Below are positions 1-64,000 of a DNA stretch of 64,000 nucleotides, one piece after another. The first letter of the stretch is position 1; every line of letters starts with the position of its first letter. The translations under genes were made by a program, and so were the position numbers. Origin of the DNA: Escherichia coli (GTDB lineage Bacteria > Pseudomonadota > Gammaproteobacteria > Enterobacterales > Enterobacteriaceae). Location: assembly GCF_001677475.2 (NCBI RefSeq), contig NZ_CP012497.1. One strand, 5' to 3'. The notes beneath the pieces were generated by a model that saw only the letters and a program-made list of their open reading frames with translations, was not told where the DNA came from and did not search any database.

Positions 1-772
1 CTATCATGTAGGGTTCGTCTGCATGGCGACGCTGCCATTCCGCGACAAAATCTTCGTAGGCTTCTGACATAGGTCTGCCATTCGCCTGGCGATACTGCGC
101 CAGAAATTCAGGTAGCCAGCTAATTTCCTCCGGTTTTATTTCGTCGCGTTTTCCTGGTGCCAGTAACAGCAGCCGTTCTGCGGCGTTCTGTGACTGGTTG
201 TACTTCAGCACCCACTGATAAAGTGGGTCACGACTGATGGTGCGATTAGCACCACGTTTTGCATTGGCGTTAACTGCGGCCTGTTGCAGGCGTTCCGGTA
301 GTTCACCTTTACGGGCTTTTTCGACAAGAAAGTTAATGGCTTTCAGTCGCCCGAGATCACCGTCTCTTTCCAGCCTCAGCACTTCCACCACCAGCGCAGA
401 TCTTGCTTCAGATACCCGGCGCTGGTTTTCGGTCAACGCGTTCAGGCGTTCTTCCATCAGTTGTGGAGAACCGCGATATGCTTCGATTGCCTGGACTGCA
501 TCAGGATTACGAGCCTTCCTGGTAACAACCTTCACTTCAGAAACATTGTTCTCTGTAGCCACCAGCTGTTCCACATAGCGTTCACGCAGTGCCCTTTGAG
601 TTACCTCTGGCAGGCAATCGATGTGGTATTCAATGGCTTTTGTGCCTTCACGTCGGCGGCTAACGTCATTGCGCCCATGGGCAAAACGCTGTAACGCCTG
701 ACGGATACCTTTTGCAGTGACTGGCATTCCTGGTACGCCGAGCAAGTCGTTTGCGGTAACGTACAACTGCAT
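1..772 (-). CDS. Mu-like transposase A, 5' part (gene continues past window start)
   Basis: Minus-strand ORF with ATG at 770-772 (MQLYVTANDLLGVPGMPVTAKG...), open to the window edge with no stop; N-terminus resembles the MuA/Mu-repressor winged-helix DNA-binding domain; starts 1 nt after the ner stop. Confidence 0.65.
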   Translation of the reverse strand, partial: MQLYVTANDLLGVPGMPVTAKGIRQALQRFAHGRNDVSRRREGTKAIEYHIDCLPEVTQRALRERYVEQLVATENNVSEVKVVTRKARNPDAVQAIEAYRGSPQLMEERLNALTENQRRVSEARSALVVEVLRLERDGDLGRLKAINFLVEKARKGELPERLQQAAVNANAKRGANRTISRDPLYQWVLKYNQSQNAAERLLLLAPGKRDEIKPEEISWLPEFLAQYRQANGRPMSEAYEDFVAEWQRRHADEPYMI

Positions 773-773
773 A

Positions 774-1025
774 TCACGACGCCTTCCTGATAAATCCATC
801 GTTACGATACCGGCTGGGCCAGATGATTTCTGGCGGTACACCTATAGCGTCAGAAATTACGCGTTCGTATTTTTTGTTCGGTGTACGAACTACCGCTTTC
901 AGTGAATCCTGAGCATAACCAGCATGGAGTGAAAGCTCCCGGAAGGAAGACCACCCATTATCTTTGAGCGCCAGCTGAATCTTTAGCGAAGGCCAATCGC
1001 GGTCGCGATCTTCTCTTTGTCTCAT
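774..1025 (-). CDS. ner: Ner-like DNA-binding regulator (Ner/Nlp family)
   Basis: 83 aa; C-terminal ...IGVPPEIIWPSRY matches the Ner/Nlp signature; immediately upstream of the transposase. Confidence 0.75.
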   Translation of the reverse strand: MRQREDRDRDWPSLKIQLALKDNGWSSFRELSLHAGYAQDSLKAVVRTPNKKYERVISDAIGVPPEIIWPSRYRNDGFIRKAS

Positions 1026-1216
1026 CTTTCCTTTACCCTACAAAGTTACCCGCGCGGATATCCGGTCGGATATCCGTATGGATAAAATCGTAGATCACAA
1101 AAAGTACCATTACAAGGTATTTTTTGTATTTTGTTTGTATTTTTGAATTTTCCTTTCTATTCAATTAGATAGATGGAAAAGAACCTTTATGCAGAAAAAT
1201 ACCTAGAGGTACTTTT
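1026..1216. promoter_or_regulatory. Divergent early control region between ner and repressor
   Basis: 190-bp AT-rich intergenic region with repeated TTTTGTATT-like motifs between divergent genes; the position matches the Mu c/ner operator-promoter region. Confidence 0.35.
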
Positions 1217-1732
1217 ATGGAGCAAGCAAAAGAACCTATCGTAGAGCGCATGGCATATCTTATTAGACGGTATCCATCAAGAAGTGCTGCAGCCAGAGCC
1301 TGGGGAATAAATATCAATACGTTACAAAGCTATTTTAAAAAGGGAAACACACCAGAACCTCGAGAAAGCATATTGGTACGCATTGCAGAAAGTGAAGGTG
1401 TTAGTCTTGAATGGTTAAAAACAGGCAACGGAAACCCACCAAAAATACAAGAATCACAAAGCAGTTTAAGTCAAGGCGATCAGCTAACTGAGATGCTCTC
1501 GTTTCTTACTAGTGAAGAACGAGAGGCTCTTACCAGCATGTTCGCAAGGAAAGGCGTTGAAACGGTACTACGCTTATTGGACAAAGATACTCAAGAACTG
1601 CTGCAACTAGAGGGTCGTAAACGCCTGGCTGCATTGATGTTGGTTGATATGTCCGACGAGCAAGTCAGAGAGATTTTGGAAGAAATTGAAGCAAGTATTC
1701 TCTCACACAGCGTAAAAGCAAAGGCAGGTTGA
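1217..1732 (+). CDS. Putative prophage repressor (HTH)
   Basis: 171 aa, divergent from ner; N-terminal HTH-like segment (AAARAWGININTLQSYFKKGNTP) and C-terminal coiled-coil-like region. Confidence 0.5.
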   Translation: MEQAKEPIVERMAYLIRRYPSRSAAARAWGININTLQSYFKKGNTPEPRESILVRIAESEGVSLEWLKTGNGNPPKIQESQSSLSQGDQLTEMLSFLTSEEREALTSMFARKGVETVLRLLDKDTQELLQLEGRKRLAALMLVDMSDEQVREILEEIEASILSHSVKAKAG

Positions 1733-1832
1733 CTTAATTGACCTGCTTTTGGAGCTTCTTTAAAATTCGCTTTAAAAGGAGATGCGGGCATTTTTGAAGG
1801 GGCTTAAAAGGCTTGAAATAACACGGCGCGCC

Positions 1833-2267
<435 letters not shown>

Positions 2268-2277
2268 GGTCGTTGAT

Positions 2278-2889
2278 ATGGGACTTAATGTTGCATCAGT
2301 AAAGTCTTATGTATCTTCGGCATTAACGACGACATTATTTGGCTCCGGCGTTGGTGAGCGGGAAGTTGGTAAGCTGACGTCAATCATCATGAACAAAATG
2401 CTGTTCGCGCAAGGATGGCAGTTCTCTGTCGAAGTTGATGGACTGGAGGGGGCAGACTTCTTTGCCAAAGACATTACCTACCACGATTACAGCATCGAAT
2501 ATGAAACGATTAAAATCGGCGGAGGGAATATCCTTCAGCCAACGGAGCGTTCGCCTGGGCAGATAACAATGATGGTCAGGGATACCGTTGATGGCCTCGT
2601 TTTGGACTGGTTTAAGACGGCAAAAAGTCGGGTGATTAATCCGGACGGTACTGGGAATATACCGTCTAAATATTTGCTCAATGTGCGTATTTATCGGTTA
2701 CTGTCTTCCGGTTTAACCAAACTGGAAAATGAGATGACGGTATTCCCGGTCACTACCGGCGATGTCACCTATGCGCGAGATCAGGTTACTGAATTTAAGT
2801 CATTCCCAATGACCTTCGCATTGCACAGCACGTTTAACCAATCCTCAAGTTCTTTGGCTTCCCTTCTGGGCTTTAGCTTTTCTCTTTGA
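2278..2889 (+). CDS. Putative tail tube protein (tub position)
   Basis: 203 aa, RBS-spaced after the upstream ORF; position relative to sit matches P1 tub. Confidence 0.4.
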   Translation: MGLNVASVKSYVSSALTTTLFGSGVGEREVGKLTSIIMNKMLFAQGWQFSVEVDGLEGADFFAKDITYHDYSIEYETIKIGGGNILQPTERSPGQITMMVRDTVDGLVLDWFKTAKSRVINPDGTGNIPSKYLLNVRIYRLLSSGLTKLENEMTVFPVTTGDVTYARDQVTEFKSFPMTFALHSTFNQSSSSLASLLGFSFSL

Positions 2890-2903
2890 ATTAAGGAGCA
2901 AGG

Positions 2904-3785
2904 ATGCTTTTACCTCTTTTCCCGCTACCATCGCGGCCAACTGAATTGATCCAGTTCCGTCAGCCAAATATTGCTGATGCGATGCGTTTCAACTCGATAA
3001 CACCGGAGGAACAAGAACAACAGACAACGGCGTATTTAAAAGCCTTGCTGGCTGAACCCGCGAAACATGATCCCCTGACATGGACGGCGCAGGACCGGAT
3101 TACCGCGTTATGGTGGATATTTACCGGCTCCCGTGAAACACCGGTCGAGACATTCACCTACACCTGTAAACATTGTGGTAAAGAGCATTATTACGATTGT
3201 GATATGAATGCTCTGGCTGAAGATATCCAGGTCCTGGAAGTGGAACCTTTCATTGACGATATTGAGGTGTCTGTAGAGGGAGTACCTTATCAATGGCGTA
3301 TCGTGCCGCTTGATGGTTGGGCAATGGAAATGCTGGAGATGCGCCGTGCAGCATTGCCACCTGAAGACGACGCGGAATTCAAAGAAGCGATCGTTGATTT
3401 GCGTTTTTGGGAATTCGCTTATCAGTGTGAGCTTTATAACGATGTTAGCGGTACTCGTGAAGATCAGGCTGAGCGTCGTTATGAAACGATTAAACGGATG
3501 GCCATTGATACTGAATTTATGAAGCTGGCGGCACACATCCGACTGGCTCATGAAAAGCTCGAACATGGTTTACCGTGCTACATCGATAAAGGTGAAATGC
3601 GTCTTCGTCTCCCGCCGCATAAATGCCCAAATCAGGATAAAAAGGAGTCCACAGAGGGTGCATATACCCGTCTGTGGGTGCCCTTTCGGGCTACCGACTT
3701 CATTCCACAGGTGGGGATTGAAAAGCTATCAGACCTTAGTGTCCAACCTGGTTTTGTATGGGGGTATACCGATTCAGGACGCTGA
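2904..3785 (+). CDS. Tail-associated hypothetical protein (pmgB position)
   Basis: 293 aa ORF tightly packed between the tube-like gene and sit. Confidence 0.35.
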   Translation: MLLPLFPLPSRPTELIQFRQPNIADAMRFNSITPEEQEQQTTAYLKALLAEPAKHDPLTWTAQDRITALWWIFTGSRETPVETFTYTCKHCGKEHYYDCDMNALAEDIQVLEVEPFIDDIEVSVEGVPYQWRIVPLDGWAMEMLEMRRAALPPEDDAEFKEAIVDLRFWEFAYQCELYNDVSGTREDQAERRYETIKRMAIDTEFMKLAAHIRLAHEKLEHGLPCYIDKGEMRLRLPPHKCPNQDKKESTEGAYTRLWVPFRATDFIPQVGIEKLSDLSVQPGFVWGYTDSGR

Positions 3786-3866
3786 AAGGCTCACTGAATC
3801 CTATGCGTTTTTCCTGTTGGAGAAACTGGAAGAAAAACTTAAACCGAAACGGTAGGCGATAAGATC

Positions 3867-6800
3867 ATGGAAAGAAAAAACGCCAACATTGACGATGTTA
3901 TAAGGACAGTTGAAACCGCCAGCGCAAAAGAGCTGGAAGAGCTTGCTGGTATCCGGGAAGCTGTTGAAGATTTGAAAGGTGGGCGAGTTGCTACTGTTGA
4001 TCCTGTCTCTCGCAGCGTGTCGGCATTAAATCGCACAATCGAAAATTCCCGGCCTGACTTTGTGGCCAAAGCGCCATCAGTAGACCCTATTGTTGACGCA
4101 ATGAAACGGCTTAATTTAGGGGACGTTTCTCGTGTAGTTCAGGAAGATGTTGCTCAACAGGAACAGCGGGCCAAATCAACCACACCAAAGGGTAAAAAAC
4201 GACGCAGGAAGGCTATACCAGAGGATGTAAAGGCGCAACGGACCGAAGCAGCCGAACACGCTCGCGAAATGTTCGGTCAAAAAGGCGGTGCGCAAAAAAG
4301 CCAAAACCAACGCGATGCGCGTGGTCGTTTTATTGGAAAGTCAGGGAGTAAGGCCGCAGCGGAAGATGCCCATGCTGAACGAGCAGAAAAGGCCAGGCGA
4401 AAAGAGGATGATGAGCGTCTAAATGCTGAATCAGGTTTATTAAAAAAACTGTCAAAAGTAGCTGAAGGCATAGGTAACCCTTCAGAGACTCGTGCCGTCG
4501 ATGCGTTAGGTTATGCCGTTGCTGGTCCATTGTGGGCCGCAGGGAAGGAGCTTGGCGGGATATCAAAAGAAGTTGGCGGATCGCTTAATGGTGCCAGAAA
4601 GTCTATTGCCGATGTGATTCGTGGCAATGACGATAACAGCCGTAAAAAAGGTTTTTTTAGGCGTAAATCGCAAAGTAGTGCCGATGTCGTTCAGGTTAAC
4701 ACCCAAAAACGGACGGTTCAGGAACTTCAGGATCAGACCAGCGAAATTAAAGAGGGCAATGACAAGATTCTCAGCGCCCTTGATCAGATAGCCAAAAACA
4801 CCGGGAAAAAGAAGGGCGGCTTGCTGTCCAAATTATTTAGCCTGTTAGGGAAGGGGGCCGGTGGTATTGCTTCCCTCATTTTTGGCCGTGGGGCACTAAA
4901 GAAAGTTGGCTCGATGGCACTAGGCGCTTTAGGTATAAAAAAAGTTGCAAGCTTATTGGGCTTTGGTGGGAAAAAAGCTGCTGCCAAAGAAGCTGGCGAA
5001 TTGGCTACTCGCGGTGCCGGAAAACTTGCAACTAAGGGATTGGGGAAACTAGGTGTTAAGGCACTTGCAAAGGGGGTTTTACGCGCAATTCCGCTAGTCG
5101 GCACGGTGGCTGGAGGTATCTATGATGCGGTAACCGGTTGGAATGATACAGAAGCACAACGTCGGACCTTTGGGCTTAAGGATGGGGAAGATCCATCTTT
5201 TCAGCAAAAAGCGGCTTATACACTGGCTAACGTTCTCGATATGGGAGGACTGGTATCTGGTATTAGCAGTGCCATTGGTGGCGTTCTCAAATCACTTGGA
5301 TTTGAGGATATCGGCAATATGTTGCAATCATTTTCGACGGAAAGTATTGCACAGGCCATTGATAGTGGGATTACCAATTTAGAAACATACATTTCTAACC
5401 TTGGTGACACCATATCCACAACATTCAACGATTACACAGCCAAGATTGGCGATGCTATTTCAGCTTGGTTCAGTGACACAACCAAGAGTCTGAACGAAAA
5501 ATTAGACGCCATCAAAGACTTCTTTACTGTCGATAACCTGAAAAAGGTTTTCAGTGATGCAATTGATAGTGCAATTGATTTCATTAAGAACCCGGGGAAA
5601 TACATTAAAGAGGCTGGCAGTAATCTATGGAGTGCCGCAAAAGAGCTTTCAGGTGAGGTTGCTGATGCCGCTGTTCAGAGCACCCCTGTGGCCTGGGTTG
5701 CATCAAAGCTAGTCAATAAAGCGGATGCGAAAGAGGTTACACCTGAATTAAAAACACCTGCTAAAGAACGTCAGGAGGGCAATGCTCCTAAGACTGAATA
5801 TACCCCTAAAAAGGCTAATATTGTCACTCGTGTTGTAAATGCATCCTTAGATACGGCGAAAGATAGCAATAAAACAGTTAAAGAAACTGCTAATCAGATT
5901 ATCAATGCAAATGCCGTAGAAACGGGCAATCGCGCGTTGCAGAAAATTGATAAAGCCATTGGTCAAAATAGCTCGTCATCATCGTCGCGTAATACTACTG
6001 GAACCAGGAATGATATTCAGAAAGCTGCGGATACCTACAACAATGGCAACTTGGATGTAAAAGTAGGAAGTCTTGGCGCTGAAGGTAAGGCAAATCTCGA
6101 TAAGTTGGCTCCATATTTTGCTGAACTAGAGAATAAATATGGTCTTCCAGAAGGCACTCTTTACGCGATTGCTGCAACTGAATCAGGAGGGGATCCTAAC
6201 GCAAAGTCTCCGCTTACAAGATCACCAGATGGAAAGTTAAGTGGTGGCGCACTCGGGATGTTCCAGTTCACGAGTATTGCTCGTAAAGAGACAGGGATAT
6301 CGGAACCGGATGCATTTGATCCTGTGAAATCGGCAGAAGCTGCGGCTCTTCTCATGAGCAAGTATCTGAAGCAAGCCAATGGAGACTTAAACGAGGCCAT
6401 CACTGCATATAACGCTGGGTTTGGCACTATCAATAAGTGGAAAAAAGGCACAGGTGACTTATCGAAAGAAAACCGTGAGTACGCGATCAAGGTCAATACT
6501 CATCGTGCTCGCTATTTGGGTGGTGAAATCTATACACCTGGAGCAGGAGCACAGGGTGGGGCGCAATATGGAGTGAGGGGACCACTGCCTGATAACGCTG
6601 TTATCGATCAGTCTACTGGCCTGGCGTTTACCCCTGGTGATAGCCCGTTTGAGAAAGGCGGTCTGGTAGACAAAATCGGCAATGCTGTTGGCGTTAACGA
6701 TCTGGTCAACAAATTCATGAATGGCCGGGGGATGCGTCGGGAAGTCGTTCAGGGAACCCTCGAAGAACGTGCACGAGGAAGGGGAACCGCAACGGCAGCT

Positions 6801-7295
6801 GGCAATGTGTATGTTGATACACCTATGCCAGTTGAAGAGGCACGTCCGGTAGCAAACAACTCAAGTTACTTTGACCAACTCGGTGCACAAATGGGGATTG
6901 ATGGGCTGTATGACAAACTCATTAATGCCCGGGGAATGCGCTCAAATAATTCTCCTCAACCAGCCTCCACGTCCCAGGTGACGACTGCCGCCAACGATTT
7001 GCAGCAACCAACCGGTCGTATGCAGATAGACGGGCAGGTTATTAGTGACCTTGGCGGTTCCGGTGCTAAGCCGACAATGCAGTTGGCTGATAATACCGTT
7101 TCACTTGATGGTGAAACGAAGCGGCTGTTTGCGCAGATGACCTCATTGCTTGCCAGGATTGAAGAGCACACCAAAGACTCGGCGAAAGGCCAGGGAACTG
7201 TCGTAAAGGTCAGCACGCCTCAACCGGGCGTTATGCGCACGGTGCCACTGTCAATTGATGATCCGTTGATGAATGACTACGCGAGAGTTGATTGA
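3867..7295 (+). CDS. sit: Sit: tape-measure-like internal tail protein with lytic transglycosylase domain
   Basis: 1142 aa; Gly/Ala/Lys-rich repeats; SLT motifs LYAIAATESGGDPNAKS...GALGMFQF...AYNAGFG. Confidence 0.8.
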   Translation: MERKNANIDDVIRTVETASAKELEELAGIREAVEDLKGGRVATVDPVSRSVSALNRTIENSRPDFVAKAPSVDPIVDAMKRLNLGDVSRVVQEDVAQQEQRAKSTTPKGKKRRRKAIPEDVKAQRTEAAEHAREMFGQKGGAQKSQNQRDARGRFIGKSGSKAAAEDAHAERAEKARRKEDDERLNAESGLLKKLSKVAEGIGNPSETRAVDALGYAVAGPLWAAGKELGGISKEVGGSLNGARKSIADVIRGNDDNSRKKGFFRRKSQSSADVVQVNTQKRTVQELQDQTSEIKEGNDKILSALDQIAKNTGKKKGGLLSKLFSLLGKGAGGIASLIFGRGALKKVGSMALGALGIKKVASLLGFGGKKAAAKEAGELATRGAGKLATKGLGKLGVKALAKGVLRAIPLVGTVAGGIYDAVTGWNDTEAQRRTFGLKDGEDPSFQQKAAYTLANVLDMGGLVSGISSAIGGVLKSLGFEDIGNMLQSFSTESIAQAIDSGITNLETYISNLGDTISTTFNDYTAKIGDAISAWFSDTTKSLNEKLDAIKDFFTVDNLKKVFSDAIDSAIDFIKNPGKYIKEAGSNLWSAAKELSGEVADAAVQSTPVAWVASKLVNKADAKEVTPELKTPAKERQEGNAPKTEYTPKKANIVTRVVNASLDTAKDSNKTVKETANQIINANAVETGNRALQKIDKAIGQNSSSSSSRNTTGTRNDIQKAADTYNNGNLDVKVGSLGAEGKANLDKLAPYFAELENKYGLPEGTLYAIAATESGGDPNAKSPLTRSPDGKLSGGALGMFQFTSIARKETGISEPDAFDPVKSAEAAALLMSKYLKQANGDLNEAITAYNAGFGTINKWKKGTGDLSKENREYAIKVNTHRARYLGGEIYTPGAGAQGGAQYGVRGPLPDNAVIDQSTGLAFTPGDSPFEKGGLVDKIGNAVGVNDLVNKFMNGRGMRREVVQGTLEERARGRGTATAAGNVYVDTPMPVEEARPVANNSSYFDQLGAQMGIDGLYDKLINARGMRSNNSPQPASTSQVTTAANDLQQPTGRMQIDGQVISDLGGSGAKPTMQLADNTVSLDGETKRLFAQMTSLLARIEEHTKDSAKGQGTVVKVSTPQPGVMRTVPLSIDDPLMNDYARVD

Positions 7296-7651
7296 TGGCC
7301 AACAATAACGAAATTGATCCTTTACTGACGCTGGAGTTATCCGGCGTAAAAACGTATGAGTCCCAGGAGGAGGCCTGGGGCGCTCGTTTATATGAGTGGC
7401 TAAACACTTATCAGGGTGAGGTATACGGAGATCCGTCATGGGGCAATGTTTTACCGCAGTTTAAACACGAACCGACCAACTTGTCGTATGTTCAAATTGC
7501 GGTTGAGGCAATGCTTTTGCAAAAACTGACGGTAGATTTACCCGACATACCGATTTCTGGCTTGTCAGTAGCCGAGGGAGATGCTTTTGATAAGTTGAAA
7601 ATATCCATTCGTATCAGGGATATAACTATCACACAGGACGTGGTGCTATGA
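7292..7651 (+). CDS. Small baseplate-associated protein (pmgA position)
   Basis: 119 aa, overlaps the sit stop by 4 bp (translational coupling). Confidence 0.4.
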   Translation: MMANNNEIDPLLTLELSGVKTYESQEEAWGARLYEWLNTYQGEVYGDPSWGNVLPQFKHEPTNLSYVQIAVEAMLLQKLTVDLPDIPISGLSVAEGDAFDKLKISIRIRDITITQDVVL

Positions 7652-9081
7652 GTAAAACAACACCGACTAAAGACAGTATTCGTGCAGAGTTTGAAGAGCT
7701 TGTCGAGAAAGATTCATTCTGGTCGAAGTTTGTCGGCTCTCAATTTGTCTCGATGCTGACATTGTTTATTACCCAGATTGTATACAGGTGTTTTCAATAT
7801 GCCGATGCTGCGCTGGCTGAAGGCTTTATATCGACTGCGACGCGGCGTTCCTCTATCCTGGCTGCGGCAGAAACGAACAGTTATGTTGGTACCAAGCCAA
7901 CACCGTCATCGGGGATGATTGAGATCACAGCCACAAGTGAAGATGCTCCAGCGGTAATCCCCAAAAACATGCCTTTAATATCTGACGACCAGTACCCTTA
8001 CATGACTATGGATGTATGCAGATTGGTTGACGGCACCGGTACGGTAGAAGTGGCACAGTTGGAAATCCAGGAGGTGACATATACCGTTACGGCAGCCAAA
8101 GAATTTCTGGAAGTCGTGTTATCAAAGGCTCTCACTGCTGTCTGCTATAAGCTGGAAGTATTCGTGACGACCGATGGTAAGACCACGCAGTGGTCTTCCA
8201 GCACTATGTTCCGGTTAGCCGGTAGTAAAAGCCAGGTCTACGTTGAGTTTTATAAACCATCCGAGCAGTTGGGGGTTCGATTCGGCGATGGGCTAATTGG
8301 GCAAATACCGCCAGAAGGCTCGACAATTACGCTTAAGGTATGGTGCACCAACGGCGATATAACCCTGGTTGCTGGCCAAAACCTGACGCCTGTCGATTCT
8401 GCGGCTAATTTAGCTAATTTGATTTCAGTTAAGACAACGACACCTATAACCGCAGGTACCGATGCTGAAACAACGGAGATCACACGTAACCGTGCACAAT
8501 ATTACCTTGCCTATGATGATCAGGTCGTATGGGGCGGGGACTATACGTATTTTCTGGTGCGTAACATCCCGGGACTGTCCTGGGTAAAGGCATGGGGCGA
8601 AGGCCAGCAAGAGAAATTAGATGGTGCTTATAATATTCGGAATATCAATAGGATATTTATTTCAGGATGGCATCCAAACAAAAGCCAGTCAGAGCTTGAA
8701 GAAATGATCCTGGCTGCCTTTAAGAAGGTGCCGAATGAGTTGAACAAGAAATTCTCGTATAAAGAGGTCAGAAAACTACCCTTTAAGATCACCATCACCG
8801 GGCGGATATCGGCAAGCCTGACCATTGAGAACGTGACCGATGAGCTGAAGTCGGCACTGGAAACAAAATTTGGGCGTGACTCAACTTTCTTTGATCCGAA
8901 CCGTGTCGGCAAGTACATCCTGATTAAGAAAAAAGACGTTTGGGCATTTATCGAAACGCTGGGTTATTTCCGCGACTTTTATCTGGAATTTGTCGAGTGG
9001 AATGAGTCCAACGGCTTTTACGATTTCGTTTATCTGGATACAGAAAACTCCACCTTTAATATTTCGTATGAGGAGGAGTGA
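7648..9081 (+). CDS. Baseplate protein (BplA-like)
   Basis: 477 aa, coupled to flanking genes; position matches P1 bplA. Confidence 0.5.
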   Translation: MSKTTPTKDSIRAEFEELVEKDSFWSKFVGSQFVSMLTLFITQIVYRCFQYADAALAEGFISTATRRSSILAAAETNSYVGTKPTPSSGMIEITATSEDAPAVIPKNMPLISDDQYPYMTMDVCRLVDGTGTVEVAQLEIQEVTYTVTAAKEFLEVVLSKALTAVCYKLEVFVTTDGKTTQWSSSTMFRLAGSKSQVYVEFYKPSEQLGVRFGDGLIGQIPPEGSTITLKVWCTNGDITLVAGQNLTPVDSAANLANLISVKTTTPITAGTDAETTEITRNRAQYYLAYDDQVVWGGDYTYFLVRNIPGLSWVKAWGEGQQEKLDGAYNIRNINRIFISGWHPNKSQSELEEMILAAFKKVPNELNKKFSYKEVRKLPFKITITGRISASLTIENVTDELKSALETKFGRDSTFFDPNRVGKYILIKKKDVWAFIETLGYFRDFYLEFVEWNESNGFYDFVYLDTENSTFNISYEEE

Positions 9082-9917
9082 TGCAGCGTTCCTGGTTTAA
9101 TAACCGGCTTACATCAGCTAAGCAAAAGTCATTGCTCTATAAATCATTGGCTGATTTGGTTCAGTTAATGATGGATACCTTTGTTGACCCATGGTTGGAG
9201 CGAATTACCAACCGGAAGTCTATTTTTTCCATGAGCAAGGAGGATCTGGAGACCAGGACAAATGAACTTGGCCAGTTCTTTACTATCAGAACGTCGAACT
9301 CATCTTCCGTTCCGATGTTGTTACAACAGCGTCTTGATGAGATTCACTTTAAGGGAACTGAACGCCCTATAAACCAGACAATTTACCGCGAATTTAACGG
9401 TATTTCTGTTTTATGGGATCCGATATATGCACCGGTGGACCTTGAGCGTCATCCCTATGGCACAGTTCTAATACCAGAAAGCACACTGGAGACTACCGGC
9501 GGCACATTCGGCGAGATGTTTCTGACTTCCAGAGGGATGATCAGTATTCCCATAAACGACCTGGCCCGGACAATGGGTATTACTGGCACGATAGATCAGT
9601 CAGCAATTACAGAAGAAATTCTCAGAAAGTTTAATCAGTTCGTAAAGCCTCTACTGCCACTGCATATAGTGTTTGATGGGCTTACGCTCTATTTGTCGGT
9701 TGTTGTAAATGAACAGGCCGACATGATCACCTTGAACGAGATTTCTGATACCGAAAAAGCATTCTGCTGGTTTGAAACTTCGGATACAACTTCGCTTACT
9801 GGAGTTACGTCGATTAGCGCCCCTATCACCGCAACGCCGGGTGGCACTATTGTGAAAGCGACACCTACGTTTGATCGCACACGCGCAGATGATTTGTTGC
9901 TGGATAGCGACGCCTGA
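9078..9917 (+). CDS. Baseplate / tail-fibre attachment protein (gene 16 position)
   Basis: 279 aa, 4-bp overlap with the upstream gene. Confidence 0.45.
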   Translation: MMQRSWFNNRLTSAKQKSLLYKSLADLVQLMMDTFVDPWLERITNRKSIFSMSKEDLETRTNELGQFFTIRTSNSSSVPMLLQQRLDEIHFKGTERPINQTIYREFNGISVLWDPIYAPVDLERHPYGTVLIPESTLETTGGTFGEMFLTSRGMISIPINDLARTMGITGTIDQSAITEEILRKFNQFVKPLLPLHIVFDGLTLYLSVVVNEQADMITLNEISDTEKAFCWFETSDTTSLTGVTSISAPITATPGGTIVKATPTFDRTRADDLLLDSDA

Positions 9918-9995
9918 CAATCACCCCGTCCGCAGGGCGGGGTGACAAGTTACTTCTCTTACAATGAGGCTTCACAACATTGATTAGGGAAAATC

Positions 9996-10430
9996 ATGTC
10001 TGACGTCTCAACAAACCTCTATAAGAGTCAGTTGTTGGACTATTACTATCAGCGGCGCGCTGAATCGTCCATTAACAAAGGCTCTCGATTTTTAATCAGC
10101 AAGGCCGTTTTCGGTACCAGTTCACTGGTTACTAAGAAAGGAGATGGCACTTATGAGATTGGAGAACTGCCAAAGGCTTTCGATCTGGCAGAACTGACCA
10201 GTCAATTTTGCACCATCAACCTCGTCCCAACCTACTCAGGCGGGATAATTACTGTCCGAATGGACCTTGATCAAAGCCAGTTGCAGGAAGGGAAAAACTA
10301 CCCATTCAACACTCTGGTTGTTCTGGATAACGAGAACAAGCCAATCGCCATTATTTGTGTCCAGGAAGACTCGCTGTATGTGGGCAAAACATATACCGCA
10401 GTTATGGCCATAAACACGACTACAGCATAA
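9996..10430 (+). CDS. Tail-fibre associated protein R-like
   Basis: 144 aa immediately upstream of the tail-fibre gene. Confidence 0.4.
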   Translation: MSDVSTNLYKSQLLDYYYQRRAESSINKGSRFLISKAVFGTSSLVTKKGDGTYEIGELPKAFDLAELTSQFCTINLVPTYSGGIITVRMDLDQSQLQEGKNYPFNTLVVLDNENKPIAIICVQEDSLYVGKTYTAVMAINTTTA

Positions 10431-10441
10431 GGATATGTTTG

Positions 10442-11908
10442 ATGAATGACGTTACAGTTGTCACATCGGTTACTTCCCCATCACCCGAGTCGTTGGCTCT
10501 GGTGGCTGATGTGCAATACCACGAACCATATCTGTCAGCCGCGCTAAACCGAAAATTCAGGGGGATTGTTGACCCGGGATTTTATGCCGGTTTCTTACCT
10601 AAGCCTGGCGGTGGGATGAACCTGTTAATCACCTCAGTGGATGGTGATAAAACCGCAGGCGCGGCGTCGGTGGATATTGGTGAATTCTACCAGGTAACTA
10701 TTCAGCACCGTAAGGATATTTCTCTTGCACTTAGTGCAGGCAAGAAATATGCAATTGTGCTGAAGGGAAGATACCTCCTTGGAGAGGATACCTATCAGGT
10801 TAATACCGCGTCACATATTCATGCGGCTGAATTTGTTGCCAGAACCTATACCGATTCATATCAGTTAGGAGATGGGGAGCTGCTTGTTTGTACGGTGAAT
10901 ATCCCTGCTGGCGTATCAGCCATTACCCAGGAGATGATTGATACATCCGAGCGTATTAACCGCACGATCGGCATTGATATTTCAGACTCTGTAACCAGTA
11001 GTAGAAGTGATGTTGCTGCAAGTTCGCTGGCAGTTAAAAAAGCCTACGATCTGGCAAAAAGCAAGTATACGGCGCAGGATGCAAGCACAACGCAAAAGGG
11101 ATTAGTTCAGCTCAGTAGCGAAACTAACAGCGACAGCGAAACAATGGCGGCGACCCCTAAAGCCGTTAAGTCTGTAAAGGATCTGGCTGATACCAAAGCG
11201 CCAATAGAAAGCCCGAGTCTGACAGGAACGCCAACCGCGCCGACGGCAGCGCAAGGTACAAACAGCACGCAGATCGCAAATACAGCCTTTGTTAAGGCAG
11301 CTATAACTGCACTTATCAACGGTGCGCCTGGCACACTGGATACGCTGAAAGAAATAGCGGCTGCGATCAATAACGACCCGAATTTCAGCACAACTATCAA
11401 CAATGCCCTGGCTCTCAAAGCGCCTTTGGCAAGCCCTGCATTAACGGGTGTCCCTACTGCGCCGACCGCCGCACAGGGCACAAATAATACGCAGATTGCT
11501 ACGACCGCTTATGTAAGAGCTGCCATATCCGCACTGGTTGGTTCATCACCAGAAGCTCTTGATACCCTGAATGAGCTTGCCGCAGCACTTGGCAATGACC
11601 CGAACTTTGCGACAACAATGACAAATGCGCTGGCAGGCAAACAGCCTCTGGATGCAACTTTAACCGCTCTCGCGGCCCTTGCGACTGGTGCAAACAAACT
11701 GCCTTATTTTACTGGTAAGGATACGGTAGCTCAGACTGATTTAACGTCAGTCGGTCGCGATATTCTGGCTAAAACAAGCACACTGGCCGTTATCCAATAC
11801 CTTGGTTTAAGAGAACTCGGTACCAGCGGTGAAAAGATCCCCCTGTTGAGTACGGCTAACACATGGAGTGCGCGCCAGACTTTCAACGGCGGGATCACCG
11901 GGCGCTGA
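10442..11908 (+). CDS. S: Tail fibre S, constant part plus start of inverted repeat; ends at an apparent frameshift
   Basis: Repeated fibre motifs (SPSLTGTPTAPTAAQGTNSTQIANTAFV / SPALTGVPTAPTAAQGTNNTQIATTAYV); in-frame stop at 11906-11908 is created by a 1-nt difference from the right-hand repeat copy. Confidence 0.75.
   Translation: MNDVTVVTSVTSPSPESLALVADVQYHEPYLSAALNRKFRGIVDPGFYAGFLPKPGGGMNLLITSVDGDKTAGAASVDIGEFYQVTIQHRKDISLALSAGKKYAIVLKGRYLLGEDTYQVNTASHIHAAEFVARTYTDSYQLGDGELLVCTVNIPAGVSAITQEMIDTSERINRTIGIDISDSVTSSRSDVAASSLAVKKAYDLAKSKYTAQDASTTQKGLVQLSSETNSDSETMAATPKAVKSVKDLADTKAPIESPSLTGTPTAPTAAQGTNSTQIANTAFVKAAITALINGAPGTLDTLKEIAAAINNDPNFSTTINNALALKAPLASPALTGVPTAPTAAQGTNNTQIATTAYVRAAISALVGSSPEALDTLNELAAALGNDPNFATTMTNALAGKQPLDATLTALAALATGANKLPYFTGKDTVAQTDLTSVGRDILAKTSTLAVIQYLGLRELGTSGEKIPLLSTANTWSARQTFNGGITGR
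11790..11815. other. cixL-like recombination site (TTATCCAATACC TT GGTTTAAGAGAA)
   Basis: 26-bp site resembling hix/gix/cix crossover sites, at the outer edge of the left inverted repeat. Confidence 0.6.
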
Positions 11909-12416
11909 CAGGGAACGCCGACACCGCGACGAAATTAAAAACAGCCATAAATATTAATGGCGTCAGGTTCGATGGTTCTACGACATTTCGATACCAACAA
12001 TTACGTCTAGAGGACGCGTTACTGCGCTTACCGGTACAACGCAAGGTGCTGCTACTGGATTGCAGATGTATGAGGCATACAACAATGGTTATCCGACGAC
12101 TTACGGGAATGTACTTCACCTGAAGGGAGCTGCATCAACTGGTGAAGGCGAGTTGCTCATTGGCTGGAGTGGCACAAATGGCGCTCATGCACCTGCTTTC
12201 ATTCGATCCAAAAGAGATAGCACTGCTGCGGCATGGTCCGAATGGGCACAGATCTATACGTCAAAAGACTCCGTTCCCGGCGTTAATGCCAAAGGGAATC
12301 AGGACACCTCTGGTAATGCGGCTACAGCGACCAAATTGCAGACAGCACGTACTATTAACGGTGTCTCGTTTGATGGTTCTAAAAACATTGAGCTAACGGC
12401 GGAAGATTTAAATCTT
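11816..12416. repeat. Left inverted repeat of C-segment (coding, imperfect)
   Basis: Reverse-complement match to 15485-16083; outer about 180 bp nearly identical, inner part diverged. Confidence 0.65.
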
Positions 12417-13025
12417 GAGCAAACCGTAGAATTAGCCGTAGGAGCATTACAGAAAAACCAGAACGGCGCGGATATTCCAGGAAAAGATACCTTCACCAAA
12501 AATATTGGTGCATGTCGCGCTTTTCACAGTGCTATTAGTACAGGGGCAGGTAACTGGACAACAGCACAATTGATTGAATGGCTGGATTCTCAAGGGGCAT
12601 TCAATCACCCATACTGGATGTGCAAATGTTCATGGTCATACGGCAATAATAAAATTATTACCGATACTGGCTGTGGAACTATTCATCTTGCAGGTTGCGT
12701 TATTGAGGTTATGGGTAATAAAGGTGCCATGACCATCCGTGTAACAACACCAAGCACTTCCAGCGGTGGCGGAACTACTAATGCACAATTTACTTATATA
12801 AACCACGGTGGAGATTATGCGCCAGGCTGGCGGCGTGACTACAACACGAAAAATCAGCAACCTGCATTTGCTTTAGGGCAAACAGGAAGCACTGTCGGAA
12901 ATGATAAAGCTGTTGGCTGGAACTGGAATAGCGGGGTCTATAACGCAATCATTGGTGGCGCATCGACATTAATCCTCCACTTCAATATGAATACGGGAGC
13001 TGCCCTGCTGTACAGTTCCGCGTGA
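12060..13025 (+). CDS. Tail-fibre variable part Sv (frame-shifted relative to the constant part)
   Basis: Encodes ...[25 protein letters not shown]...[52 protein letters not shown] then a unique C-terminus. Confidence 0.6.
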
Positions 13026-13360
13026 ATTACAGGAACGGTGGTATTTTTTATCGTTCAGCGCGTGATGGTTACGGATTCGAAGCTGACTGGTCAGAATTTT
13101 ACACCACAACACGCAAGCCATCAGCAGGAGATGTTGGTGCATATACGCAGGCAGAATGTAACTCAAGGTTTATTACAGGTATTCGCCTTGGCGGTCTGTC
13201 ATCTGTTCAGACATGGAATGGTCCCGGCTGGTCTGACAGGTCAGGTTATGTCGTTACGGGTTCAGTTAACGGAAACCGTGATGAATTAATTGATACAACT
13301 CAGGCAAGGCCAATTCAGTATTGCATTAATGGAACGTGGTATAACGCGGGGAGTATTTAA
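13022..13360 (+). CDS. Tail-fibre distal tip segment (separate frame; probably the frameshifted end of S)
   Basis: 112 aa ending ...[12 protein letters not shown]; homologous to the minus-strand 14454-14966 product ending ...[11 protein letters not shown]. Confidence 0.4.
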
Positions 13361-13362
13361 TT

Positions 13363-13896
13363 ATGATGCACTTAAAAAATATTACTGCTGGCAACCCTAA
13401 AACAAAAGAGCAATACCAGCTAACGAAACAATTTAACATCAAATGGCTTTATACAGAGGATGGGAAAAACTGGTATGAGGAACAAAAGAACTTTCAGCCT
13501 GATACGTTGAAAATGGTCTATGACCACAACAACGTTATTATTTGTATTGAAAAGGATGTTTCAGCAATTAATCCAGAAGGCGCAAGCGTCGTTGAGGTTC
13601 CTGATATTACAGCAAATCGCCGGGCTGATATTTCGGGTAAATGGATGTTCAAAGATGGCGTAGTGATAAAGCGAACTTATACCGAGGAGGAACAGAGGCA
13701 GCAGGCAGAGAATGAAAAGCAAAGCCTGTTGCAACTTGTCAGGGATAAAACCCAGCTATGGGACTCACAGCTACGGCTGGGCATCCTTTCCGACGAGAAT
13801 AAACAAAAATTAACCGAGTGGATGCTCTATGCGCAGAAAGTCGAATCTACAGACACCTCCAGCCTGCCAGTAACATTTCCCGAACAACCTGAATGA
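13363..13896 (+). CDS. U: Tail-fibre assembly chaperone U
   Basis: 177 aa, [20 protein letters not shown]...[16 protein letters not shown], Tfa/U family; paralogue of the inverted copy. Confidence 0.75.
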
Positions 13897-13924
13897 GACA
13901 AGGCCCGATAGCGGGCCTTAATTT

Positions 13925-14452
13925 TTATTCAGGCTTTTGTGGCCATTCAGGATTTGCCGTATCCACACGGCTGACCAGAACACTGTAGCGTTCCCATGCT
14001 TCCAGTCGTGTGCGTTCCTCGTCTGTTGCCATATTCAGCCTGACAGCGCGTTCCAGCGGCTGAATGACTGATTCAGCTTCGGAAAGCAATGCGGCCTTTT
14101 GTGATTCGGCTTGTTGTTGCTGTTCGTCTGCCGTATAAATCCGTTTAACTACAGCTCCATCCTTAAACATCCACTTTCCTGAATCATCAGCGCGGCGGTT
14201 GGCTGTTATATCGGGAACCTCAACGACGCTAAAACCTTCAGGGTTAAGCGTGGAGGCATCTTTAGTGATGGCGACAATAATATTATTTGCATCGTAAACA
14301 ATCTTTATTGTGTCTGGCTGAAAGTTTTTCACTTCCTCATACCAGTTTTTTCCGTCCTCAGAGTAAAGCCAGATAACTCCGTGTTTCTTTGTTAACTCAT
14401 ACTGTTCCAGTGTTTTAGCGTTACCCGCTTTTATGTTCTTTAAGTGCATCAT
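13925..14452 (-). CDS. Tail-fibre assembly chaperone U' (alternative orientation)
   Basis: 175 aa, [20 protein letters not shown]...; mirror arrangement to U. Confidence 0.75.
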
Positions 14453-14453
14453 A

Positions 14454-14966
14454 TTAAACGCTCGCTACATTATACCAGGTGCCATTTATATACTTTTGAA
14501 CGGGTCTGTAATAAACGCCAGCTATATTATCGGCAGAGTTGGACCCTGTATCCTGAACATTAATACCAGACAATACATGACCTGACGGGCACTGGAAATT
14601 CCATGTTTGCCAGTTGTTCACTCCATAATATTGCTGTGAACCAAGTCGAACATCTTTCACATATCTGGAATCAAAATTGCCATAGTTGCCGGGAATAACT
14701 TGCGCACCGCAAAGCCAGTTTCCGTTATTATCCATGTACGCCTGACCATCGGTGCCATTGGCTGTCCTTGAATTATTAATCATGTAAAAACCAAACTGGT
14801 AGTTACCAAGTCCACCGACAAAAAATTTGCGTTCTGCATGGTCTTGTCTTAACAAAGCCTGCGCAGAACTTGTTGATACTGCGTTTCTACCAAAAATGAC
14901 ATTCTGGTTTCGCATATCAATCCATGAGGTTGAGCCACTATTAATAGCAAACCTGTTTGCATACAC
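14454..14966 (-). CDS. Alternative tail-fibre distal tip segment
   Basis: 170 aa ending ...[12 protein letters not shown]; the frame stays open upstream to about 15040. Confidence 0.5.
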
Positions 14967-14980
14967 CCAGGCGTTAGTTG

Positions 14981-15790
14981 TTATATCTCCTGTAACATCC
15001 AGACCATGCCCATGCTTATCCGACCAGTTCTGAGATTAAGCGTAAAGGGGCGTAGTGGCCCTATATCACCATTTTCTCCCTCATTCTCTCGTGTAGGGAT
15101 GATATGCAGGCATTCTTCAGAGCGACGAAAAATAGCACCAAAAGATGAATTAAATATCCTCAGTGCATTGACTGTCGATATTTTTACTTCACTGCTGAAA
15201 AGGGCTTTAACAAGGACAGACAAAGCATCCCATTTAAGATTCATCAGGTCTTTTGTTGTGGTGCTCTGGCGGCTTCTCCATTTGAAATATTCATTTCCGT
15301 TGTCGCCTGTTTCAAACCACATGTATGAATCAGTATCGCTGTCGGCATCATTTTTAAATCCAATCTTTGCCCAGTCAGTATTTCGAATCCAGGCAAGGAT
15401 TGAGTCATTTTCAAAAGTAAGCCCGCCGGACAAGATATCGCCTGAACGCTGAACGGCATTATTTGCTTTATTAATGAATTCCTGTAGATTTAAATCTTCC
15501 GCCGTTAACTCAATGTTTTTAGAACCATCAAACGAGACACCGTTAATAGTACATGCTGTCTGCAATTTAGTCGCTGTAGCCGCATTACCAGAGGTGTCCT
15601 GATTCCCTTTGGCATTAACGCCGGGAACGGAATCTTTTGACGTATAGACCTGCGCCCATTCAGACCAGTTAGCAGAATCAGTATCCCGCCGCGAACGGAT
15701 ATGTACGGGCGCATGGTCACCACTCGTGCCACTCCAGCCAATGAATAACTCACCTTCGCCAGCAGCGGTGGCACCTTTAAGGTGAAGCAC
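14981..15790 (-). CDS. Alternative tail-fibre variable part Sv'
   Basis: Shares ...HLKGATAAGEGELFIGWSGT...[29 protein letters not shown] with Sv, then diverges; the C-terminal 60 aa look out of frame. Confidence 0.6.
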   Translation of the reverse strand: MLHLKGATAAGEGELFIGWSGTSGDHAPVHIRSRRDTDSANWSEWAQVYTSKDSVPGVNAKGNQDTSGNAATATKLQTACTINGVSFDGSKNIELTAEDLNLQEFINKANNAVQRSGDILSGGLTFENDSILAWIRNTDWAKIGFKNDADSDTDSYMWFETGDNGNEYFKWRSRQSTTTKDLMNLKWDALSVLVKALFSSEVKISTVNALRIFNSSFGAIFRRSEECLHIIPTRENEGENGDIGPLRPFTLNLRTGRISMGMVWMLQEI

Positions 15791-16083
15791 ATTGCCATAG
15801 GGGGAAGGGTAGCCATTGTTGTATGCCTCATACAGCTGAATCCCGGATGTCCCCTGTGCATTCGCCCCAGAGCCGTTACGCGACCACGCGATACCATAGT
15901 ATTGATATTAATGTCACCAGAACCATCGAACCTGACGCCATTAATGTTTCTGGCTGTTTTCAATTTCGTTGCGGTATCGGCGTTCCCTGTCAGCGCTCCG
16001 GTGATCCCGCCGTTGAAAGTCTGGCGCGCACTCCATGTGTTAGCCGTGCTCAACAGGGGGATCTTTTCACCGCTGGTACCGAG
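15485..16083. repeat. Right inverted repeat of C-segment
   Basis: Reverse-complement match to 11816-12416. Confidence 0.65.
15505..16053 (-). pseudogene. S segment encoded in the right inverted repeat, in a different frame from Sv'
   Basis: Begins [44 protein letters not shown], same as the end of the S constant region; after ...RVTALG the fibre reading ([20 protein letters not shown]) continues only in another frame. Confidence 0.4.
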
Positions 16084-16111
16084 TTCTCTTAAACCAAGGT
16101 TTAGGATTGAA
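16084..16111. other. cixR-like recombination site
   Basis: TTCTCTTAAACCAAGGTTTAGGATTGAA; its inner half is the reverse complement of the inner half of the left site. Confidence 0.55.
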
Positions 16112-16661
16112 ATGATGACGCAGGAAACTTTTTATAAAGCGTGGAAACAGCAACATCATAGATGATTGCAACCTGCTTACGGGGGATGCCATTCTCCAGC
16201 AATCGACGCATTTGCTGCCATGTTTCTTCTTGGTATTTAGGCCGACGGCCTCCTATTCGACCTTCTGCGCGAGCTGCATCAAGTCCAGCGCGTGTACGTT
16301 CAACGATAAGCTCGCGTTCCATTTCAGCCAGCGCCCCCATTACGTGAAAGAAAAAACGCCCCATTGGTGTACTGGTGTCGATAGAGTCAGTGAGACTCCG
16401 GAAATTAATTCCTCTGTCACGCAGCTCTTCCACCAGCACAACCAAGTGACGCATGCTGCGCCCAAGACGATCTAACTTCCATACGACCAGGGTGTCACCT
16501 CTGGAAAGCATACGCAAAACCTTTTTTAGCCCAGGGCGTTCAGTCTTTTTGCCGCTCGCCTTATCCTCAAAAATTAGCTCACATCCTGCGCTTTCAAGGG
16601 CATTTCGTTGCAAAGCAGTGTTTTGTTCATTTGTTGATACGCGTACATAGCCGATCAGCAT
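16101..16661 (-). CDS. cin: Cin/Pin/Gin-family serine DNA invertase
   Basis: 186 aa, MLIGYVRVSTNEQNTALQRNA...LVVWKLDRLGRSMRHLVVLVEELRDRGINFRSLTDSIDTSTPMGRFFFHVMGALAEMERELIVERT; near-identical over long stretches to Pin/Cin. Confidence 0.9.
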   Translation of the reverse strand: MLIGYVRVSTNEQNTALQRNALESAGCELIFEDKASGKKTERPGLKKVLRMLSRGDTLVVWKLDRLGRSMRHLVVLVEELRDRGINFRSLTDSIDTSTPMGRFFFHVMGALAEMERELIVERTRAGLDAARAEGRIGGRRPKYQEETWQQMRRLLENGIPRKQVAIIYDVAVSTLYKKFPASSFQS

Positions 16662-16782
16662 GATTTTTACTCTAATGCGTTGTTCTTATGAGTCTGCGAA
16701 TTTTAAAGAACAAAGCGTTATGCACAGAAATAACAATCTGAATAGGTTCCTGCTTGATTTTTGTTAGATCCGGGAGGAGCTT

Positions 16783-17067
16783 ATGCAGATTTTGATTTTT
16801 TTAATGTCCATTATTAGTGGAACCTATTTATTTCTTACTGGAGTTAGGCGTGGAGCTTATAAGCCATGTTTTTTACATTGGCTTGAAGCATGGCTGCTTG
16901 CCATAAAAGGTGGTTTTGTTGGTTTTTGTCTTGCAGAAGTTCAGTGGGGAAACTCATTTTTGAATGTGGTTGCTTTTTTGATATGTAGTTGGAATAGCCA
17001 TTTTGTATTAAGAATAACCAAAATATGGGTTTTTCACTTGATTTACGAATGTATTGGCAAATTATGA
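16783..17067 (+). CDS. Hypothetical small hydrophobic protein
   Basis: 94-aa ORF with hydrophobic segments in the AT-rich region between cin and lydA; coding status uncertain. Confidence 0.2.
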   Translation: MQILIFLMSIISGTYLFLTGVRRGAYKPCFLHWLEAWLLAIKGGFVGFCLAEVQWGNSFLNVVAFLICSWNSHFVLRITKIWVFHLIYECIGKL

Positions 17068-17127
17068 ACAACCAGATGAGAAGTTACTTTGCATACCATT
17101 ACCTCCTGACAACGTAGGAGGGAACTT

Positions 17128-17457
17128 GTGCTTGACACACAGGAATTAGCTCCAGTTGCTATTGCGCTCCTGCTTTCAGTAATTGGTGGGATAGGCACGT
17201 TCCTGATGGATGTCCGAGACGGTCGCCAGTCTGGCAATTTGTTGGGATTGGTTACGGAGATCTTTGTTGCAGTGACAGCTGGCGCGGTGGCGTACCTATT
17301 GGGGCAACACGAGGGCTGGGAGTTATCAATTACGTACTTAATGGTAACGATAGCCAGCAATAACGGTCATGAGGTGATTTCAGGGATGAAACGAGTGAAT
17401 ATCGATAGCATTCTGAATGTTCTTACAAGTTTGGTGAAAAAGGGAGGCGGGAAATGA
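17128..17457 (+). CDS. lydA: Holin LydA-like
   Basis: 109 aa with hydrophobic transmembrane segments; first gene of the operon after cin. Confidence 0.55.
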   Translation: MLDTQELAPVAIALLLSVIGGIGTFLMDVRDGRQSGNLLGLVTEIFVAVTAGAVAYLLGQHEGWELSITYLMVTIASNNGHEVISGMKRVNIDSILNVLTSLVKKGGGK

Positions 17458-17897
17458 TTGGCTGGGGTGTATGCGTTCTTGCGTTAGCCTTAGCCGATCG
17501 CTATTTGCTAAAACGCAAGGACATCACGCATTTAGAACTTGGTGATGTGGAAATTAAACCGGGTTTCATCCGGGTGCCGTTCAAATACCGGTCTAAATTC
17601 CCGTTTTTGCGCGGCGCAACGGTCAGATATTGGATCCGCGATGTTCAGAAGCCGACGACAGTGATTGAAGGCGAACAACGTTGTCTGACGTCAGCTGAAC
17701 AGGGCGAAAACAGTGAATGGTTGTACATACCCACTGAATATATGGGTAAAGGAGAGCGACTGTGGCATTTCAACGTCATGGTTACGCATGGCGACTCGTT
17801 CATTAACCCGTTGTATCGGATTTTCCCTGTTACTCAGCAAATCCGCAGAAGTTACGTAATAAATCTCGCACAGGATGTGTCAGATGACGAAAAATAA
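17454..17897 (+). CDS. lydB: LydB-like (antiholin position)
   Basis: 147 aa, N-terminal transmembrane segment, 4-bp overlap with lydA. Confidence 0.45.
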   Translation: MIGWGVCVLALALADRYLLKRKDITHLELGDVEIKPGFIRVPFKYRSKFPFLRGATVRYWIRDVQKPTTVIEGEQRCLTSAEQGENSEWLYIPTEYMGKGERLWHFNVMVTHGDSFINPLYRIFPVTQQIRRSYVINLAQDVSDDEK

Positions 17898-18486
17898 GTA
17901 TGCAACGGTCGATTTTGACCAGGTTAATGAAAAGGGGCTGAAATCCCTTATCGCGGCGATCAATAAAACCGGTGTTACGGTAATTGAGGTTGACTCCAGC
18001 AACCGCGCAACAACGAAAGATGGCGTTAAAGTTAAAACCGCAAAGCTGGTTCTTAACGACGGACAAATTCTTGCCATACAGGTAAACGATACTGGCGATA
18101 TATCGTCTGTGAAACTGAATGGAAAAGCTATTCCTAACGCTCAGTCGCCGGATATCAAGACGCTTGGTACCGTCATGGGACAGGCGGCCCGCAAAAACTC
18201 CGCAAAATTCCAGAAATCACTGATCGCCAAAGCGAAGCGTGTTGCCAATCCGGTAGACAAGAAACCGGCAGTTAAATCCAACTTTCAGCGCCTGCAAGAA
18301 GCAAAACAGCGGAATGCTCAGGTGGTTGCCGCTTATAAGTCCGCGCAGAATTCGGTGTCTTTCAATCAACAGCAGATCACTGATTTGCGGGCGAAGCTGG
18401 ATAAGGAGACGGGCCGACTCAATAACGAAAAGGCACGGAATGGCGAACTCAAACGTCGTCTTAAGCAACTGAAAGCAGGAAATTAA
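17875..18486 (+). CDS. hdf: Hdf-like (homologue of DarA fragment)
   Basis: 203 aa; shares the KNSAKFQ-containing segment with the next gene product; position matches P1 hdf. Confidence 0.5.
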   Translation: MCQMTKNKYATVDFDQVNEKGLKSLIAAINKTGVTVIEVDSSNRATTKDGVKVKTAKLVLNDGQILAIQVNDTGDISSVKLNGKAIPNAQSPDIKTLGTVMGQAARKNSAKFQKSLIAKAKRVANPVDKKPAVKSNFQRLQEAKQRNAQVVAAYKSAQNSVSFNQQQITDLRAKLDKETGRLNNEKARNGELKRRLKQLKAGN

Positions 18487-18487
18487 C

Positions 18488-20101
18488 ATGGAACAGTTAA
18501 ATATCAATAAAGGGGTGACGATCAAGCCTGGGCTTGACGTGCTTCCCCCGCCAGTGACTGATGATGAATATCGCGCATTAATGGCCGGTGAGGACCGCTA
18601 TCTGATGACGGAATCCAACACCCTGGAGGAAATCGAGGCTACGTTCTTCTATGACACGCCGATCCACTGGTGTGCTACGGATTTACTGGAGGCGATTAGT
18701 TCTACTCGTTTGCAGTTACACCGGACCATGCAGGCATTTGTCCGGGCATTGAACCAGAAGCTGAATGGTACCGGAATCTCTGCGGGGAGTGATAAAACGG
18801 GGGAGGTGGCCCAGAGCGGCGCGCGCGCGATCGGCGGTGCTGAAATTGGCCGGGCACGTAACGTTAACGGGCTGCCGGTCCTGCCAGCCATTATTCCGCT
18901 CAGTGATGGTCAGACTATCAGCATTCTGTTTCATAGCCCGACAGCGGAAAACCGGATCACCAATAGCGATACGCTGGTTGCTTTCCAGTTCTTACTGAAT
19001 AAAAAAGACGTTACTCACACCGTTGCTCCGATGAGTGGACGTGATATGACGCTGGCGCAGGTCACCATGAAACTTGCCAACCTTGCAGAGAAAAACTCGG
19101 CAAAATTCCAGCGTGCGCAGAAGAAGAAAAAAGCCCTGGTTGATGAAATAACCCAACTACAGGCTGACAGTGACCAGAAAGAGGATGCCATGAGCGACCT
19201 CGCGGATCAGGTGGCAGCGGTAGAAGGGCAGAAGGTAGATCTGGAGCAGAAAATTAACGCTGTTGCATCGGAAGCGGATTCTCTTTATGAAGAGAATGAG
19301 CGTTTGCAGACGGAGATTGATCAGCTCAATCGCACAGGTGGGCGCGATACCATTGATCCAGCGGGGATGACTGGTGGGCACTCGCGCGCGCTGACGGATC
19401 GCCTTGCCAGTATCAAAAATCGTATGCATATGAACGGGGAAGTGACGCTCAGTAATGGAGCATCAATGAAGCAATTCATTGAGGACGGCGAAGGGTATAT
19501 CCAGTTAACCGATTCGGATGGCAGCGTGTACATGATCAAGGCTAAATCCATACAGGGTGTGGACATGGCAGATGCGATCGGCAAGCTGTTTAAAGCCTAT
19601 AAAGCGGGTAATGTATCGGAATACCTGGTCCAACCAGAAGAACATAAACCGGAAAACGTCGAACCTGAACCAGCGGAGGATACCGGTAGCTCTTCGCCTG
19701 AACCAGAAGTCTCTGTAGGTGCATATCGATATGCCCTGCAAATGCGTCCGGCGGCCCCTGGCGCAATACCTGAAGGTAACAAAGCAATTCTGCCGCGCCC
19801 TGATGAAGGTGACCCGTATTATGAATATGCACGCTACGGCATTGCTACTTACGATACCCCGCTTTCTGATCAGCAAATGAGTGAGTACGACCTGAAGTTA
19901 TTGCCTCGCGAGGATTCTTTCGACTTCCTGGCGAAGACACTTACTAATGGTCCGTTTGGCAAATATGCACAAAAAGCTCTGGAGCTGGCCACCAGCTCAC
20001 CAGACGAGTTCCGCGTAATGCTGAAAACTCAGTTTCAAAAAACTTTCCCCAATATTGCGTTTCCGGGGGCGCTGGCACCGAGAAAATGGTGCAGAGCATG
20101 A
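18488..20101 (+). CDS. darA: DarA-like antirestriction protein
   Basis: 537 aa; segment LANLAEKNSAKFQRAQKKKKAL is paralogous to Hdf; coiled-coil region. Confidence 0.5.
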   Translation: MEQLNINKGVTIKPGLDVLPPPVTDDEYRALMAGEDRYLMTESNTLEEIEATFFYDTPIHWCATDLLEAISSTRLQLHRTMQAFVRALNQKLNGTGISAGSDKTGEVAQSGARAIGGAEIGRARNVNGLPVLPAIIPLSDGQTISILFHSPTAENRITNSDTLVAFQFLLNKKDVTHTVAPMSGRDMTLAQVTMKLANLAEKNSAKFQRAQKKKKALVDEITQLQADSDQKEDAMSDLADQVAAVEGQKVDLEQKINAVASEADSLYEENERLQTEIDQLNRTGGRDTIDPAGMTGGHSRALTDRLASIKNRMHMNGEVTLSNGASMKQFIEDGEGYIQLTDSDGSVYMIKAKSIQGVDMADAIGKLFKAYKAGNVSEYLVQPEEHKPENVEPEPAEDTGSSSPEPEVSVGAYRYALQMRPAAPGAIPEGNKAILPRPDEGDPYYEYARYGIATYDTPLSDQQMSEYDLKLLPREDSFDFLAKTLTNGPFGKYAQKALELATSSPDEFRVMLKTQFQKTFPNIAFPGALAPRKWCRA

Positions 20102-20406
20102 TCAATGCATTGCAGGCCGAAGTCGGTGAGATTACTCAGCCAGAACCTGCCCCGGCACAGCCTGATGAAACGGTTAGCGAAGCAGATGCAGAGGCTAATA
20201 AAGCCATTGAATATCTCAATAACGTGATGGATATGCAAAGCACTGACATGGCGGAGATCCGTAACGCCCGGGGTAATGTCCGGGAAGCGATTGCAGCCCT
20301 TCAGGCTGCCGGGCGTTTTGAGGAAAACGAAGAGCTGGTTAATGGCGCTGCTCGCCACCTGGCTGATCTGCTGGTAGCAATCCAGAAAGCGGGGGTAGCG
20401 GCATGA
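20086..20406 (+). CDS. Small acidic protein (ddrA region)
   Basis: 106 aa ORF overlapping the darA-like stop. Confidence 0.3.
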   Translation: MVQSMINALQAEVGEITQPEPAPAQPDETVSEADAEANKAIEYLNNVMDMQSTDMAEIRNARGNVREAIAALQAAGRFEENEELVNGAARHLADLLVAIQKAGVAA

Positions 20407-20768
20407 CACTATCAGCTATTGAGTTAATGGACCTCAGCGACAAGTTGGATTCTCTGATGTCCAAAGCTGCTACCGCGAGTGGCATGGAGTTGCTGGATAT
20501 CAGCGATGAAATTGACCAGATCATGCAACAGATGGGGTACGGCGCGTCCGGCGGTGGTAGTGGCGAGGAAAAACAACCTTCGGAACATGATGGTGTGCCA
20601 AAACTGGTTGCTGATTTCCTGGCTGATAAATTCGTCGATCAGAGCACAGATGCATTTATCGGTACCTTGCAGGACTTGAGTCAATATGTTGGCACATACA
20701 TCGACCTGGACCAGGTTAAACAGCACACGGCGGCATGGATAGCCGCCAACATTGAAGAGGCAGCATAA
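20403..20768 (+). CDS. Small acidic protein (ddrA region)
   Basis: 121 aa, 4-bp overlap with the upstream ORF. Confidence 0.3.
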   Translation: MTLSAIELMDLSDKLDSLMSKAATASGMELLDISDEIDQIMQQMGYGASGGGSGEEKQPSEHDGVPKLVADFLADKFVDQSTDAFIGTLQDLSQYVGTYIDLDQVKQHTAAWIAANIEEAA

Positions 20769-20780
20769 GGCGTAACAGGG

Positions 20781-22997
20781 ATGAGCTTAAGCGATCAGGT
20801 GGTAATTGCCACCAGCATAGAAACGCTGATCGAGCTGCTTAAGAACCTGCCCGATTATGGGCGGGTTTCGTATGTGGTGACAGCGAAGGGAGACGAGGTA
20901 AAAACAGCGTTTGATATCGTCGATGCCTCAGCTCTTTTGGTATCCAATACTCTGGATGGGAAAATTAATCCTGACTATCCCCAGGAACTTCAGCCGCGCG
21001 ACCGGACCCGCGCATCCAGCCTTCTTCAGGTTAACCAGATATCCAAAGATTTGCGGCCTGCTCAGCTTACCGATTCCGGTTTATCCAGCCATGGCGCGCC
21101 GATAATTGGTGAGGACAATGCCGTTGAGTCAGGTAATGGACGGACCATGGGAATCATTAAAGCCTATCAGGACGGCAATGCGGATCGGTATCGTGAGTAC
21201 CTGATTGAACATGCGACCGAATTCGGCATACGACCTGAAAAGGTTGAATCAATGACGGCTCCTGTATTGGTGCGCCGCCGGTTAACTAAGGTTGACCGCG
21301 TTCAGTTTGCCAAGGACTCAAATATTTCTGATCTTCAGGAAATGGCAGCCAGTGAAAAGGCTTTTGTTGATGCCGACAGCATAACACCGGCGATGATGGC
21401 GCTGTTTAATCCGTCAGAAAGCGGAGATCTGCTTAGCCGCAGTAATGACGCGTTTATTCGCGGATTCATGACGCAAGTTGGTGCCACACAGGCTGCTGGC
21501 CTTGTAACGGAAGATGGGCGACCAACGCGGCAACTTGTTGACCGTATACAAAACGCGATCTTTGCCAAGGCATATAAGGATGCGCGCCTGGTAAGGATGG
21601 TTGCAGAAGAACCTGATCCGGATATGCGTAATGTTCTGACGGCGCTTAATGCGGCAGCCAATGATTTTGTCCAGATGCAGGCTTTATCAGGAGAAGCGCA
21701 CAAGCAGGCTGTGACAACTATTGTTGATGGCATTGAGACAGCGGATAGCCTCGATAAAAAGGCGCTGGCGGCATTGAAAGATGCGGTAGACCTGGTAAGG
21801 CAATCGAAGGAGTCAGGCCAGCATATTACCGATGTTATTGCTCAGGGGGATATGTTCAGCGAAACGGCCCCGGAAGTGAAAGCACTCGCGTTGTTCATCG
21901 TCGCGAATAACCGTAGCGCGAAGCGTATGGCCACCGCCTTTAAGTTGATGGCTCAACGTATCAATGATGAGTTACAGCACCAGGGCCAGGCGCTGGGGGA
22001 TATGTTTGGCGGCGGCGATGTGTCGTTACAGGATATCCTTCGCCAGGTGTCTCAGGAACTGGAAAACGAAGGCATGCAAGGGATATCCGGCGGTCTTTTC
22101 GAGTCCGTTTCCGGCGGTAGTTACAACGGTGTTGCTCCATATACCAGCTTGCTATTACATCGGGCATCCGGCATCAAAGACATTATTCATCTGATCAGGC
22201 TGCTTTCCCGTACAGATCCCCAGGATGAACAGCTTGTACAAGTGCTTGCGCATTTTGTTCGAATGCCTGTTGCCGACGTGAATAAATGGTGCCGATTATT
22301 CGGTATCAGCAATTCGTTACTTCGCGGATTGTTAAATCACGCATCCTCCCTTGGGCGCGACGGCTTTGATGAGATAGCGCAGGCGATACAAAACGGAGAT
22401 ATGCCACCAGCTATTGACTGGTTTTCCATTCGCCCAACCAGGGTGAAAGCATTCCTTAGCGCGGCGCATTCGGCATCACCATTGGCAGAAATGGTTCAGA
22501 GGTTGTCGCTCATATTCACAGACCATACCGCGTTGGGTGATCTGACTCTGGACGAGATGAAAGAAGCCTCCATTCAGTGGGCCGATCAACAAAATGAGGT
22601 TAACTCAGACTTCTTGCCAGCATTCAGGAAGGCCGTTAGTAAAGCGGATGATTCCCGTGGAATTCTGAAGGCATTTAAGGCATTGCAAAGTCGGGTTAAT
22701 AAACATGTCGGTGATATCGATGGGGTAACGGCGGAAGGCAGGGATATTCTTAAAGAGCACGGCATAACGCCAGAGTTTATTGATGAGATCAGGACGGATA
22801 TGCAGCGTGAGGTCGTATCGTCCCTGCAAATTGTAGCCAGAGCGTTGGCGGATGCTAATCCGAAGAGTGCGGCCATTGTTAACCGGGTTATTGGTGATAT
22901 TGAAGCATCGGAGGGCATGGGGGCGCTGAAACTCTTCCTTTCGCGAGCGTTTAATCCTAACGGCAATATTCTCCCTGGCATTATTGGTGAGGTATGA
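20781..22997 (+). pseudogene. ddrB: ddrB-like gene, 5' part, interrupted by IS insertion
   Basis: 738 codons ending ...ILPGIIGEV followed by a stop inside the IS; the reading frame resumes exactly after the IS. Confidence 0.55.
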
Positions 22998-23085
22998 GAC
23001 GACAATAACTCAGTCCGCCTGGCGCCGATTATTCTGGCCGGTTTTGTAACCTGAGTGTCATTTACATGATCCAACAGGAAATGGC

Positions 23086-24585
23086 GTGACGCTCAATACT
23101 TCTCAGGTCAGTTACTATATGACTCAGCGTAAGAAAGGTATAACTCAGCATATCTCGGCCATGAAGGCTGGTATCTCAGTCCGTTCTGGTCGTCGGATCG
23201 AAAAAGGAGAGTGGGCAAAAAACAGTGTTCGGCACTGGCGCACACGCAAAGATCCTCTGGAAGCTGTGTGGGACAGCATGCTTGTTCCTCTGTTGAAAGA
23301 GAGGCCGGCTCTGACACCAACAACTCTACTGGAGATGCTACAGGATAAATATCCCGGCCAGTACCCCAACAGCCTTCGAAGAACAATGCAACGGCGGGTT
23401 CGCGAATGGAAACTACAGTATGGTACAGAGCAGGAGGTCATGTTCCGCCAGCAACATCAGCCCGGCCTGCGAGGCCTGTCGGACTTTACTGAACTGAAAG
23501 GTGTAGTTGTCACCATCGCCGGTAAGTTGTTGGCGCATAAGTTGTATCACTTCCGTCTGGAATGGAGCCACTGGAGCTGGATGCGGGTTGTTCTGGGTGG
23601 TGAGAGCTTCTCTGCTCTGGCTGAAGGCCTGCAGGAAGCCCTCGGACAACTGGGCGGAGTGCCGGTAGAACATAAAACGGACAGCCTGAGGGCAGCATGG
23701 AAACAACAGGGCGAAGATGGACGCCGCGAGCTGACTGAGCGTTATGCTACTCTCTGTCAGCACTACGGAATGCAGGGCGTACACAATAATGCCGGTCGGG
23801 GCCACGAAAATGGCTCGGTTGAAAGTGCCCACGGACATCTGAAAAGGCGTATCTGTCAGGCGCTGATACTGCGGGGCAGTAACGACTTCAGCACCATAGA
23901 AGAATATCAGGCCTTCATCACTCAGCAGGTTATGCGGCACAACCGTAACAATCAGGATCTGGTCAAGGAAGAACGTCTTCATCTGAAACCGCTGCCGCTT
24001 CGTCGCAGTGCTGACTATGATGAGCTGACTGTGAGGGTTAGTCGCAGCAGTACCATCAATGTGAAGCACGTCGTCTACAGCGTACCTTCCCGGCTTGTAG
24101 GTCAACTGTTACGGGTCAGGTTATGGGACGATCGTCTGAGCTGTTACGTTGGCAGCAGCGAGGTCATGAGCTGCCCTCGCGTCAGACCAGAAAAAGGGAA
24201 GACGCGGGCCCGTCGTATCGACTTCCGACATGTGATCGACAGTCTGGCAAAAAAGCCCGGTGCGTTCTGCCATGCAACGCTGAGAAATGACATCCTGCCG
24301 GACGATGAATGGCGGAGGCTGTGGCGTCGCTTATGTAATCATCTGGAGCCCGATATGGCAGGAAGGCTGATGGTACATGCCCTGAAACTGGCTGCAGGAT
24401 ACGACGATATCTCAGTCGTGGCAAAAGGTATGGAGCAGATGCTGAATACCCCGGGAAACGTGGATCTGCACCGGCTGATGCGCTTCCTGGGTATAAAAGA
24501 AAAGGCGTTGCCGGTAGTCAATGTGATACAGCATAACCTGAGCAGTTATGAGCAACTACTGCGTGGCAAGGGAGGTTCGCAGTGA
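23086..24585 (+). CDS. istA: IS21-family transposase IstA
   Basis: 499 aa; N-terminal HTH and integrase-core-like region; followed by overlapping istB. Confidence 0.85.
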   Translation: MTLNTSQVSYYMTQRKKGITQHISAMKAGISVRSGRRIEKGEWAKNSVRHWRTRKDPLEAVWDSMLVPLLKERPALTPTTLLEMLQDKYPGQYPNSLRRTMQRRVREWKLQYGTEQEVMFRQQHQPGLRGLSDFTELKGVVVTIAGKLLAHKLYHFRLEWSHWSWMRVVLGGESFSALAEGLQEALGQLGGVPVEHKTDSLRAAWKQQGEDGRRELTERYATLCQHYGMQGVHNNAGRGHENGSVESAHGHLKRRICQALILRGSNDFSTIEEYQAFITQQVMRHNRNNQDLVKEERLHLKPLPLRRSADYDELTVRVSRSSTINVKHVVYSVPSRLVGQLLRVRLWDDRLSCYVGSSEVMSCPRVRPEKGKTRARRIDFRHVIDSLAKKPGAFCHATLRNDILPDDEWRRLWRRLCNHLEPDMAGRLMVHALKLAAGYDDISVVAKGMEQMLNTPGNVDLHRLMRFLGIKEKALPVVNVIQHNLSSYEQLLRGKGGSQ

Positions 24586-25337
24586 GCAATATCCATCACC
24601 TTGAACATAGCCTGCGTAAACTACGCCTGACACGAGTTGGAGCTGAATGGCACGCTCTGGAAAAACGAGCGCTGGCAGAAGGCTGGACACCATCGCGCTA
24701 TCTTCTGACGCTATGCAATGAAGAACTCCTGTGGCGCGAGAGTGAAAAACTGCGTCGTTATAAAAAGGAGGCCCGGTTGCCAGTTGCCAAAACGCTGAGC
24801 GAATACGACTTCAGTCAGGTGCCGGAACTGAATGGAGCTCAGTTCCGGCAACTCTGTGAAACGACAGACTGGGTTGATGCAGGAGAAAACGTTCTGCTGT
24901 TCGGAGCCAGCGGGTTGGGGAAAAGCCATCTGGCGGCAGCGATCGTGGATGGCGTAGTAGGTCAGGGCTACCGGGCCCGGTTCTACAGCGCAGGAGAGCT
25001 GTTGCAGGAACTACGTAAAGCCAGAGCTCAGTTGAAACTGAATGAGCTGCTACTGAAACTGGATCGCTACCGGGTGATAGTGGTGGATGATCTTGGCTAT
25101 GTCAAACGCGATAGTGCCGAAACGGGTGTGCTGTTCGAGTTAATAGCGCATCGCTATGAACGTGGGAGCCTGGTGATAACCAGTAACCATCCGTTCAGCA
25201 TGTGGGGCAGCATCTTCGTGGATGAGACTATGGCGGTGGCTGCGGCAGACAGGCTGATCCATCACGGATATATGTTCGAACTGAAAGGGGAAAGCTACAG
25301 GAAAAAGACAGCGAAGGCAGTAACAAGCGCGACTTGA
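24582..25337 (+). CDS. istB: IS21-family ATP-binding helper IstB
   Basis: 251 aa; Walker A GASGLGKSHLAAA and Walker B VIVVDDLGY. Confidence 0.85.
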   Translation: MSNIHHLEHSLRKLRLTRVGAEWHALEKRALAEGWTPSRYLLTLCNEELLWRESEKLRRYKKEARLPVAKTLSEYDFSQVPELNGAQFRQLCETTDWVDAGENVLLFGASGLGKSHLAAAIVDGVVGQGYRARFYSAGELLQELRKARAQLKLNELLLKLDRYRVIVVDDLGYVKRDSAETGVLFELIAHRYERGSLVITSNHPFSMWGSIFVDETMAVAAADRLIHHGYMFELKGESYRKKTAKAVTSAT

Positions 25338-25389
25338 TGTCGCCCTGAAGGGTGCGGCCAGTATAGTTGGCGCGAGTCGGCAAAACTAG

Positions 25390-26184
25390 TTGACGTCTAA
25401 TAGTGAGGCTAAAAAGTATGTCAGTGAAGAAGAACTTGAGCAGCTTGACCAACTACTTAAGCGATTCTCATATAACCCGCAGACACGCTGGCAAATGAAT
25501 CAGCGAAGTATGGGTTCGGTCCACGAGAAAGTGTTATCTGCCATGAACAGTGCGATCGCAAACTCATCCGTATCTGAAGAAAAAGCTCTTGAGTGGGCCG
25601 ACTCTTTTATCACAGAAGAAGTGGAAGAAGCCCGCGCTGGACAGAATGGTGGGATAGACCTGCGCAAGGAACTTGCTGATATTTATCGCCTGACCGGCGG
25701 GAAAATATCGACCTTATCAAAGGTAGTTCACCACCAGGGAAGGGCATATGCAAATCTAAATGGTGTTGTTGCTGTCAATTTGAACGATGAAAATGCAAGT
25801 GCACTGTGGCACGAGCTGGGTCATCATCTTGAGTACAGTAACCCTGGTTTGTTAGAGAAAGCCCGGTCATTCCTGAAGGCCAATGTTGAAGGGGATAAGC
25901 CATCTTTCGTCAATATCGGTGGGCGTGGCAAGCCTGAATGGTGCTTCAGATCTCGATTGAGTAATATTTATATGGCGAAGGTATACCCGCCAGCCTCAGT
26001 AAGTAACACCGGGAAAATTCGGCAGAAATCACCGACTATTTCCAAAACGTCAGCAACGGAAGTATTCTCTATGGCTCTTCAGTTGTATCATGACAAAGAG
26101 GCCGCTGCCGCATCACTGATGAATGGTGACGGATTGCTGGAACTGTTATTAGGTGTGGCAAAGGAGCTAAATAATGCAGATTAA
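25390..26184 (+). pseudogene. ddrB: ddrB-like gene, 3' part
   Basis: Frame continues from the upstream part once the IS and one copy of GTGAGG are removed (...GIIGE|AKKYVSEEELEQ...). Confidence 0.5.
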
Positions 26185-26482
26185 AATCGCAGCGCCATTA
26201 GGTGGAGATGCCATTATCGAATTTGATGATAATGAAGAAGTTTCCGGGCGTTTAAGCATTATCTCCGGTGACATTACCGAGGACATGATCGCTGAAGCCA
26301 TAGCTGGAGCAAATCCCAATAGCTATATGGGATTCGTTAACACCCTTGATGCTCCCGCAAGTGATGTTCTCCGAACGCTGCATCTTTACGCTGGCTGGTT
26401 TGTTGATTGGCCAGCAGTAGATGGTGGCGATGAGGACGACGACGATGATTTTGGTGATCATGTAGACCAGATCGTATATTGA
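26174..26482 (+). CDS. Small acidic protein
   Basis: 102 aa with a Asp/Glu-rich C-terminus (DGGDEDDDDDFGD); last gene of the plus-strand operon. Confidence 0.35.
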   Translation: MQIKIAAPLGGDAIIEFDDNEEVSGRLSIISGDITEDMIAEAIAGANPNSYMGFVNTLDAPASDVLRTLHLYAGWFVDWPAVDGGDEDDDDDFGDHVDQIVY

Positions 26483-26484
26483 AG

Positions 26485-26510
26485 AAATCCCGCCAATCGG
26501 CGGGATTTTT
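26485..26510. terminator. Rho-independent terminator (bidirectional position)
   Basis: AAATCCCGCC-AATC-GGCGGGATTTTT hairpin with T-run between convergent genes. Confidence 0.5.
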
Positions 26511-26513
26511 ACC

Positions 26514-27608
26514 TCACGAGAAGCTTTTTTCTGATGTCAGCCAACAGTGCTCGTGCAAATCTCTTGGTGGTTTTTCGACAAACGCCTCTTCAGCCACATC
26601 CTGCCAGGGGATTTGTTTAGCCCATTCAGTTATAGCGTTATGGTTTGCCGAGAATAACGGTATTGTATAGGCCTTCAGCCAGTCTAATGTGCTGGAGTTG
26701 TGTTTTTGAGCGTGATGTTTCGCATGGTGTTTGGCGATCACGATCGTAGGCACTACCCATTTACTACCGTCAGTCATTGTGAAGTGCATATTACGGGGAA
26801 CAGATGACTTTTCCATCAACTCCCGAATCCCGGGGAATTTCCCCAAGATCAATCGGCGATATTCATCGCTATTGCGTCCACCAAACTCTTTGGCTTTGAA
26901 TTCAAGATATGCTTCAGAAACGAGAGGTGAATCCTCTGTGTTTAGAGTTATCGCCGTGAAAAAACCAGCAGGATTGTTTTTACTATGGGCCAACCGGTGA
27001 TGCGAATCATAAAAGTACCCTTTCTCGCGTTCCGATGGTTTCGACAGCAACAGCAGGCGCGAGTCATAATTGGTTAAATTGCCAGTTATCACTGCATGAG
27101 CGCGATCGCTGATTTCCGCCGAGTTAATAACGATGAAAAGATCGTGCGGTCCAGTAAAACCAGCCAGAGACTCTTCGTTATTCAGACAATAGGTTATATA
27201 GACGCATCCCCATGTTTCACTGATATGCACCAACCCTTTGTCAGGGTGTATTCTGAAATAATTGCCAAGAAAAGGGTGTTTTTGGGTAACTCGCTCCCAA
27301 TAACGGAACATATAGTCAATTATTGTTTTTCGACTATCGTTAATCGCAGGAGAAACAACCACTGTACGGGAACACGAATACAGTATTGTTTGCAGGATGC
27401 TAATCACTGCCACAATAGAGGTTTCCCCAATACCATGTGGTGTGGTGGCAGTGACTTTGGCTCCGGTGTTCTTTATCGCGTTAATAATTTTTGCTTGATG
27501 AGGTGTTAACTCAATATCAAGCAACTCTTTTGCTGCCAGTTCCCAATTGTCTTTATACCGTTCTATCAGTGCTAACCAGGCAGATTCATTCTGTATACGA
27601 TTAATCAC
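26514..27608 (-). CDS. Terminase-large-subunit (PacB) ATPase-domain paralogue with degenerate Walker A/B; no nuclease domain
   Basis: 364 aa; alignable with the PacB N-terminal 250 aa in this window (e.g. GYFYDSHHRLA...FTAITLNTEDSPLV vs [11 protein letters not shown]...[14 protein letters not shown]); Walker A HGIGETS vs PacB HGTGKSD; Walker B VINSAE vs IIDEAS. Confidence 0.6.
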   Translation of the reverse strand: MINRIQNESAWLALIERYKDNWELAAKELLDIELTPHQAKIINAIKNTGAKVTATTPHGIGETSIVAVISILQTILYSCSRTVVVSPAINDSRKTIIDYMFRYWERVTQKHPFLGNYFRIHPDKGLVHISETWGCVYITYCLNNEESLAGFTGPHDLFIVINSAEISDRAHAVITGNLTNYDSRLLLLSKPSEREKGYFYDSHHRLAHSKNNPAGFFTAITLNTEDSPLVSEAYLEFKAKEFGGRNSDEYRRLILGKFPGIRELMEKSSVPRNMHFTMTDGSKWVVPTIVIAKHHAKHHAQKHNSSTLDWLKAYTIPLFSANHNAITEWAKQIPWQDVAEEAFVEKPPRDLHEHCWLTSEKSFS

Positions 27609-28383
27609 TTTCCACCTCTTCCGTGGTGTTTTCTTGCAGTTCTGTTAATGCAGCACGACATAGGTTCCGGGCATTGGCTATAGCCACACTTTTGACTTCA
27701 TCCGTCATCGTGCAGGTAATGTACTGATCGAGTTCTTCAGCGCGGATGATGCTTTTGCCAATCAGAAACTGTATTTGCCATAGCAGATCGGCATCCATAA
27801 TCAGAATTTCTGCCGGGCCTTCAGGGCCAGCCGGGAAGGAAACATAAGACTGTTTGCCCAGGCCGACAACTCGACAACTTGCTTCAAGAATTGCGCGCTT
27901 GAGGTCTGACTTTATAACGGAAACAGGTTGATTTTCACCAGTGATTACGCCGTTGACATGGAAAGGCATGTAGCTTGAAATACGCTCCACTTTCCACACG
28001 CCAGCAAGCGATCCTTCATGCAGCACAATGGGGGTAACCGCGAGTTTCATCTCACCATATAACTGCTGGCAGATAGCTGGATTGCTGAATACATCTAAAG
28101 GCTCACATTCAAACAGCGGCGCAATCTGCATGAGGTCCATCATGGTCATCCCTGGGGTACGAGCAGTAATGAATCTGCGCATACCAGTATCCATTGCGCT
28201 CCAGATTGCTACACCATGCTTTTTGCTCACTTCTTCAGTAAAGCCAAGGTGGCACATGATGGTTTTTTCGATAGCCAGATCAGAGATCGAAACCTTTTCG
28301 CCAGGCACACCATCATTATTGATGGTCACTTCGACACTCTGACCATTACGCAGGCGGTATTGAATTGCTTTAGTATTTTCCAC
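27601..28383 (-). CDS. Hypothetical protein (middle gene of ssb-linked operon)
   Basis: 260 aa; 8-bp overlap with the downstream gene, 6-bp gap from the upstream gene. Confidence 0.45.
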   Translation of the reverse strand: MENTKAIQYRLRNGQSVEVTINNDGVPGEKVSISDLAIEKTIMCHLGFTEEVSKKHGVAIWSAMDTGMRRFITARTPGMTMMDLMQIAPLFECEPLDVFSNPAICQQLYGEMKLAVTPIVLHEGSLAGVWKVERISSYMPFHVNGVITGENQPVSVIKSDLKRAILEASCRVVGLGKQSYVSFPAGPEGPAEILIMDADLLWQIQFLIGKSIIRAEELDQYITCTMTDEVKSVAIANARNLCRAALTELQENTTEEVESD

Positions 28384-28389
28384 GTTAAA

Positions 28390-29118
28390 TCACTCCACTA
28401 CAAACCAGTCACATGCCAGTAAATCATCCACAGACGGCAACCAAACGCTGTCCATATTTTGTGCATCTTTCAATACAAAATGGTCACCATAAGGAACGTG
28501 AATGCCGTGTAAATTGACGCTTCCAGCGAGAACTAACCAGCAGAATTGCTTTTCGCCTTTCCACTCGCGTCGGGCAACTTTCTTGCCTTCCTTCAACCAC
28601 ATTAGCGCGTCAGAGAAGTCGGCTGCTTCAAGGTCGATTTCTTCTTGTGTGGTAATGATGCCACCGGCAGCAATAGTTACGTCCCTGGCTGTAATGAATG
28701 TCACCCCATTGTGACCTTCAATGCTAAGCGATACCTCATTTTCGAAGAAGTCGTTAGTCCGACTAAAGCCTTCTTCAAATGTTTTTTCTGGTGAATAGGA
28801 CAGATAACCGTCCTCATAACCGAGCAGATAGCCGCCAGTATCTGGTCGGTGTTTTTGCAAAAACGCTGCATCAACACGAACCGTTACGCCTTGGGGGTCC
28901 ATTAATGTGATATAGCCACAAGCAGGGGTATTATCAATCAATGAGATAATCTCGATATCTTTGATTTTCGATGCACTAACGATTTTGTGAGCTTTGTATT
29001 TGGGAAGGAACTTAAAAAGCTCTTTCGTTGCCATTTTATTCATAGTCTTTTCTCTGCTTAAAATTTGATGTATTGCGCCTTCAGGTGGGGAGGAATGTTT
29101 TCCCACCAGCGAAAGCAA
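28390..29118 (-). CDS. Hypothetical protein with C-terminal DUF2829-like (Tad2-like) motif
   Basis: C-terminus [25 protein letters not shown]...[18 protein letters not shown] resembles the DUF2829 signature as I recall it; true start probably an internal Met (MNKMATKEL) near 29040. Confidence 0.4.
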
Positions 29119-29713
29119 TGCCTCGGGGTGTTCTTTTCGTGAAAAGCGCGTGCCATTGCCAGCTTTGGCGTTTTTTAGCGAGTTCGTGCTTTTGTCGGCG
29201 TCTGGACCACCGCTTTTCTTTCAGTCGTTTTTGAATATCGTCGTCAAAGTCCATTGGAGGTTCGTTATTGGCGTTGCTCTGAGGTTTACCGCCACCACTG
29301 TATTGCTGGTGGTTTTGAGGTTGGTTTGATTGCCCCCAGCCATTTGAGGACTGTGAATCGTCACGGCGAGCGCCGATCATTTGCATGGTGCCGCCCTGGC
29401 TGACGATAATTTCCGTCGTGTAACGTTCTACACCGGCGTCATCTGTCCACTTACGGGTTTTAAGTTTCCCTTCGATGTAGACCTGAGAACCTTTTCGTAA
29501 ATACTCACTCGCAATTTCAGCAAGTTTTCCGAACAAAACGACTTTATGCCATTCTGTTTGCTCTTTCTGTTGGTCCGTTTGCTTGTCGCGCCATGATTCA
29601 TTCGTTGCGATGCTGAGTCTTCCGACCGCGCCGCCATTTGGTATATACCTGATCTCCGGGTCTTGCCCCAGGGTACCAATCAGGATGACTTTGTTTACAC
29701 CGCGTTGTGCCAC
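29081..29713 (-). CDS. ssb: Single-stranded DNA-binding protein; annotated ORF has an unusual C-terminal extension
   Basis: OB-fold N-terminus [23 protein letters not shown]..., Gly/Gln-rich linker, acidic tip PPMDFDDDI at residues 152-160; the canonical IPF ending is absent and the frame runs 50 more codons. Confidence 0.8.
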
Positions 29714-29732
29714 TTATCTTACCTAATAAAAT

Positions 29733-29749
29733 AAATTAATTAGAGCAAT
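29733..29749. promoter_or_regulatory. C1 operator-like site upstream of ssb
   Basis: Reverse complement ATTGCTCTAATTAATTT vs P1 C1 operator consensus ATTGCTCTAATAAATTT. Confidence 0.5.
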
Positions 29750-29882
29750 AATGTATATCTTTGAAACGTAGCTAACAAGTGATTTGCATTATCCTGTACC
29801 TTCTAAAGGGATCGAGTCAGTCGGTATTGGCTGTGAATGGGTGTTTGTCCTGGAGCGTAAAAAATTCGCTTATGAGGTCTTT

Positions 29883-30440
29883 ATGAAGGGAAAAACAGCC
29901 GCAGGAGGCGGTGCAATTTGCGCTATCGCGGTGATGATTACCATCGTGATGGGTAATGGCAATGTGCGAACCAACCAGGCGGGGCTTGAGCTTATCGGAA
30001 ACGCTGAAGGTTGCCGACGTGATCCATACATGTGCCCGGCGGGGGTATGGACTGACGGGATCGGTAATACACACGGGGTAACGCCGGGTGTGCGAAAAAC
30101 AGACCAGCAAATCGCCGCTGATTGGGAAAAGAATATCCTGATCGCTGAACGCTGTATTAATCAGCACTTCCGGGGCAAAGACATGCCCGATAATGCCTTC
30201 AGTGCAATGACAAGCGCGGCATTCAATATGGGATGCAATAGCTTACGGACCTACTACAGCAAAGCGCGAGGCATGCGAGTTGAAACGTCCATCCACAAGT
30301 GGGCGCAGAAAGGGGAATGGGTGAATATGTGTAACCATCTCCCTGATTTCGTGAACAGTAACGGCGTGCCCCTGCGAGGTTTAAAGATTCGCCGTGAAAA
30401 AGAACGCCAGCTTTGCCTGACGGGACTGGTCAATGAATAA
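29883..30440 (+). CDS. lyz: SAR endolysin Lyz (T4-lysozyme family)
   Basis: 185 aa from internal Met MKGKTAAGGGAICAIAVMITIVMGNGN (SAR-type N-terminal membrane segment); the ORF-track start at 29784 is an upstream extension. Confidence 0.85.
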   Translation: MKGKTAAGGGAICAIAVMITIVMGNGNVRTNQAGLELIGNAEGCRRDPYMCPAGVWTDGIGNTHGVTPGVRKTDQQIAADWEKNILIAERCINQHFRGKDMPDNAFSAMTSAAFNMGCNSLRTYYSKARGMRVETSIHKWAQKGEWVNMCNHLPDFVNSNGVPLRGLKIRREKERQLCLTGLVNE

Positions 30441-30687
30441 ACTCCGGCAGCTCCGCCGACTTTCGACAATGAAGTTATCGCTGGCGGCGATAGTTTTTGA
30501 CTCGATTTTCATGGCGGTATATGTGCTCAATGAGACGTGGCCACTGGAACCGCTATTGTATGCCGGGCTTCGGCTGTGCCTGACATTTTTGAGCATGGCT
30601 GCGAGATTGATGCAGCAGAAAGAAACTGCTTCAGATTGTCCACGCCGCGCGGTGCGCAAATATATGGCACGCAGGCGAAGGAGATAA
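30433..30687 (+). CDS. Small membrane protein downstream of lyz
   Basis: 84 aa, two hydrophobic segments, Arg-rich C-terminus; overlaps the lyz stop; followed by a terminator. Confidence 0.3.
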   Translation: MNKLRQLRRLSTMKLSLAAIVFDSIFMAVYVLNETWPLEPLLYAGLRLCLTFLSMAARLMQQKETASDCPRRAVRKYMARRRRR

Positions 30688-30698
30688 TAGTTAACGAG

Positions 30699-30727
30699 AA
30701 CCCCGGCAGCCGCCGGGGTTATTTTTG
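30699..30727. terminator. Rho-independent terminator
   Basis: CCCCGGC-AGC-CGCCGGGG hairpin followed by TTATTTTT. Confidence 0.55.
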
Positions 30728-30731
30728 GTGG

Positions 30732-33462
<2,731 letters not shown>

Positions 33463-33528
33463 TTAATTAGAATAATTCGCATCGTGTTTTAACGGAATTT
33501 AACACTAGTCACTTGTTAAGGATTACCA

Positions 33529-36500
33529 ATGAACAAGCTATCTATGGGGGTGTTTCGCTGTTCAAGTGTCAGCGAAATATTGAAATACATTAGGGCAATA
33601 ACATCTCACCGAGCGCCGATTAAATACGGCGTGGAAAAGGTGGAAGGCAAAAGCTATGACCGACTGCGCCGGGAGGCGAATCAGAAGGCGATAGATTTGC
33701 TTAATTCGCTGGTGGACGGCGCGACACTGACAGATGAACAGCGCCAGATCCTGGCTGGGTACACCGGTGAAGGCGGCATTGGCGGGTCCGTCTCCGAATA
33801 TTACACACCAAAGCCGATCGCTGAAGGTGTCTGGGAGATCATGAAGCTCTACGGCGCGGACGTAGGTAACACTCTGGAACCATCGGCGGGAACTGGCGTT
33901 TTTAATGAGACAAAACCGGTTGGTACGGTGATGACCGCGACTGAGATCAGCAGTGTTTCCGGTCGTATAAACCAGTTGTTACACCCGGAAGACAGCGTAC
34001 AGATTTCCCCGTTCGAACAGCTGGCTATAAGCACACCTAACGATTCATTCGACCATGTTGTGGGTAACGTTCCGTTCGGCGGTCGTGATAACACACGCAA
34101 CATCGATAAGCCTTACGCAGAAGAAACGGACATGGGTTCTTACTTCATGCTCCGCATGCTGGACAAGATAAAGCCAGGCGGATTCATGTGCGTGATTGTG
34201 CCGCCGTCCATTGTTTCAGGTTCAAACATGAAGCGGTTACGCCTGCGCCTATCACGGAAAGCTGAATTTCTTGGTGCCCACCGCTTGCCTACCGGTACTT
34301 TTGACGCAAACGGGACCAGTACAGTCGTTGATGTGGTGCTGATGCGCAAACATCCGGCAGAGATGGCTGAGAAAATCCCCCTGGTGGATGAAAGCACTCT
34401 TGAATCGGCAAATGTGCTTTGGCCAACGTTTATTTCTGGCAAGTGGTTTGAAAAGGATGGCCGCCGGTTTGTTCATGGTACCCAGGAAAAGGGCTTCCAG
34501 GGGCGTATTGAGGTTCGTGCCGACGGGCAGATTGATAACCAGGCTCTTAAAGCGAAGCTGATTCATCGTTTCGAAAGTCGTATCGACTGGTCTTTGCTCG
34601 ATATGGCTGAACCGTCACCGACCGCAGATGTTGTTGATGAAGGGGAAATGCGCCTGATTAATGGCGTATGGCAAAAATATGCTGGTGGTCGCTGGATTGA
34701 AGCTGATGCTGGTAAGGAGCTTAAGATTGATGCTGCCAGTTATGGCGCGGATAGCTGGGAGGCTCTTCAGCGTAACCTGACTACAACAGAAGGCCGTCTC
34801 GGTATGACATTTACCCAGATGGCAAATGTCCGCGATAAGTACACCACATCAATCAGCGACGATATGGTGCAGCTGGTGGACTGGATTAACAGCCAGCCTG
34901 AAAAATACCGTGAACGCTTGTATCGCGGGGCGATGATTGGCCGGATGTTAATTGAATATCAGGATATGAAGGCCGCCGGGCATAGTGCTGAACAAATCGA
35001 ACAGAAGCGCCTTTCTCTGGTATCCCGTTTGCAGGCAGAGATTGACCGTTTTGGTAACCCCGGTCGCGGTCCGATAGCTAAATTATCGGGAAGCGGTGCG
35101 CGCGCCTGGTTTGCTTTCCGTGGGGCAATTAAGCTGGATGGCACTATTTCTGACGAGCTGACAGGAAAGCTGGTTACGCATGATTCCAGCGCCAGTTATG
35201 ACTCCACCAGCTATCAGGACACCCTGCGTTATCTCTATAGCGATCTTACCCGCGATCCAATCCAGCTCGATGATTTCCGCCTTGCGTTTACCGGCGAACT
35301 GCCAGCCAGTGATGAAGAGTTGCTTAATTTATTGGCCAGCACCCCTGGTATTGCGGTTTCACCGTATGGCGGGATTGTTCCGTTCGCCCGCGCCACCAGC
35401 GGCGACATTAACGAGATAGTGGCTCCAAAACAGGAATTCCTTGCCACACTCCCCGACGGTCCAGTAAAGAACAACGTCCTTAATCAGCTGGCAGCGATCG
35501 AAGAGAAGCGCATCAAGACGCCAGCAGAGAATATCCGCTTTAAGCTCAATAGCCGTTGGTTCGACCGCTCCGTCATTCTGGAGTTTTTGCAGAAAAACGG
35601 CTATCCGGATCTGCGCTATGTGCAGTCAGTGCAGCTGGAAGGCGACGAAATGGTTTCTGACACCTATCACGGTGGTGATGGTCTGTTCGTCGGGCACCGA
35701 TACGGTGTCGTCCAGCGCAAGGATAAAGAAACAGGCGAGATCCGCTACGAGTGGGACCGTAAATCAGGTGAAAACGCGACCGGGTTCCCGGCACAGCTGG
35801 AAAAGTATCTCAATGGTGCGCGTATCGGTGGCAAAGATAGCGCGACGGCGAACGGCTACCGCGAGCAGATGGCACTGCTTGAGGACCAGTTCAATAAGTG
35901 GATCAAGACGCACGATCGCTACGATGAGCTGGTTGCCAAATACAACGATGTGTTCAATAGCAATATCCCGTATGAACACTCTGGCGATCCGCTTGGGTTG
36001 AAGGGATTAAGCGGTAAGCGTCAGCCATTTGATTACCAGAATAGCGAGGTGCGCCGACTGTCCGAAGATGGGCGCGGCATCCTGGGCTTCGGCACCGGGC
36101 TGGGTAAAACCACGACCGCGCTGGCACTTGAGGCGTTCAACTATGAGAACGGTCGCTCCACCCGTACTGCGTATGTAGTGCCTAAATCAGTGCTGGAAAA
36201 CTGGTATTACGAAGCAAAAGAATTCCTGAGTGAAGAGGCATTCAGTAACTACCTGTTCGTCGGTCTTGATGTGCTGATGGATGGCGATCAGATTCGCCAG
36301 GTGCCGGTGCTCGATGAGAACGGTAAACCTGTTCTTGGTGCTGATGGCACTCCAGTTATGCGCGATGCTCTTAAGCTGGCAGATGAAGCCACTATCACGG
36401 CGCGGATGAATGCGATCCCGCACTCAAATTACCGTGCAGTCGTGTTTACCAAAGAACAATACGCCCGCATTCCGCTACGTGATGACACCGTAGATGAGCA

Positions 36501-39500
36501 TGCACAAGACATGCTTTATGACTTCGTTGCTGCCGGACGTGTGGCCAGCGCAATGGATTCCGATTCCCATCGCAAAGAGGCGGCGCGTCGCCGGGTATTG
36601 TCGGAGTATTCAGATACCGGTACCGAAAAAGCAGAGAAGTATCCGTACTTTGAGGATATGGGCTTCGACAGCGTGATCGCCGACGAAGGCCACAACTACC
36701 GCAATAGCTATAAAAATGGTCGCGAAGCGTCACAACTGGCCTATCTGCCCACCAGTGCGGTGGCGCAATCGGCGCGGGATATGGCAATTAAAAACGCGTA
36801 CCTGATGAAAAAGAATGGCGGGCGCGGACCGGTTCTCCTGACTGCAACGCCAGTCGTTAACACCCCGATCGATGCATACAACATGCTTTCTCATGTTCTG
36901 CCGAAGGAATACTGGCAGAAGATGGGGATCTACGGTCCTGATGACTTCGTTAAATTCTTCGGCAAGACCAGGCTGGAAACGGTACAGAAAATCAGCGGTG
37001 AAGTTGAAGAAAAAATGGCGCTGGTGGGCTTTGAAAACCTTGATGCGCTGCGCGGTATATTCCATCGCTGGGTAACGCTTAAAACGGCGGAAGACGTTAA
37101 GGATACCGTGGAGATCCCGGAGCTGGACGAACACCAGCAGGATGCACCACTTACTGAAGAACAACTGGCGGCGTATGAAGAATTGCGTCAGCAGGCGGAA
37201 GCGGCAGCAAAAGCCAACAATGGCGTAACGACCTCGGTTAATGAAGACGGCGTGATTGAGCACGAGAAAGCCCGTCCGATCTTCTCAATAATCAGGGATA
37301 TGGACCGCGTATGTACTGACATGGACCTGTACTATCGCCGGATCACCTATCGTTTCCTGCCGGAGTACGCCGATGCGGTGCAGCAGCTGGCGGACAGTTT
37401 GCCTAAACAAGCCACCAGCGAAGACGACGACAGTGATGATTCAATCACGCAGCAATCGCAATACTCCCTGATAGATAAGGGCGAGTTTATTCAGTTGCAG
37501 GTTCCGGAAGCGTTTGAGCAGGAAGTGAATAAGCGCCTGGCCAAGTTTGGCATTGACGAACAGACCGTAACTCACCCCGTTACGCCCAAATACGCGAAGC
37601 TGATCGCCACGCTGAAGGAGTTTTTCCCGGAAGGTAAGCAAATCATCTTCACCGATGAAAAAACGCAACACCAGAAGCTCAAACGCATTATCTGCAATGC
37701 TCTTAACCTTGAACCTTCAAAGGTGGGGATCCTGAATGCTCAGACGGTTGCCGAGGCAGGCAAAACCGGTCAGAAACTGAAAGCTGTTAAACCGCCGAAA
37801 GAGCTACCGGATGAACCAACAGATGCACAGATAGCGAAATACAACGAGCAAATGGCTCTGTATGACGCCTATATCGCGCAGCAAAATGAAATGTCGTTGG
37901 GCGGTCTGGAAAAGATTGCAGCCGACTTCCAGGAGGGCTGGACTCCGATCATCATCTGCAACAAAAAGGCAGAGGTGGGTATCAACCTGCATCGAGGAAC
38001 GACTGACATCCATCATCTGACGTTGCCATGGACACCAGCCAGTATCGCACAGCGTAACGGTCGCGGTGCCCGAGTTGGCTCCAACCGTGCAAGCGTTCGC
38101 GTTCATTACTACTGCGGCAAGGGTTCTTTCGATGAATACCGACTTAAGACGCTGAAGCGTAAAGCAGGCTGGATCTCCGATATCCTCCGTTCAGATAAGT
38201 CAGAAATGGAGAACGCCGACGCCAACGATATGATCGAAATGCAGATGTATACCGCTAAGGATGATGGCGAACGTCTGGCAATGATGCAGGTTCAAATGGA
38301 TAAGGCGAAAGCCGCGCAACGCGCTCGCCAGAAAGAACAGGCTACTATCGACCTTCAGAACTACATCAAGGCGCAGCACGCAGCTGGCGAGGATGTGGAG
38401 GTACTTACCGCTGAATTAGAGCGAAGCAAAGCGGAATTTGAAAAGAGCACCGACGAGGTAGCTAAATTCAAACAGGCGGTAATGGCCAAAGCAGCTGATA
38501 ACGCAGACTGGAAGGCCCGCTGGGGGAGTGTCCATCACACAGACCGTATGTTGTTAGCACAGTATCGCGCGTCGTTGAAAAGCGCCATTCAGCGCAAGGC
38601 TAATATCTCTCAAGCCATTTCCCGCTATGAGAAATTATTGAACCGTACTCAGAAGGCCGCGACGGATATCAAACGCCTGCGCCCGCTGGTGGAGGATGCA
38701 ATAAATAAAGGCATTCTGGATGTTGATCCTGATCTGGTTAACCATGCGAATGAGTTCCTTGTTATCGGCGATCGCTCATGGCGTGTAGGCCAATACTACG
38801 ATTGTGCCGGTGATATCGTTCGCATTAAGTCGCTGGACTTCGACAGCCAGCGCGCAGACGTGGAGATTATCTTTACCTTCAAAGGCACCAAATCGGGTAA
38901 CTGGGATGTGAAGACGCTGGATAAACAGGTGGATGTAACTCCCGATGAAGATGCTGTTATGCAGAAAATCAGTGGTGGCGTCTCCATCGCCGGGATTAAC
39001 GACATCATTTCCTGTGACGATTTCTACCGTTTCCAGCAGCGCGGCATGATCAAAATCACTGACTCATACGGCGTTCAGACTACAGAGTCAGGCTATAGCA
39101 TTGATTTTGTCGGTACCTATACGAACCCACTGAAGCATGCGGTTTACCCGGATCGCCGTGACGGCGCGCTGAAGTCGTCAATTGCAAAATGGGTGCTTGG
39201 TATGATGTCGGAAGGGAATAACCGCCAGGTCCGTTTGGCAGAAGTATTCCTGACTGAACTGTTTGGCTCCAATTATGGCGATGTAATCGCGTCATACGGA
39301 GATACGCTATCTCCTGAAGCAATTCAGGAGAAAATAGCGGATGCGATCGCCAGAATGCCGGAGAAAACAAGCCAGGGGGCTACTCGTAACGGGGATTCTG
39401 AACTTGAGGTCACCAATGCTATTTTCGGTACCCATGAGTTCCGGTCGTCAGATTATGAGATCACCACAACACAGTTTGGCACCATTGACATTTACAGCAA

Positions 39501-40296
39501 TAAAGATGAGATCAAGCAGGCAATGGACGCAGCAAGCGCGCGCATTGCAGCAGAACGGAAAGCCAATCTGAATCATGCAGTCGCCGCGCTGACTCAATCG
39601 TGGGTAACAGCAATCAGGGAGGCCGCCACCACAGGGAAAATCACACCTGCAATTGCGGATGTCGTAAACGAAGGCTCTAAATTTATGGATGCCTATAAAA
39701 TGGATTCGGTGCAGTTGCCATCAGCCTATGGCCAACTCAGCTATCGCATGACCTACAACCTGGTATCAATGTTTTCTGACCTTGCCATTCTTGGGCTGGT
39801 GGACCTTAACGAGGTTACGCCGGAATTGCTCAGCATGCGCAAGAATCATGTGGAGATATTGCAGAGAATTAACACGGCACTTGCCGGGCGCACTGATGAA
39901 GAGAAACAGGCCGACGCTGATCGGATAAACCTGGCCCTAGGCAACATCACGGAGGAAGAAATTGCCGCCAGAAACGAGAAACAAGAAGAGTTATCATCAA
40001 TACAGGGTGATGCCACCAGCATAGCTCAGTCTCTTGGTCTGAATTATCGCGTATCCACCGCCGACTTGAAGATGATGTACGCACCAAAATTCGCCGCTGG
40101 TGAGGTATTTGGGCTTCAGGAGGCGTCCGGCATGAAAGGCATTCTTTTCCGTGCGAAAGACGCAATCAAGGCGAAATTCGGCGCTCGCTGGCTGCCAGCG
40201 AAGGCGAAGAACAGCGATTTCCCGGGTAACTGGTGGATTATCGAGACAAAACACAACGTGGCGGACGTTCTGGCCGTCATCCAACAATACGCATAA
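33529..40296 (+). CDS. darB: DarB antirestriction protein (N6-adenine methyltransferase plus SF2 helicase)
   Basis: 2255 aa; MTase-like motifs EPSAGTGVF and GNVPFG; helicase motif I GFGTGLGKTT and motif II VIADEGHNY. Confidence 0.85.
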   Translation: MNKLSMGVFRCSSVSEILKYIRAITSHRAPIKYGVEKVEGKSYDRLRREANQKAIDLLNSLVDGATLTDEQRQILAGYTGEGGIGGSVSEYYTPKPIAEGVWEIMKLYGADVGNTLEPSAGTGVFNETKPVGTVMTATEISSVSGRINQLLHPEDSVQISPFEQLAISTPNDSFDHVVGNVPFGGRDNTRNIDKPYAEETDMGSYFMLRMLDKIKPGGFMCVIVPPSIVSGSNMKRLRLRLSRKAEFLGAHRLPTGTFDANGTSTVVDVVLMRKHPAEMAEKIPLVDESTLESANVLWPTFISGKWFEKDGRRFVHGTQEKGFQGRIEVRADGQIDNQALKAKLIHRFESRIDWSLLDMAEPSPTADVVDEGEMRLINGVWQKYAGGRWIEADAGKELKIDAASYGADSWEALQRNLTTTEGRLGMTFTQMANVRDKYTTSISDDMVQLVDWINSQPEKYRERLYRGAMIGRMLIEYQDMKAAGHSAEQIEQKRLSLVSRLQAEIDRFGNPGRGPIAKLSGSGARAWFAFRGAIKLDGTISDELTGKLVTHDSSASYDSTSYQDTLRYLYSDLTRDPIQLDDFRLAFTGELPASDEELLNLLASTPGIAVSPYGGIVPFARATSGDINEIVAPKQEFLATLPDGPVKNNVLNQLAAIEEKRIKTPAENIRFKLNSRWFDRSVILEFLQKNGYPDLRYVQSVQLEGDEMVSDTYHGGDGLFVGHRYGVVQRKDKETGEIRYEWDRKSGENATGFPAQLEKYLNGARIGGKDSATANGYREQMALLEDQFNKWIKTHDRYDELVAKYNDVFNSNIPYEHSGDPLGLKGLSGKRQPFDYQNSEVRRLSEDGRGILGFGTGLGKTTTALALEAFNYENGRSTRTAYVVPKSVLENWYYEAKEFLSEEAFSNYLFVGLDVLMDGDQIRQVPVLDENGKPVLGADGTPVMRDALKLADEATITARMNAIPHSNYRAVVFTKEQYARIPLRDDTVDEHAQDMLYDFVAAGRVASAMDSDSHRKEAARRRVLSEYSDTGTEKAEKYPYFEDMGFDSVIADEGHNYRNSYKNGREASQLAYLPTSAVAQSARDMAIKNAYLMKKNGGRGPVLLTATPVVNTPIDAYNMLSHVLPKEYWQKMGIYGPDDFVKFFGKTRLETVQKISGEVEEKMALVGFENLDALRGIFHRWVTLKTAEDVKDTVEIPELDEHQQDAPLTEEQLAAYEELRQQAEAAAKANNGVTTSVNEDGVIEHEKARPIFSIIRDMDRVCTDMDLYYRRITYRFLPEYADAVQQLADSLPKQATSEDDDSDDSITQQSQYSLIDKGEFIQLQVPEAFEQEVNKRLAKFGIDEQTVTHPVTPKYAKLIATLKEFFPEGKQIIFTDEKTQHQKLKRIICNALNLEPSKVGILNAQTVAEAGKTGQKLKAVKPPKELPDEPTDAQIAKYNEQMALYDAYIAQQNEMSLGGLEKIAADFQEGWTPIIICNKKAEVGINLHRGTTDIHHLTLPWTPASIAQRNGRGARVGSNRASVRVHYYCGKGSFDEYRLKTLKRKAGWISDILRSDKSEMENADANDMIEMQMYTAKDDGERLAMMQVQMDKAKAAQRARQKEQATIDLQNYIKAQHAAGEDVEVLTAELERSKAEFEKSTDEVAKFKQAVMAKAADNADWKARWGSVHHTDRMLLAQYRASLKSAIQRKANISQAISRYEKLLNRTQKAATDIKRLRPLVEDAINKGILDVDPDLVNHANEFLVIGDRSWRVGQYYDCAGDIVRIKSLDFDSQRADVEIIFTFKGTKSGNWDVKTLDKQVDVTPDEDAVMQKISGGVSIAGINDIISCDDFYRFQQRGMIKITDSYGVQTTESGYSIDFVGTYTNPLKHAVYPDRRDGALKSSIAKWVLGMMSEGNNRQVRLAEVFLTELFGSNYGDVIASYGDTLSPEAIQEKIADAIARMPEKTSQGATRNGDSELEVTNAIFGTHEFRSSDYEITTTQFGTIDIYSNKDEIKQAMDAASARIAAERKANLNHAVAALTQSWVTAIREAATTGKITPAIADVVNEGSKFMDAYKMDSVQLPSAYGQLSYRMTYNLVSMFSDLAILGLVDLNEVTPELLSMRKNHVEILQRINTALAGRTDEEKQADADRINLALGNITEEEIAARNEKQEELSSIQGDATSIAQSLGLNYRVSTADLKMMYAPKFAAGEVFGLQEASGMKGILFRAKDAIKAKFGARWLPAKAKNSDFPGNWWIIETKHNVADVLAVIQQYA

Positions 40297-40329
40297 CAGG
40301 AGCGCCCGGTTCGCCGGGCGTCGCATAAT

Positions 40330-40770
40330 ATGGCCACACTATCTGATACAATAAAACCGAATAAAACATATCTTGAGGCGGTACTCCGTACAGCGTTGTT
40401 AGGAAAGACAGAAGACGAATACGTTGATTTCTTCCTGTCAGGGCTACGCGGGCGATTACTGAAAAATCCCCGCCTGTACCGCAGCTACGGCCCATACTGG
40501 CCGGAAATTAAAAAATTATTACTGGAGCGCGGTTATGGTAATTTCGGTCGTCTCGTTGACCGTGACGTTCGCAAAATTTACCGTTATGACCGCCCGGCGC
40601 TGACGCTCATAGCCGCGACGCTCTACAGCCAGGAGCGTTTTGATAATGGTCAGATATACTCAGCCTGGCATTTACTGCCAGTGCCTGAAGAGGTTGACGA
40701 CCAGGACTATGAGTTTGAGTCTTACGATTTGGAAGTTGAAGCCTTAGCACAGGCTGGAGAGAAAACTTGA
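40330..40770 (+). CDS. Hypothetical protein (ulx position)
   Basis: 146-aa ORF 34 bp downstream of darB. Confidence 0.35.
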   Translation: MATLSDTIKPNKTYLEAVLRTALLGKTEDEYVDFFLSGLRGRLLKNPRLYRSYGPYWPEIKKLLLERGYGNFGRLVDRDVRKIYRYDRPALTLIAATLYSQERFDNGQIYSAWHLLPVPEEVDDQDYEFESYDLEVEALAQAGEKT

Positions 40771-41015
40771 AAAAGCGATACTACACAGTAAAGCATGGGA
40801 CGCTACGAGCATTACAAGAGTTTGCTGATAAGCATAACGTTGAGGTGCGCAGGGAAGGGGGAAGTAAAGCTCTGCGGATGTACCGTCCGGACGGAAAATG
40901 GCGGACGGTCGTCGATTTCAAAACTAACAGCGTTCCCCAGGGCGTCCGCGACCGGGCATTCGAAGAATGGGAGCAAATCATCATAGATAATGCATTGCTC
41001 CTGAATATAGATTGA
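40767..41015 (+). CDS. Lxc/Bof-like small protein (by size and position)
   Basis: 82 aa, 4-bp overlap with the upstream ORF. Confidence 0.35.
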   Translation: MKKRYYTVKHGTLRALQEFADKHNVEVRREGGSKALRMYRPDGKWRTVVDFKTNSVPQGVRDRAFEEWEQIIIDNALLLNID

Positions 41016-41155
41016 TATACTTAAAGGTTGCGGTTACTGGCCCCTCTGATAGCCATACTCCATGAAGAGCAAACTTGTGAAGTTCCATATCTTCATGCGT
41101 TTCTTGGTCATGGAGTATTTATATTGTATAGGTAGATATTGTTTGAGTGCAGTTA

Positions 41156-41500
41156 TCACTGCATCGAGATGTAATTAGGACATGGTAATATACATTTCTT
41201 GAACGTACTATCTTTACCGGAGAACTTTATTCTCACATAAGGGGATAATGAAATATCTACCCAGAATGTGATGTCATTATGAATTCCTAACTTTTTGTAT
41301 ATTTTGTATTTCTGAAAAGAAACTGTTTTAATGCTGCGAAATCGGGACTTTGATATCTGAGTGATATTATATCCCTTTAATAATAACTCAAGTACGCTGC
41401 ATTCAGCTTCTGTCAATGATGCAGATATCCACACATGAACTGTAATATCATGCCTTTCTATATGTGCTTTTATATAACAAGTTTCTTTTTTATTATTCAT
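41156..41500 (-). CDS. LuxR/GerE-type HTH transcriptional regulator (small, no receiver domain)
   Basis: 114 aa; LTEAECSVLELLLKGYNITQISKSRFRSIKTVSFQKYKIYKKLGI matches the LuxR C-terminal HTH; AT-rich context. Confidence 0.55.
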   Translation of the reverse strand: MNNKKETCYIKAHIERHDITVHVWISASLTEAECSVLELLLKGYNITQISKSRFRSIKTVSFQKYKIYKKLGIHNDITFWVDISLSPYVRIKFSGKDSTFKKCILPCPNYISMQ

Positions 41501-41604
41501 TTTGTTAATATATATATCAAAAGATAGAAATAATGGAATATCGGTGTCATGGTAAAGAGCAGTCCATCCATGGTTCTGCTCTTTGTTCTTAGATGCTATT
41601 TAGT

Positions 41605-44600
41605 TCAGAAGGTATACTTCACACCCAACATTGCAGATGTGTCGTTATACCCTTTGTCACCGACTTGAACACCTACATTCCCCCACAGGTTCAGTCTGGA
41701 ATTTATCTGCCCCTCAACACCGGTTTTTATTTCTCCGATATTACGGGCACCGTCCTGATGTACCGTCACACCATTCATACGAGTACCAAAATCACGGGTG
41801 TTATGCAGCCAGTTCACTTCCACAAATGGGCTGAATTCCCGGGATTTGCCTTCATCTATACGACTGTGGCTTTTAATCCATGTTTTCACGCCCAGACGGG
41901 TACGGACATTACCATCTCCGGTGCTTTCAACACGGGTACCGTTGCTTTCGCGATGTTCGTCCGCTTTAACACCCATCCAGATGACCTGAGCCTGAGGCTG
42001 GACATACCACTCATTCAAACCACCTTGGCTGCCCGTAAACTCACCAGCCTTCCAGGTATAACCAGTTTCCAGTGATGCAGTAAGTCCTTTTGATTTCCAG
42101 GATTCACTCTGCAATCCATCACCTTTAACATAGTTATCAAACCAGCTGTACTGTGCCCAAGAGTCTAGGTAAGCCCCGTTATGTGTTTCATCATTGGCAT
42201 ACCAGGTGGCATACAGCCCAGTGCTGTAACCATTCACACTACCTTTTGAACGATATCCTGTGCGCACAGATTCTGTATTATTGTGGTCATTACCGTATCC
42301 GGCCATTAAGCCAAGATGCCAGCGATCCGTTTTATTCCAACCCCACTGTGCTATATCGCCGCCCAGTTGCATAACATAACGGTTGCTTTGTGTTTTTAAC
42401 TGGTTGCTTCCGTCGCGCCAGCGATTGTGTCCACCCTCATGACGCATCCACATGCTTGTAGTTTTCAATTCACCGGTAATCACATCGGTATACTGCATTT
42501 GCCCCTGACGTTCGTGTAGGCGAGTCACGAACATAGTATTTGCAGCAGCAATGTTTGCCGTATAGCTACCAGCTTCTGGGCGAAGATCATTGTCACCTGG
42601 TGTTGGGGTCGGATTTGGCTCCGGGTCCGGGTTCGGAGTTGGATCCTCAGGTTGTTTGCCACTAGTTAGGTACCAGTTGCCATTTTTATCGCCTTGCCCC
42701 CGCCCAAGAGTGTAATCATAAGCACCAGCCGCAATTCGGCCAACTTGTACAAAGTCACCGTTAGATTGACCATCAACCTGGATAATGTTGATGCCATTGA
42801 GTGTTTGTGCCCCAATACCACCAACGTTGTTTACGGAAACAAAGGTTTTACCCTCTGTATTTCCTTTTACAACCAACTTATCGATTGGAGATGTGTCGTC
42901 ACCAAGAACGCCTGAAAAGTAGATATAGCCATTTTCGCCAGTATAATCACCATTAATTGTTAAAGTGTTTTTTGCATCGCTGCCCAAATATATAGAGCCA
43001 TTATTATTAAGATGAGCAACATCCGAATCGCTAACCATATTCCAGATGCTGTTTTTAGCTAAATTAACAATGCCACCATTATACGCGGTTCCAGTCCAGT
43101 TGGAATTTTCTAATGAAAGATTGGCAATACTGTTACTATCAGCGCGAATATCGCCATTAAAGGAAGTATTCTTGACTGTAACATCAACGTTCCCTCCCAC
43201 ACCGGCATCATTACTGGTTGAGAAGATGAATGTGCCGTTATTCTTTATTTGGCTGCCATCTAACGTGGCGGAAATAGCACCACCATTAGCATTAAAGTTA
43301 TATCTAGTTTCGCTAATCATCACCCCATTCTCTTGGGTAAGCTCAACTTTTGCATTATTGGCAGCGACTACAGAGTCAGCCTCTTTTCCTGATACATGAA
43401 TGGATGCATTATTGCCACTAATAACTGTATTGTCATCACTGACCCATATTCCATGAGCATAATCACCGCTTGTTGTAATCGATGAACCAGAACCAAGTGT
43501 AATTTTTGCAGCTGAATTTGCTGTTGCTCCATATGAGTTTAGCCCCTTAGTAATAATCTGGGCTGTATGGGCATTAACAGTGGCTTCATTTTGTGCATTT
43601 ATACCGTATGAGTCAGTACCGGCTGTATTAATAGCTATTTGCTCGAAGCTAATATCAGCTACTTTACCATGCCCCCACACACCTATTGACTGATCACCTA
43701 ATGTGGCGATTGTTGATGTTCCCGTCAGCTCTACGCGTGAATCAGGTGCTGAGTCTGAGGGATTTAAAGCCGTAACATATATACCTTTGGCTGATGTGCC
43801 ATTTGTTTTTATTGAGATACTATCACCCGTTATTATACCACCATTACCACCGGTGATATGGATGGTATTAGCCTGCGTCCCTGATGTTTCAAGAGATGCA
43901 TTTACTCCAAGATTTATATTCCCATTATTAGAGGCAGTTACGGCATGAGCTTGTTTGCCAGAAGTGGTTACCTGGAGTCCTTTAGATACAGATATACTAG
44001 AGTTATTGCCATCTGCACGTAAACCATAGCCATTTTGGCCTGAAGTGGAAATATGAACATCAGCTAATTCAGCTGAGCCAGCTGACGATGCAGATACTCC
44101 CCAAGCCCCTGTTCCATCAGTTTTAATCTGCGTATTTGTTAGTGAAACATAACCGTTGTTTTCGGCAGATATGCCACGAGCTCCCCATGCTTGTGATGGT
44201 TTTTTATCCCCCAGAGTGGTAATGGTTGAGTCGCTAATTACTATTTTGCTATTTATGCCAGAGCTAACAATACCTCTGGCATTATCTCCAGATGTGGTAA
44301 TGTTAACTTTATTTAAACTGGCTTGGCCTCCATTTAAAATAGAAACACCACTAGCATTTACACCAGATGTGTTAATATCACCTTGTTCAACAGTTAGTGA
44401 AGATTTGTCAACATTAATCCCTGTAGCGTTTATCCCACTTGTTGTAATTGACATACCGTTAGCGATAGTCATTGAAGAATTATTATCAAGTGAAATGCCA
44501 GAGGCGTTTTTGCCTTTTGTGGTTATTGTAATCCCACCTTGAGAGTTAATTTTAGACCCACTGGATATATTAACTCCGTTTGCCTTATCACCTTCTGTAG

Positions 44601-44859
44601 ATAACGTCACTGTACCTTCGGTAGTTAGTTCACCTGAATTTGTGACAGAGATCGCATATCCATTACTTCCTGTATTACTGCCCGTATTAATATCGAGGTT
44701 ATCTTTATTAACTTGAACATCATTATCAATTTTAATAGCAGTTGTTGAAGCGTAAGCATTTGAAAATAATGCGCCGATTATAGCTGCCAGTAGGGTCAAG
44801 CGAGGAGAGTTCCCCCCTGAAGAGCTATTTTTTTTATTATTATAAACAGAAAGTGACAT
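41605..44859 (-). CDS. AIDA-I-type autotransporter adhesin (type Va secretion)
   Basis: 1084 aa; N-terminal signal peptide; about 700 aa of imperfect Gly/Ser/Thr/Asn-rich repeats; Pro-rich linker PEDPTPNPDPEPNPTPTPG; C-terminal beta-barrel ending GVKYTF. Confidence 0.85.
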   Translation of the reverse strand: MSLSVYNNKKNSSSGGNSPRLTLLAAIIGALFSNAYASTTAIKIDNDVQVNKDNLDINTGSNTGSNGYAISVTNSGELTTEGTVTLSTEGDKANGVNISSGSKINSQGGITITTKGKNASGISLDNNSSMTIANGMSITTSGINATGINVDKSSLTVEQGDINTSGVNASGVSILNGGQASLNKVNITTSGDNARGIVSSGINSKIVISDSTITTLGDKKPSQAWGARGISAENNGYVSLTNTQIKTDGTGAWGVSASSAGSAELADVHISTSGQNGYGLRADGNNSSISVSKGLQVTTSGKQAHAVTASNNGNINLGVNASLETSGTQANTIHITGGNGGIITGDSISIKTNGTSAKGIYVTALNPSDSAPDSRVELTGTSTIATLGDQSIGVWGHGKVADISFEQIAINTAGTDSYGINAQNEATVNAHTAQIITKGLNSYGATANSAAKITLGSGSSITTSGDYAHGIWVSDDNTVISGNNASIHVSGKEADSVVAANNAKVELTQENGVMISETRYNFNANGGAISATLDGSQIKNNGTFIFSTSNDAGVGGNVDVTVKNTSFNGDIRADSNSIANLSLENSNWTGTAYNGGIVNLAKNSIWNMVSDSDVAHLNNNGSIYLGSDAKNTLTINGDYTGENGYIYFSGVLGDDTSPIDKLVVKGNTEGKTFVSVNNVGGIGAQTLNGINIIQVDGQSNGDFVQVGRIAAGAYDYTLGRGQGDKNGNWYLTSGKQPEDPTPNPDPEPNPTPTPGDNDLRPEAGSYTANIAAANTMFVTRLHERQGQMQYTDVITGELKTTSMWMRHEGGHNRWRDGSNQLKTQSNRYVMQLGGDIAQWGWNKTDRWHLGLMAGYGNDHNNTESVRTGYRSKGSVNGYSTGLYATWYANDETHNGAYLDSWAQYSWFDNYVKGDGLQSESWKSKGLTASLETGYTWKAGEFTGSQGGLNEWYVQPQAQVIWMGVKADEHRESNGTRVESTGDGNVRTRLGVKTWIKSHSRIDEGKSREFSPFVEVNWLHNTRDFGTRMNGVTVHQDGARNIGEIKTGVEGQINSRLNLWGNVGVQVGDKGYNDTSAMLGVKYTF

Positions 44860-45343
44860 AGATAACCTCGAGTTTATACATTATCCGGATTTATAATAAC
44901 AGATGTTTTAGTTTACTGTGTGATTATGTTCTCGCAAATATTCATGCATTTCGCTGCACAAAATCGGAAAAATAATAAATAAGGAGGTTGAATAAATCAA
45001 TTATTCACTTTAAATAAATTTCAAATGAAAATCATTCAACAAATATATGCGATTAATGTGCATCGTTACATAAAAATCATGGAGACGCATTGAATTATTA
45101 TTCAATTATTGATTATGAAACAACCAGCTTAATATGCGTGCTATTAATTCCTCCATTTATCACCTTTATATCTACTGGTAATAGATGCTGAGGCTTGGTT
45201 AGTAAAATGTCTTCATTTGGTGTTGATGTTAATTTGTGTTTTTTATTGTTTTGTTTTTGTTTTTTATGTGTTTTGCAAATAATAATTTTTGGTTACCTTA
45301 AGTAGTAATTTGTAATTAGCTGCTTGGTGTAATAAGTTTGAAA

Positions 45344-46012
45344 TTAAAGGTAATCATATTTACCTGTGAGTAAGCCTTGCGGCACACGTGTTTCTCCCAT
45401 TCGTTGAGTAGCATTAATAATATTGATGAATGGCTCTATCAGCGAGGGCTCACGCTGCGTATTAATCCTACCAGCCATTGCCTGAATGTAGTGCGCGCTC
45501 ACCACGTTGTTGTATTCCGTTGCAAAGCAACATAGTAGCGTCAGAACGTGCTCTGTGGTTATTTCGCTCCAGTTGATGTTGAAAAATTCATCGCCTTTTT
45601 TGTCGTGTTCGGAATCGAAGATGCTTTGATGGAGAATGTACTTGCCGGACTCCTTGCGTGGTAACTTGATCGCTTTCTGGCGTTCCAGCTCCTTGTAAAT
45701 CTGCATTGCTTCAATCAGTACCGGCCTGCCGTTCATGAAGGGATCGCGCAACCTTACACGCTGGCCAACTCGACCAGTAATAAAGCTGTTTTCCTCTTCC
45801 ACCAGCACGATAAAACCCTTTTCCTCTTTTTCTCGCAATTCGCGCAGCAGCTGGAGTTCCATGTCGCGGCGGCGTTCAGGGTAGCTGGTCCGCTCAGCCA
45901 TTATCAGCTCGTTGTTGATCCATGCAGCAGTCATTGACGCCGGTTTGCCGACGTTCATCGAAACAACGCATATTTTCTTATCCATAGCTCCCCCTACAAA
46001 AAGAAAAGCCAC
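45344..46012 (-). CDS. Hypothetical protein (mat position)
   Basis: 222-aa ORF between the autotransporter island and ref. Confidence 0.35.
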   Translation of the reverse strand: MAFLFVGGAMDKKICVVSMNVGKPASMTAAWINNELIMAERTSYPERRRDMELQLLRELREKEEKGFIVLVEEENSFITGRVGQRVRLRDPFMNGRPVLIEAMQIYKELERQKAIKLPRKESGKYILHQSIFDSEHDKKGDEFFNINWSEITTEHVLTLLCCFATEYNNVVSAHYIQAMAGRINTQREPSLIEPFINIINATQRMGETRVPQGLLTGKYDYL

Positions 46013-46173
46013 CAGCGGCGGCTTAGCAATACAACTGAAGGTAGCGCCCGGTACTCAGACTGTGCCGTCCATGGAATATTTGAAAAGGGATCCATCCGTA
46101 CCGGGCGTGTGATGATTCTGACTCAAGTCACTTGTCAGTTGTCAATCATTTAAGATTAAAAATAATATATTTA

Positions 46174-46734
46174 TTAGTGCATGATGTTTGCCATTTCATA
46201 GGCGTCAGCCAGCAACTCCATCTCTGACTTGTTCAGCAAGGTGAATTCTTTCTTGCCTCCAACCACACCATCGGCATGAACAGGGACCAGCCAGGGGTAT
46301 TTTTCTCTTACTTCAGCCGGAGCTGCATGCTGGTGGTGCCATCTACAAAGTGGCAATTGCTTTTTATGACAACCCGGCGCGGTACGACCGGCGATATGGT
46401 GCAGAGACACCTCATTAGATATTACTCCATGCATATAGCAGGCAATGCAGGGGAGAGCGCCAAGAGCATTGGCGATGCGCCGTTCCTCCGCCGTTGGTGT
46501 TCTCCCCTTCAAGCCACGAGATTTTATTTTTACCGCGCTTTTCCGCGTTTTGCTGGCTGGTGGGCGCTCTTTCTGTTTAGCGATACGGCGGTCGATAGTA
46601 TCTCGCATTTTCTGATATTGAGATTCTCGCCAGACCGGATCAGCCAACTTCTCCCGTTGCCGAGCGATCGCTCGTTCTCTGGCTGCCTTCTGCCACTTGC
46701 GGCACTGTTCAATTTTTTGTTCGATTGTTTTCAT
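46174..46734 (-). CDS. ref: Ref recombination enhancement function (HNH-type nuclease)
   Basis: 186 aa, MKTIEQKIEQCRKWQKAARERAIARQREKLADP...CRWHHQHAAP; recognised as P1 Ref. Confidence 0.85.
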   Translation of the reverse strand: MKTIEQKIEQCRKWQKAARERAIARQREKLADPVWRESQYQKMRDTIDRRIAKQKERPPASKTRKSAVKIKSRGLKGRTPTAEERRIANALGALPCIACYMHGVISNEVSLHHIAGRTAPGCHKKQLPLCRWHHQHAAPAEVREKYPWLVPVHADGVVGGKKEFTLLNKSEMELLADAYEMANIMH

Positions 46735-46820
46735 ATGGTCAAAAAAAAGGCGGCCTAATGGCCGCCTATGATGTCAAGGAGTTAAGTAATGGCTCGTCTT
46801 CGTAGTTGACAAAAACCGCG

Positions 46821-46849
46821 GCTCAATTATAGCAATCAATTAGAGCAAT
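46821..46849. promoter_or_regulatory. Tandem overlapping C1 operator-like sites upstream of ref
   Basis: Reverse complements ATTGCTCTAATTGATT and ATTGCTATAATTGAGC. Confidence 0.5.
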
Positions 46850-46981
46850 GATAGATATTTTGTTTATCGCGAATCACATTTTTTCACTTCAGTACCAGTG
46901 TGCTATACTCCTTCTTGATTGATTGGATGCGGAATACAAACCCGCTCTTTTGTGCAGCCTGGCTCCTTGCCAAGCTTTTTT

Positions 46982-47293
46982 TTATTTCATCATGGAAGCT
47001 GTTAACGCTTTGGACCTTGCTGAACTGATTGAAAGGACATTGTTAACCTTACCCAAGAGTTCGCCAAACTCAGACATCACTTTAGCAAAACCGCGCCGTG
47101 CTTCTTCCTCGGTGGCATTCATCACGAAATGTTCAGCACTACGCATACTTTTGACAGGAAACGCAACGGATATTGAGTCAATATCAGGCATTCTATCGCT
47201 CAGCTTTACAGTGACAATGACGGCTGGCGACTGAATATTAGTGCTTACAGACAGCACTACATATTTTCCGTCGATGTTGAAATCCTTTCTCAT
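46982..47293 (-). CDS. Hypothetical protein (cra position)
   Basis: 103-aa ORF between cre and ref. Confidence 0.35.
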   Translation of the reverse strand: MRKDFNIDGKYVVLSVSTNIQSPAVIVTVKLSDRMPDIDSISVAFPVKSMRSAEHFVMNATEEEARRGFAKVMSEFGELLGKVNNVLSISSARSKALTASMMK

Positions 47294-47310
47294 ATGTCAC
47301 CATAAATATC

Positions 47311-47326
47311 AAAGAATTAGAGCAAT
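47311..47326. promoter_or_regulatory. C1 operator-like site
   Basis: Reverse complement ATTGCTCTAATTCTTT. Confidence 0.45.
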
Positions 47327-47343
47327 CATTTACGCATTAATGG

Positions 47344-48375
47344 CTAATCGCCATCTTCCAGCAGGCGCACCATTGCCCCTGTTTCACTATCCAGGTTACG
47401 GATATAGTTCATGACAATATTTACGTTGGTCCAGCCACCAGCTTGCATGATCTCCGGTATTGAAACTCCGGCACGGGCCATATCTCGCGCGGCTCCGACA
47501 CGGGCACTGTGTCCAGACCAGGCCAGGTACCTCTGGCCAGAGTCATCCTTAGCCCCGTAAATCAATCGGTGAGTTGCTTCAAAAATCCCTTCCAGGGCGC
47601 GAGTTGATAGCTGGCTGGTGGGTGATGGCGAGGCAACACCATTTTTTCTGACCCGGCAAAACAAGTAGTTATTCGGATCATCAGCCACACCAGAGACAGA
47701 AATCCATCGCTCGACCAGTTTAGTTACCCCCAGGCTAAGTGCCTTCTCTACACCTGCGGTGCTAACCAGCGTTTTCGTTCTGCCAATATGGATTAACATT
47801 CTCCCACCGTCAGTACGTGAGATATCTTTAACCCTGATCCTGGCAATTTCGGCTATACGTAACAGGGTGTTATAAGCAATCCCCAGAAATGCCAGATTAC
47901 GTATATCCTGGCAGCGATCGCTATTTTCCATGAGTGAACGAACCTGGTCGAAATCAGTGCGTTCGAACGCTAGTGCCTGTTTTGCACGTTCACCGGCATC
48001 AACGTTTTCTTTTCGGATCCGCCGCATAACCAGTGAAACAGCATTGCTGTCACTTGGTCGCGGCAGCCCGGACCGACGATGAAGCATGTTTAGCTGGCCC
48101 AAATGTTGCTGGATAGTTTTTACTGCCAGACCGCGCGCCTGAAGATATAGAAGATAATCGCGAACATCTTCAGGTTCTGCGGGAAACCATTTCCGGTTAT
48201 TCAACTTGCACCATGCCGCCCATGACCGGCAAACGGACAGAAGCATTTTCCAGGTATGCTCAGAAAACGCCTGGCGATCCCTGAACATATCCATCAGGTT
48301 CTTGCGAACCTCATCACTCGTTGCATCGACCGGCAATGCAGGCAAATTTTGGTGAACGGTTAACGATTTAGTCAT
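47344..48375 (-). CDS. cre: Cre tyrosine recombinase
   Basis: 343 aa, ...LTVHQNLPALPVDATSDEVRKNLMDMFRDRQAFSEHTWKMLLSVCRSWAAWCKLNNRKWFPAEPEDVRDYLLYLQARGLAVKTIQQHLGQLNMLHRRSGLP...; matches Cre apart from N-terminal residues. Confidence 0.95.
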   Translation of the reverse strand: MTKSLTVHQNLPALPVDATSDEVRKNLMDMFRDRQAFSEHTWKMLLSVCRSWAAWCKLNNRKWFPAEPEDVRDYLLYLQARGLAVKTIQQHLGQLNMLHRRSGLPRPSDSNAVSLVMRRIRKENVDAGERAKQALAFERTDFDQVRSLMENSDRCQDIRNLAFLGIAYNTLLRIAEIARIRVKDISRTDGGRMLIHIGRTKTLVSTAGVEKALSLGVTKLVERWISVSGVADDPNNYLFCRVRKNGVASPSPTSQLSTRALEGIFEATHRLIYGAKDDSGQRYLAWSGHSARVGAARDMARAGVSIPEIMQAGGWTNVNIVMNYIRNLDSETGAMVRLLEDGD

Positions 48376-48767
48376 TTATTATGCGTAATTTTAACAGTTA
48401 AGCCTTGTTCATGAAGTATCTCATCAATAATTCGAATCACATCCCCAGGTAGATCATCGTTCTCGAAATATCTGTGATCGGGGATTTCTACAGTGATTGG
48501 AGTTGCTGCTTCATGCAAAATCCGAACAGTCTTTTTTTCTTCTTTGCATGCTGAATATTCAGCCTCTTCGATATCTTTCCAGCTTGCACCATCAAATTGC
48601 TGGTAAACCCGAGTGTACTGCATGCGGTTTCGCTTTACTTCTTCTGCTAACTCCCAAATTGCAACGGCCATAGCACGTTCATTTTCACTCGTTCCAGGGT
48701 TAGCAGCTTTTTGTTTTGCGTCCTTAAGTAAGGCGTTTACCTTGGCATCCGTCAGGCTATTAAACAT
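48372..48767 (-). CDS. Hypothetical protein upstream of cre
   Basis: 131 aa; its stop overlaps the cre start by 4 bp. Confidence 0.4.
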   Translation of the reverse strand: MFNSLTDAKVNALLKDAKQKAANPGTSENERAMAVAIWELAEEVKRNRMQYTRVYQQFDGASWKDIEEAEYSACKEEKKTVRILHEAATPITVEIPDHRYFENDDLPGDVIRIIDEILHEQGLTVKITHNK

Positions 48768-48786
48768 GCATCACCTCATGATCAAG

Positions 48787-49008
48787 TTAAATTATTGTTT
48801 TCAGCAGAGTGTACAGGATTGGATCTGCCTTTACCTGTTTATGGTTCTCGTCATAGAAACGCCAGCGACCGCGCGTGCGTTCTATTTTCTCTTCACCGCG
48901 AGATAATGACAGTTGGTAACTATCACGCTCAAACCCTTTTGCCCGCCAGTAACCACGGTTTTTCTCAAGCTCAAGATGAGTGGACACTTTAGCAGCTGAA
49001 TATCCCAT
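48787..49008 (-). CDS. Hypothetical small basic protein
   Basis: 73-aa ORF between loxP and cre. Confidence 0.25.
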   Translation of the reverse strand: MGYSAAKVSTHLELEKNRGYWRAKGFERDSYQLSLSRGEEKIERTRGRWRFYDENHKQVKADPILYTLLKTII

Positions 49009-49197
49009 TTTTCACCTCTGATTGATTGGTGGTGCTAAGTGCGCTACGCGAAATCTGGAGCACTAACACTGCCAACATTTCGCAGATTTTACGTAGCGCA
49101 ACCTTGATCAAATGATCAAGTGATCACTATTTGACCTGATAAGGTATTGAACTGTATGGATTTACAGGTAAATTGATCATGTTCAATAACCCTTAAG

Positions 49198-49231
49198 ATA
49201 ACTTCGTATAATGTATGCTATACGAAGTTAT
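49198..49231. other. loxP site
   Basis: Exact ATAACTTCGTATA-ATGTATGC-TATACGAAGTTAT (13-bp inverted repeats, 8-bp spacer). Confidence 0.95.
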
Positions 49232-49276
49232 TAGGTCTGAAGAGGAGTTTACGTCCAGCTGCGCATAAAAAACAAG

Positions 49277-49291
49277 AATTATTAGAGCAAT
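49277..49291. promoter_or_regulatory. C1 operator (minus orientation)
   Basis: Reverse complement ATTGCTCTAATAATT. Confidence 0.55.
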
Positions 49292-49357
49292 ATATTTTGA
49301 GAGATAAATCCCACTCCACCAGCCAAAAACTGGATTGTTTTTCATAGTTGTTTGACA

Positions 49358-49373
49358 ATTGCTCTAATAAATT
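49358..49373. promoter_or_regulatory. C1 operator (plus orientation), upstream of coi-c1
   Basis: ATTGCTCTAATAAATT, near-exact consensus. Confidence 0.6.
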
Positions 49374-49612
49374 ATAGTTTTGCCACCGTTTCGTAATACG
49401 ACTTTGGATTCACTATTTAATGTGTCTTCAGCGTTGTAGAGCGGCTCAGAAGGAAATGAGCAAACAGGGAAACCTTATACAACGGCATTACAGCTATGCA
49501 TTGCTCATCTTACACACAGCGCAATGTTGATAGATAACCCCAGCATGGAACATGGGTGAAACAGTAGGTCAGAGCTTCAGGCTCTGTGTTGTCAATACAG
49601 TGAGGCATAATT

Positions 49613-49822
49613 ATGGCTTTCATTCCACCAACCATCGACGATGTTAGACATTGCTCTAACGCTTTATCTGTAGACCCCGCCGAAACCGACGCTGCTCGCG
49701 CCATTGCTGAACACTACTCAAAGATATCCAATCAGGAGTACCGCATCACCCAAGACGACCTGGATGACCTCACTGACACAATCGAATATCTCATGGCAAC
49801 TAACCAGTTAGACTCACAATAA
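49613..49822 (+). CDS. coi: Coi-like (C1 inactivator), by size and position
   Basis: 69 aa immediately upstream of c1. Confidence 0.55.
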   Translation: MAFIPPTIDDVRHCSNALSVDPAETDAARAIAEHYSKISNQEYRITQDDLDDLTDTIEYLMATNQLDSQ

Positions 49823-49932
49823 ATGCACTAATAAATCTATTATTTTTGTTTGATCCCTCTATAATATAGGTCAGTAATGACCGGTTTTCTCAGCCGGGCG
49901 TTATTGACCATGTCAATTCTGGAGGAGGATCA

Positions 49933-50784
49933 ATGATAAATTATGTCTACGGCGAACAACTGTACCAGGAGTTCGTCAGCTTCAGGGATCTCTTTCTAAA
50001 AAAAGCTGTTGCACGCGCCCAACACGTTGATGCCGCCAGCGACGGTCGTCCTGTACGCCCGGTTGTCGTTCTACCGTTCAAAGAAACAGACAGCATTCAG
50101 GCTGAAATTGATAAATGGACTTTAATGGCGCGGGAACTGGAACAGTACCCAGACCTCAATATCCCAAAGACTATTTTATATCCTGTGCCTAACATCCTTC
50201 GCGGTGTACGTAAGGTTACGACTTATCAGACAGAAGCTGTGAACAGCGTCAACATGACCGCTGGCCGCATTATTCATCTGATTGATAAGGACATTCGCAT
50301 CCAAAAAAGCGCGGGGATCAATGAGCACAGTGCGAAATACATAGAGAACCTGGAAGCAACAAAAGAGCTAATGAAGCAGTACCCAGAGGATGAAAAATTC
50401 CGTATGCGCGTACACGGCTTTAGCGAAACAATGCTGCGCGTCCACTACATTTCCAGTAGCCCTAACTACAATGATGGTAAATCAGTTAGTTACCATGTGC
50501 CACTGTGTGGCGTGTTTATCTGCGATGAAACTCTCCGTGATGGAATTATCATCAACGGTGAATTCGAAAAAGCAAAATTTAGCCTTTATGACTCCATAGA
50601 ACCGATCATCTGCGACCGCTGGCCGCAAGCAAAAATATATCGCCTGGCAGATATTGAAAATGTAAAAAAACAAATTGCCATCACTCGCGAAGAGAAAAAG
50701 GTTAAGTCAGCCGCATCAGTTACGCGCAGCCGTAAAACTAAGAAGGGGCAGCCAGTAAACGACAACCCCGAAAGCGCGCAATAA
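49933..50784 (+). CDS. c1: C1 immunity repressor
   Basis: 283 aa, MINYVYGEQLYQEFVSFRDLFLKKAVARAQ...; matching operators throughout the window. Confidence 0.85.
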   Translation: MINYVYGEQLYQEFVSFRDLFLKKAVARAQHVDAASDGRPVRPVVVLPFKETDSIQAEIDKWTLMARELEQYPDLNIPKTILYPVPNILRGVRKVTTYQTEAVNSVNMTAGRIIHLIDKDIRIQKSAGINEHSAKYIENLEATKELMKQYPEDEKFRMRVHGFSETMLRVHYISSSPNYNDGKSVSYHVPLCGVFICDETLRDGIIINGEFEKAKFSLYDSIEPIICDRWPQAKIYRLADIENVKKQIAITREEKKVKSAASVTRSRKTKKGQPVNDNPESAQ

Positions 50785-50816
50785 ATTATGCCCGGCATCA
50801 ACCGGGCATTCTTCCA

Positions 50817-51932
50817 TTATTCAGCCGCCACCGGTTTTAACAAGCCAGCATCGAGCAGTTTACGCGTCAACCACTGTTGGCCTTTCCCCGTTAATTGAGG
50901 CGTCAGCCGTATCTGATAGCCATCTTCATCATCCAGCACCACTTCTCTCACTGTGAAATATCCGGCGTTTATGTACTGCTGAAACGGTACATTTTTACGT
51001 CCGCCGGACGCAATCAGGATGCCGTTCTCCCGTAACCAGGCAAACAGCGCATTTTGCTTAAGTCCAACAACCTTTGCAAAATTCCCAATCAGGATCCCCT
51101 TAGCCACTGATACCCGGTCGGCAAAATCGACTTTAGGGGCTGCGGCCACCAGCTGCTGATTTAGCTGGTGGGTTTTCTGTTCCAGAAGTTGCTTTTGTTC
51201 AGCCAGCTCGGCAGCCAGGCGCAGAGCTTCTGGAAGCGTCTGGGGGATTGCGATCGGTTGCTGTTCTTTTTGTCGGAAGTAGCTGTCTTCCAGTTTTTCA
51301 AAGAATGCCCATGCCTGATCTGTTTCGAGCATTTTTGCGTGACGGGCAGCTCCTCGTTCCGTCCAGAGGATGAGTGAGCGGGCTTTAGGAGAGATGGGAT
51401 TTTGTGAGTTACTTAAAGTCACCCGCAAATTGTTCAAATCATCTCCAATAACTTTATAGAAATGCTTGCCTTCACAAAAACGTTCAGCATTACGGGAAAA
51501 GTTCTTCTTGATGTTATCCGCATCGGTCCCATACCCCTTAGCAAGGATCTTGGTTGTCACTACACGCACTCCCAGCCATTCCAGAACGGGAATTTCATCA
51601 GACTGATTCTGAACAACCACCAGCTCTGACTCCTGAACTGAAGGTGCATGAACTTTTTCTGATTTAACGTTAGTTGCTTTCATTCTGTGTGCCTCCTTGC
51701 GTGTTTCGGCTGCGACGGTTGCGTAATTCAGATGCCCCTGTTCGAGCAGGTATTCGCGGATATCAGACAGCAGGATGCGGTGAACCGCGTTCTTGTCCTT
51801 TCTCCGGTAAAGTTGTTTGGTGATCATGAAGTAGTTGGCTATAACGCCTGGTATATCCCTGGTACTGATACAAGCAGTGTGCTGTTCAATTGCCTCGATC
51901 ATCTCTTCACGGGTGACTAATGACGTTCTCAT
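50817..51932 (-). CDS. ant1: Antirepressor Ant1-like (KilA-C / antirepressor C-terminal domain)
   Basis: 371 aa from MRTSLVTREEM...; its start overlaps the icd stop (ATGA); C-terminal DFADRVSVAKGILIGNFAKVVGLKQNALFAWLRENGIL. Confidence 0.6.
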   Translation of the reverse strand: MRTSLVTREEMIEAIEQHTACISTRDIPGVIANYFMITKQLYRRKDKNAVHRILLSDIREYLLEQGHLNYATVAAETRKEAHRMKATNVKSEKVHAPSVQESELVVVQNQSDEIPVLEWLGVRVVTTKILAKGYGTDADNIKKNFSRNAERFCEGKHFYKVIGDDLNNLRVTLSNSQNPISPKARSLILWTERGAARHAKMLETDQAWAFFEKLEDSYFRQKEQQPIAIPQTLPEALRLAAELAEQKQLLEQKTHQLNQQLVAAAPKVDFADRVSVAKGILIGNFAKVVGLKQNALFAWLRENGILIASGGRKNVPFQQYINAGYFTVREVVLDDEDGYQIRLTPQLTGKGQQWLTRKLLDAGLLKPVAAE

Positions 51933-52150
51933 AGTCCCTCCTGAGCACAAGCGTTTACAGGGGGGCACCAGTAACTGAGAGAATTGCGCAAATCGGTAGA
52001 AAAACGGGCGGAGAAAATACAGGGAGCATCCGGAAGCTGAGAACGTGCCTCATCTTCTGTTGGTGCGATAACGAAGTGATAGTGACGTTTCTGGCAGGAG
52101 TAAAAGCGCCAGATGAATTCAGGGTGAGCTGGGGTAGGGGTAGTAGCCAT
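51929..52150 (-). CDS. icd: Icd-like small protein
   Basis: 73 aa (MATTPTPAHPEFIWRFY...), strong SD AAGGAGG 8 nt upstream; translationally coupled to ant. Confidence 0.55.
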   Translation of the reverse strand: MATTPTPAHPEFIWRFYSCQKRHYHFVIAPTEDEARSQLPDAPCIFSARFSTDLRNSLSYWCPPVNACAQEGL

Positions 52151-52159
52151 AATGGCAGC

Positions 52160-52468
52160 CTCCTTAGACGTTGGTATGTAACCACCGCAGAAGAGACCAA
52201 TCTTGCTGGCGGTGGACTGTACGGAGTTGGCCTTACTGGCGTCCAAGGTAACCAGCCTACCCGAAGGTAGCCCCATACAGCCCACCATTGTAGAGGTGTG
52301 CGTGTACGCCGATACAAAAAAAGACGCGAGCGGCGTCTGTATCGCCTTAGACTTAAGCGGGAGGCCAATCCCGGCACCCGTTTTAATGAGGTGCCTGATC
52401 AGCATAAACCGAAAATGCCTCAAGGCGCAAGAGGTCAGGTTCAATGTAACATCGGTAGTTAAAAAACA
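52160..52468 (-). ncRNA. Candidate c4-like antisense RNA / structured leader of the icd-ant operon
   Basis: About 300 bp non-coding region upstream of icd, with a terminator-like hairpin and a repeat of the icd RBS-region sequence (CCTTAGAC). Confidence 0.3.
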
Positions 52469-52469
52469 C

Positions 52470-52486
52470 AATTTATTAGAGCAAAT
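52470..52486. promoter_or_regulatory. C1 operator variant upstream of the icd-ant region
   Basis: Reverse complement ATTTGCTCTAATAAATT. Confidence 0.45.
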
Positions 52487-52488
52487 AT

Positions 52489-53973
52489 TCATTCATTAAG
52501 CCATGCCAGAGCTTCATCAACCTGCGCTTCGTCTTCGACGCTAAGCACTTCATCCTGGGGAACATAATCCGCCAGCATAGCGAAACAATATGTATCCCAA
52601 TGGTCTGGTGAGTGCAGGTTGAGTTTTTTCTTCATATCCTCCTTACTCATCACCTTCCATTGACCTGCGGAGTTAATCCCTACAGGGATTTTCGACGCTT
52701 CCTCAATAGTTTCATTACCCTTATCCAGTCTCATACGACCAGATTTTACGGCCTCTGCGGCTTGAACGTTGGCATAAGCACGTTTATCAAAGTACAGGCT
52801 CTTATCTTCACGGCTATGCATCTTTTTACCCCAGCGTATACGCTGTACGGTAATACCATAATACTCGTACATCAGATCCGCCGTTGCTTTACCCAGGCCA
52901 TCGCCGTCTATCGCTATGGTGATATTGGGGAATCGCTCAGGATTACATTCTGCGAAAATTTTGGCAGCAAGCTGCGTTTCTGTAACGTCTGTGTATTCCA
53001 GCATTCGATAGTTGATTACACGGCGTTTATTTCGCTGGCCGGACACCATCATGATATTGATAACGGACTTATCCCGTCCCGTACCACCAGCAACGTCCAC
53101 ACATGCAAGCCAGCCCCATCCTTTGGCAATCTTGACTTTCCGCCGCGTTGCACGTTCAACCTCATCACGTCCAAGAAGGAAGCCATCCTGTGATTTAGGG
53201 AATAGGCCGCGTACCTTAATCATGTACATAGGGTTATCACGCCCGCCGTACTCCGCCAGCTTCATTTTGATAAATGCTGGCGTTACCAGCGGTGATTCCT
53301 CACTGTTAAGCGTGATCGCCGTATAAACGCCATCAGGGTTACCAGGACGCTTGGCCAGTTTATGGTGAGTATCGTAGAAATAGCCGCTTGGGCGTGTAGG
53401 CTGTGACAGCAATAAGATGCGGTTATCCTGTCCGGTAAGAGCACCGGTGATGATACCGAAAGCTCTATCACTGACACCGGAGGCTTCATCGATAATATAC
53501 AGAAGATGGTCTGCGTGTTCACCAGCGAGAGCTTCTTCACTTCCCAGACGAAAGCCCTTCGGTACTACAGTCCATACACCTTTACCAGTAACCTCATAGA
53601 AAGCGGTTTCTGTCAGAACAAAATAATCAGCAAGCCATGGAAAACGGCTGGTGGCCGTAGCCCAGTTTATCTTGATGTACTTGAATATACCGGTCATTAC
53701 CTGCTGAATTTTGTTCGCAACGATAATGGCGCGGGCACCGGGATACATGATTATGAACAACATGATCATGATAGAAGTCATGTCTGATTTCCCGGTACCG
53801 TGACCAGACGAAACAGATGTCTTGCTACCCTGTTCCTGCACAGACTCAATAATCAGATCCTGCTGCCAGGTAGGTGTTTTGCCGAACAAAACATCTGCCG
53901 CCGCAATCCAGTCATAACGATATAGCGCCACCAGCTCGCGCCAACGCGGATCCGTTACGCAACTTCTGGCCAT
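52489..53973 (-). CDS. pacB: Terminase large subunit PacB
   Basis: 494 aa; Walker A HGTGKSD, Walker B IIDEAS, C-terminal nuclease-like domain. Confidence 0.9.
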
Positions 53974-55166
53974 TAATCATCATCCCCGTATAGCTTGCGG
54001 GTAACTTCTTCGTCTTCCTCCTCGTCTTCGTCCAGGTCTTGTTCCAGCCATGGTTCGTTTGATACACCTTCAGTATCAACATCTCCATAACCGCCTGTAT
54101 CAACGATATCGGCGATTTCTTCCCTACGTTGCTCAATCCACAATGCGGCATCGGCGCGGCGGTTGGCGGCCCGTTCTCGCGCAACTTTGTCCAGATCTTC
54201 AAGAGAAGGGCCACCGACGGCAGTTTGCCTTTCCTCATCATCGGTATTGGTCTTAGGAGCACGCAGATCGGCTTTGATTTGCTCCAGCATCAGGGGCGGC
54301 ACTTTCCCACCATGCGCCTCGATGAATTCAGCTGCTTCCAGCACTGACCAGTTATTTTCACGCTTTCGTTCGTATGCCAGCTTAACAATGCCAGCTTGCC
54401 CCATAGATAAAGCGTGCTTTTCCGCCTCCCGGCTTTCTTTTCGATAGTTATTCCGGATGCTGTAAATGGTGTTGATCAGACTGCTTATCTGCGCGGAACA
54501 GCTGTTTAGCATGCTCGCGATACGGTATTCAGGCGGAGTACCTTCATCATCGTCTTTTTGCTGATCGCGCATTTCCTGCACCAGGCGAATACACGTATCC
54601 CTGGCGTTCTCCAGCATAATGAGATGAGAAAGAGACTTTTCCAGAAGAGTGGTTTCCAGAACATCGGCCCCGGACCGACGCAACATAGCGCGCGCGGCCT
54701 TCCGCGCTTCAACGTTATCTATCAGGTAATCGCCAGCTTCGAATTCAAAGCGTTCACCATCATCATCCAGGGTGTCGCGTTCCAGGCGATCACGTAAGGT
54801 CCGGTGGGCACGGGTGATCACGTCATGATCATCAGAACGATCATTTATGCGCTTATTTTGGCGCTTCGCATTCTCGACTGCGGCACTGACAACGGCATTA
54901 ACTCTTTGTTTTTTCGCTATTCCAGCCGCAATGTGATCACCTGCATGTTGATCATTAGAGTGATCAATGATCATGCTTTTTAGTGGCTTCCTGACTGGCT
55001 TATTTGGCTTGCGGCTGTCCGCTGTCCTGGTGTCTTCTTTGAAGGCACGGAGATAACGACGTGCGGTATTAGGGTTAAGATTAAACTCGGCGGCATACTG
55101 TGCGATGGTGTAACCACCATCTCGCGCCAGGCGAGCAAAATTCTTCTTGTGATCGTCCCAGGTCAC
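53973..55166 (-). CDS. pacA: Terminase small subunit PacA (contains pac site)
   Basis: 397 aa, acidic C-terminus; hexamer repeats inside the 5' third of the gene. Confidence 0.9.
54787..54975. other. pac packaging site (two clusters of TGATCA/G / GATC hexamers)
   Basis: GATC hexamers at 54787, 54815, 54826, 54838 and TGATCA at 54934, 54949, 54961, 54968, separated by about 90 bp. Confidence 0.75.
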
Positions 55167-55251
55167 TTATGCTTCCTTTCGTAAAAACTCTTTTTGACGC
55201 GAGGGTAACGAAAGTCACATGTCAAAAGGCCCGGAACGGGCAAGCAATCAA

Positions 55252-55704
55252 TCAGATACGTGCGGATGTGGCATTACCGTAATGACGGTGCTGACGGGCC
55301 ACCTTATTGAAAAGTTGACGCGCCATTACCCAAGGCTGGTGCTCCCGGCGTTCCTTTTCGTCCTGCGTCATATAGAGTTCGTTCTGGAGTTTTTCATCAA
55401 ACCGGCGCGGCGCGCGGCTGCGGCGAAAGAATTCAGGATTCAGAGAGTGGATCTGAAATCTACGTGGGCGTGTACTGTCATCAATCAAAACAGACGAATA
55501 CTTAGACACAGCGATAGCCTTTAAGCGCAGATAAACGTCGCGCTTATCGACATCCAGATGCGGGTATTCCTTTTCAAGGATTGCTGCGAGTTCTTTCGCT
55601 GATAGAAGAGATTTAGTGCGGATCATGTAATCCGCAATCTCATACGATGTTATTCGTGAGTGATTTATTTCCATGAAGTGGCGTCCCTGCCAGTTAAGTA
55701 ACAT
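55252..55704 (-). CDS. lpa: Lpa-like late promoter activator (by size and position)
   Basis: 150 aa directly upstream of pacA; preceded by a C1 operator. Confidence 0.55.
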   Translation of the reverse strand: MLLNWQGRHFMEINHSRITSYEIADYMIRTKSLLSAKELAAILEKEYPHLDVDKRDVYLRLKAIAVSKYSSVLIDDSTRPRRFQIHSLNPEFFRRSRAPRRFDEKLQNELYMTQDEKERREHQPWVMARQLFNKVARQHRHYGNATSARI

Positions 55705-55776
55705 CCTGTCACCTACTGATTAGCCCATGTCAACTAATCAACGTGCAATATAATACACTAGATTAAAGAAATATCA

Positions 55777-55791
55777 ATGCATTAGAGCAAT
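55777..55791. promoter_or_regulatory. C1 operator-like site upstream of lpa
   Basis: Reverse complement ATTGCTCTAATGCAT. Confidence 0.45.
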
Positions 55792-55792
55792 T

Positions 55793-56836
55793 TTATCTAA
55801 CACACGACGAATGACTTGTGATAGCGCCGACTCCAAGCGCGTAATCAAAGAACAATCGTTGATGCATCGCCAGCCTGCCGTGCGTTTTCTCCCAATTATC
55901 GCGGTCACGCTCAATATCACGCTGGCATGACTGGCACAGAGGAATTGCGTAAATGTCATGCGCGCATAATCGACTATGACGAACGATATAAGGCGTAATG
56001 TGAGCGCCAGCTCTCGCAGCTCCACAGCCACAGCATGGACGGGAAGCCACAAAGTCCATGTACTCGGGCAATTTTAGCGATTGAAGTTTTGGTATTTTGA
56101 AATGCGCCATACCTGGGTCGGAGTCAACATCCACAGGGCATACTTTTGCACGCATCGGCGCGGCGCGTTCTTCCATCATCTGAACATATGCTGTAGCGCG
56201 ATCGTCATACGGGCGAATATCCGCCTCTTTCAGAGGTCCGCTATCCTGCGTTGCAGCTTTCATCTTATTTATTGATATACGGCAGACTTCTTCCGGCATC
56301 AGGTGCATCATGTTGCGCATGAAAGCCCACCAGCACAGTTCCTGAATACTTAAATCATGGCCATCTGAAAGCCCCATTTCCTGACGGGCGACATCCAGCA
56401 TCCAGTTAACGCGATTATTATGCAGCGTTTCTTTCAGCTCATTAAAACCACGCATCCGGTAATGGTTATCGTGATGCCAGCACAACAACACCGCGCTATT
56501 GTCTCGTTCAGCGTGGACAATATGGTTGTCACACCAACTACGATCTGCGGCCTGGCATCGCCCCTCTTTCCTGCGCAACCACGCCACCAGCGCGTCAATT
56601 CCACCAATACGGCGAAACAGTTCATCGCTGTTAAAAAACGGCTGCAACGCCTCATTTGTTGCCATGGTTTGCTCGGAAACAACGAGGCCGTCGTCCATGT
56701 GCTCGATTAACTCACGCGGCACCGGCTCCATAATAAATTTACGGCCAGCCTCCACCAGCTTTCTGACTTCCTGATCCACTTTGAATGTGGCGAGGCCAAG
56801 CTCTTTTTGTACAAAGGGAGTAATTACGGCTTTCAC
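55793..56836 (-). CDS. Cys/His-rich hypothetical protein (pdcB position)
   Basis: 347-aa ORF with several Cys/His clusters. Confidence 0.4.
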
Positions 56837-56863
56837 ATCACACCTTTAATCACTGATTGGGCT

Positions 56864-57064
56864 TTATCTGCTGCCCGGCATTTTCTGTTTAAGCACAACC
56901 ATTTCCTGACGGCATAACACAGCAATAGCGGTCCTGGCACCAATTTGCTTACCAACCAGGTATTGCTTTACCTCGCGGCGACTCACGCCATCAAGAAGCA
57001 TCTTTAACGCTCTACGGGACAATTTGTTGTATTTACGTGCCATTAATCTACTCCGCAGAACCAT
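56864..57064 (-). CDS. Small basic hypothetical protein (pdcA position)
   Basis: 66-aa ORF overlapping the doc 3' end. Confidence 0.3.
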
Positions 57065-57428
57065 ACAATCTACGTAACGTGGCGGCGACAGTAGATACAG
57101 ATATCTCTCCGGTCGCAGCCCCTACGGTAAGGTCTGCCAGTTCTGGTGAATCAAATACCTGCACCCCGTTACGGCGTAGAAATAGCAGCGCACTGTTTAG
57201 CGCGGTACGCTTATTGGCATCATTGAATATATGCCCTCTCGCAGTAGCCACCAGGTAGGTGGCGGAGACTTCGAAAAGGTCGGTGATCTCTTCGTAGGCA
57301 ACTCTGGCCTGAACTCTCCCGATAATGGCCTCTGCCCTACCCGGATCTGACATTCCCGGCAGGCCGCCGTAGCGGCTTATATTCGCATCATGAAGCGCAA
57401 TAAGTTCTTCCGGTGATATATGCCTCAT
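57048..57428 (-). CDS. doc: Doc toxin (Fic-fold)
   Basis: 126 aa, [25 protein letters not shown]... Confidence 0.9.
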
Positions 57429-57649
57429 TATCGGTTTACCAGTTCCTTGTTGGTGGAGTCCAGGGTGTCAAACAGGGATGCAAATTCGGCATCCAGCGCC
57501 GCTTTTTTGTAGGCTTCGAAAGTAGCCTTGCTGACAATTACTGCTGGCTCACGGCCTCTGCGAGTGATTTCAACCTCTTCCCCGGCTTCAACATTGTTGA
57601 GCACTTCAGAAAGGTTGCCGCGCGCGGTACGGAAGTTAATGGATTGCAT
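57428..57649 (-). CDS. phd: Phd antitoxin
   Basis: 73 aa, [41 protein letters not shown]...; the ORF-track start is 2 codons upstream. Confidence 0.9.
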
Positions 57650-57721
57650 AAACACCTCGTGTACTCGTTATGTGTACACAATTATAAACTTCACAGGCAT
57701 AAAGCACCAGCACTTTGCAGC

Positions 57722-58111
57722 TTAAATCACCGGACAATCATCAAATTCCCCACTTCGGGCATCATTAATGACATGAGTGATCACACCAAAAACAGCATTA
57801 CTACCCGTGTAACCATCGTCATCTACTGGTAACGCCTCTTTCTTCCCGGTGCTTAAATCCTCAAGGTGCTGACGCGGATACTTTCGGTATCTCTTTATGC
57901 GATATTCACCCTCCATAGCGCAGACAAGCAGCGAACCATCAACTGGAGTAAGCGAAGAATCAACCACCAGCAAAGCACCCTGCAATATTCCCTCACGGTG
58001 ATGACTATCAGCTGCCCTCATGAAGTAGGTCGCTGAAGGATGTCTAATTATCTGCTGATCAAGAGAAATACGGCTCTCAGCATAATCCGCCGCAGGAGAA
58101 GGGAAGCCCAT
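57722..58111 (-). CDS. humD: HumD (UmuD'-like S24 peptidase domain)
   Basis: 129 aa, S24 LexA/UmuD-like C-terminal domain. Confidence 0.8.
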   Translation of the reverse strand: MGFPSPAADYAESRISLDQQIIRHPSATYFMRAADSHHREGILQGALLVVDSSLTPVDGSLLVCAMEGEYRIKRYRKYPRQHLEDLSTGKKEALPVDDDGYTGSNAVFGVITHVINDARSGEFDDCPVI

Positions 58112-58127
58112 AATACTCGCCTCTTAA

Positions 58128-58147
58128 TACTGTATATACATACGGTA
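58128..58147. promoter_or_regulatory. LexA (SOS) box upstream of humD
   Basis: TACTGTATATACATACGGTA vs consensus TACTG(TA)5CAGTA. Confidence 0.5.
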
Positions 58148-58442
58148 TATGTTGAAGCTATATATTTTTGAACTCTATCTCTTAAAAAAGATGTTAATAA
58201 GATGCTAACTATTGAAAGGCATAAATATATACAATTCCAACAAACGTTATTTTTAACAAATTTTTTCTCTCCGTTGACTTTTGCGAAAGCCTTGTCTGGC
58301 CTAAATTGCGCGGAAGCTACTTTTTCCTTCCTGAGTTATCCACAGAGTTATGCACTTGCATGTATAACCTATACACACTATCTTAATTCGCAAGACACTG
58401 ATGTTGCGGTATTGAAGGTTCATTGGGTTAAAAATAGACATT

Positions 58443-58473
58443 AAAAAGCCCAGTTGACTAGGCTGGGCTTTTT
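58443..58473. terminator. Rho-independent terminator-like hairpin (A-run / T-run flanked)
   Basis: AAAAAGCCCAG-TTGACTA-GGCTGGGCTTTTT. Confidence 0.5.
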
Positions 58474-58773
58474 AAGAGGAAACAGAGTTTGCGGCTCTGT
58501 TCCTGAGCCATAAGTATCTGGCGACTGAATTAAGATTAACCGAATGTACTGGATTCATCAAGAAACGTTGAGTGGTCATACCAGGTAATAATGACCATTT
58601 ACTAAACATCGTTGTTCTCAAAGAAGATTTAAGTCCAGGTTTTTGGTGACTCTAAAACCTTACCTTAACTCGAAATCGTGCCGTAAGTATCTGGCGACTA
58701 CAGATATTGCAACTGCAAAGGCAAGCCCAAAGGTATTTGCAGCTAGGCGCGATAAAACTAAGTGAGACCTGTT

Positions 58774-58857
58774 ATGGTTAACTTACTGTTCAAAATCGTG
58801 CCGCCGATGTTCGCGATTATCAAAGCGATCATTGAGTACGTAAACCAGCGTCCATAA
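58774..58857 (+). CDS. Candidate 27-aa hydrophobic peptide
   Basis: ATG...TAA encoding MVNLLFKIVPPMFAIIKAIIEYVNQRP, followed by a hairpin at 58871-58897; weak SD. Confidence 0.2.
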   Translation: MVNLLFKIVPPMFAIIKAIIEYVNQRP

Positions 58858-58912
58858 CGCTAGTTGCTACAGGCCCCATCAAGAGCATGGGGCCTCTTTA
58901 TCGTACTATTGC

Positions 58913-59578
58913 TTATTTTTTACGGACTGAGTTGTTCACTGCTCTGGCAATCTTCTCCCGCAATTGCTGCGTTCCGTGGTACTGAACCGCAATATCCCTC
59001 AACTCGTTCACCAGTTCTCGAATCTGGTGATCTTTAAGCTCATTATTTGGGTGATTGGTAACAACTCTGGTTAATTCACCCTTGTCTTTTGCTCTTACGT
59101 ATGCAGCTCTTGTGCATTCGACCCATGTATTACCGCCTACATTAACTTCGTAGATTAGGCTGGACTTATCTGTCAATTCGGAACAAATACGGGCCGTGGT
59201 CTGGCAACTAGAGCATTCGCAGTTATCGCGGAAACCGTGGTCTACTGGCTTCGGTTTCACATCATCAACTTTTTCTACCCTATTGGAATTTAAATACTTC
59301 GAAGCCTTGCTATGCCAATCGCTTGTTTTAGGATCTTGTCCATCCATCAAACGCCAGGCTTCAGCGATTAACTCATAACTAGTGACTGTAGCTTCCTGCG
59401 CATCACCAACAAGCCGTGTAATCTCTCTTTCAAGCCGACCGCCTAGCTCTGTTTTAGTGCAATGTTCTGACCAATCGCCAGCCTCAAGCAGCGCGAGAAT
59501 GCTTAAAATATCGTCCAATAGAACGGTAGTATTATCGACTTCCTTCTGAAACTCACCGGCTACTGATTTATGCATCAT
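58913..59578 (-). CDS. Hypothetical late protein
   Basis: 221-aa ORF in the minus-strand late operon. Confidence 0.4.
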   Translation of the reverse strand: MMHKSVAGEFQKEVDNTTVLLDDILSILALLEAGDWSEHCTKTELGGRLEREITRLVGDAQEATVTSYELIAEAWRLMDGQDPKTSDWHSKASKYLNSNRVEKVDDVKPKPVDHGFRDNCECSSCQTTARICSELTDKSSLIYEVNVGGNTWVECTRAAYVRAKDKGELTRVVTNHPNNELKDHQIRELVNELRDIAVQYHGTQQLREKIARAVNNSVRKK

Positions 59579-59781
59579 TCGTCATCCTCATCACAGGATG
59601 AGAGTAGTGGGTTAGTCATTCGCCCTACTTGAGTGGCGTAGCCACGCCGACAGAGATTGCGCAGCACACTGTATATTTCGAACATCTCGGTTCGTTCATC
59701 GCCAACATCAAGCTCAGATGCTATAGCGTGGCATTCAGTCGCGAGAGCCGATATTTTCTGAAATAACTCTGCTTTATTCAC
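59575..59781 (-). CDS. Hypothetical small acidic protein
   Basis: 68 aa, 4-bp overlap with the downstream gene. Confidence 0.3.
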   Translation of the reverse strand: MNKAELFQKISALATECHAIASELDVGDERTEMFEIYSVLRNLCRRGYATQVGRMTNPLLSSCDEDDE

Positions 59782-60046
59782 TCTTCGACTCCTGTGGCGG
59801 TTCTGGTAGTGGCATCCAGTGAGTTAGTTTCGATGCTGATTCTTCCCCATCGTCAGTGACTGCCCACCATTTGTTTCTCGACCAATCGTAATACCTTTCG
59901 AAGGTATCGCACTCAGTCCAGCCGTAAGACTTATCCATAAAAATGAAATGGACGCTAGCGCCAGCTTTTCGCTGTGCTTCCATCAGATGAACGAGATAAG
60001 CCGATGTTCGTCCACCTGAAAAGCTGACGACTTGATGCATACTCAC
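59774..60046 (-). CDS. PP-loop ATPase-like N-terminal fragment
   Basis: 90 aa with VVSFSGGRTSAYL (PP-loop motif) but too short for a complete PAPS-reductase/QueC-type enzyme. Confidence 0.35.
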   Translation of the reverse strand: MSMHQVVSFSGGRTSAYLVHLMEAQRKAGASVHFIFMDKSYGWTECDTFERYYDWSRNKWWAVTDDGEESASKLTHWMPLPEPPQESKSE

Positions 60047-60049
60047 GGT

Positions 60050-60778
60050 TTATTCCTGAATGCGCTTAAACTCGATTACCCACACCCAGGGATTAGCGTT
60101 CCAGCTTTCTTCGCCGTAGATGGACTCCCACAGACGCTGGAACGCAACCTTGGCCATTGCGAAGTCCCCATTGGGAGTAAGGAATGTTCCCGGGTAATCA
60201 GGAAGTAAACTTCCAGCAGGCGGAACGCCCTCAGCCCCTGCATCGCATTCGCTGATATCGTTCAACCGCTCAACGCGCACGTTGGTAATTTCCAACAGAA
60301 TGCGTGATGCCCATCGCGGCATGTGAATTGATGGACGCCACCCACCATCAAACTTTTCATTCACAGTGTGAGGTTTCCAGTCGGCATCATCGGGTATCGA
60401 CCATAAGCCGTAATCACCAGGCTTTTGCTCACAACTGGCCCGATAAATCCTTGCTGCGTTCTTCTCATCGCCACGACAAGGGTTGTCGTTCCAGTCCACA
60501 CTGCAACCATCCTCATTGCCTAATATCGCCCATGTTTCACGAACCCAAATTCGATCGCCGACGATACCAAAGGGGCAATTGAAAACACTGCTTACACCAT
60601 CAGCCCCGTACCACTGAAAACCTGCACCAATTTTTCTAACCATCACTGGTGCTTCTGGACCAACTTCCGCAGGCTGATTTTTCATTATCCGCCGCGTCTG
60701 CGTTTTCCTTCCTTCGAGGATGGCCCGGACCATCTCATCGTTGAAAATCATGCCGCGCTCTTTCACTTCGCCTTTCAT
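60050..60778 (-). CDS. Hypothetical protein
   Basis: 242-aa ORF with 4-bp overlap to the downstream gene. Confidence 0.4.
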   Translation of the reverse strand: MKGEVKERGMIFNDEMVRAILEGRKTQTRRIMKNQPAEVGPEAPVMVRKIGAGFQWYGADGVSSVFNCPFGIVGDRIWVRETWAILGNEDGCSVDWNDNPCRGDEKNAARIYRASCEQKPGDYGLWSIPDDADWKPHTVNEKFDGGWRPSIHMPRWASRILLEITNVRVERLNDISECDAGAEGVPPAGSLLPDYPGTFLTPNGDFAMAKVAFQRLWESIYGEESWNANPWVWVIEFKRIQE

Positions 60779-60787
60779 GCATCCCCC

Positions 60788-60874
60788 TTACCCATGCGCG
60801 ACGATGCCGCCAAAAGTGATAGAGAACAGCCAGAAATAGATCGCGGCCATAATGATTTTGAATGCCGTGTTCAT
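60788..60874 (-). CDS. Candidate 28-aa hydrophobic peptide
   Basis: MNTAFKIIMAAIYFWLFSITFGGIVAHG with SD AGGAG 8 nt upstream, 9 nt before the next gene start. Confidence 0.3.
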   Translation of the reverse strand: MNTAFKIIMAAIYFWLFSITFGGIVAHG

Positions 60875-60958
60875 ATTTTCAGCTCCTGTGATTGATTGGA
60901 TACATGCCGCGCCTTGCGGCATGTTTTTATTTTCACTTTCTCTGTTTTAAAAATCAAC

Positions 60959-60973
60959 ATTTATTAGAGCAAT
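60959..60973. promoter_or_regulatory. C1 operator
   Basis: Reverse complement ATTGCTCTAATAAAT, exact consensus core. Confidence 0.55.
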
Positions 60974-61479
60974 TATTGTTGATGAAGAAGCGCATTTTCA
61001 TACTCCCTAACCATTAATGTAAGTACGCCGTGACTCCTGAAAACACGCGCCACTTCAATCTTATCTTCCAGCGCGAACGCAATTTTACTTAGACCAATTT
61101 TCTTCAGGAGATCAATCTTTGCTGGACCGTCATTTCTGTCATCGGTGGCAGGACGCATAGATAGCAAAGGCTCATCCCCGTTTGTTACGTACTTTCGCAG
61201 CCAGGCTCGTGTTTTATCCCTTGCGATCTCACAGCGCCCGGTTACAAACCAGACCGTGTAAATGCTGGATAACTGGCGCACCATATCAATAACTGGAGTA
61301 ATGGGAGCATCAGTTTCACAGGCAAGGTTAAACTCGTTCCAGTGCTCTGTTAATGCACCTTTACCTGGTGGTGGAAGTAAATGCAGCCTGTCTTCCGTTG
61401 CCTCTGATATCGTCCCATCAATATCTACTATGACGATGTACGGACGTTCCTGGTGTGCGTGTTTATTGAAAATACTCAA
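60973..61479 (-). CDS. pap: HAD-family phosphatase (Pap-like)
   Basis: 168 aa, HAD motif I VIVDIDGTIS. Confidence 0.55.
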   Translation of the reverse strand: MSIFNKHAHQERPYIVIVDIDGTISEATEDRLHLLPPPGKGALTEHWNEFNLACETDAPITPVIDMVRQLSSIYTVWFVTGRCEIARDKTRAWLRKYVTNGDEPLLSMRPATDDRNDGPAKIDLLKKIGLSKIAFALEDKIEVARVFRSHGVLTLMVREYENALLHQQ

Positions 61480-61551
61480 ATGCCCTCCTCATTGGACGAA
61501 AAAAATGCTGGTGGGCGCACTCCACCAGCATTAAAAGTGACACTGTAACTA

Positions 61552-62814
61552 TCAGCGAACGTAAATAGTGCCGCCGTTCTCTTTTTCCCATGCATCGCTA
61601 CGTGCATAGCAAACATCGAGAAGTCTTCTTGCCGCAGTTTCCTCTAAACCCAATTCGACAACCAACTGCTCATGACGGCGGGTAACCACATCAAACAGGG
61701 TATGCAGTCCTTTAGTTGCCAGATCATCAATGAATTCCGGTTCGAACGGCAGCTCTGCATCTGCCAACATAACCTCTTGCGCCCACTCAACTCGACGGAC
61801 CAGTTCCGGGCGGCGGCTTTCCATCTCTTTACAGATCAATTCATGGAAGAACTCTACCCAACCTTCCGGCTGGAACTCGCGGAAAATTGCCAACGGCTGG
61901 AAGTTTGGCATCAACCATTCGTTGATTCGGATATCAATGGCATAGCCCATGTCGCAGCAGAACTGATAAGCAAAGTCCAGCTTAGAAACGATATAAGGAC
62001 GCTCGTTATTGAACTCTTTAGGCGATGAGATCCCATAAGCCAGGAGGCGCGGGAAGAAGGAGATTTGCCCTAACGTCGGATGAAGTTTGCTTGCAGGGAA
62101 ACGGCGCTCAGTAATGCCATACATTTCCTTCTTGAGCGTCGCAAATTTGGCATTCTCATTAACCAGCGCGGTAACCTCTGCTTTTTTATTAGCAAATGCC
62201 ACGCGCGCCTCACTTGCATCTTTAATAGTCTTTTTGAGCTGTTGGTTAAGGTCGGCGACCTGCTTACGCAGTTCCTGTCGCTCACTTTTGGCTTTGTTAT
62301 AGCGTTTCTCAAGGTTAAAAGGATCAAGTTTCATGATCTCTTTATATTGAGATTTTAGCGTTGAAATCTGTGAGTTCCGCAGTTCAACCATCGCTGTCAT
62401 TTCATTGAGTTTTGTTTCCAGCTCAATGCTTATACGTTCGGCATTATCAGCACGCAGGTTGGCGTCATGCGTCGCATCGTCGATCGCATCCTGTTGCTGG
62501 CGTTTCAAATGTTCAATTTGCAGATGAAGCTCTTCAATTTCTTTACCCTTCAGGCCGAGATCCAACTGCATATTTTCGGCTTCATCTACCAGGGAGTTAT
62601 GGCTATCAGCTTCTGCGTTATAAACATCAATAAGCTGTGCGTGAAGCATCTCCGCTGACTGAACCGCATTATCAAAAAAACGCGCTGTGAGGTCATCACA
62701 ACTAACGCGGCGTTGCGCGGCTCGGATGTTCTGGATAATGGCCGGGATACCGGCATTCAGGACGTCAGGGATAGATACATTTTCGATTGATTGGTTTTGT
62801 GCTGAAGTGCTCAT
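61552..62814 (-). CDS. Hypothetical coiled-coil protein
   Basis: 420 aa with a long coiled-coil segment. Confidence 0.4.
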   Translation of the reverse strand: MSTSAQNQSIENVSIPDVLNAGIPAIIQNIRAAQRRVSCDDLTARFFDNAVQSAEMLHAQLIDVYNAEADSHNSLVDEAENMQLDLGLKGKEIEELHLQIEHLKRQQQDAIDDATHDANLRADNAERISIELETKLNEMTAMVELRNSQISTLKSQYKEIMKLDPFNLEKRYNKAKSERQELRKQVADLNQQLKKTIKDASEARVAFANKKAEVTALVNENAKFATLKKEMYGITERRFPASKLHPTLGQISFFPRLLAYGISSPKEFNNERPYIVSKLDFAYQFCCDMGYAIDIRINEWLMPNFQPLAIFREFQPEGWVEFFHELICKEMESRRPELVRRVEWAQEVMLADAELPFEPEFIDDLATKGLHTLFDVVTRRHEQLVVELGLEETAARRLLDVCYARSDAWEKENGGTIYVR

Positions 62815-62815
62815 T

Positions 62816-63034
62816 TCAAAGTTCCGTATTAGCTTGTTCTTCGGTCATTTTTCCTAAGTATGAAGGTGGAAGGACTACGCAATTTGTATCCAGCCCCTCA
62901 CCTATGGCAGCCTGTAAAATTCTGGCTAAGGTGAGCCTCTTGTTGCGATACCTGGTGATGACATGCCTGATACCGCCGGTCGGCGTAACAAAGGCGATCA
63001 GCCAGTAGTGATATTTCCGTCGGAATGGCCACAT
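62816..63034 (-). CDS. Hypothetical small protein
   Basis: 72 aa; preceded by a pair of C1 operators. Confidence 0.3.
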   Translation of the reverse strand: MWPFRRKYHYWLIAFVTPTGGIRHVITRYRNKRLTLARILQAAIGEGLDTNCVVLPPSYLGKMTEEQANTEL

Positions 63035-63048
63035 AGTGCACCTTGCAG

Positions 63049-63065
63049 ATTGCTCTAATAAAAAA
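63049..63065. promoter_or_regulatory. C1 operator (plus orientation)
   Basis: ATTGCTCTAATAAAAAA. Confidence 0.5.
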
Positions 63066-63099
63066 CGTGATGAGTGTACATCACGTTTTAAAAATATGG

Positions 63100-63114
63100 A
63101 ATTATTAGAGCAAT
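63100..63114. promoter_or_regulatory. C1 operator (minus orientation)
   Basis: Reverse complement ATTGCTCTAATAATT. Confidence 0.5.
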
Positions 63115-63115
63115 A

Positions 63116-63817
63116 TTATTCTGATTCTAGCTCAAAAAACGAGCTAATAAGGGGAAGCCAATCCTCTGACACTTCGCGAGGTCGCGGTTTGCCGTGGAAA
63201 AAGATTATTCGGCAGTCCTTTGGTAATGCCCCATTCCCCCTGGAGTAACGCGCGCTTGCATATTTTGAACCAGGTTCCACAACATCGGCCTTGTAACTTA
63301 CAAACCATCCCGGATACAGATCCTGAAATGCTGGTGTATCATCGCCCATAACCTTCCGTAAGAACCCCTGATCACCCCAGCACTCAGTAGTGACACAACG
63401 AGAAATCCAACCTTCCGGATCTTGCCAGAATGAACTCCAGATATGCGCTTTTACACTATTTGGTATCCACAGGGCACCGCTACCACGATATTGTGGATGG
63501 TAAAAATCCCTAAGCATGGTGAAGCTGGTTGGTGGATTCTCAAGGATTGGGCGTATATCACCGGCAATAACCGTGTCCAAATCCAGATAGAACAGATCAT
63601 CGGTTATATCCGGTCGGAACAACTCGATTTTCGCCCACCAGCCACGGCACTTTTGCCACTGGTTGATCAATGGGACAACTTTGACGCCAGGTACATGTAA
63701 ACGCTTCAGGTCTGTCAGGCAAATAATTTCATAGCCTTTTGGCAGTTGATTAACCAGCCACTGCACATCGGAAGCGTTATAGTCACCACCAGAGCGAAGA
63801 ACTAAAGCAATCTTCAT
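63116..63817 (-). CDS. Hypothetical protein
   Basis: 233 aa; its start overlaps the stop of the upstream phosphatase gene. Confidence 0.4.
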
Positions 63818-64000
63818 GCTGCACCATCACCTTTCACTTTCATCAATGTCAGGTTTCCGCAAAATACGGCACCAGTGTCGATATAATGCTGATTCCAGAA
63901 TGTCTTCGGGATTTTCACCGGAGTGTGACCAAAGATAAAACGATCTGCGCCCGAAATTTCGCCACCAATATCATCCATCGAATCACTGATACGCTCGCGC
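63814..64000 (-). CDS. Ser/Thr protein phosphatase (calcineurin-like metallophosphatase), C-terminal part; gene continues past window end
   Basis: Open frame to the window edge encoding ...[43 protein letters not shown] (GHTP and IDTG motifs). Confidence 0.55.

Follow-up and report, generated by a model that had tools for sequence, protein, structure and literature searches.

An in-frame chimera of a PAPS-reductase-family gene start and a DUF551 fragment, probably a recombination scar, in the pmgT operon of a P1-like phage-plasmid

The 64-kb stretch of DNA that we analyzed (the window) belongs to a P1-like phage-plasmid (Punavirus). From position 60084 upward, the sequence is 97–98% identical to phage P1 over pmgT, pap and pmgS, and from 54000 to about 58150 it is 96.5% identical to P1 over humD-phd-doc-pdcA-pdcB-lpa; these flanks in P1 order (pmgS, pap, pmgT, humD, phd and doc, 96–98%), together with a C1 repressor operator, place the window among P1-like phage-plasmids. 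The operator (ATTGCTCTAATAAATGT; 60957–60973, minus strand) has one mismatch to the consensus, is equivalent to P1 OpmgT/Op88 and overlaps a promoter-like site at 61001–60972. The first gene of the C1-repressed operon is pmgT (60050–60778, minus strand), which encodes an ASCH-like protein of 242 aa, and the second is the ORF studied here (59774–60046, minus strand). Its final codons overlap the GTG start (59781) of the next gene, which encodes a 68-aa protein of unknown function (59575–59781, minus strand; phrog_4220) and which in phage Cyrano is fused in frame to DUF551. A gene for a 221-aa protein of unknown function follows (58913–59578, minus strand; phrog_20174), and further down lies humD (57722–58111, minus strand), encoding an S24 peptidase/UmuD-like protein. 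An Rfam scan of 56.5–61.6 kb gave no match near threshold, and a strict pattern search found no LexA box before humD.

The ORF encodes 90 aa from a GTG start, and its exact product is present in public assemblies. Its translation opens with MSMHQVVSFSGGRTSAYLVHLMEAQRKAGASVHFIFMD, followed by KSYGWTECDTFERYYDWSRNKWWAVTDDGEESASKLTHWMPLPEPPQESKSE; the N-terminus reads MSMHQVVSFSGGRTSAYL. The GTG follows the pmgT stop codon at a distance of 3 nt and has an AGGA 7 nt before it. An alternative ATG start at 60040, two codons after the GTG, would give 88 aa, and this is the start that full-length PAPS-reductase homologues use. An earlier note on this DNA, which took the ORF for a possibly truncated nucleotide-modification enzyme, was right about the coordinates, strand, length and position of a PP-loop at the start. 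It was also right that the gene is a truncated relative, homologous by descent, of the PAPS-reductase/PP-loop family; however, only the first 38 codons come from such a gene, and the other 50 residues are DUF551, which the note missed. We found that the ORF is not a short enzyme of this kind but an in-frame chimera that arose by deletion or illegitimate recombination.

Codons 1–38 (59932–60046, minus strand) are the 5' remnant of a PAPS-reductase-family gene. The PP-loop is genuine: residues 3–38 are identical at 36/36 positions to the N-terminus of WP_033553812.1, a 290-aa "phosphoadenosine phosphosulfate reductase family protein" of IncY P1-like plasmids. At the nucleotide level, 98.2% identity to the plasmid pCE0026a2 (L004) runs from 60150 to 59932, through the 3' end of pmgT and into the PAPS-reductase gene. 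When the ORF was compared with phage genomes by tblastn, residues 1–38 matched solely PAPS-reductase N-termini (79–82% in lambdoid phages). The remnant retains strand 1, the PP-loop SGGRTS, helix 1 and strand 2, and ends in FIFMD; the PP-loop motif SGGxDS/T is present after the first beta strand (VVSFSGGRTSAYL, residues 6–18), the same as in the full-length homologue. The D-T-G...P-x-T-Y segment after strand 2, which we defined by alignment with the solved PAPS/APS reductases 6vpu and 2goy, is cut, with the join at FMD|KSY where the parent reads FMDTGCEHPLTYRF. About 87% of the protein is lost (about 13% is left), including two C-terminal cysteine-containing stretches, NCVFC and CSESC. The Pfam PF01507 score of the ORF is 15.1 bits (cut-off 22.5, E = 0.024; profile positions 3–44 of 175), below threshold because only about 40 residues of the domain are present, and the intact 290-aa homologue scores 37.7 bits; the ORF thus reaches neither the gathering threshold nor the domain coverage of PF01507, and apart from the PP-loop motif every test of PAPS-reductase membership that we ran came out negative. 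None of the six frames of the 64-kb window contains the other 252 codons: tblastn with two full-length homologues recovered only residues 1–36/38 and nothing else at E <0.1. The remainder is therefore missing from the adjacent frames, as the earlier note had it, and the frame-shifted remnants that it proposed to look for do not exist in the window. Judged from its sequence, the chimeric ORF cannot act as a PP-loop or PAPS-reductase-type enzyme, and neither ATP pyrophosphatase nor sulfur-transfer activity is expected from a 38-residue fragment.

Residues 39–88 correspond to a DUF551 domain from which the N-terminal third is missing. The middle part of the domain (59826–59931, minus strand; KSYGWTECDTFERYYDWSRNKWWAVTDDGEESASK) is of the lambdoid "Ea22"-associated type and is followed by the conserved DUF551 3' end (59774–59825, minus strand; THWMPLPEPPQE...). 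The middle part is 91.5% identical in nucleotides and 92% identical in amino acids to the ea22 protein gene of phage EC.W1-9, and 89% identical to the DUF551 gene of a P1-like plasmid (L014). In tblastn of the ORF against phages, residues 39–88 matched solely DUF551/"Ea22" C-termini, at up to 92–94%. Pfam DUF551 (PF04448) scores 33.5 bits on the ORF (cut-off 22, E = 8e-8; residues 45–85, profile positions 20–68 of 68), so that the threshold is reached and the full domain is not; a control protein (P0007) covers profile positions 1–68 with 65.7 bits. What is missing includes W-I-S-C-S-E-R-M-P, a segment within profile positions 1–19 that is at least 90% conserved in 25 aligned members. An AlphaFold model of an intact DUF551 member predicts six strands, two of which fall in the part missing here; the model is of low to moderate confidence (mean pLDDT 63.6) and was left out of fold searches. 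It is unlikely that the ORF works as a DUF551 protein.

The two halves meet at a novel joint (59932–59936, minus strand) that we located by three-way alignment and by blastn end points: identity to the PAPS-reductase gene ends at 59932, and homology to DUF551 (phage EC.W1-9, 91.5% in nucleotides) begins at 59936. On the coding strand the joint reads ...TTTATGGATA|AGTCT (the bar marks the joint), compared with ATGGATACCGGC in the PAPS-reductase parent and GGGGTAAGTCT in the DUF551 parent; in the three-way alignment, the window (TTTATGGATA|AGTCTTAC) is set against the PAPS-reductase parent (TTTATGGATACCGGC) and the DUF551 parent (TTGGGGTAAGTCTTAC). The joint is in frame and has a 2-nt microhomology, TA (5 nt if imperfect, GGrTA). 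A direct parent of the DUF551 half, with the same variant and the 68-aa gene, was not found in PLSDB or the other collections searched; the plasmids L014 and L120 were considered for this role and rejected, because the identity was no more than 89% or the plasmid type differed. Because this parent was not found, a one-step and a two-step origin are indistinguishable. When we searched PLSDB with a query spanning the junction, the two pieces aligned as one across the intact gene.

A second mosaic boundary lies at 59825, inside the conserved DUF551 3' end (THWMPLPE), where sequence of the pLF82/SSU5 type starts. Here pLF82, which is identical to phage Cyrano, begins to match at 59824/59825 and matches downward at 96–99%; PLSDB matches of 98–99% stop at 59825, and many 105–126-kb pLF82-type phage-plasmids match below it. 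This pLF82/Cyrano block (SSU5-like phage-plasmid; 58004–59824, 1.8 kb) contains the phrog_4220 gene, the phrog_20174 gene and an ORF-poor 0.8 kb, and runs into humD, where the SNP pattern changes from pLF82-like to P1-like at about 57999–58004, the site of a homologous crossover that closes the far side of the block. Unrelated DUF551 genes are 92–93% alike at the 3' end, 31–38 nt of which are common to several of them, and this conservation allows the 3' end to serve as a homologous linker. In the window, the 1.8-kb block takes the place of the 6.7–9 kb of P1-like accessory genes that are usual here. Measured from the PAPS-reductase break to humD, the interval is 7.1–9.0 kb in sister plasmids, with Ea22-like, DUF551, eaa, hot and other genes, and about 1.9 kb in the window. 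The stretch from pmgT to humD is variable region 8 of P1-like phage-plasmids (PMC9603915), and the chimeric ORF lies at its edge. In P1, CRISPRi has shown the genes located here to be non-essential (PMC10695390).

No plasmid, phage or genome in PLSDB, INPHARED or the complete E. coli genomes spans either junction, and the chimera was found in draft contigs. The exact 90-aa protein is encoded on five of them, and three more carry a 69-aa call of the same ORF that NCBI names "DUF551 domain-containing protein"; the chimera is thus unchanged in at least eight draft contigs from several samples. Three assemblies (GCA_018683295.1, GCA_002516285.1 and GCA_033692315.1) are 100% identical to the window over 54000–62000, and a fourth contig is 99.06% identical over the aligned 6.5 kb (55522–62000). 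The chimera is carried by a circulating lineage. All copies of the ORF are identical and thus offer no sequence variation that could inform on selection.

The intact arrangement, with pmgT followed directly by an 873-nt PAPS-reductase-family gene, occurs in many IncY P1-like plasmids (for example, pCE0026a2). We found it in at least 60 PLSDB plasmids, counted as records intact beyond the break point, as well as in 13 contigs from IMG/VR and 7 from metagenomes. Published work connects phage PAPS-reductase domains with escape from Dnd defence (bioRxiv 10.1101/2021.05.05.442762; 10.64898/2026.07.27.740549), and intact domains of this kind are proposed to modify DNA or to counter defence of the Dnd type. 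The lost 290-aa gene was probably an accessory gene for DNA modification or anti-defence.

Taken together, these data suggest, with a probability of roughly 0.8, that recombination left the ORF behind as a scar: a chimeric pseudogene, fused in frame and without PAPS-reductase or ATP-pyrophosphatase activity. The order of events, which we infer, would have started from a P1-like phage-plasmid with the 290-aa PAPS-reductase-family gene right behind pmgT. An illegitimate, microhomology-mediated join would then have connected codon 38 to an internal position in a DUF551 gene lying downstream in the operon, discarding the rest of the enzyme along with several kilobases of accessory genes, and the DUF551 3' end with the next 1.8 kb of pLF82/SSU5-like sequence would have entered through homologous exchange, on one side at the conserved DUF551 3' end and on the other within humD. 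Because the native ribosome-binding site, the pmgT-adjacent start and the stop/start overlap are all kept, the chimera is probably still translated on prophage induction, and its main effect may be to maintain translational coupling with the two genes downstream (68 and 221 aa).

Some features of the ORF count against reading it as a scar: the fusion is in frame with good, native translation signals, the DUF551 part scores above the Pfam threshold (33.5 bits against 22), and the fusion persists unchanged in the draft contigs from several isolates. These features would suit a functional small DUF551-type protein that has gained a new N-terminal module, all the more as natural members are highly variable or unrelated at the N-terminus and a new one would not be unusual. 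We nevertheless consider such a protein improbable, at around one chance in eight, since the first third of the domain is missing together with the highly conserved WISCSERMP, two of the six strands in the low-confidence model are predicted to be lost, and the persistence of identical copies is explicable by recent common descent. Moreover, sister junctions join the same PAPS-reductase start to unrelated partners, at least one of them with a short out-of-frame tail, which argues that the DUF551 partner is incidental. Two further explanations can be regarded as refuted. A full-length PP-loop enzyme hidden by frameshifts or sequencing errors near 59.5–60.8 kb has only the N-terminal motif in its favour, but the six-frame tblastn recovered no more than the remnant, pmgT, DUF551 and the genes for the 68-aa and 221-aa proteins explain the flanking DNA, and 54000–62000 is 100% identical in three independent assemblies. 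That the PP-loop-like motif is a coincidence in an unrelated small ORF, the outcome that the earlier note had named as its own refutation, might be argued from the PF01507 score, which by itself is under threshold; however, 36/36 residues and 98% of 219 nt match the start of real 290-aa genes at the same genomic position, and a profile search assigned residues 2–52 to PHROG 424 (PAPS reductase) with E = 6.9e-9.

The scar in the window is one of a series. In public assemblies we found at least nine distinct deletion junctions, the window's included, with the common left end ...TTTATGGATA|CCGG. They came to light in protein searches as other short proteins that share the first 35–38 residues and then continue into different partners. 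Among these are other DUF551 genes, eaa, the C-terminus of HumD and the 67-aa gene usually found next, and two different internal deletions lead into the C-terminus of the PAPS reductase itself. We fetched the junction DNA for eight of the protein-search cases and obtained more from DNA-pattern scans. The window's joint, ATGGATA|AGTCT, is matched on its left side by ATGGATA|TGTAC (L095), ATGGATA|ATGCT (L096), ATGGATA|GCTGG (L097), ATGGATA|GGGAA (L099, the same as L195) and ATGGATA|GCAGA (L104, the same as L121 and L197); the remaining junctions are ATGGATAC|AGGC (L100), ATGGATACCGG|TACC (L098) and ATGGAT|GACTTC (L101). Three further fusions (P0101, P0111 and P0117) were recognized from protein sequence only. 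The L104-type joint is also present in the complete plasmid pMTY9803_untypable1, where PGAP annotates both halves as pseudogenes. Seven of the nine joints have a partner that maps downstream on intact reference plasmids, which gives deletions of 540, 588, 782 and 1529 nt and of about 2.1–4.4, 3.2–5.5 and 7.1–9.0 kb. The window joint, whose pre-deletion parent is not among the sequences, and the L104 type had no such placement, and two partners are without a parent sequence in the data. Six of the eight joints with a traceable parent have TA just before the joint (GGGGTA, AGGGTA, TGGTTA, GCAGTA, ACGTTA and CCCATA), and the traceable joints show 2–7 nt of imperfect homology with TGGATA(CCGG).

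A different allele, on an E. coli chromosome (NZ_AP027788.1), is truncated on the opposite side: its homology begins ...CCCG|GATACCGG, is 87% identical over the aligned 55 nt and adjoins a truncated tail-fibre-assembly gene. The retained left ends finish in GATA and the sole retained right end starts with GATA. GATA on both retained sides is what would be expected from a filled-in, 4-nt 5'-staggered cut (ATG^GATA^CCGG). Tentatively, then, ...TTTATG^GATA^CCGG at codons 35–38 of phage PAPS-reductase genes may be a site-specific break, nick or replication-stall site. The cause might be strong cleavage by a type II topoisomerase at this site, or a nuclease that targets this conserved coding segment and makes a nick or a staggered cut (4-nt 5' overhang); alternatively, replication might stall and the template be switched. 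Repair by microhomology would then lead to repeated one-sided deletions that destroy the putative anti-defence gene, and one of the resulting scars would be the ORF in the window.

The clustering of break points could instead be an artefact of protein searching and gene calling, with the window joint a random end point. The protein search was biased: judged from match lengths, it had an apparent limit of about 1.75 times the query length and needed some 30 or more matching residues, and the matches to a 40-aa query were all 32–69 aa, suggesting a length filter. Short out-of-frame products are seldom called as genes. Deletions of the gene with other left ends also exist, at reference positions 85, 149 and 185, the last of which (codon 22) is abundant, being found in 18 of 80 IMG/VR loci and in phage vB_EcoM-813R1. 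Against an artefact, an 80-aa query, which could have detected breaks anywhere from codon 39 to about codon 120, revealed none in this allele. DNA-pattern scans, which are independent of gene calling, recovered 13 intact genes (checked along the gene) and one hot-spot junction from IMG/VR, and seven copies intact at the site and two hot-spot junctions from metagenomes; among these 20 copies intact at the site and three junctions, there was no other internal break. Finally, the different allele in NZ_AP027788.1 has its break at the same site but has kept the other side. We therefore hold an artefact to be a minor prospect, at about one chance in ten.

Several candidate causes of a break at this site were rejected. 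Plain type II restriction at A^CCGGC (RCCGGY) does not single it out, as the window has 66 such sites, including some in conserved genes. An ATG PAM precedes the site, but the direction of the deletions is wrong for a type I-E CRISPR protospacer on that strand, and a spread sample of complete E. coli genomes, a weak test, held no spacer-like 32-nt match. The DNA fold is no better than that of shuffled sequences (z of –0.5 and –0.7), which speaks against a hairpin or cruciform, and the only repeat at the break site is one of 5 bp, TCCAT-N9-ATGGA. There is no true Chi site nearby, only GCTGGCGC upstream with two mismatches to Chi. No IS element is found at the junctions, and the traceable right-hand partners are ordinary genes of the same variable region. 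One apparent further deletion, L102 (in a non-P1 context), proved to be an insertion beside the site: a MITE-like element of about 264 nt, with a TTTAT duplication of 5 bp, lies 2 nt to its left. This insertion, too, points to the few nucleotides at which the breaks occur.

Although public records name the ORF and its sisters "DUF551 domain-containing protein" or "hypothetical protein," what they represent is the scars of fusions, and a short phage ORF that opens with a PP-loop motif should not be taken for a small enzyme. Gene flow among three pools, P1-like, SSU5/pLF82-like and lambdoid ea-region modules, has left its trace in the joint, as has the loss of a PAPS-reductase-like gene from a family proposed to counter Dnd-type defence. 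If the break is indeed targeted, an unrecognized nuclease or topoisomerase site would be shaping the accessory genes of a clinically common plasmid family.

The locus resembles variable region 8 (pmgT...humD) of other P1-like phage-plasmids in its position between pmgS/pap/pmgT and humD-phd-doc and in its pattern of block replacement (PMC9603915). It differs in that the combination of stump, DUF551 fragment and pLF82-type block seen here occurs only in draft contigs. With the PF01507 family (lambda NinC and the DndC/SspD-like phage proteins), the ORF shares 38 N-terminal residues by descent, including the PP-loop SGGRTS, and the intact parent gene stands at the same place in sister plasmids; in contrast to that family, the ORF lacks most of the alpha/beta domain and the NCVFC/CSESC stretches, and its DTG is cut. 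Similarly, residues 39–88 are 88–94% alike to many E. coli and Salmonella prophage proteins of the DUF551 type, which occur in lambdoid ea/Ea22 regions and phage-plasmids, and end in the common THWMPLPEPPQE, whereas the N-terminal third with WISCSERMP is replaced by an unrelated PP-loop fragment. Novel joints in mosaic accessory regions are a familiar phenomenon, and this one, though undescribed, is ordinary. Mosaic "novel joints" of lambdoid phage genomes have reportedly been described by Juhala and Hendrix, and microhomology-dependent illegitimate recombination in E. coli is said to fall into Ikeda's gyrase-linked and short-homology-dependent classes. The joint in the window is like these in its sharp switch of homology inside genes with 2–7 nt of microhomology, and the DUF551 3' end is like the short conserved linkers at which lambdoid genomes exchange by homology. 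The difference is that many independent events here share one of their two partner sites to the nucleotide, which is unexpected for random joints; this reuse is the only unusual aspect of the locus and might surprise a specialist.

At the hot spot in the PAPS-reductase gene (codons 35-38; window 59932-59936), we found that the left end ...TTTATGGAT(A)(CCGG) is common to at least nine distinct deletion junctions in public assemblies (the window itself and loci L095-L101, L104, L121, L195 and L197). Where the deletion partners can be traced, they lie 0.5-9 kb downstream of this left end, and most of these traced partners carry microhomology of 2-7 nt ending in TA. DNA-pattern scans of this PAPS-reductase allele revealed no further internal breaks. 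On the chromosome of E. coli 2017.04.02CC (NZ_AP027788.1 near 1,060,024; fetched locus L122, about 2495-2510), a different PAPS-reductase allele is truncated at the identical site with the right-hand side retained (...CCCG/GATACCGGTTGCGAACATCC, the slash marking the joint), and a truncated tail-fibre-assembly gene adjoins the remnant. The right-kept end in L122 and the left-kept junctions overlap by 4 nt, GATA; this overlap would fit a 5'-staggered cut at the PAPS-reductase site.

Among the states seen in P1-like elements, the most frequent is a different deletion of the same gene, which runs from codon 22 to the last ~7 codons and is present in 18 of the 80 IMG/VR PmgT loci (for example, L020 and L022-L031) and in L001 (4001-4069). 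The overlap at its joint is 6-7 nt, and the deletion leaves an unannotated 23-codon stump with pmgT on one side and the 67-aa gene on the other, the arrangement of the phage vB_EcoM-813R1 type. A few less frequent deletions start from reference positions 85 and 149 on their left side. In a non-P1 context (Logan SRR7184389 contig; L102 4105-4368), the PAPS-reductase gene is interrupted by an element of ~264 nt, inserted at a distance of 2 nt from the hot spot. It has GGGG...CCCC ends with imperfect terminal inverted repeats of ~36 nt, is accompanied by a 5-bp TTTAT duplication at its insertion, and looks like a MITE derived from the Tn3 family, although certain copies fall under 'IS91 family transposase' annotations. 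Of 5426 complete E. coli genomes, 379 carry copies, which are found on both chromosomes and plasmids.

Public records include a call of the PAPS-reductase/DUF551 chimera from an internal Met, a 69-aa 'DUF551 domain-containing protein' (e.g. ANO88944.1, P0001 cluster), and this call and name mask the PAPS-reductase stump; the sister fusions are named 'hypothetical protein'.

Across the window, the P1 C1-operator consensus has 11 matches at ≤3 mismatches, compared with 0.3 expected by chance (29733, 49275, 49358, 52469, 60957 and others). These predicted operators fit the view that the element has a complete P1-type immunity network. In the pmgS/pap gap, a minus-strand palindrome (61504-61532), AATGCTGGTGGAGTGCGCCCACCAGCATT, resembles a terminator and has a T run after it; the Chi octamer GCTGGTGG occurs within this palindrome in both orientations. 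Between humD and the 221-aa gene (58112-58912, 0.8 kb), we found no convincing ORF, no LexA box by strict pattern and no Rfam match reaching threshold (top match AgrB, 26 bits versus 40). The same stretch is present, likewise unannotated, in pLF82-type plasmids.

Phage Cyrano/pLF82 encodes the DUF551 domain and the 68-aa protein together in a single 217-aa ORF. In the window they are two overlapping genes, split relative to Cyrano/pLF82 by a 1-nt difference near 59800 (59790-59835 aligned with L003 3400-3440); DUF551 proteins usually end as the window version does (WMPLPEPPQE...).

Follow-up and report, generated by a model that had tools for sequence, protein, structure and literature searches.

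Small single-pass proteins of the enterobacterial membrane, such as AcrZ, MgrB, MgtR, MgtS, KdpF and CydX, bind larger membrane proteins. The type I toxins, i.e. Hok, Ibs, TisB, ShoB and Ldr, form another group of short and hydrophobic peptides. Phage P1 is a model phage and a standard tool of transduction, and its C1-repressed operons are turned on once repression lifts. At the level of the transcript, a stem-loop without a 5' overhang classically shields an E. coli mRNA from 5'-end-dependent decay (RNase E, RppH).

Here we describe a 28-codon ORF in a P1-type genome of E. coli. The window, by which we mean the whole stretch of 64,000 nucleotides that was analysed, carries around this ORF a phage genome with 97% identity to P1 and its relatives P7, SJ46 and RCS47. 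In such genomes the segment from pmgT to humD is a known hypervariable region (PMC9603915), and the genes pap and pmgT-V were found by CRISPRi to be nonessential for lytic growth, in a study whose targets did not include the 28-codon ORF itself (PMC10695390). In the literature searched on pmgT, Op88 and the small membrane proteins of phage-plasmids this ORF is not mentioned, and neither a ribosome profiling nor a proteomic study of P1 came up. From the comparisons given below we estimate at about 0.72 the probability that the ORF is a genuine, translated gene for a small membrane protein and the first cistron of the C1-repressed Op88/pmgT operon.

The locus and the open reading frame

Two groups of known genes flank the site, all of them on the minus strand of the window: doc, phd and humD at 57048-58111 (phd-doc occupying 57048-57655), and pmgS, pap and a pmgT-like gene at 62814-60050. 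The ORF sits in the 194-nt gap between pap, which encodes a HAD phosphatase, and the pmgT-like gene (60050-60778), a homologue of which is described by RefSeq as an ASCH-domain protein in one E. coli plasmid record. No lysis genes were found near the ORF, i.e. there is no adjacent endolysin or spanin of the kind that would mark a holin in a lysis cassette. Among 5,426 complete E. coli genomes, 563 contain the locus in full.

We note that the window differs from reference P1 in the set of genes downstream of the pmgT-like gene. The pmgT product is annotated with 309 aa in reference P1 and has 242 aa in the window, and a 90-aa ORF of the window (59774-60046, minus strand) resembles an N-terminal fragment of PAPS reductase fused to a DUF551 domain.

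A hydrophobic frame of 28 codons had been pointed out at this site by a sequence-only reading that did not state the strand. The ORF is real and is read on the minus strand, where with its stop codon it occupies positions 60788..60874, from the ATG at 60874-60872 to the TAA at 60790-60788; its product is MNTAFKIIMAAIYFWLFSITFGGIVAHG. The Shine-Dalgarno sequence AGGAG (60887-60883, minus strand) stands at a good distance from the ATG, with an 8-nt spacer (CTGAAAAT) between them, and only 9 nt (GGGGGATGC) separate the stop codon from the ATG of the pmgT-like gene (60778-60776; junction 60776..60787), just as that reading had described. In the 64-kb window this is the only ORF of 20-50 codons preceded by AGGAG with 4-9 nt before its ATG. 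When the 194-nt intergenic region was shuffled, a GGAG-preceded ORF of at least 28 codons was obtained in 91 of 20,000 cases (0.46%).

The hydrophobicity of the product was assessed with 19-residue Kyte-Doolittle windows. The best window covers residues 7-25 and scores 2.10, and in the forms of five lineages, which are described below, the best 19-residue means range from 2.0 to 2.4. All of these forms have an N-terminal flank with a charge of +1 (K6) and a neutral or acidic C terminus. The product is therefore predicted to be a single-pass membrane peptide with its transmembrane segment at residues 7-25, and because of the positively charged N-terminal flank the positive-inside rule would place the N terminus in the cytoplasm and the C terminus outside. 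In our reading of the alignment the conserved positions 11, 15, 18 and 22 (A, W, S/T/C and G/T/N, respectively) share one face of the helix, an arrangement that would suit helix-helix contact in the membrane.

Annotation and start codon

The expectation that standard annotation would miss an ORF of this size holds for a part of the records. The curated entries of P1 and P7 have no CDS at this position. On the other hand, a 44-aa 'membrane protein' is annotated here in Salmonella phage SJ46 (J46_0098), the 44-aa hypothetical protein WP_001312275.1 of RefSeq is present in some plasmids while nothing is called in others, and NCBI also has a 28-aa entry (ECO9545_16321). The 44-aa forms hold the entire 28-aa peptide, i.e. 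they represent the same gene, and a function is named in none of these entries. Stop-loss and fusion variants, in which the peptide is continued by different downstream sequences, are also found among the database proteins (P0009-P0013, P0017, P0019).

The longer form corresponds to the 44-aa frame at 60788..60922 in the ORF listing, which begins at an in-frame upstream ATG (60922-60920). This codon lies in the 5' arm of a hairpin, has no Shine-Dalgarno sequence, and would be situated at the extreme 5' end of an mRNA that starts at about position 60922, buried in a stable stem. It is found only in the P1 lineage and is absent in the other four lineages, whereas the arrangement GGAGC, 4-7 nt and ATG is kept in all of them. 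The 44-aa start is thus probably wrong, and the ATG linked to the Shine-Dalgarno sequence represents the conserved start; leaderless initiation at ATG 60922 is still formally conceivable.

Operator, promoter and 5' leader

The C1 operator Op88, also called OpmgT (ATTGCTCTAATAAATGT; 60957..60973, minus strand), is located upstream of the ORF and shares one base with pap, the last of its stop codon. It is annotated at the homologous position in NC_005856, and the P7 record lists the same operator as controlling the 'hea' operon. Two sigma-70 promoters are predicted at OpmgT in the P1 record. The better-conserved one, P1pmgT (60929..60957, minus strand), is predicted to consist of the -35 hexamer TTGATT (60957-60952), a 17-nt spacer and the -10 hexamer GAAAAT (60934-60929), and the predicted transcription start is at about 60922. 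At the sequence level we see what is expected of a C1-controlled operon, i.e. a 17-bp C1 operator that overlaps the promoter. The operator is kept in five of five lineages, and as read from the sequences, the -35 (TTGATT or TTGTTT) and -10 (nAnAAT) hexamers recur at equal spacing in the Salmonella plasmids, in L119, in JK004 and in L134/L136.

These signals disagree with the earlier placement of the ORF inside a late operon. The 9-bp -22 box of late promoters (AAGTTACTT, as in LPhot) was sought on the minus strand from 55704 to 64000, with 1 mismatch allowed, and was not found. Because a C1 operator and predicted sigma-70 promoters lie upstream and no late box was found, the ORF is, judged by these signals, the first cistron of the C1-repressed Op88/pmgT operon, and would be expressed early, not late.

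Position 16 of the operator (window 60958) shows all four bases among the P1-lineage loci: it is a G in the window, and among 105 loci it is C in 66, A in 30 and T in 8. The eight T calls come from the same 8 loci that are suspected of having an upstream indel and may reflect misalignment, since the upstream positions of these loci were compared without alignment. In this unaligned comparison the remaining operator positions appear largely invariant.

The predicted mRNA has a 9-bp stem-loop at its 5' end (ACATGCCGC-AAGGC-GCGGCATGT; 60902..60924, minus strand), which contains the upstream ATG mentioned above and which forms in both the MFE and the centroid structures of the window sequence. It is followed by the single-stranded linker CCAATCAATCAC (60888-60899), which together with the Shine-Dalgarno sequence spans 60883..60899 on the minus strand; both are unpaired in the centroid fold. 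As read from the sequences, a hairpin is found at the same position in all lineages (e.g. L110 1556-1582, L109 3034-3056, and upstream of the ORF in L134 and L136), starting 5-6 nt past the -10 hexamer, i.e. at the expected first transcribed base or at most 2 bases from it. It is conspicuous that the stems of the different lineages (ACATGCCGC, AGGCCAC, GGCCGC, GGCGGTCGC and GGCAGTCAC) are unlike each other and that the pairing is kept throughout. Compensatory double changes occur at 5 of the 8 consensus pairs, and L134 and L136 differ by a clean switch from G-C to A-U. By analogy with known leaders the hairpin is probably a 5'-terminal stem-loop that stabilises the mRNA.

The linker and Shine-Dalgarno motif CAATCAATCA[CT][AC]GGAGC is common to the diverged lineages and is shortened to CCAATCACCGGAGC in L134-L136. 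The linker CCAATCAATCAC itself is nearly invariant across lineages that are otherwise diverged (CCAATCAC in L134-L136); it might enhance translation or serve as a binding site.

Read on the plus strand, this hairpin and the TTTTTATTTTC behind it are scored as an intrinsic terminator, which is so in the P1 lineage alone. The T-run in question corresponds, on the opposite strand, to an A-rich stretch made up of the last bases of the -10 hexamer and those that follow directly, and Salmonella, L119, JK004 and L134/L136 do not have it. The hairpin was therefore rejected as the end of an antisense RNA.

Homologues in other phage-plasmids

Four other lineages of P1-like phage-plasmids have a homologous ORF, of 46-53 aa, in this position. 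They share a common layout, in which a C1 operator, the -35 and -10 hexamers, the hairpin, a linker ending in CCAATCA[CT][AC]GGAGC, the ATG and the hydrophobic ORF follow each other in this order. The first lineage is represented by the Cronobacter phage JK004 (53 aa, MHLIFKLAITAFYAWMLTVVITSFKPDANMK...), whose Pap is 71% identical; the second by Salmonella plasmids of 86-94 kb that are without pap (46 aa, MHTVFKLAMAAFYIWIFTIVFTGIAKATPVN...); the third by the IMG/VR contig L119 (48 aa, MNTAFKLAMAAFYFWIFCIAFNGLVKAAP...); and the fourth by the three Logan contigs L134-L136 (53 aa, MQVLIKLAVTAFFVWLF...TSFKPDANMRAS...). M1, K6, A11 and W15 are invariant in all forms; at positions 5 and 13 the L134-L136 group has I and F, respectively, where every other form has F and Y. 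The N-terminal transmembrane helix is the sole part that is common to all lineages.

Downstream, the junction with the next gene varies: there is a 9-nt gap in P1 and a 4-nt gap in Salmonella, the two genes share TGATG in L119, and they overlap by ATGA in JK004 and in L134-L136. In these other lineages the gene that the small ORF overlaps or abuts encodes a winged-helix protein of 104 aa. A functional tie between the two was rejected for P1: since the window has no homologue of the winged-helix gene, the peptide would be independent of it. In the Salmonella plasmids p21-SA00706-0 (L110) and pCVMN1543 (L111), which are without pap, the module of operator, promoter and small ORF comes directly after pmgS, and the 46-aa ORF and the downstream winged-helix gene are both unannotated.

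No meaningful family match was found for the 28-, 44-, 46-, 48- and 53-aa forms in PHROGs, NCBIfam, Pfam and PADLOC, the best being phrog_27041 with E = 0.16. An exhaustive HMM search of 1.84 billion representatives, together with a word-indexed protein search, returned this family alone, in 12 clusters; one further match, within a protein of 4,536 aa, is spurious. A degenerate DNA pattern run against one genome per species found two Escherichia contigs only, and a chance match in a Flavobacteriales MAG. The distribution of the family is narrow, i.e. it is that of the P1-like phage-plasmids of Enterobacteriaceae, yet the family is common in practice.

Sequence variability and selection

The variability of the coding sequence was compared between lineages in an alignment of 24 codons from five lineages. 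Over codons 1-24 the P1 and the Salmonella forms have 14 of 24 residues identical, and their differences are distributed as 9/4/14 over the three codon positions; generally, variation is lowest at second and highest at third positions. For pairs of distinct lineages pS ranges over 0.51-0.89 in the same codons, i.e. synonymous sites are saturated, as against a pN of 0.16-0.45. The reading frame of the ORF is open in all lineages, and the other two frames contain stops in some of them. Within the 53-aa clade, where the full length including the tail can be compared, pN/pS is 0.26-0.47. Over these codons the substitution pattern is that expected of a translated coding sequence under selection. 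In other words, the related phage-plasmids provide the conservation that the sequence-only reading had named as a check, both as homologous ORFs and as substitutions of the coding type.

Within the P1 lineage the picture is less marked. Here, 112 IMG/VR stretches were retrieved with an anchor placed in the linker ahead of the ORF, which kept the ORF sequence itself out of the selection. Among the P1-type copies the 87-nt ORF is intact in 105, broken at codon 20 by foreign sequence in 2, and cut by the contig end in 1. The 105 P1-lineage loci contain 11 nonsynonymous and 10 synonymous variants, compared with a neutral expectation of 71-77% nonsynonymous (binomial p 0.02-0.10, according to the transition bias assumed). 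Those that alter the protein are concentrated at G22, G23 and G28, where the helix ends or has already ended. The constraint on the peptide within the P1 lineage thus appears to be real but weak.

The junction with the cargo genes

The P1 form stops at the point where the other lineages run on into an acidic tail of 20-25 residues, and the homology breakpoints of the hypervariable region between pmgT and humD lie 4 nt after its stop codon. Most simply, the tail would have been lost when the cargo was replaced in the P1 lineage, with the transmembrane helix spared in full. The P1 form could accordingly be a truncated remnant, without the tail that the other lineages keep under selection.

Clustering of the junctions shows two main downstream junctions among the P1-type IMG/VR loci, with about 78 and about 28 loci. 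An 84-nt fragment corresponding to window positions 60784-60867 (codons 3-28, the stop and 4 more nt) is found with about 99% identity in about 280 plasmids, mostly of the IncF type, and in about 320 further E. coli genomes. In plasmid pZH193 (L137 2501-2584) the fragment is flanked by IS1 and by the 3' end of a type I hsdR gene, and PGAP annotates it as 'membrane protein, partial'. The fragment seems to be what is left of a P1-like backbone whose variable region was replaced by an hsd cassette.

Alternative explanations

The main rival to the membrane-peptide account is that only the act of translation matters. The ORF would then be a leader cistron that loads ribosomes for the next gene, through coupling, protection from Rho or stabilisation of the mRNA. 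The constant position of the small ORF, which is always the first cistron and always abuts the next gene, is what such a leader would require, and the breakpoints just past its stop keep it joined to the promoter when the cargo is exchanged (PMC9603915). The weak constraint on the peptide within P1 and the tolerance of C-terminal extensions point in the same direction. However, a coupling device needs no conserved hydrophobic helix with invariant K6, A11 and W15 at a distance where synonymous sites are saturated, nor does it need the purifying selection seen in the tails of the 53-aa clade. In P1, moreover, the downstream gene has its own Shine-Dalgarno sequence, GGGGGA. A leader peptide of the attenuator type was looked for as well: neither a terminator nor space for alternative structures was found between the two genes, the distance being 9 nt in P1, which leaves no room for an attenuator, and an overlap or a 4-nt gap elsewhere. 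We regard a purely translational role as unlikely, though it deserves to be kept in mind.

A considerably smaller probability is given to the view that the ORF is not a gene, i.e. that a frame happens to be open in a sequence conserved as a 5' untranslated region or as a recombination junction. Among the P1-type phages the 206-nt region has an identity of 97-99.5%, as against about 95-97% for the flanking genes, which could mean constraint at the nucleotide level or recent recombination, and the curators of P1 and P7 made no call here. Nevertheless, the frame, the position of the start relative to the Shine-Dalgarno sequence and the hydrophobic pattern persist despite saturated third positions, and the shuffling experiment puts the chance of a Shine-Dalgarno-preceded ORF at 0.5%. 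This reading is poorly supported, and so is the last one, which is slightly less probable still: a type I toxin-like membrane peptide of the Hok/Ibs kind, silenced by C1 and perhaps by an antisense RNA, and killing on loss of the repressor or host shut-off, would agree with the small size and strong hydrophobicity of the product, with a low-copy plasmid prophage that already has phd-doc, and with the clean intrinsic terminator on the complementary strand just upstream of the P1 ORF start as a possible antisense end, but no promoter-like site was found on that strand between 60600 and 61100, the T-run is not kept outside the P1 lineage (so that the antisense-terminator idea was dropped), the ORF is apparently co-transcribed with the downstream genes instead of standing alone, its Shine-Dalgarno sequence is not sequestered, and there is no PADLOC or Pfam match.

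Possible function and relation to known systems

In the membrane-peptide account, the peptide would be made when C1 repression lifts, i.e. on infection or induction. The mRNA would begin with the stem-loop, continue with the conserved unstructured linker and then present a strong Shine-Dalgarno sequence to the ribosome. The product would reside in the inner membrane, with a short N terminus whose K6 faces the cytoplasm, a transmembrane helix at residues 7-25 and a C terminus of 3 residues. Our committed guess is that the helix binds another membrane protein, of the host or of the phage, within the bilayer, because the helix is the only part common to all lineages and because A11, W15, S/T/C18 and G/T/N22 lie on one of its faces. 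Given that the neighbouring genes pap and pmgT-V are nonessential, the phenotype may be a subtle one.

One can speculate further that the peptide is the founding member of a group of small membrane effectors of phage-plasmids, fixed as the first cistron at the entrance of the pmgT-humD cargo and acting early on the host envelope. This we hold to be a long shot, of about the same standing as a purely translational role. Such an effector might serve superinfection exclusion, block a membrane-bound defence or transport protein, or kill on repressor loss, and would be expressed from an mRNA stabilised by its 5'-terminal hairpin.

Whatever its function, it would be worthwhile to add this conserved gene to the reference annotation and to amend the records that call it from what is probably the wrong start. 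At the same time the ORF forms the constant left boundary of a hypervariable cargo region and follows a conserved 5' mRNA structure, which makes the locus a tidy case for the expression of cargo modules.

Compared with known systems, the leader resembles the ompA 5' UTR type, as in both a stable hairpin at the first base (predicted in the present case) is followed by an unstructured ribosome-binding region. The two differ in that at our locus the structure is kept and not the sequence, and that the transcription start is a predicted one. With the type I toxins the ORF has in common that it encodes a short hydrophobic peptide on a plasmid or prophage. It is unlike them in that no antisense RNA gene was detected, in that it is part of an operon with an exposed Shine-Dalgarno sequence, and in that there is no sequence similarity.

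There is also a likeness to AcrZ, MgrB, MgtR, MgtS, KdpF and CydX, which like the members of this family have 26-50 aa, one transmembrane helix and little else. Genes of the AcrZ type frequently escape annotation, and some share a transcript with other genes. The peptide shows no sequence similarity to AcrZ, MgrB and the others, and it is encoded by a phage-plasmid under the control of a phage repressor. We infer the binding itself, with which the face formed by A11, W15, S/T18 and G/T22 would be compatible if it is of the AcrZ type, i.e. if it occurs between helices. In this sense the ORF appears to be a new member of a familiar class, the small hydrophobic proteins overlooked by annotation, and represents a modest gain in annotation rather than a new type of system.
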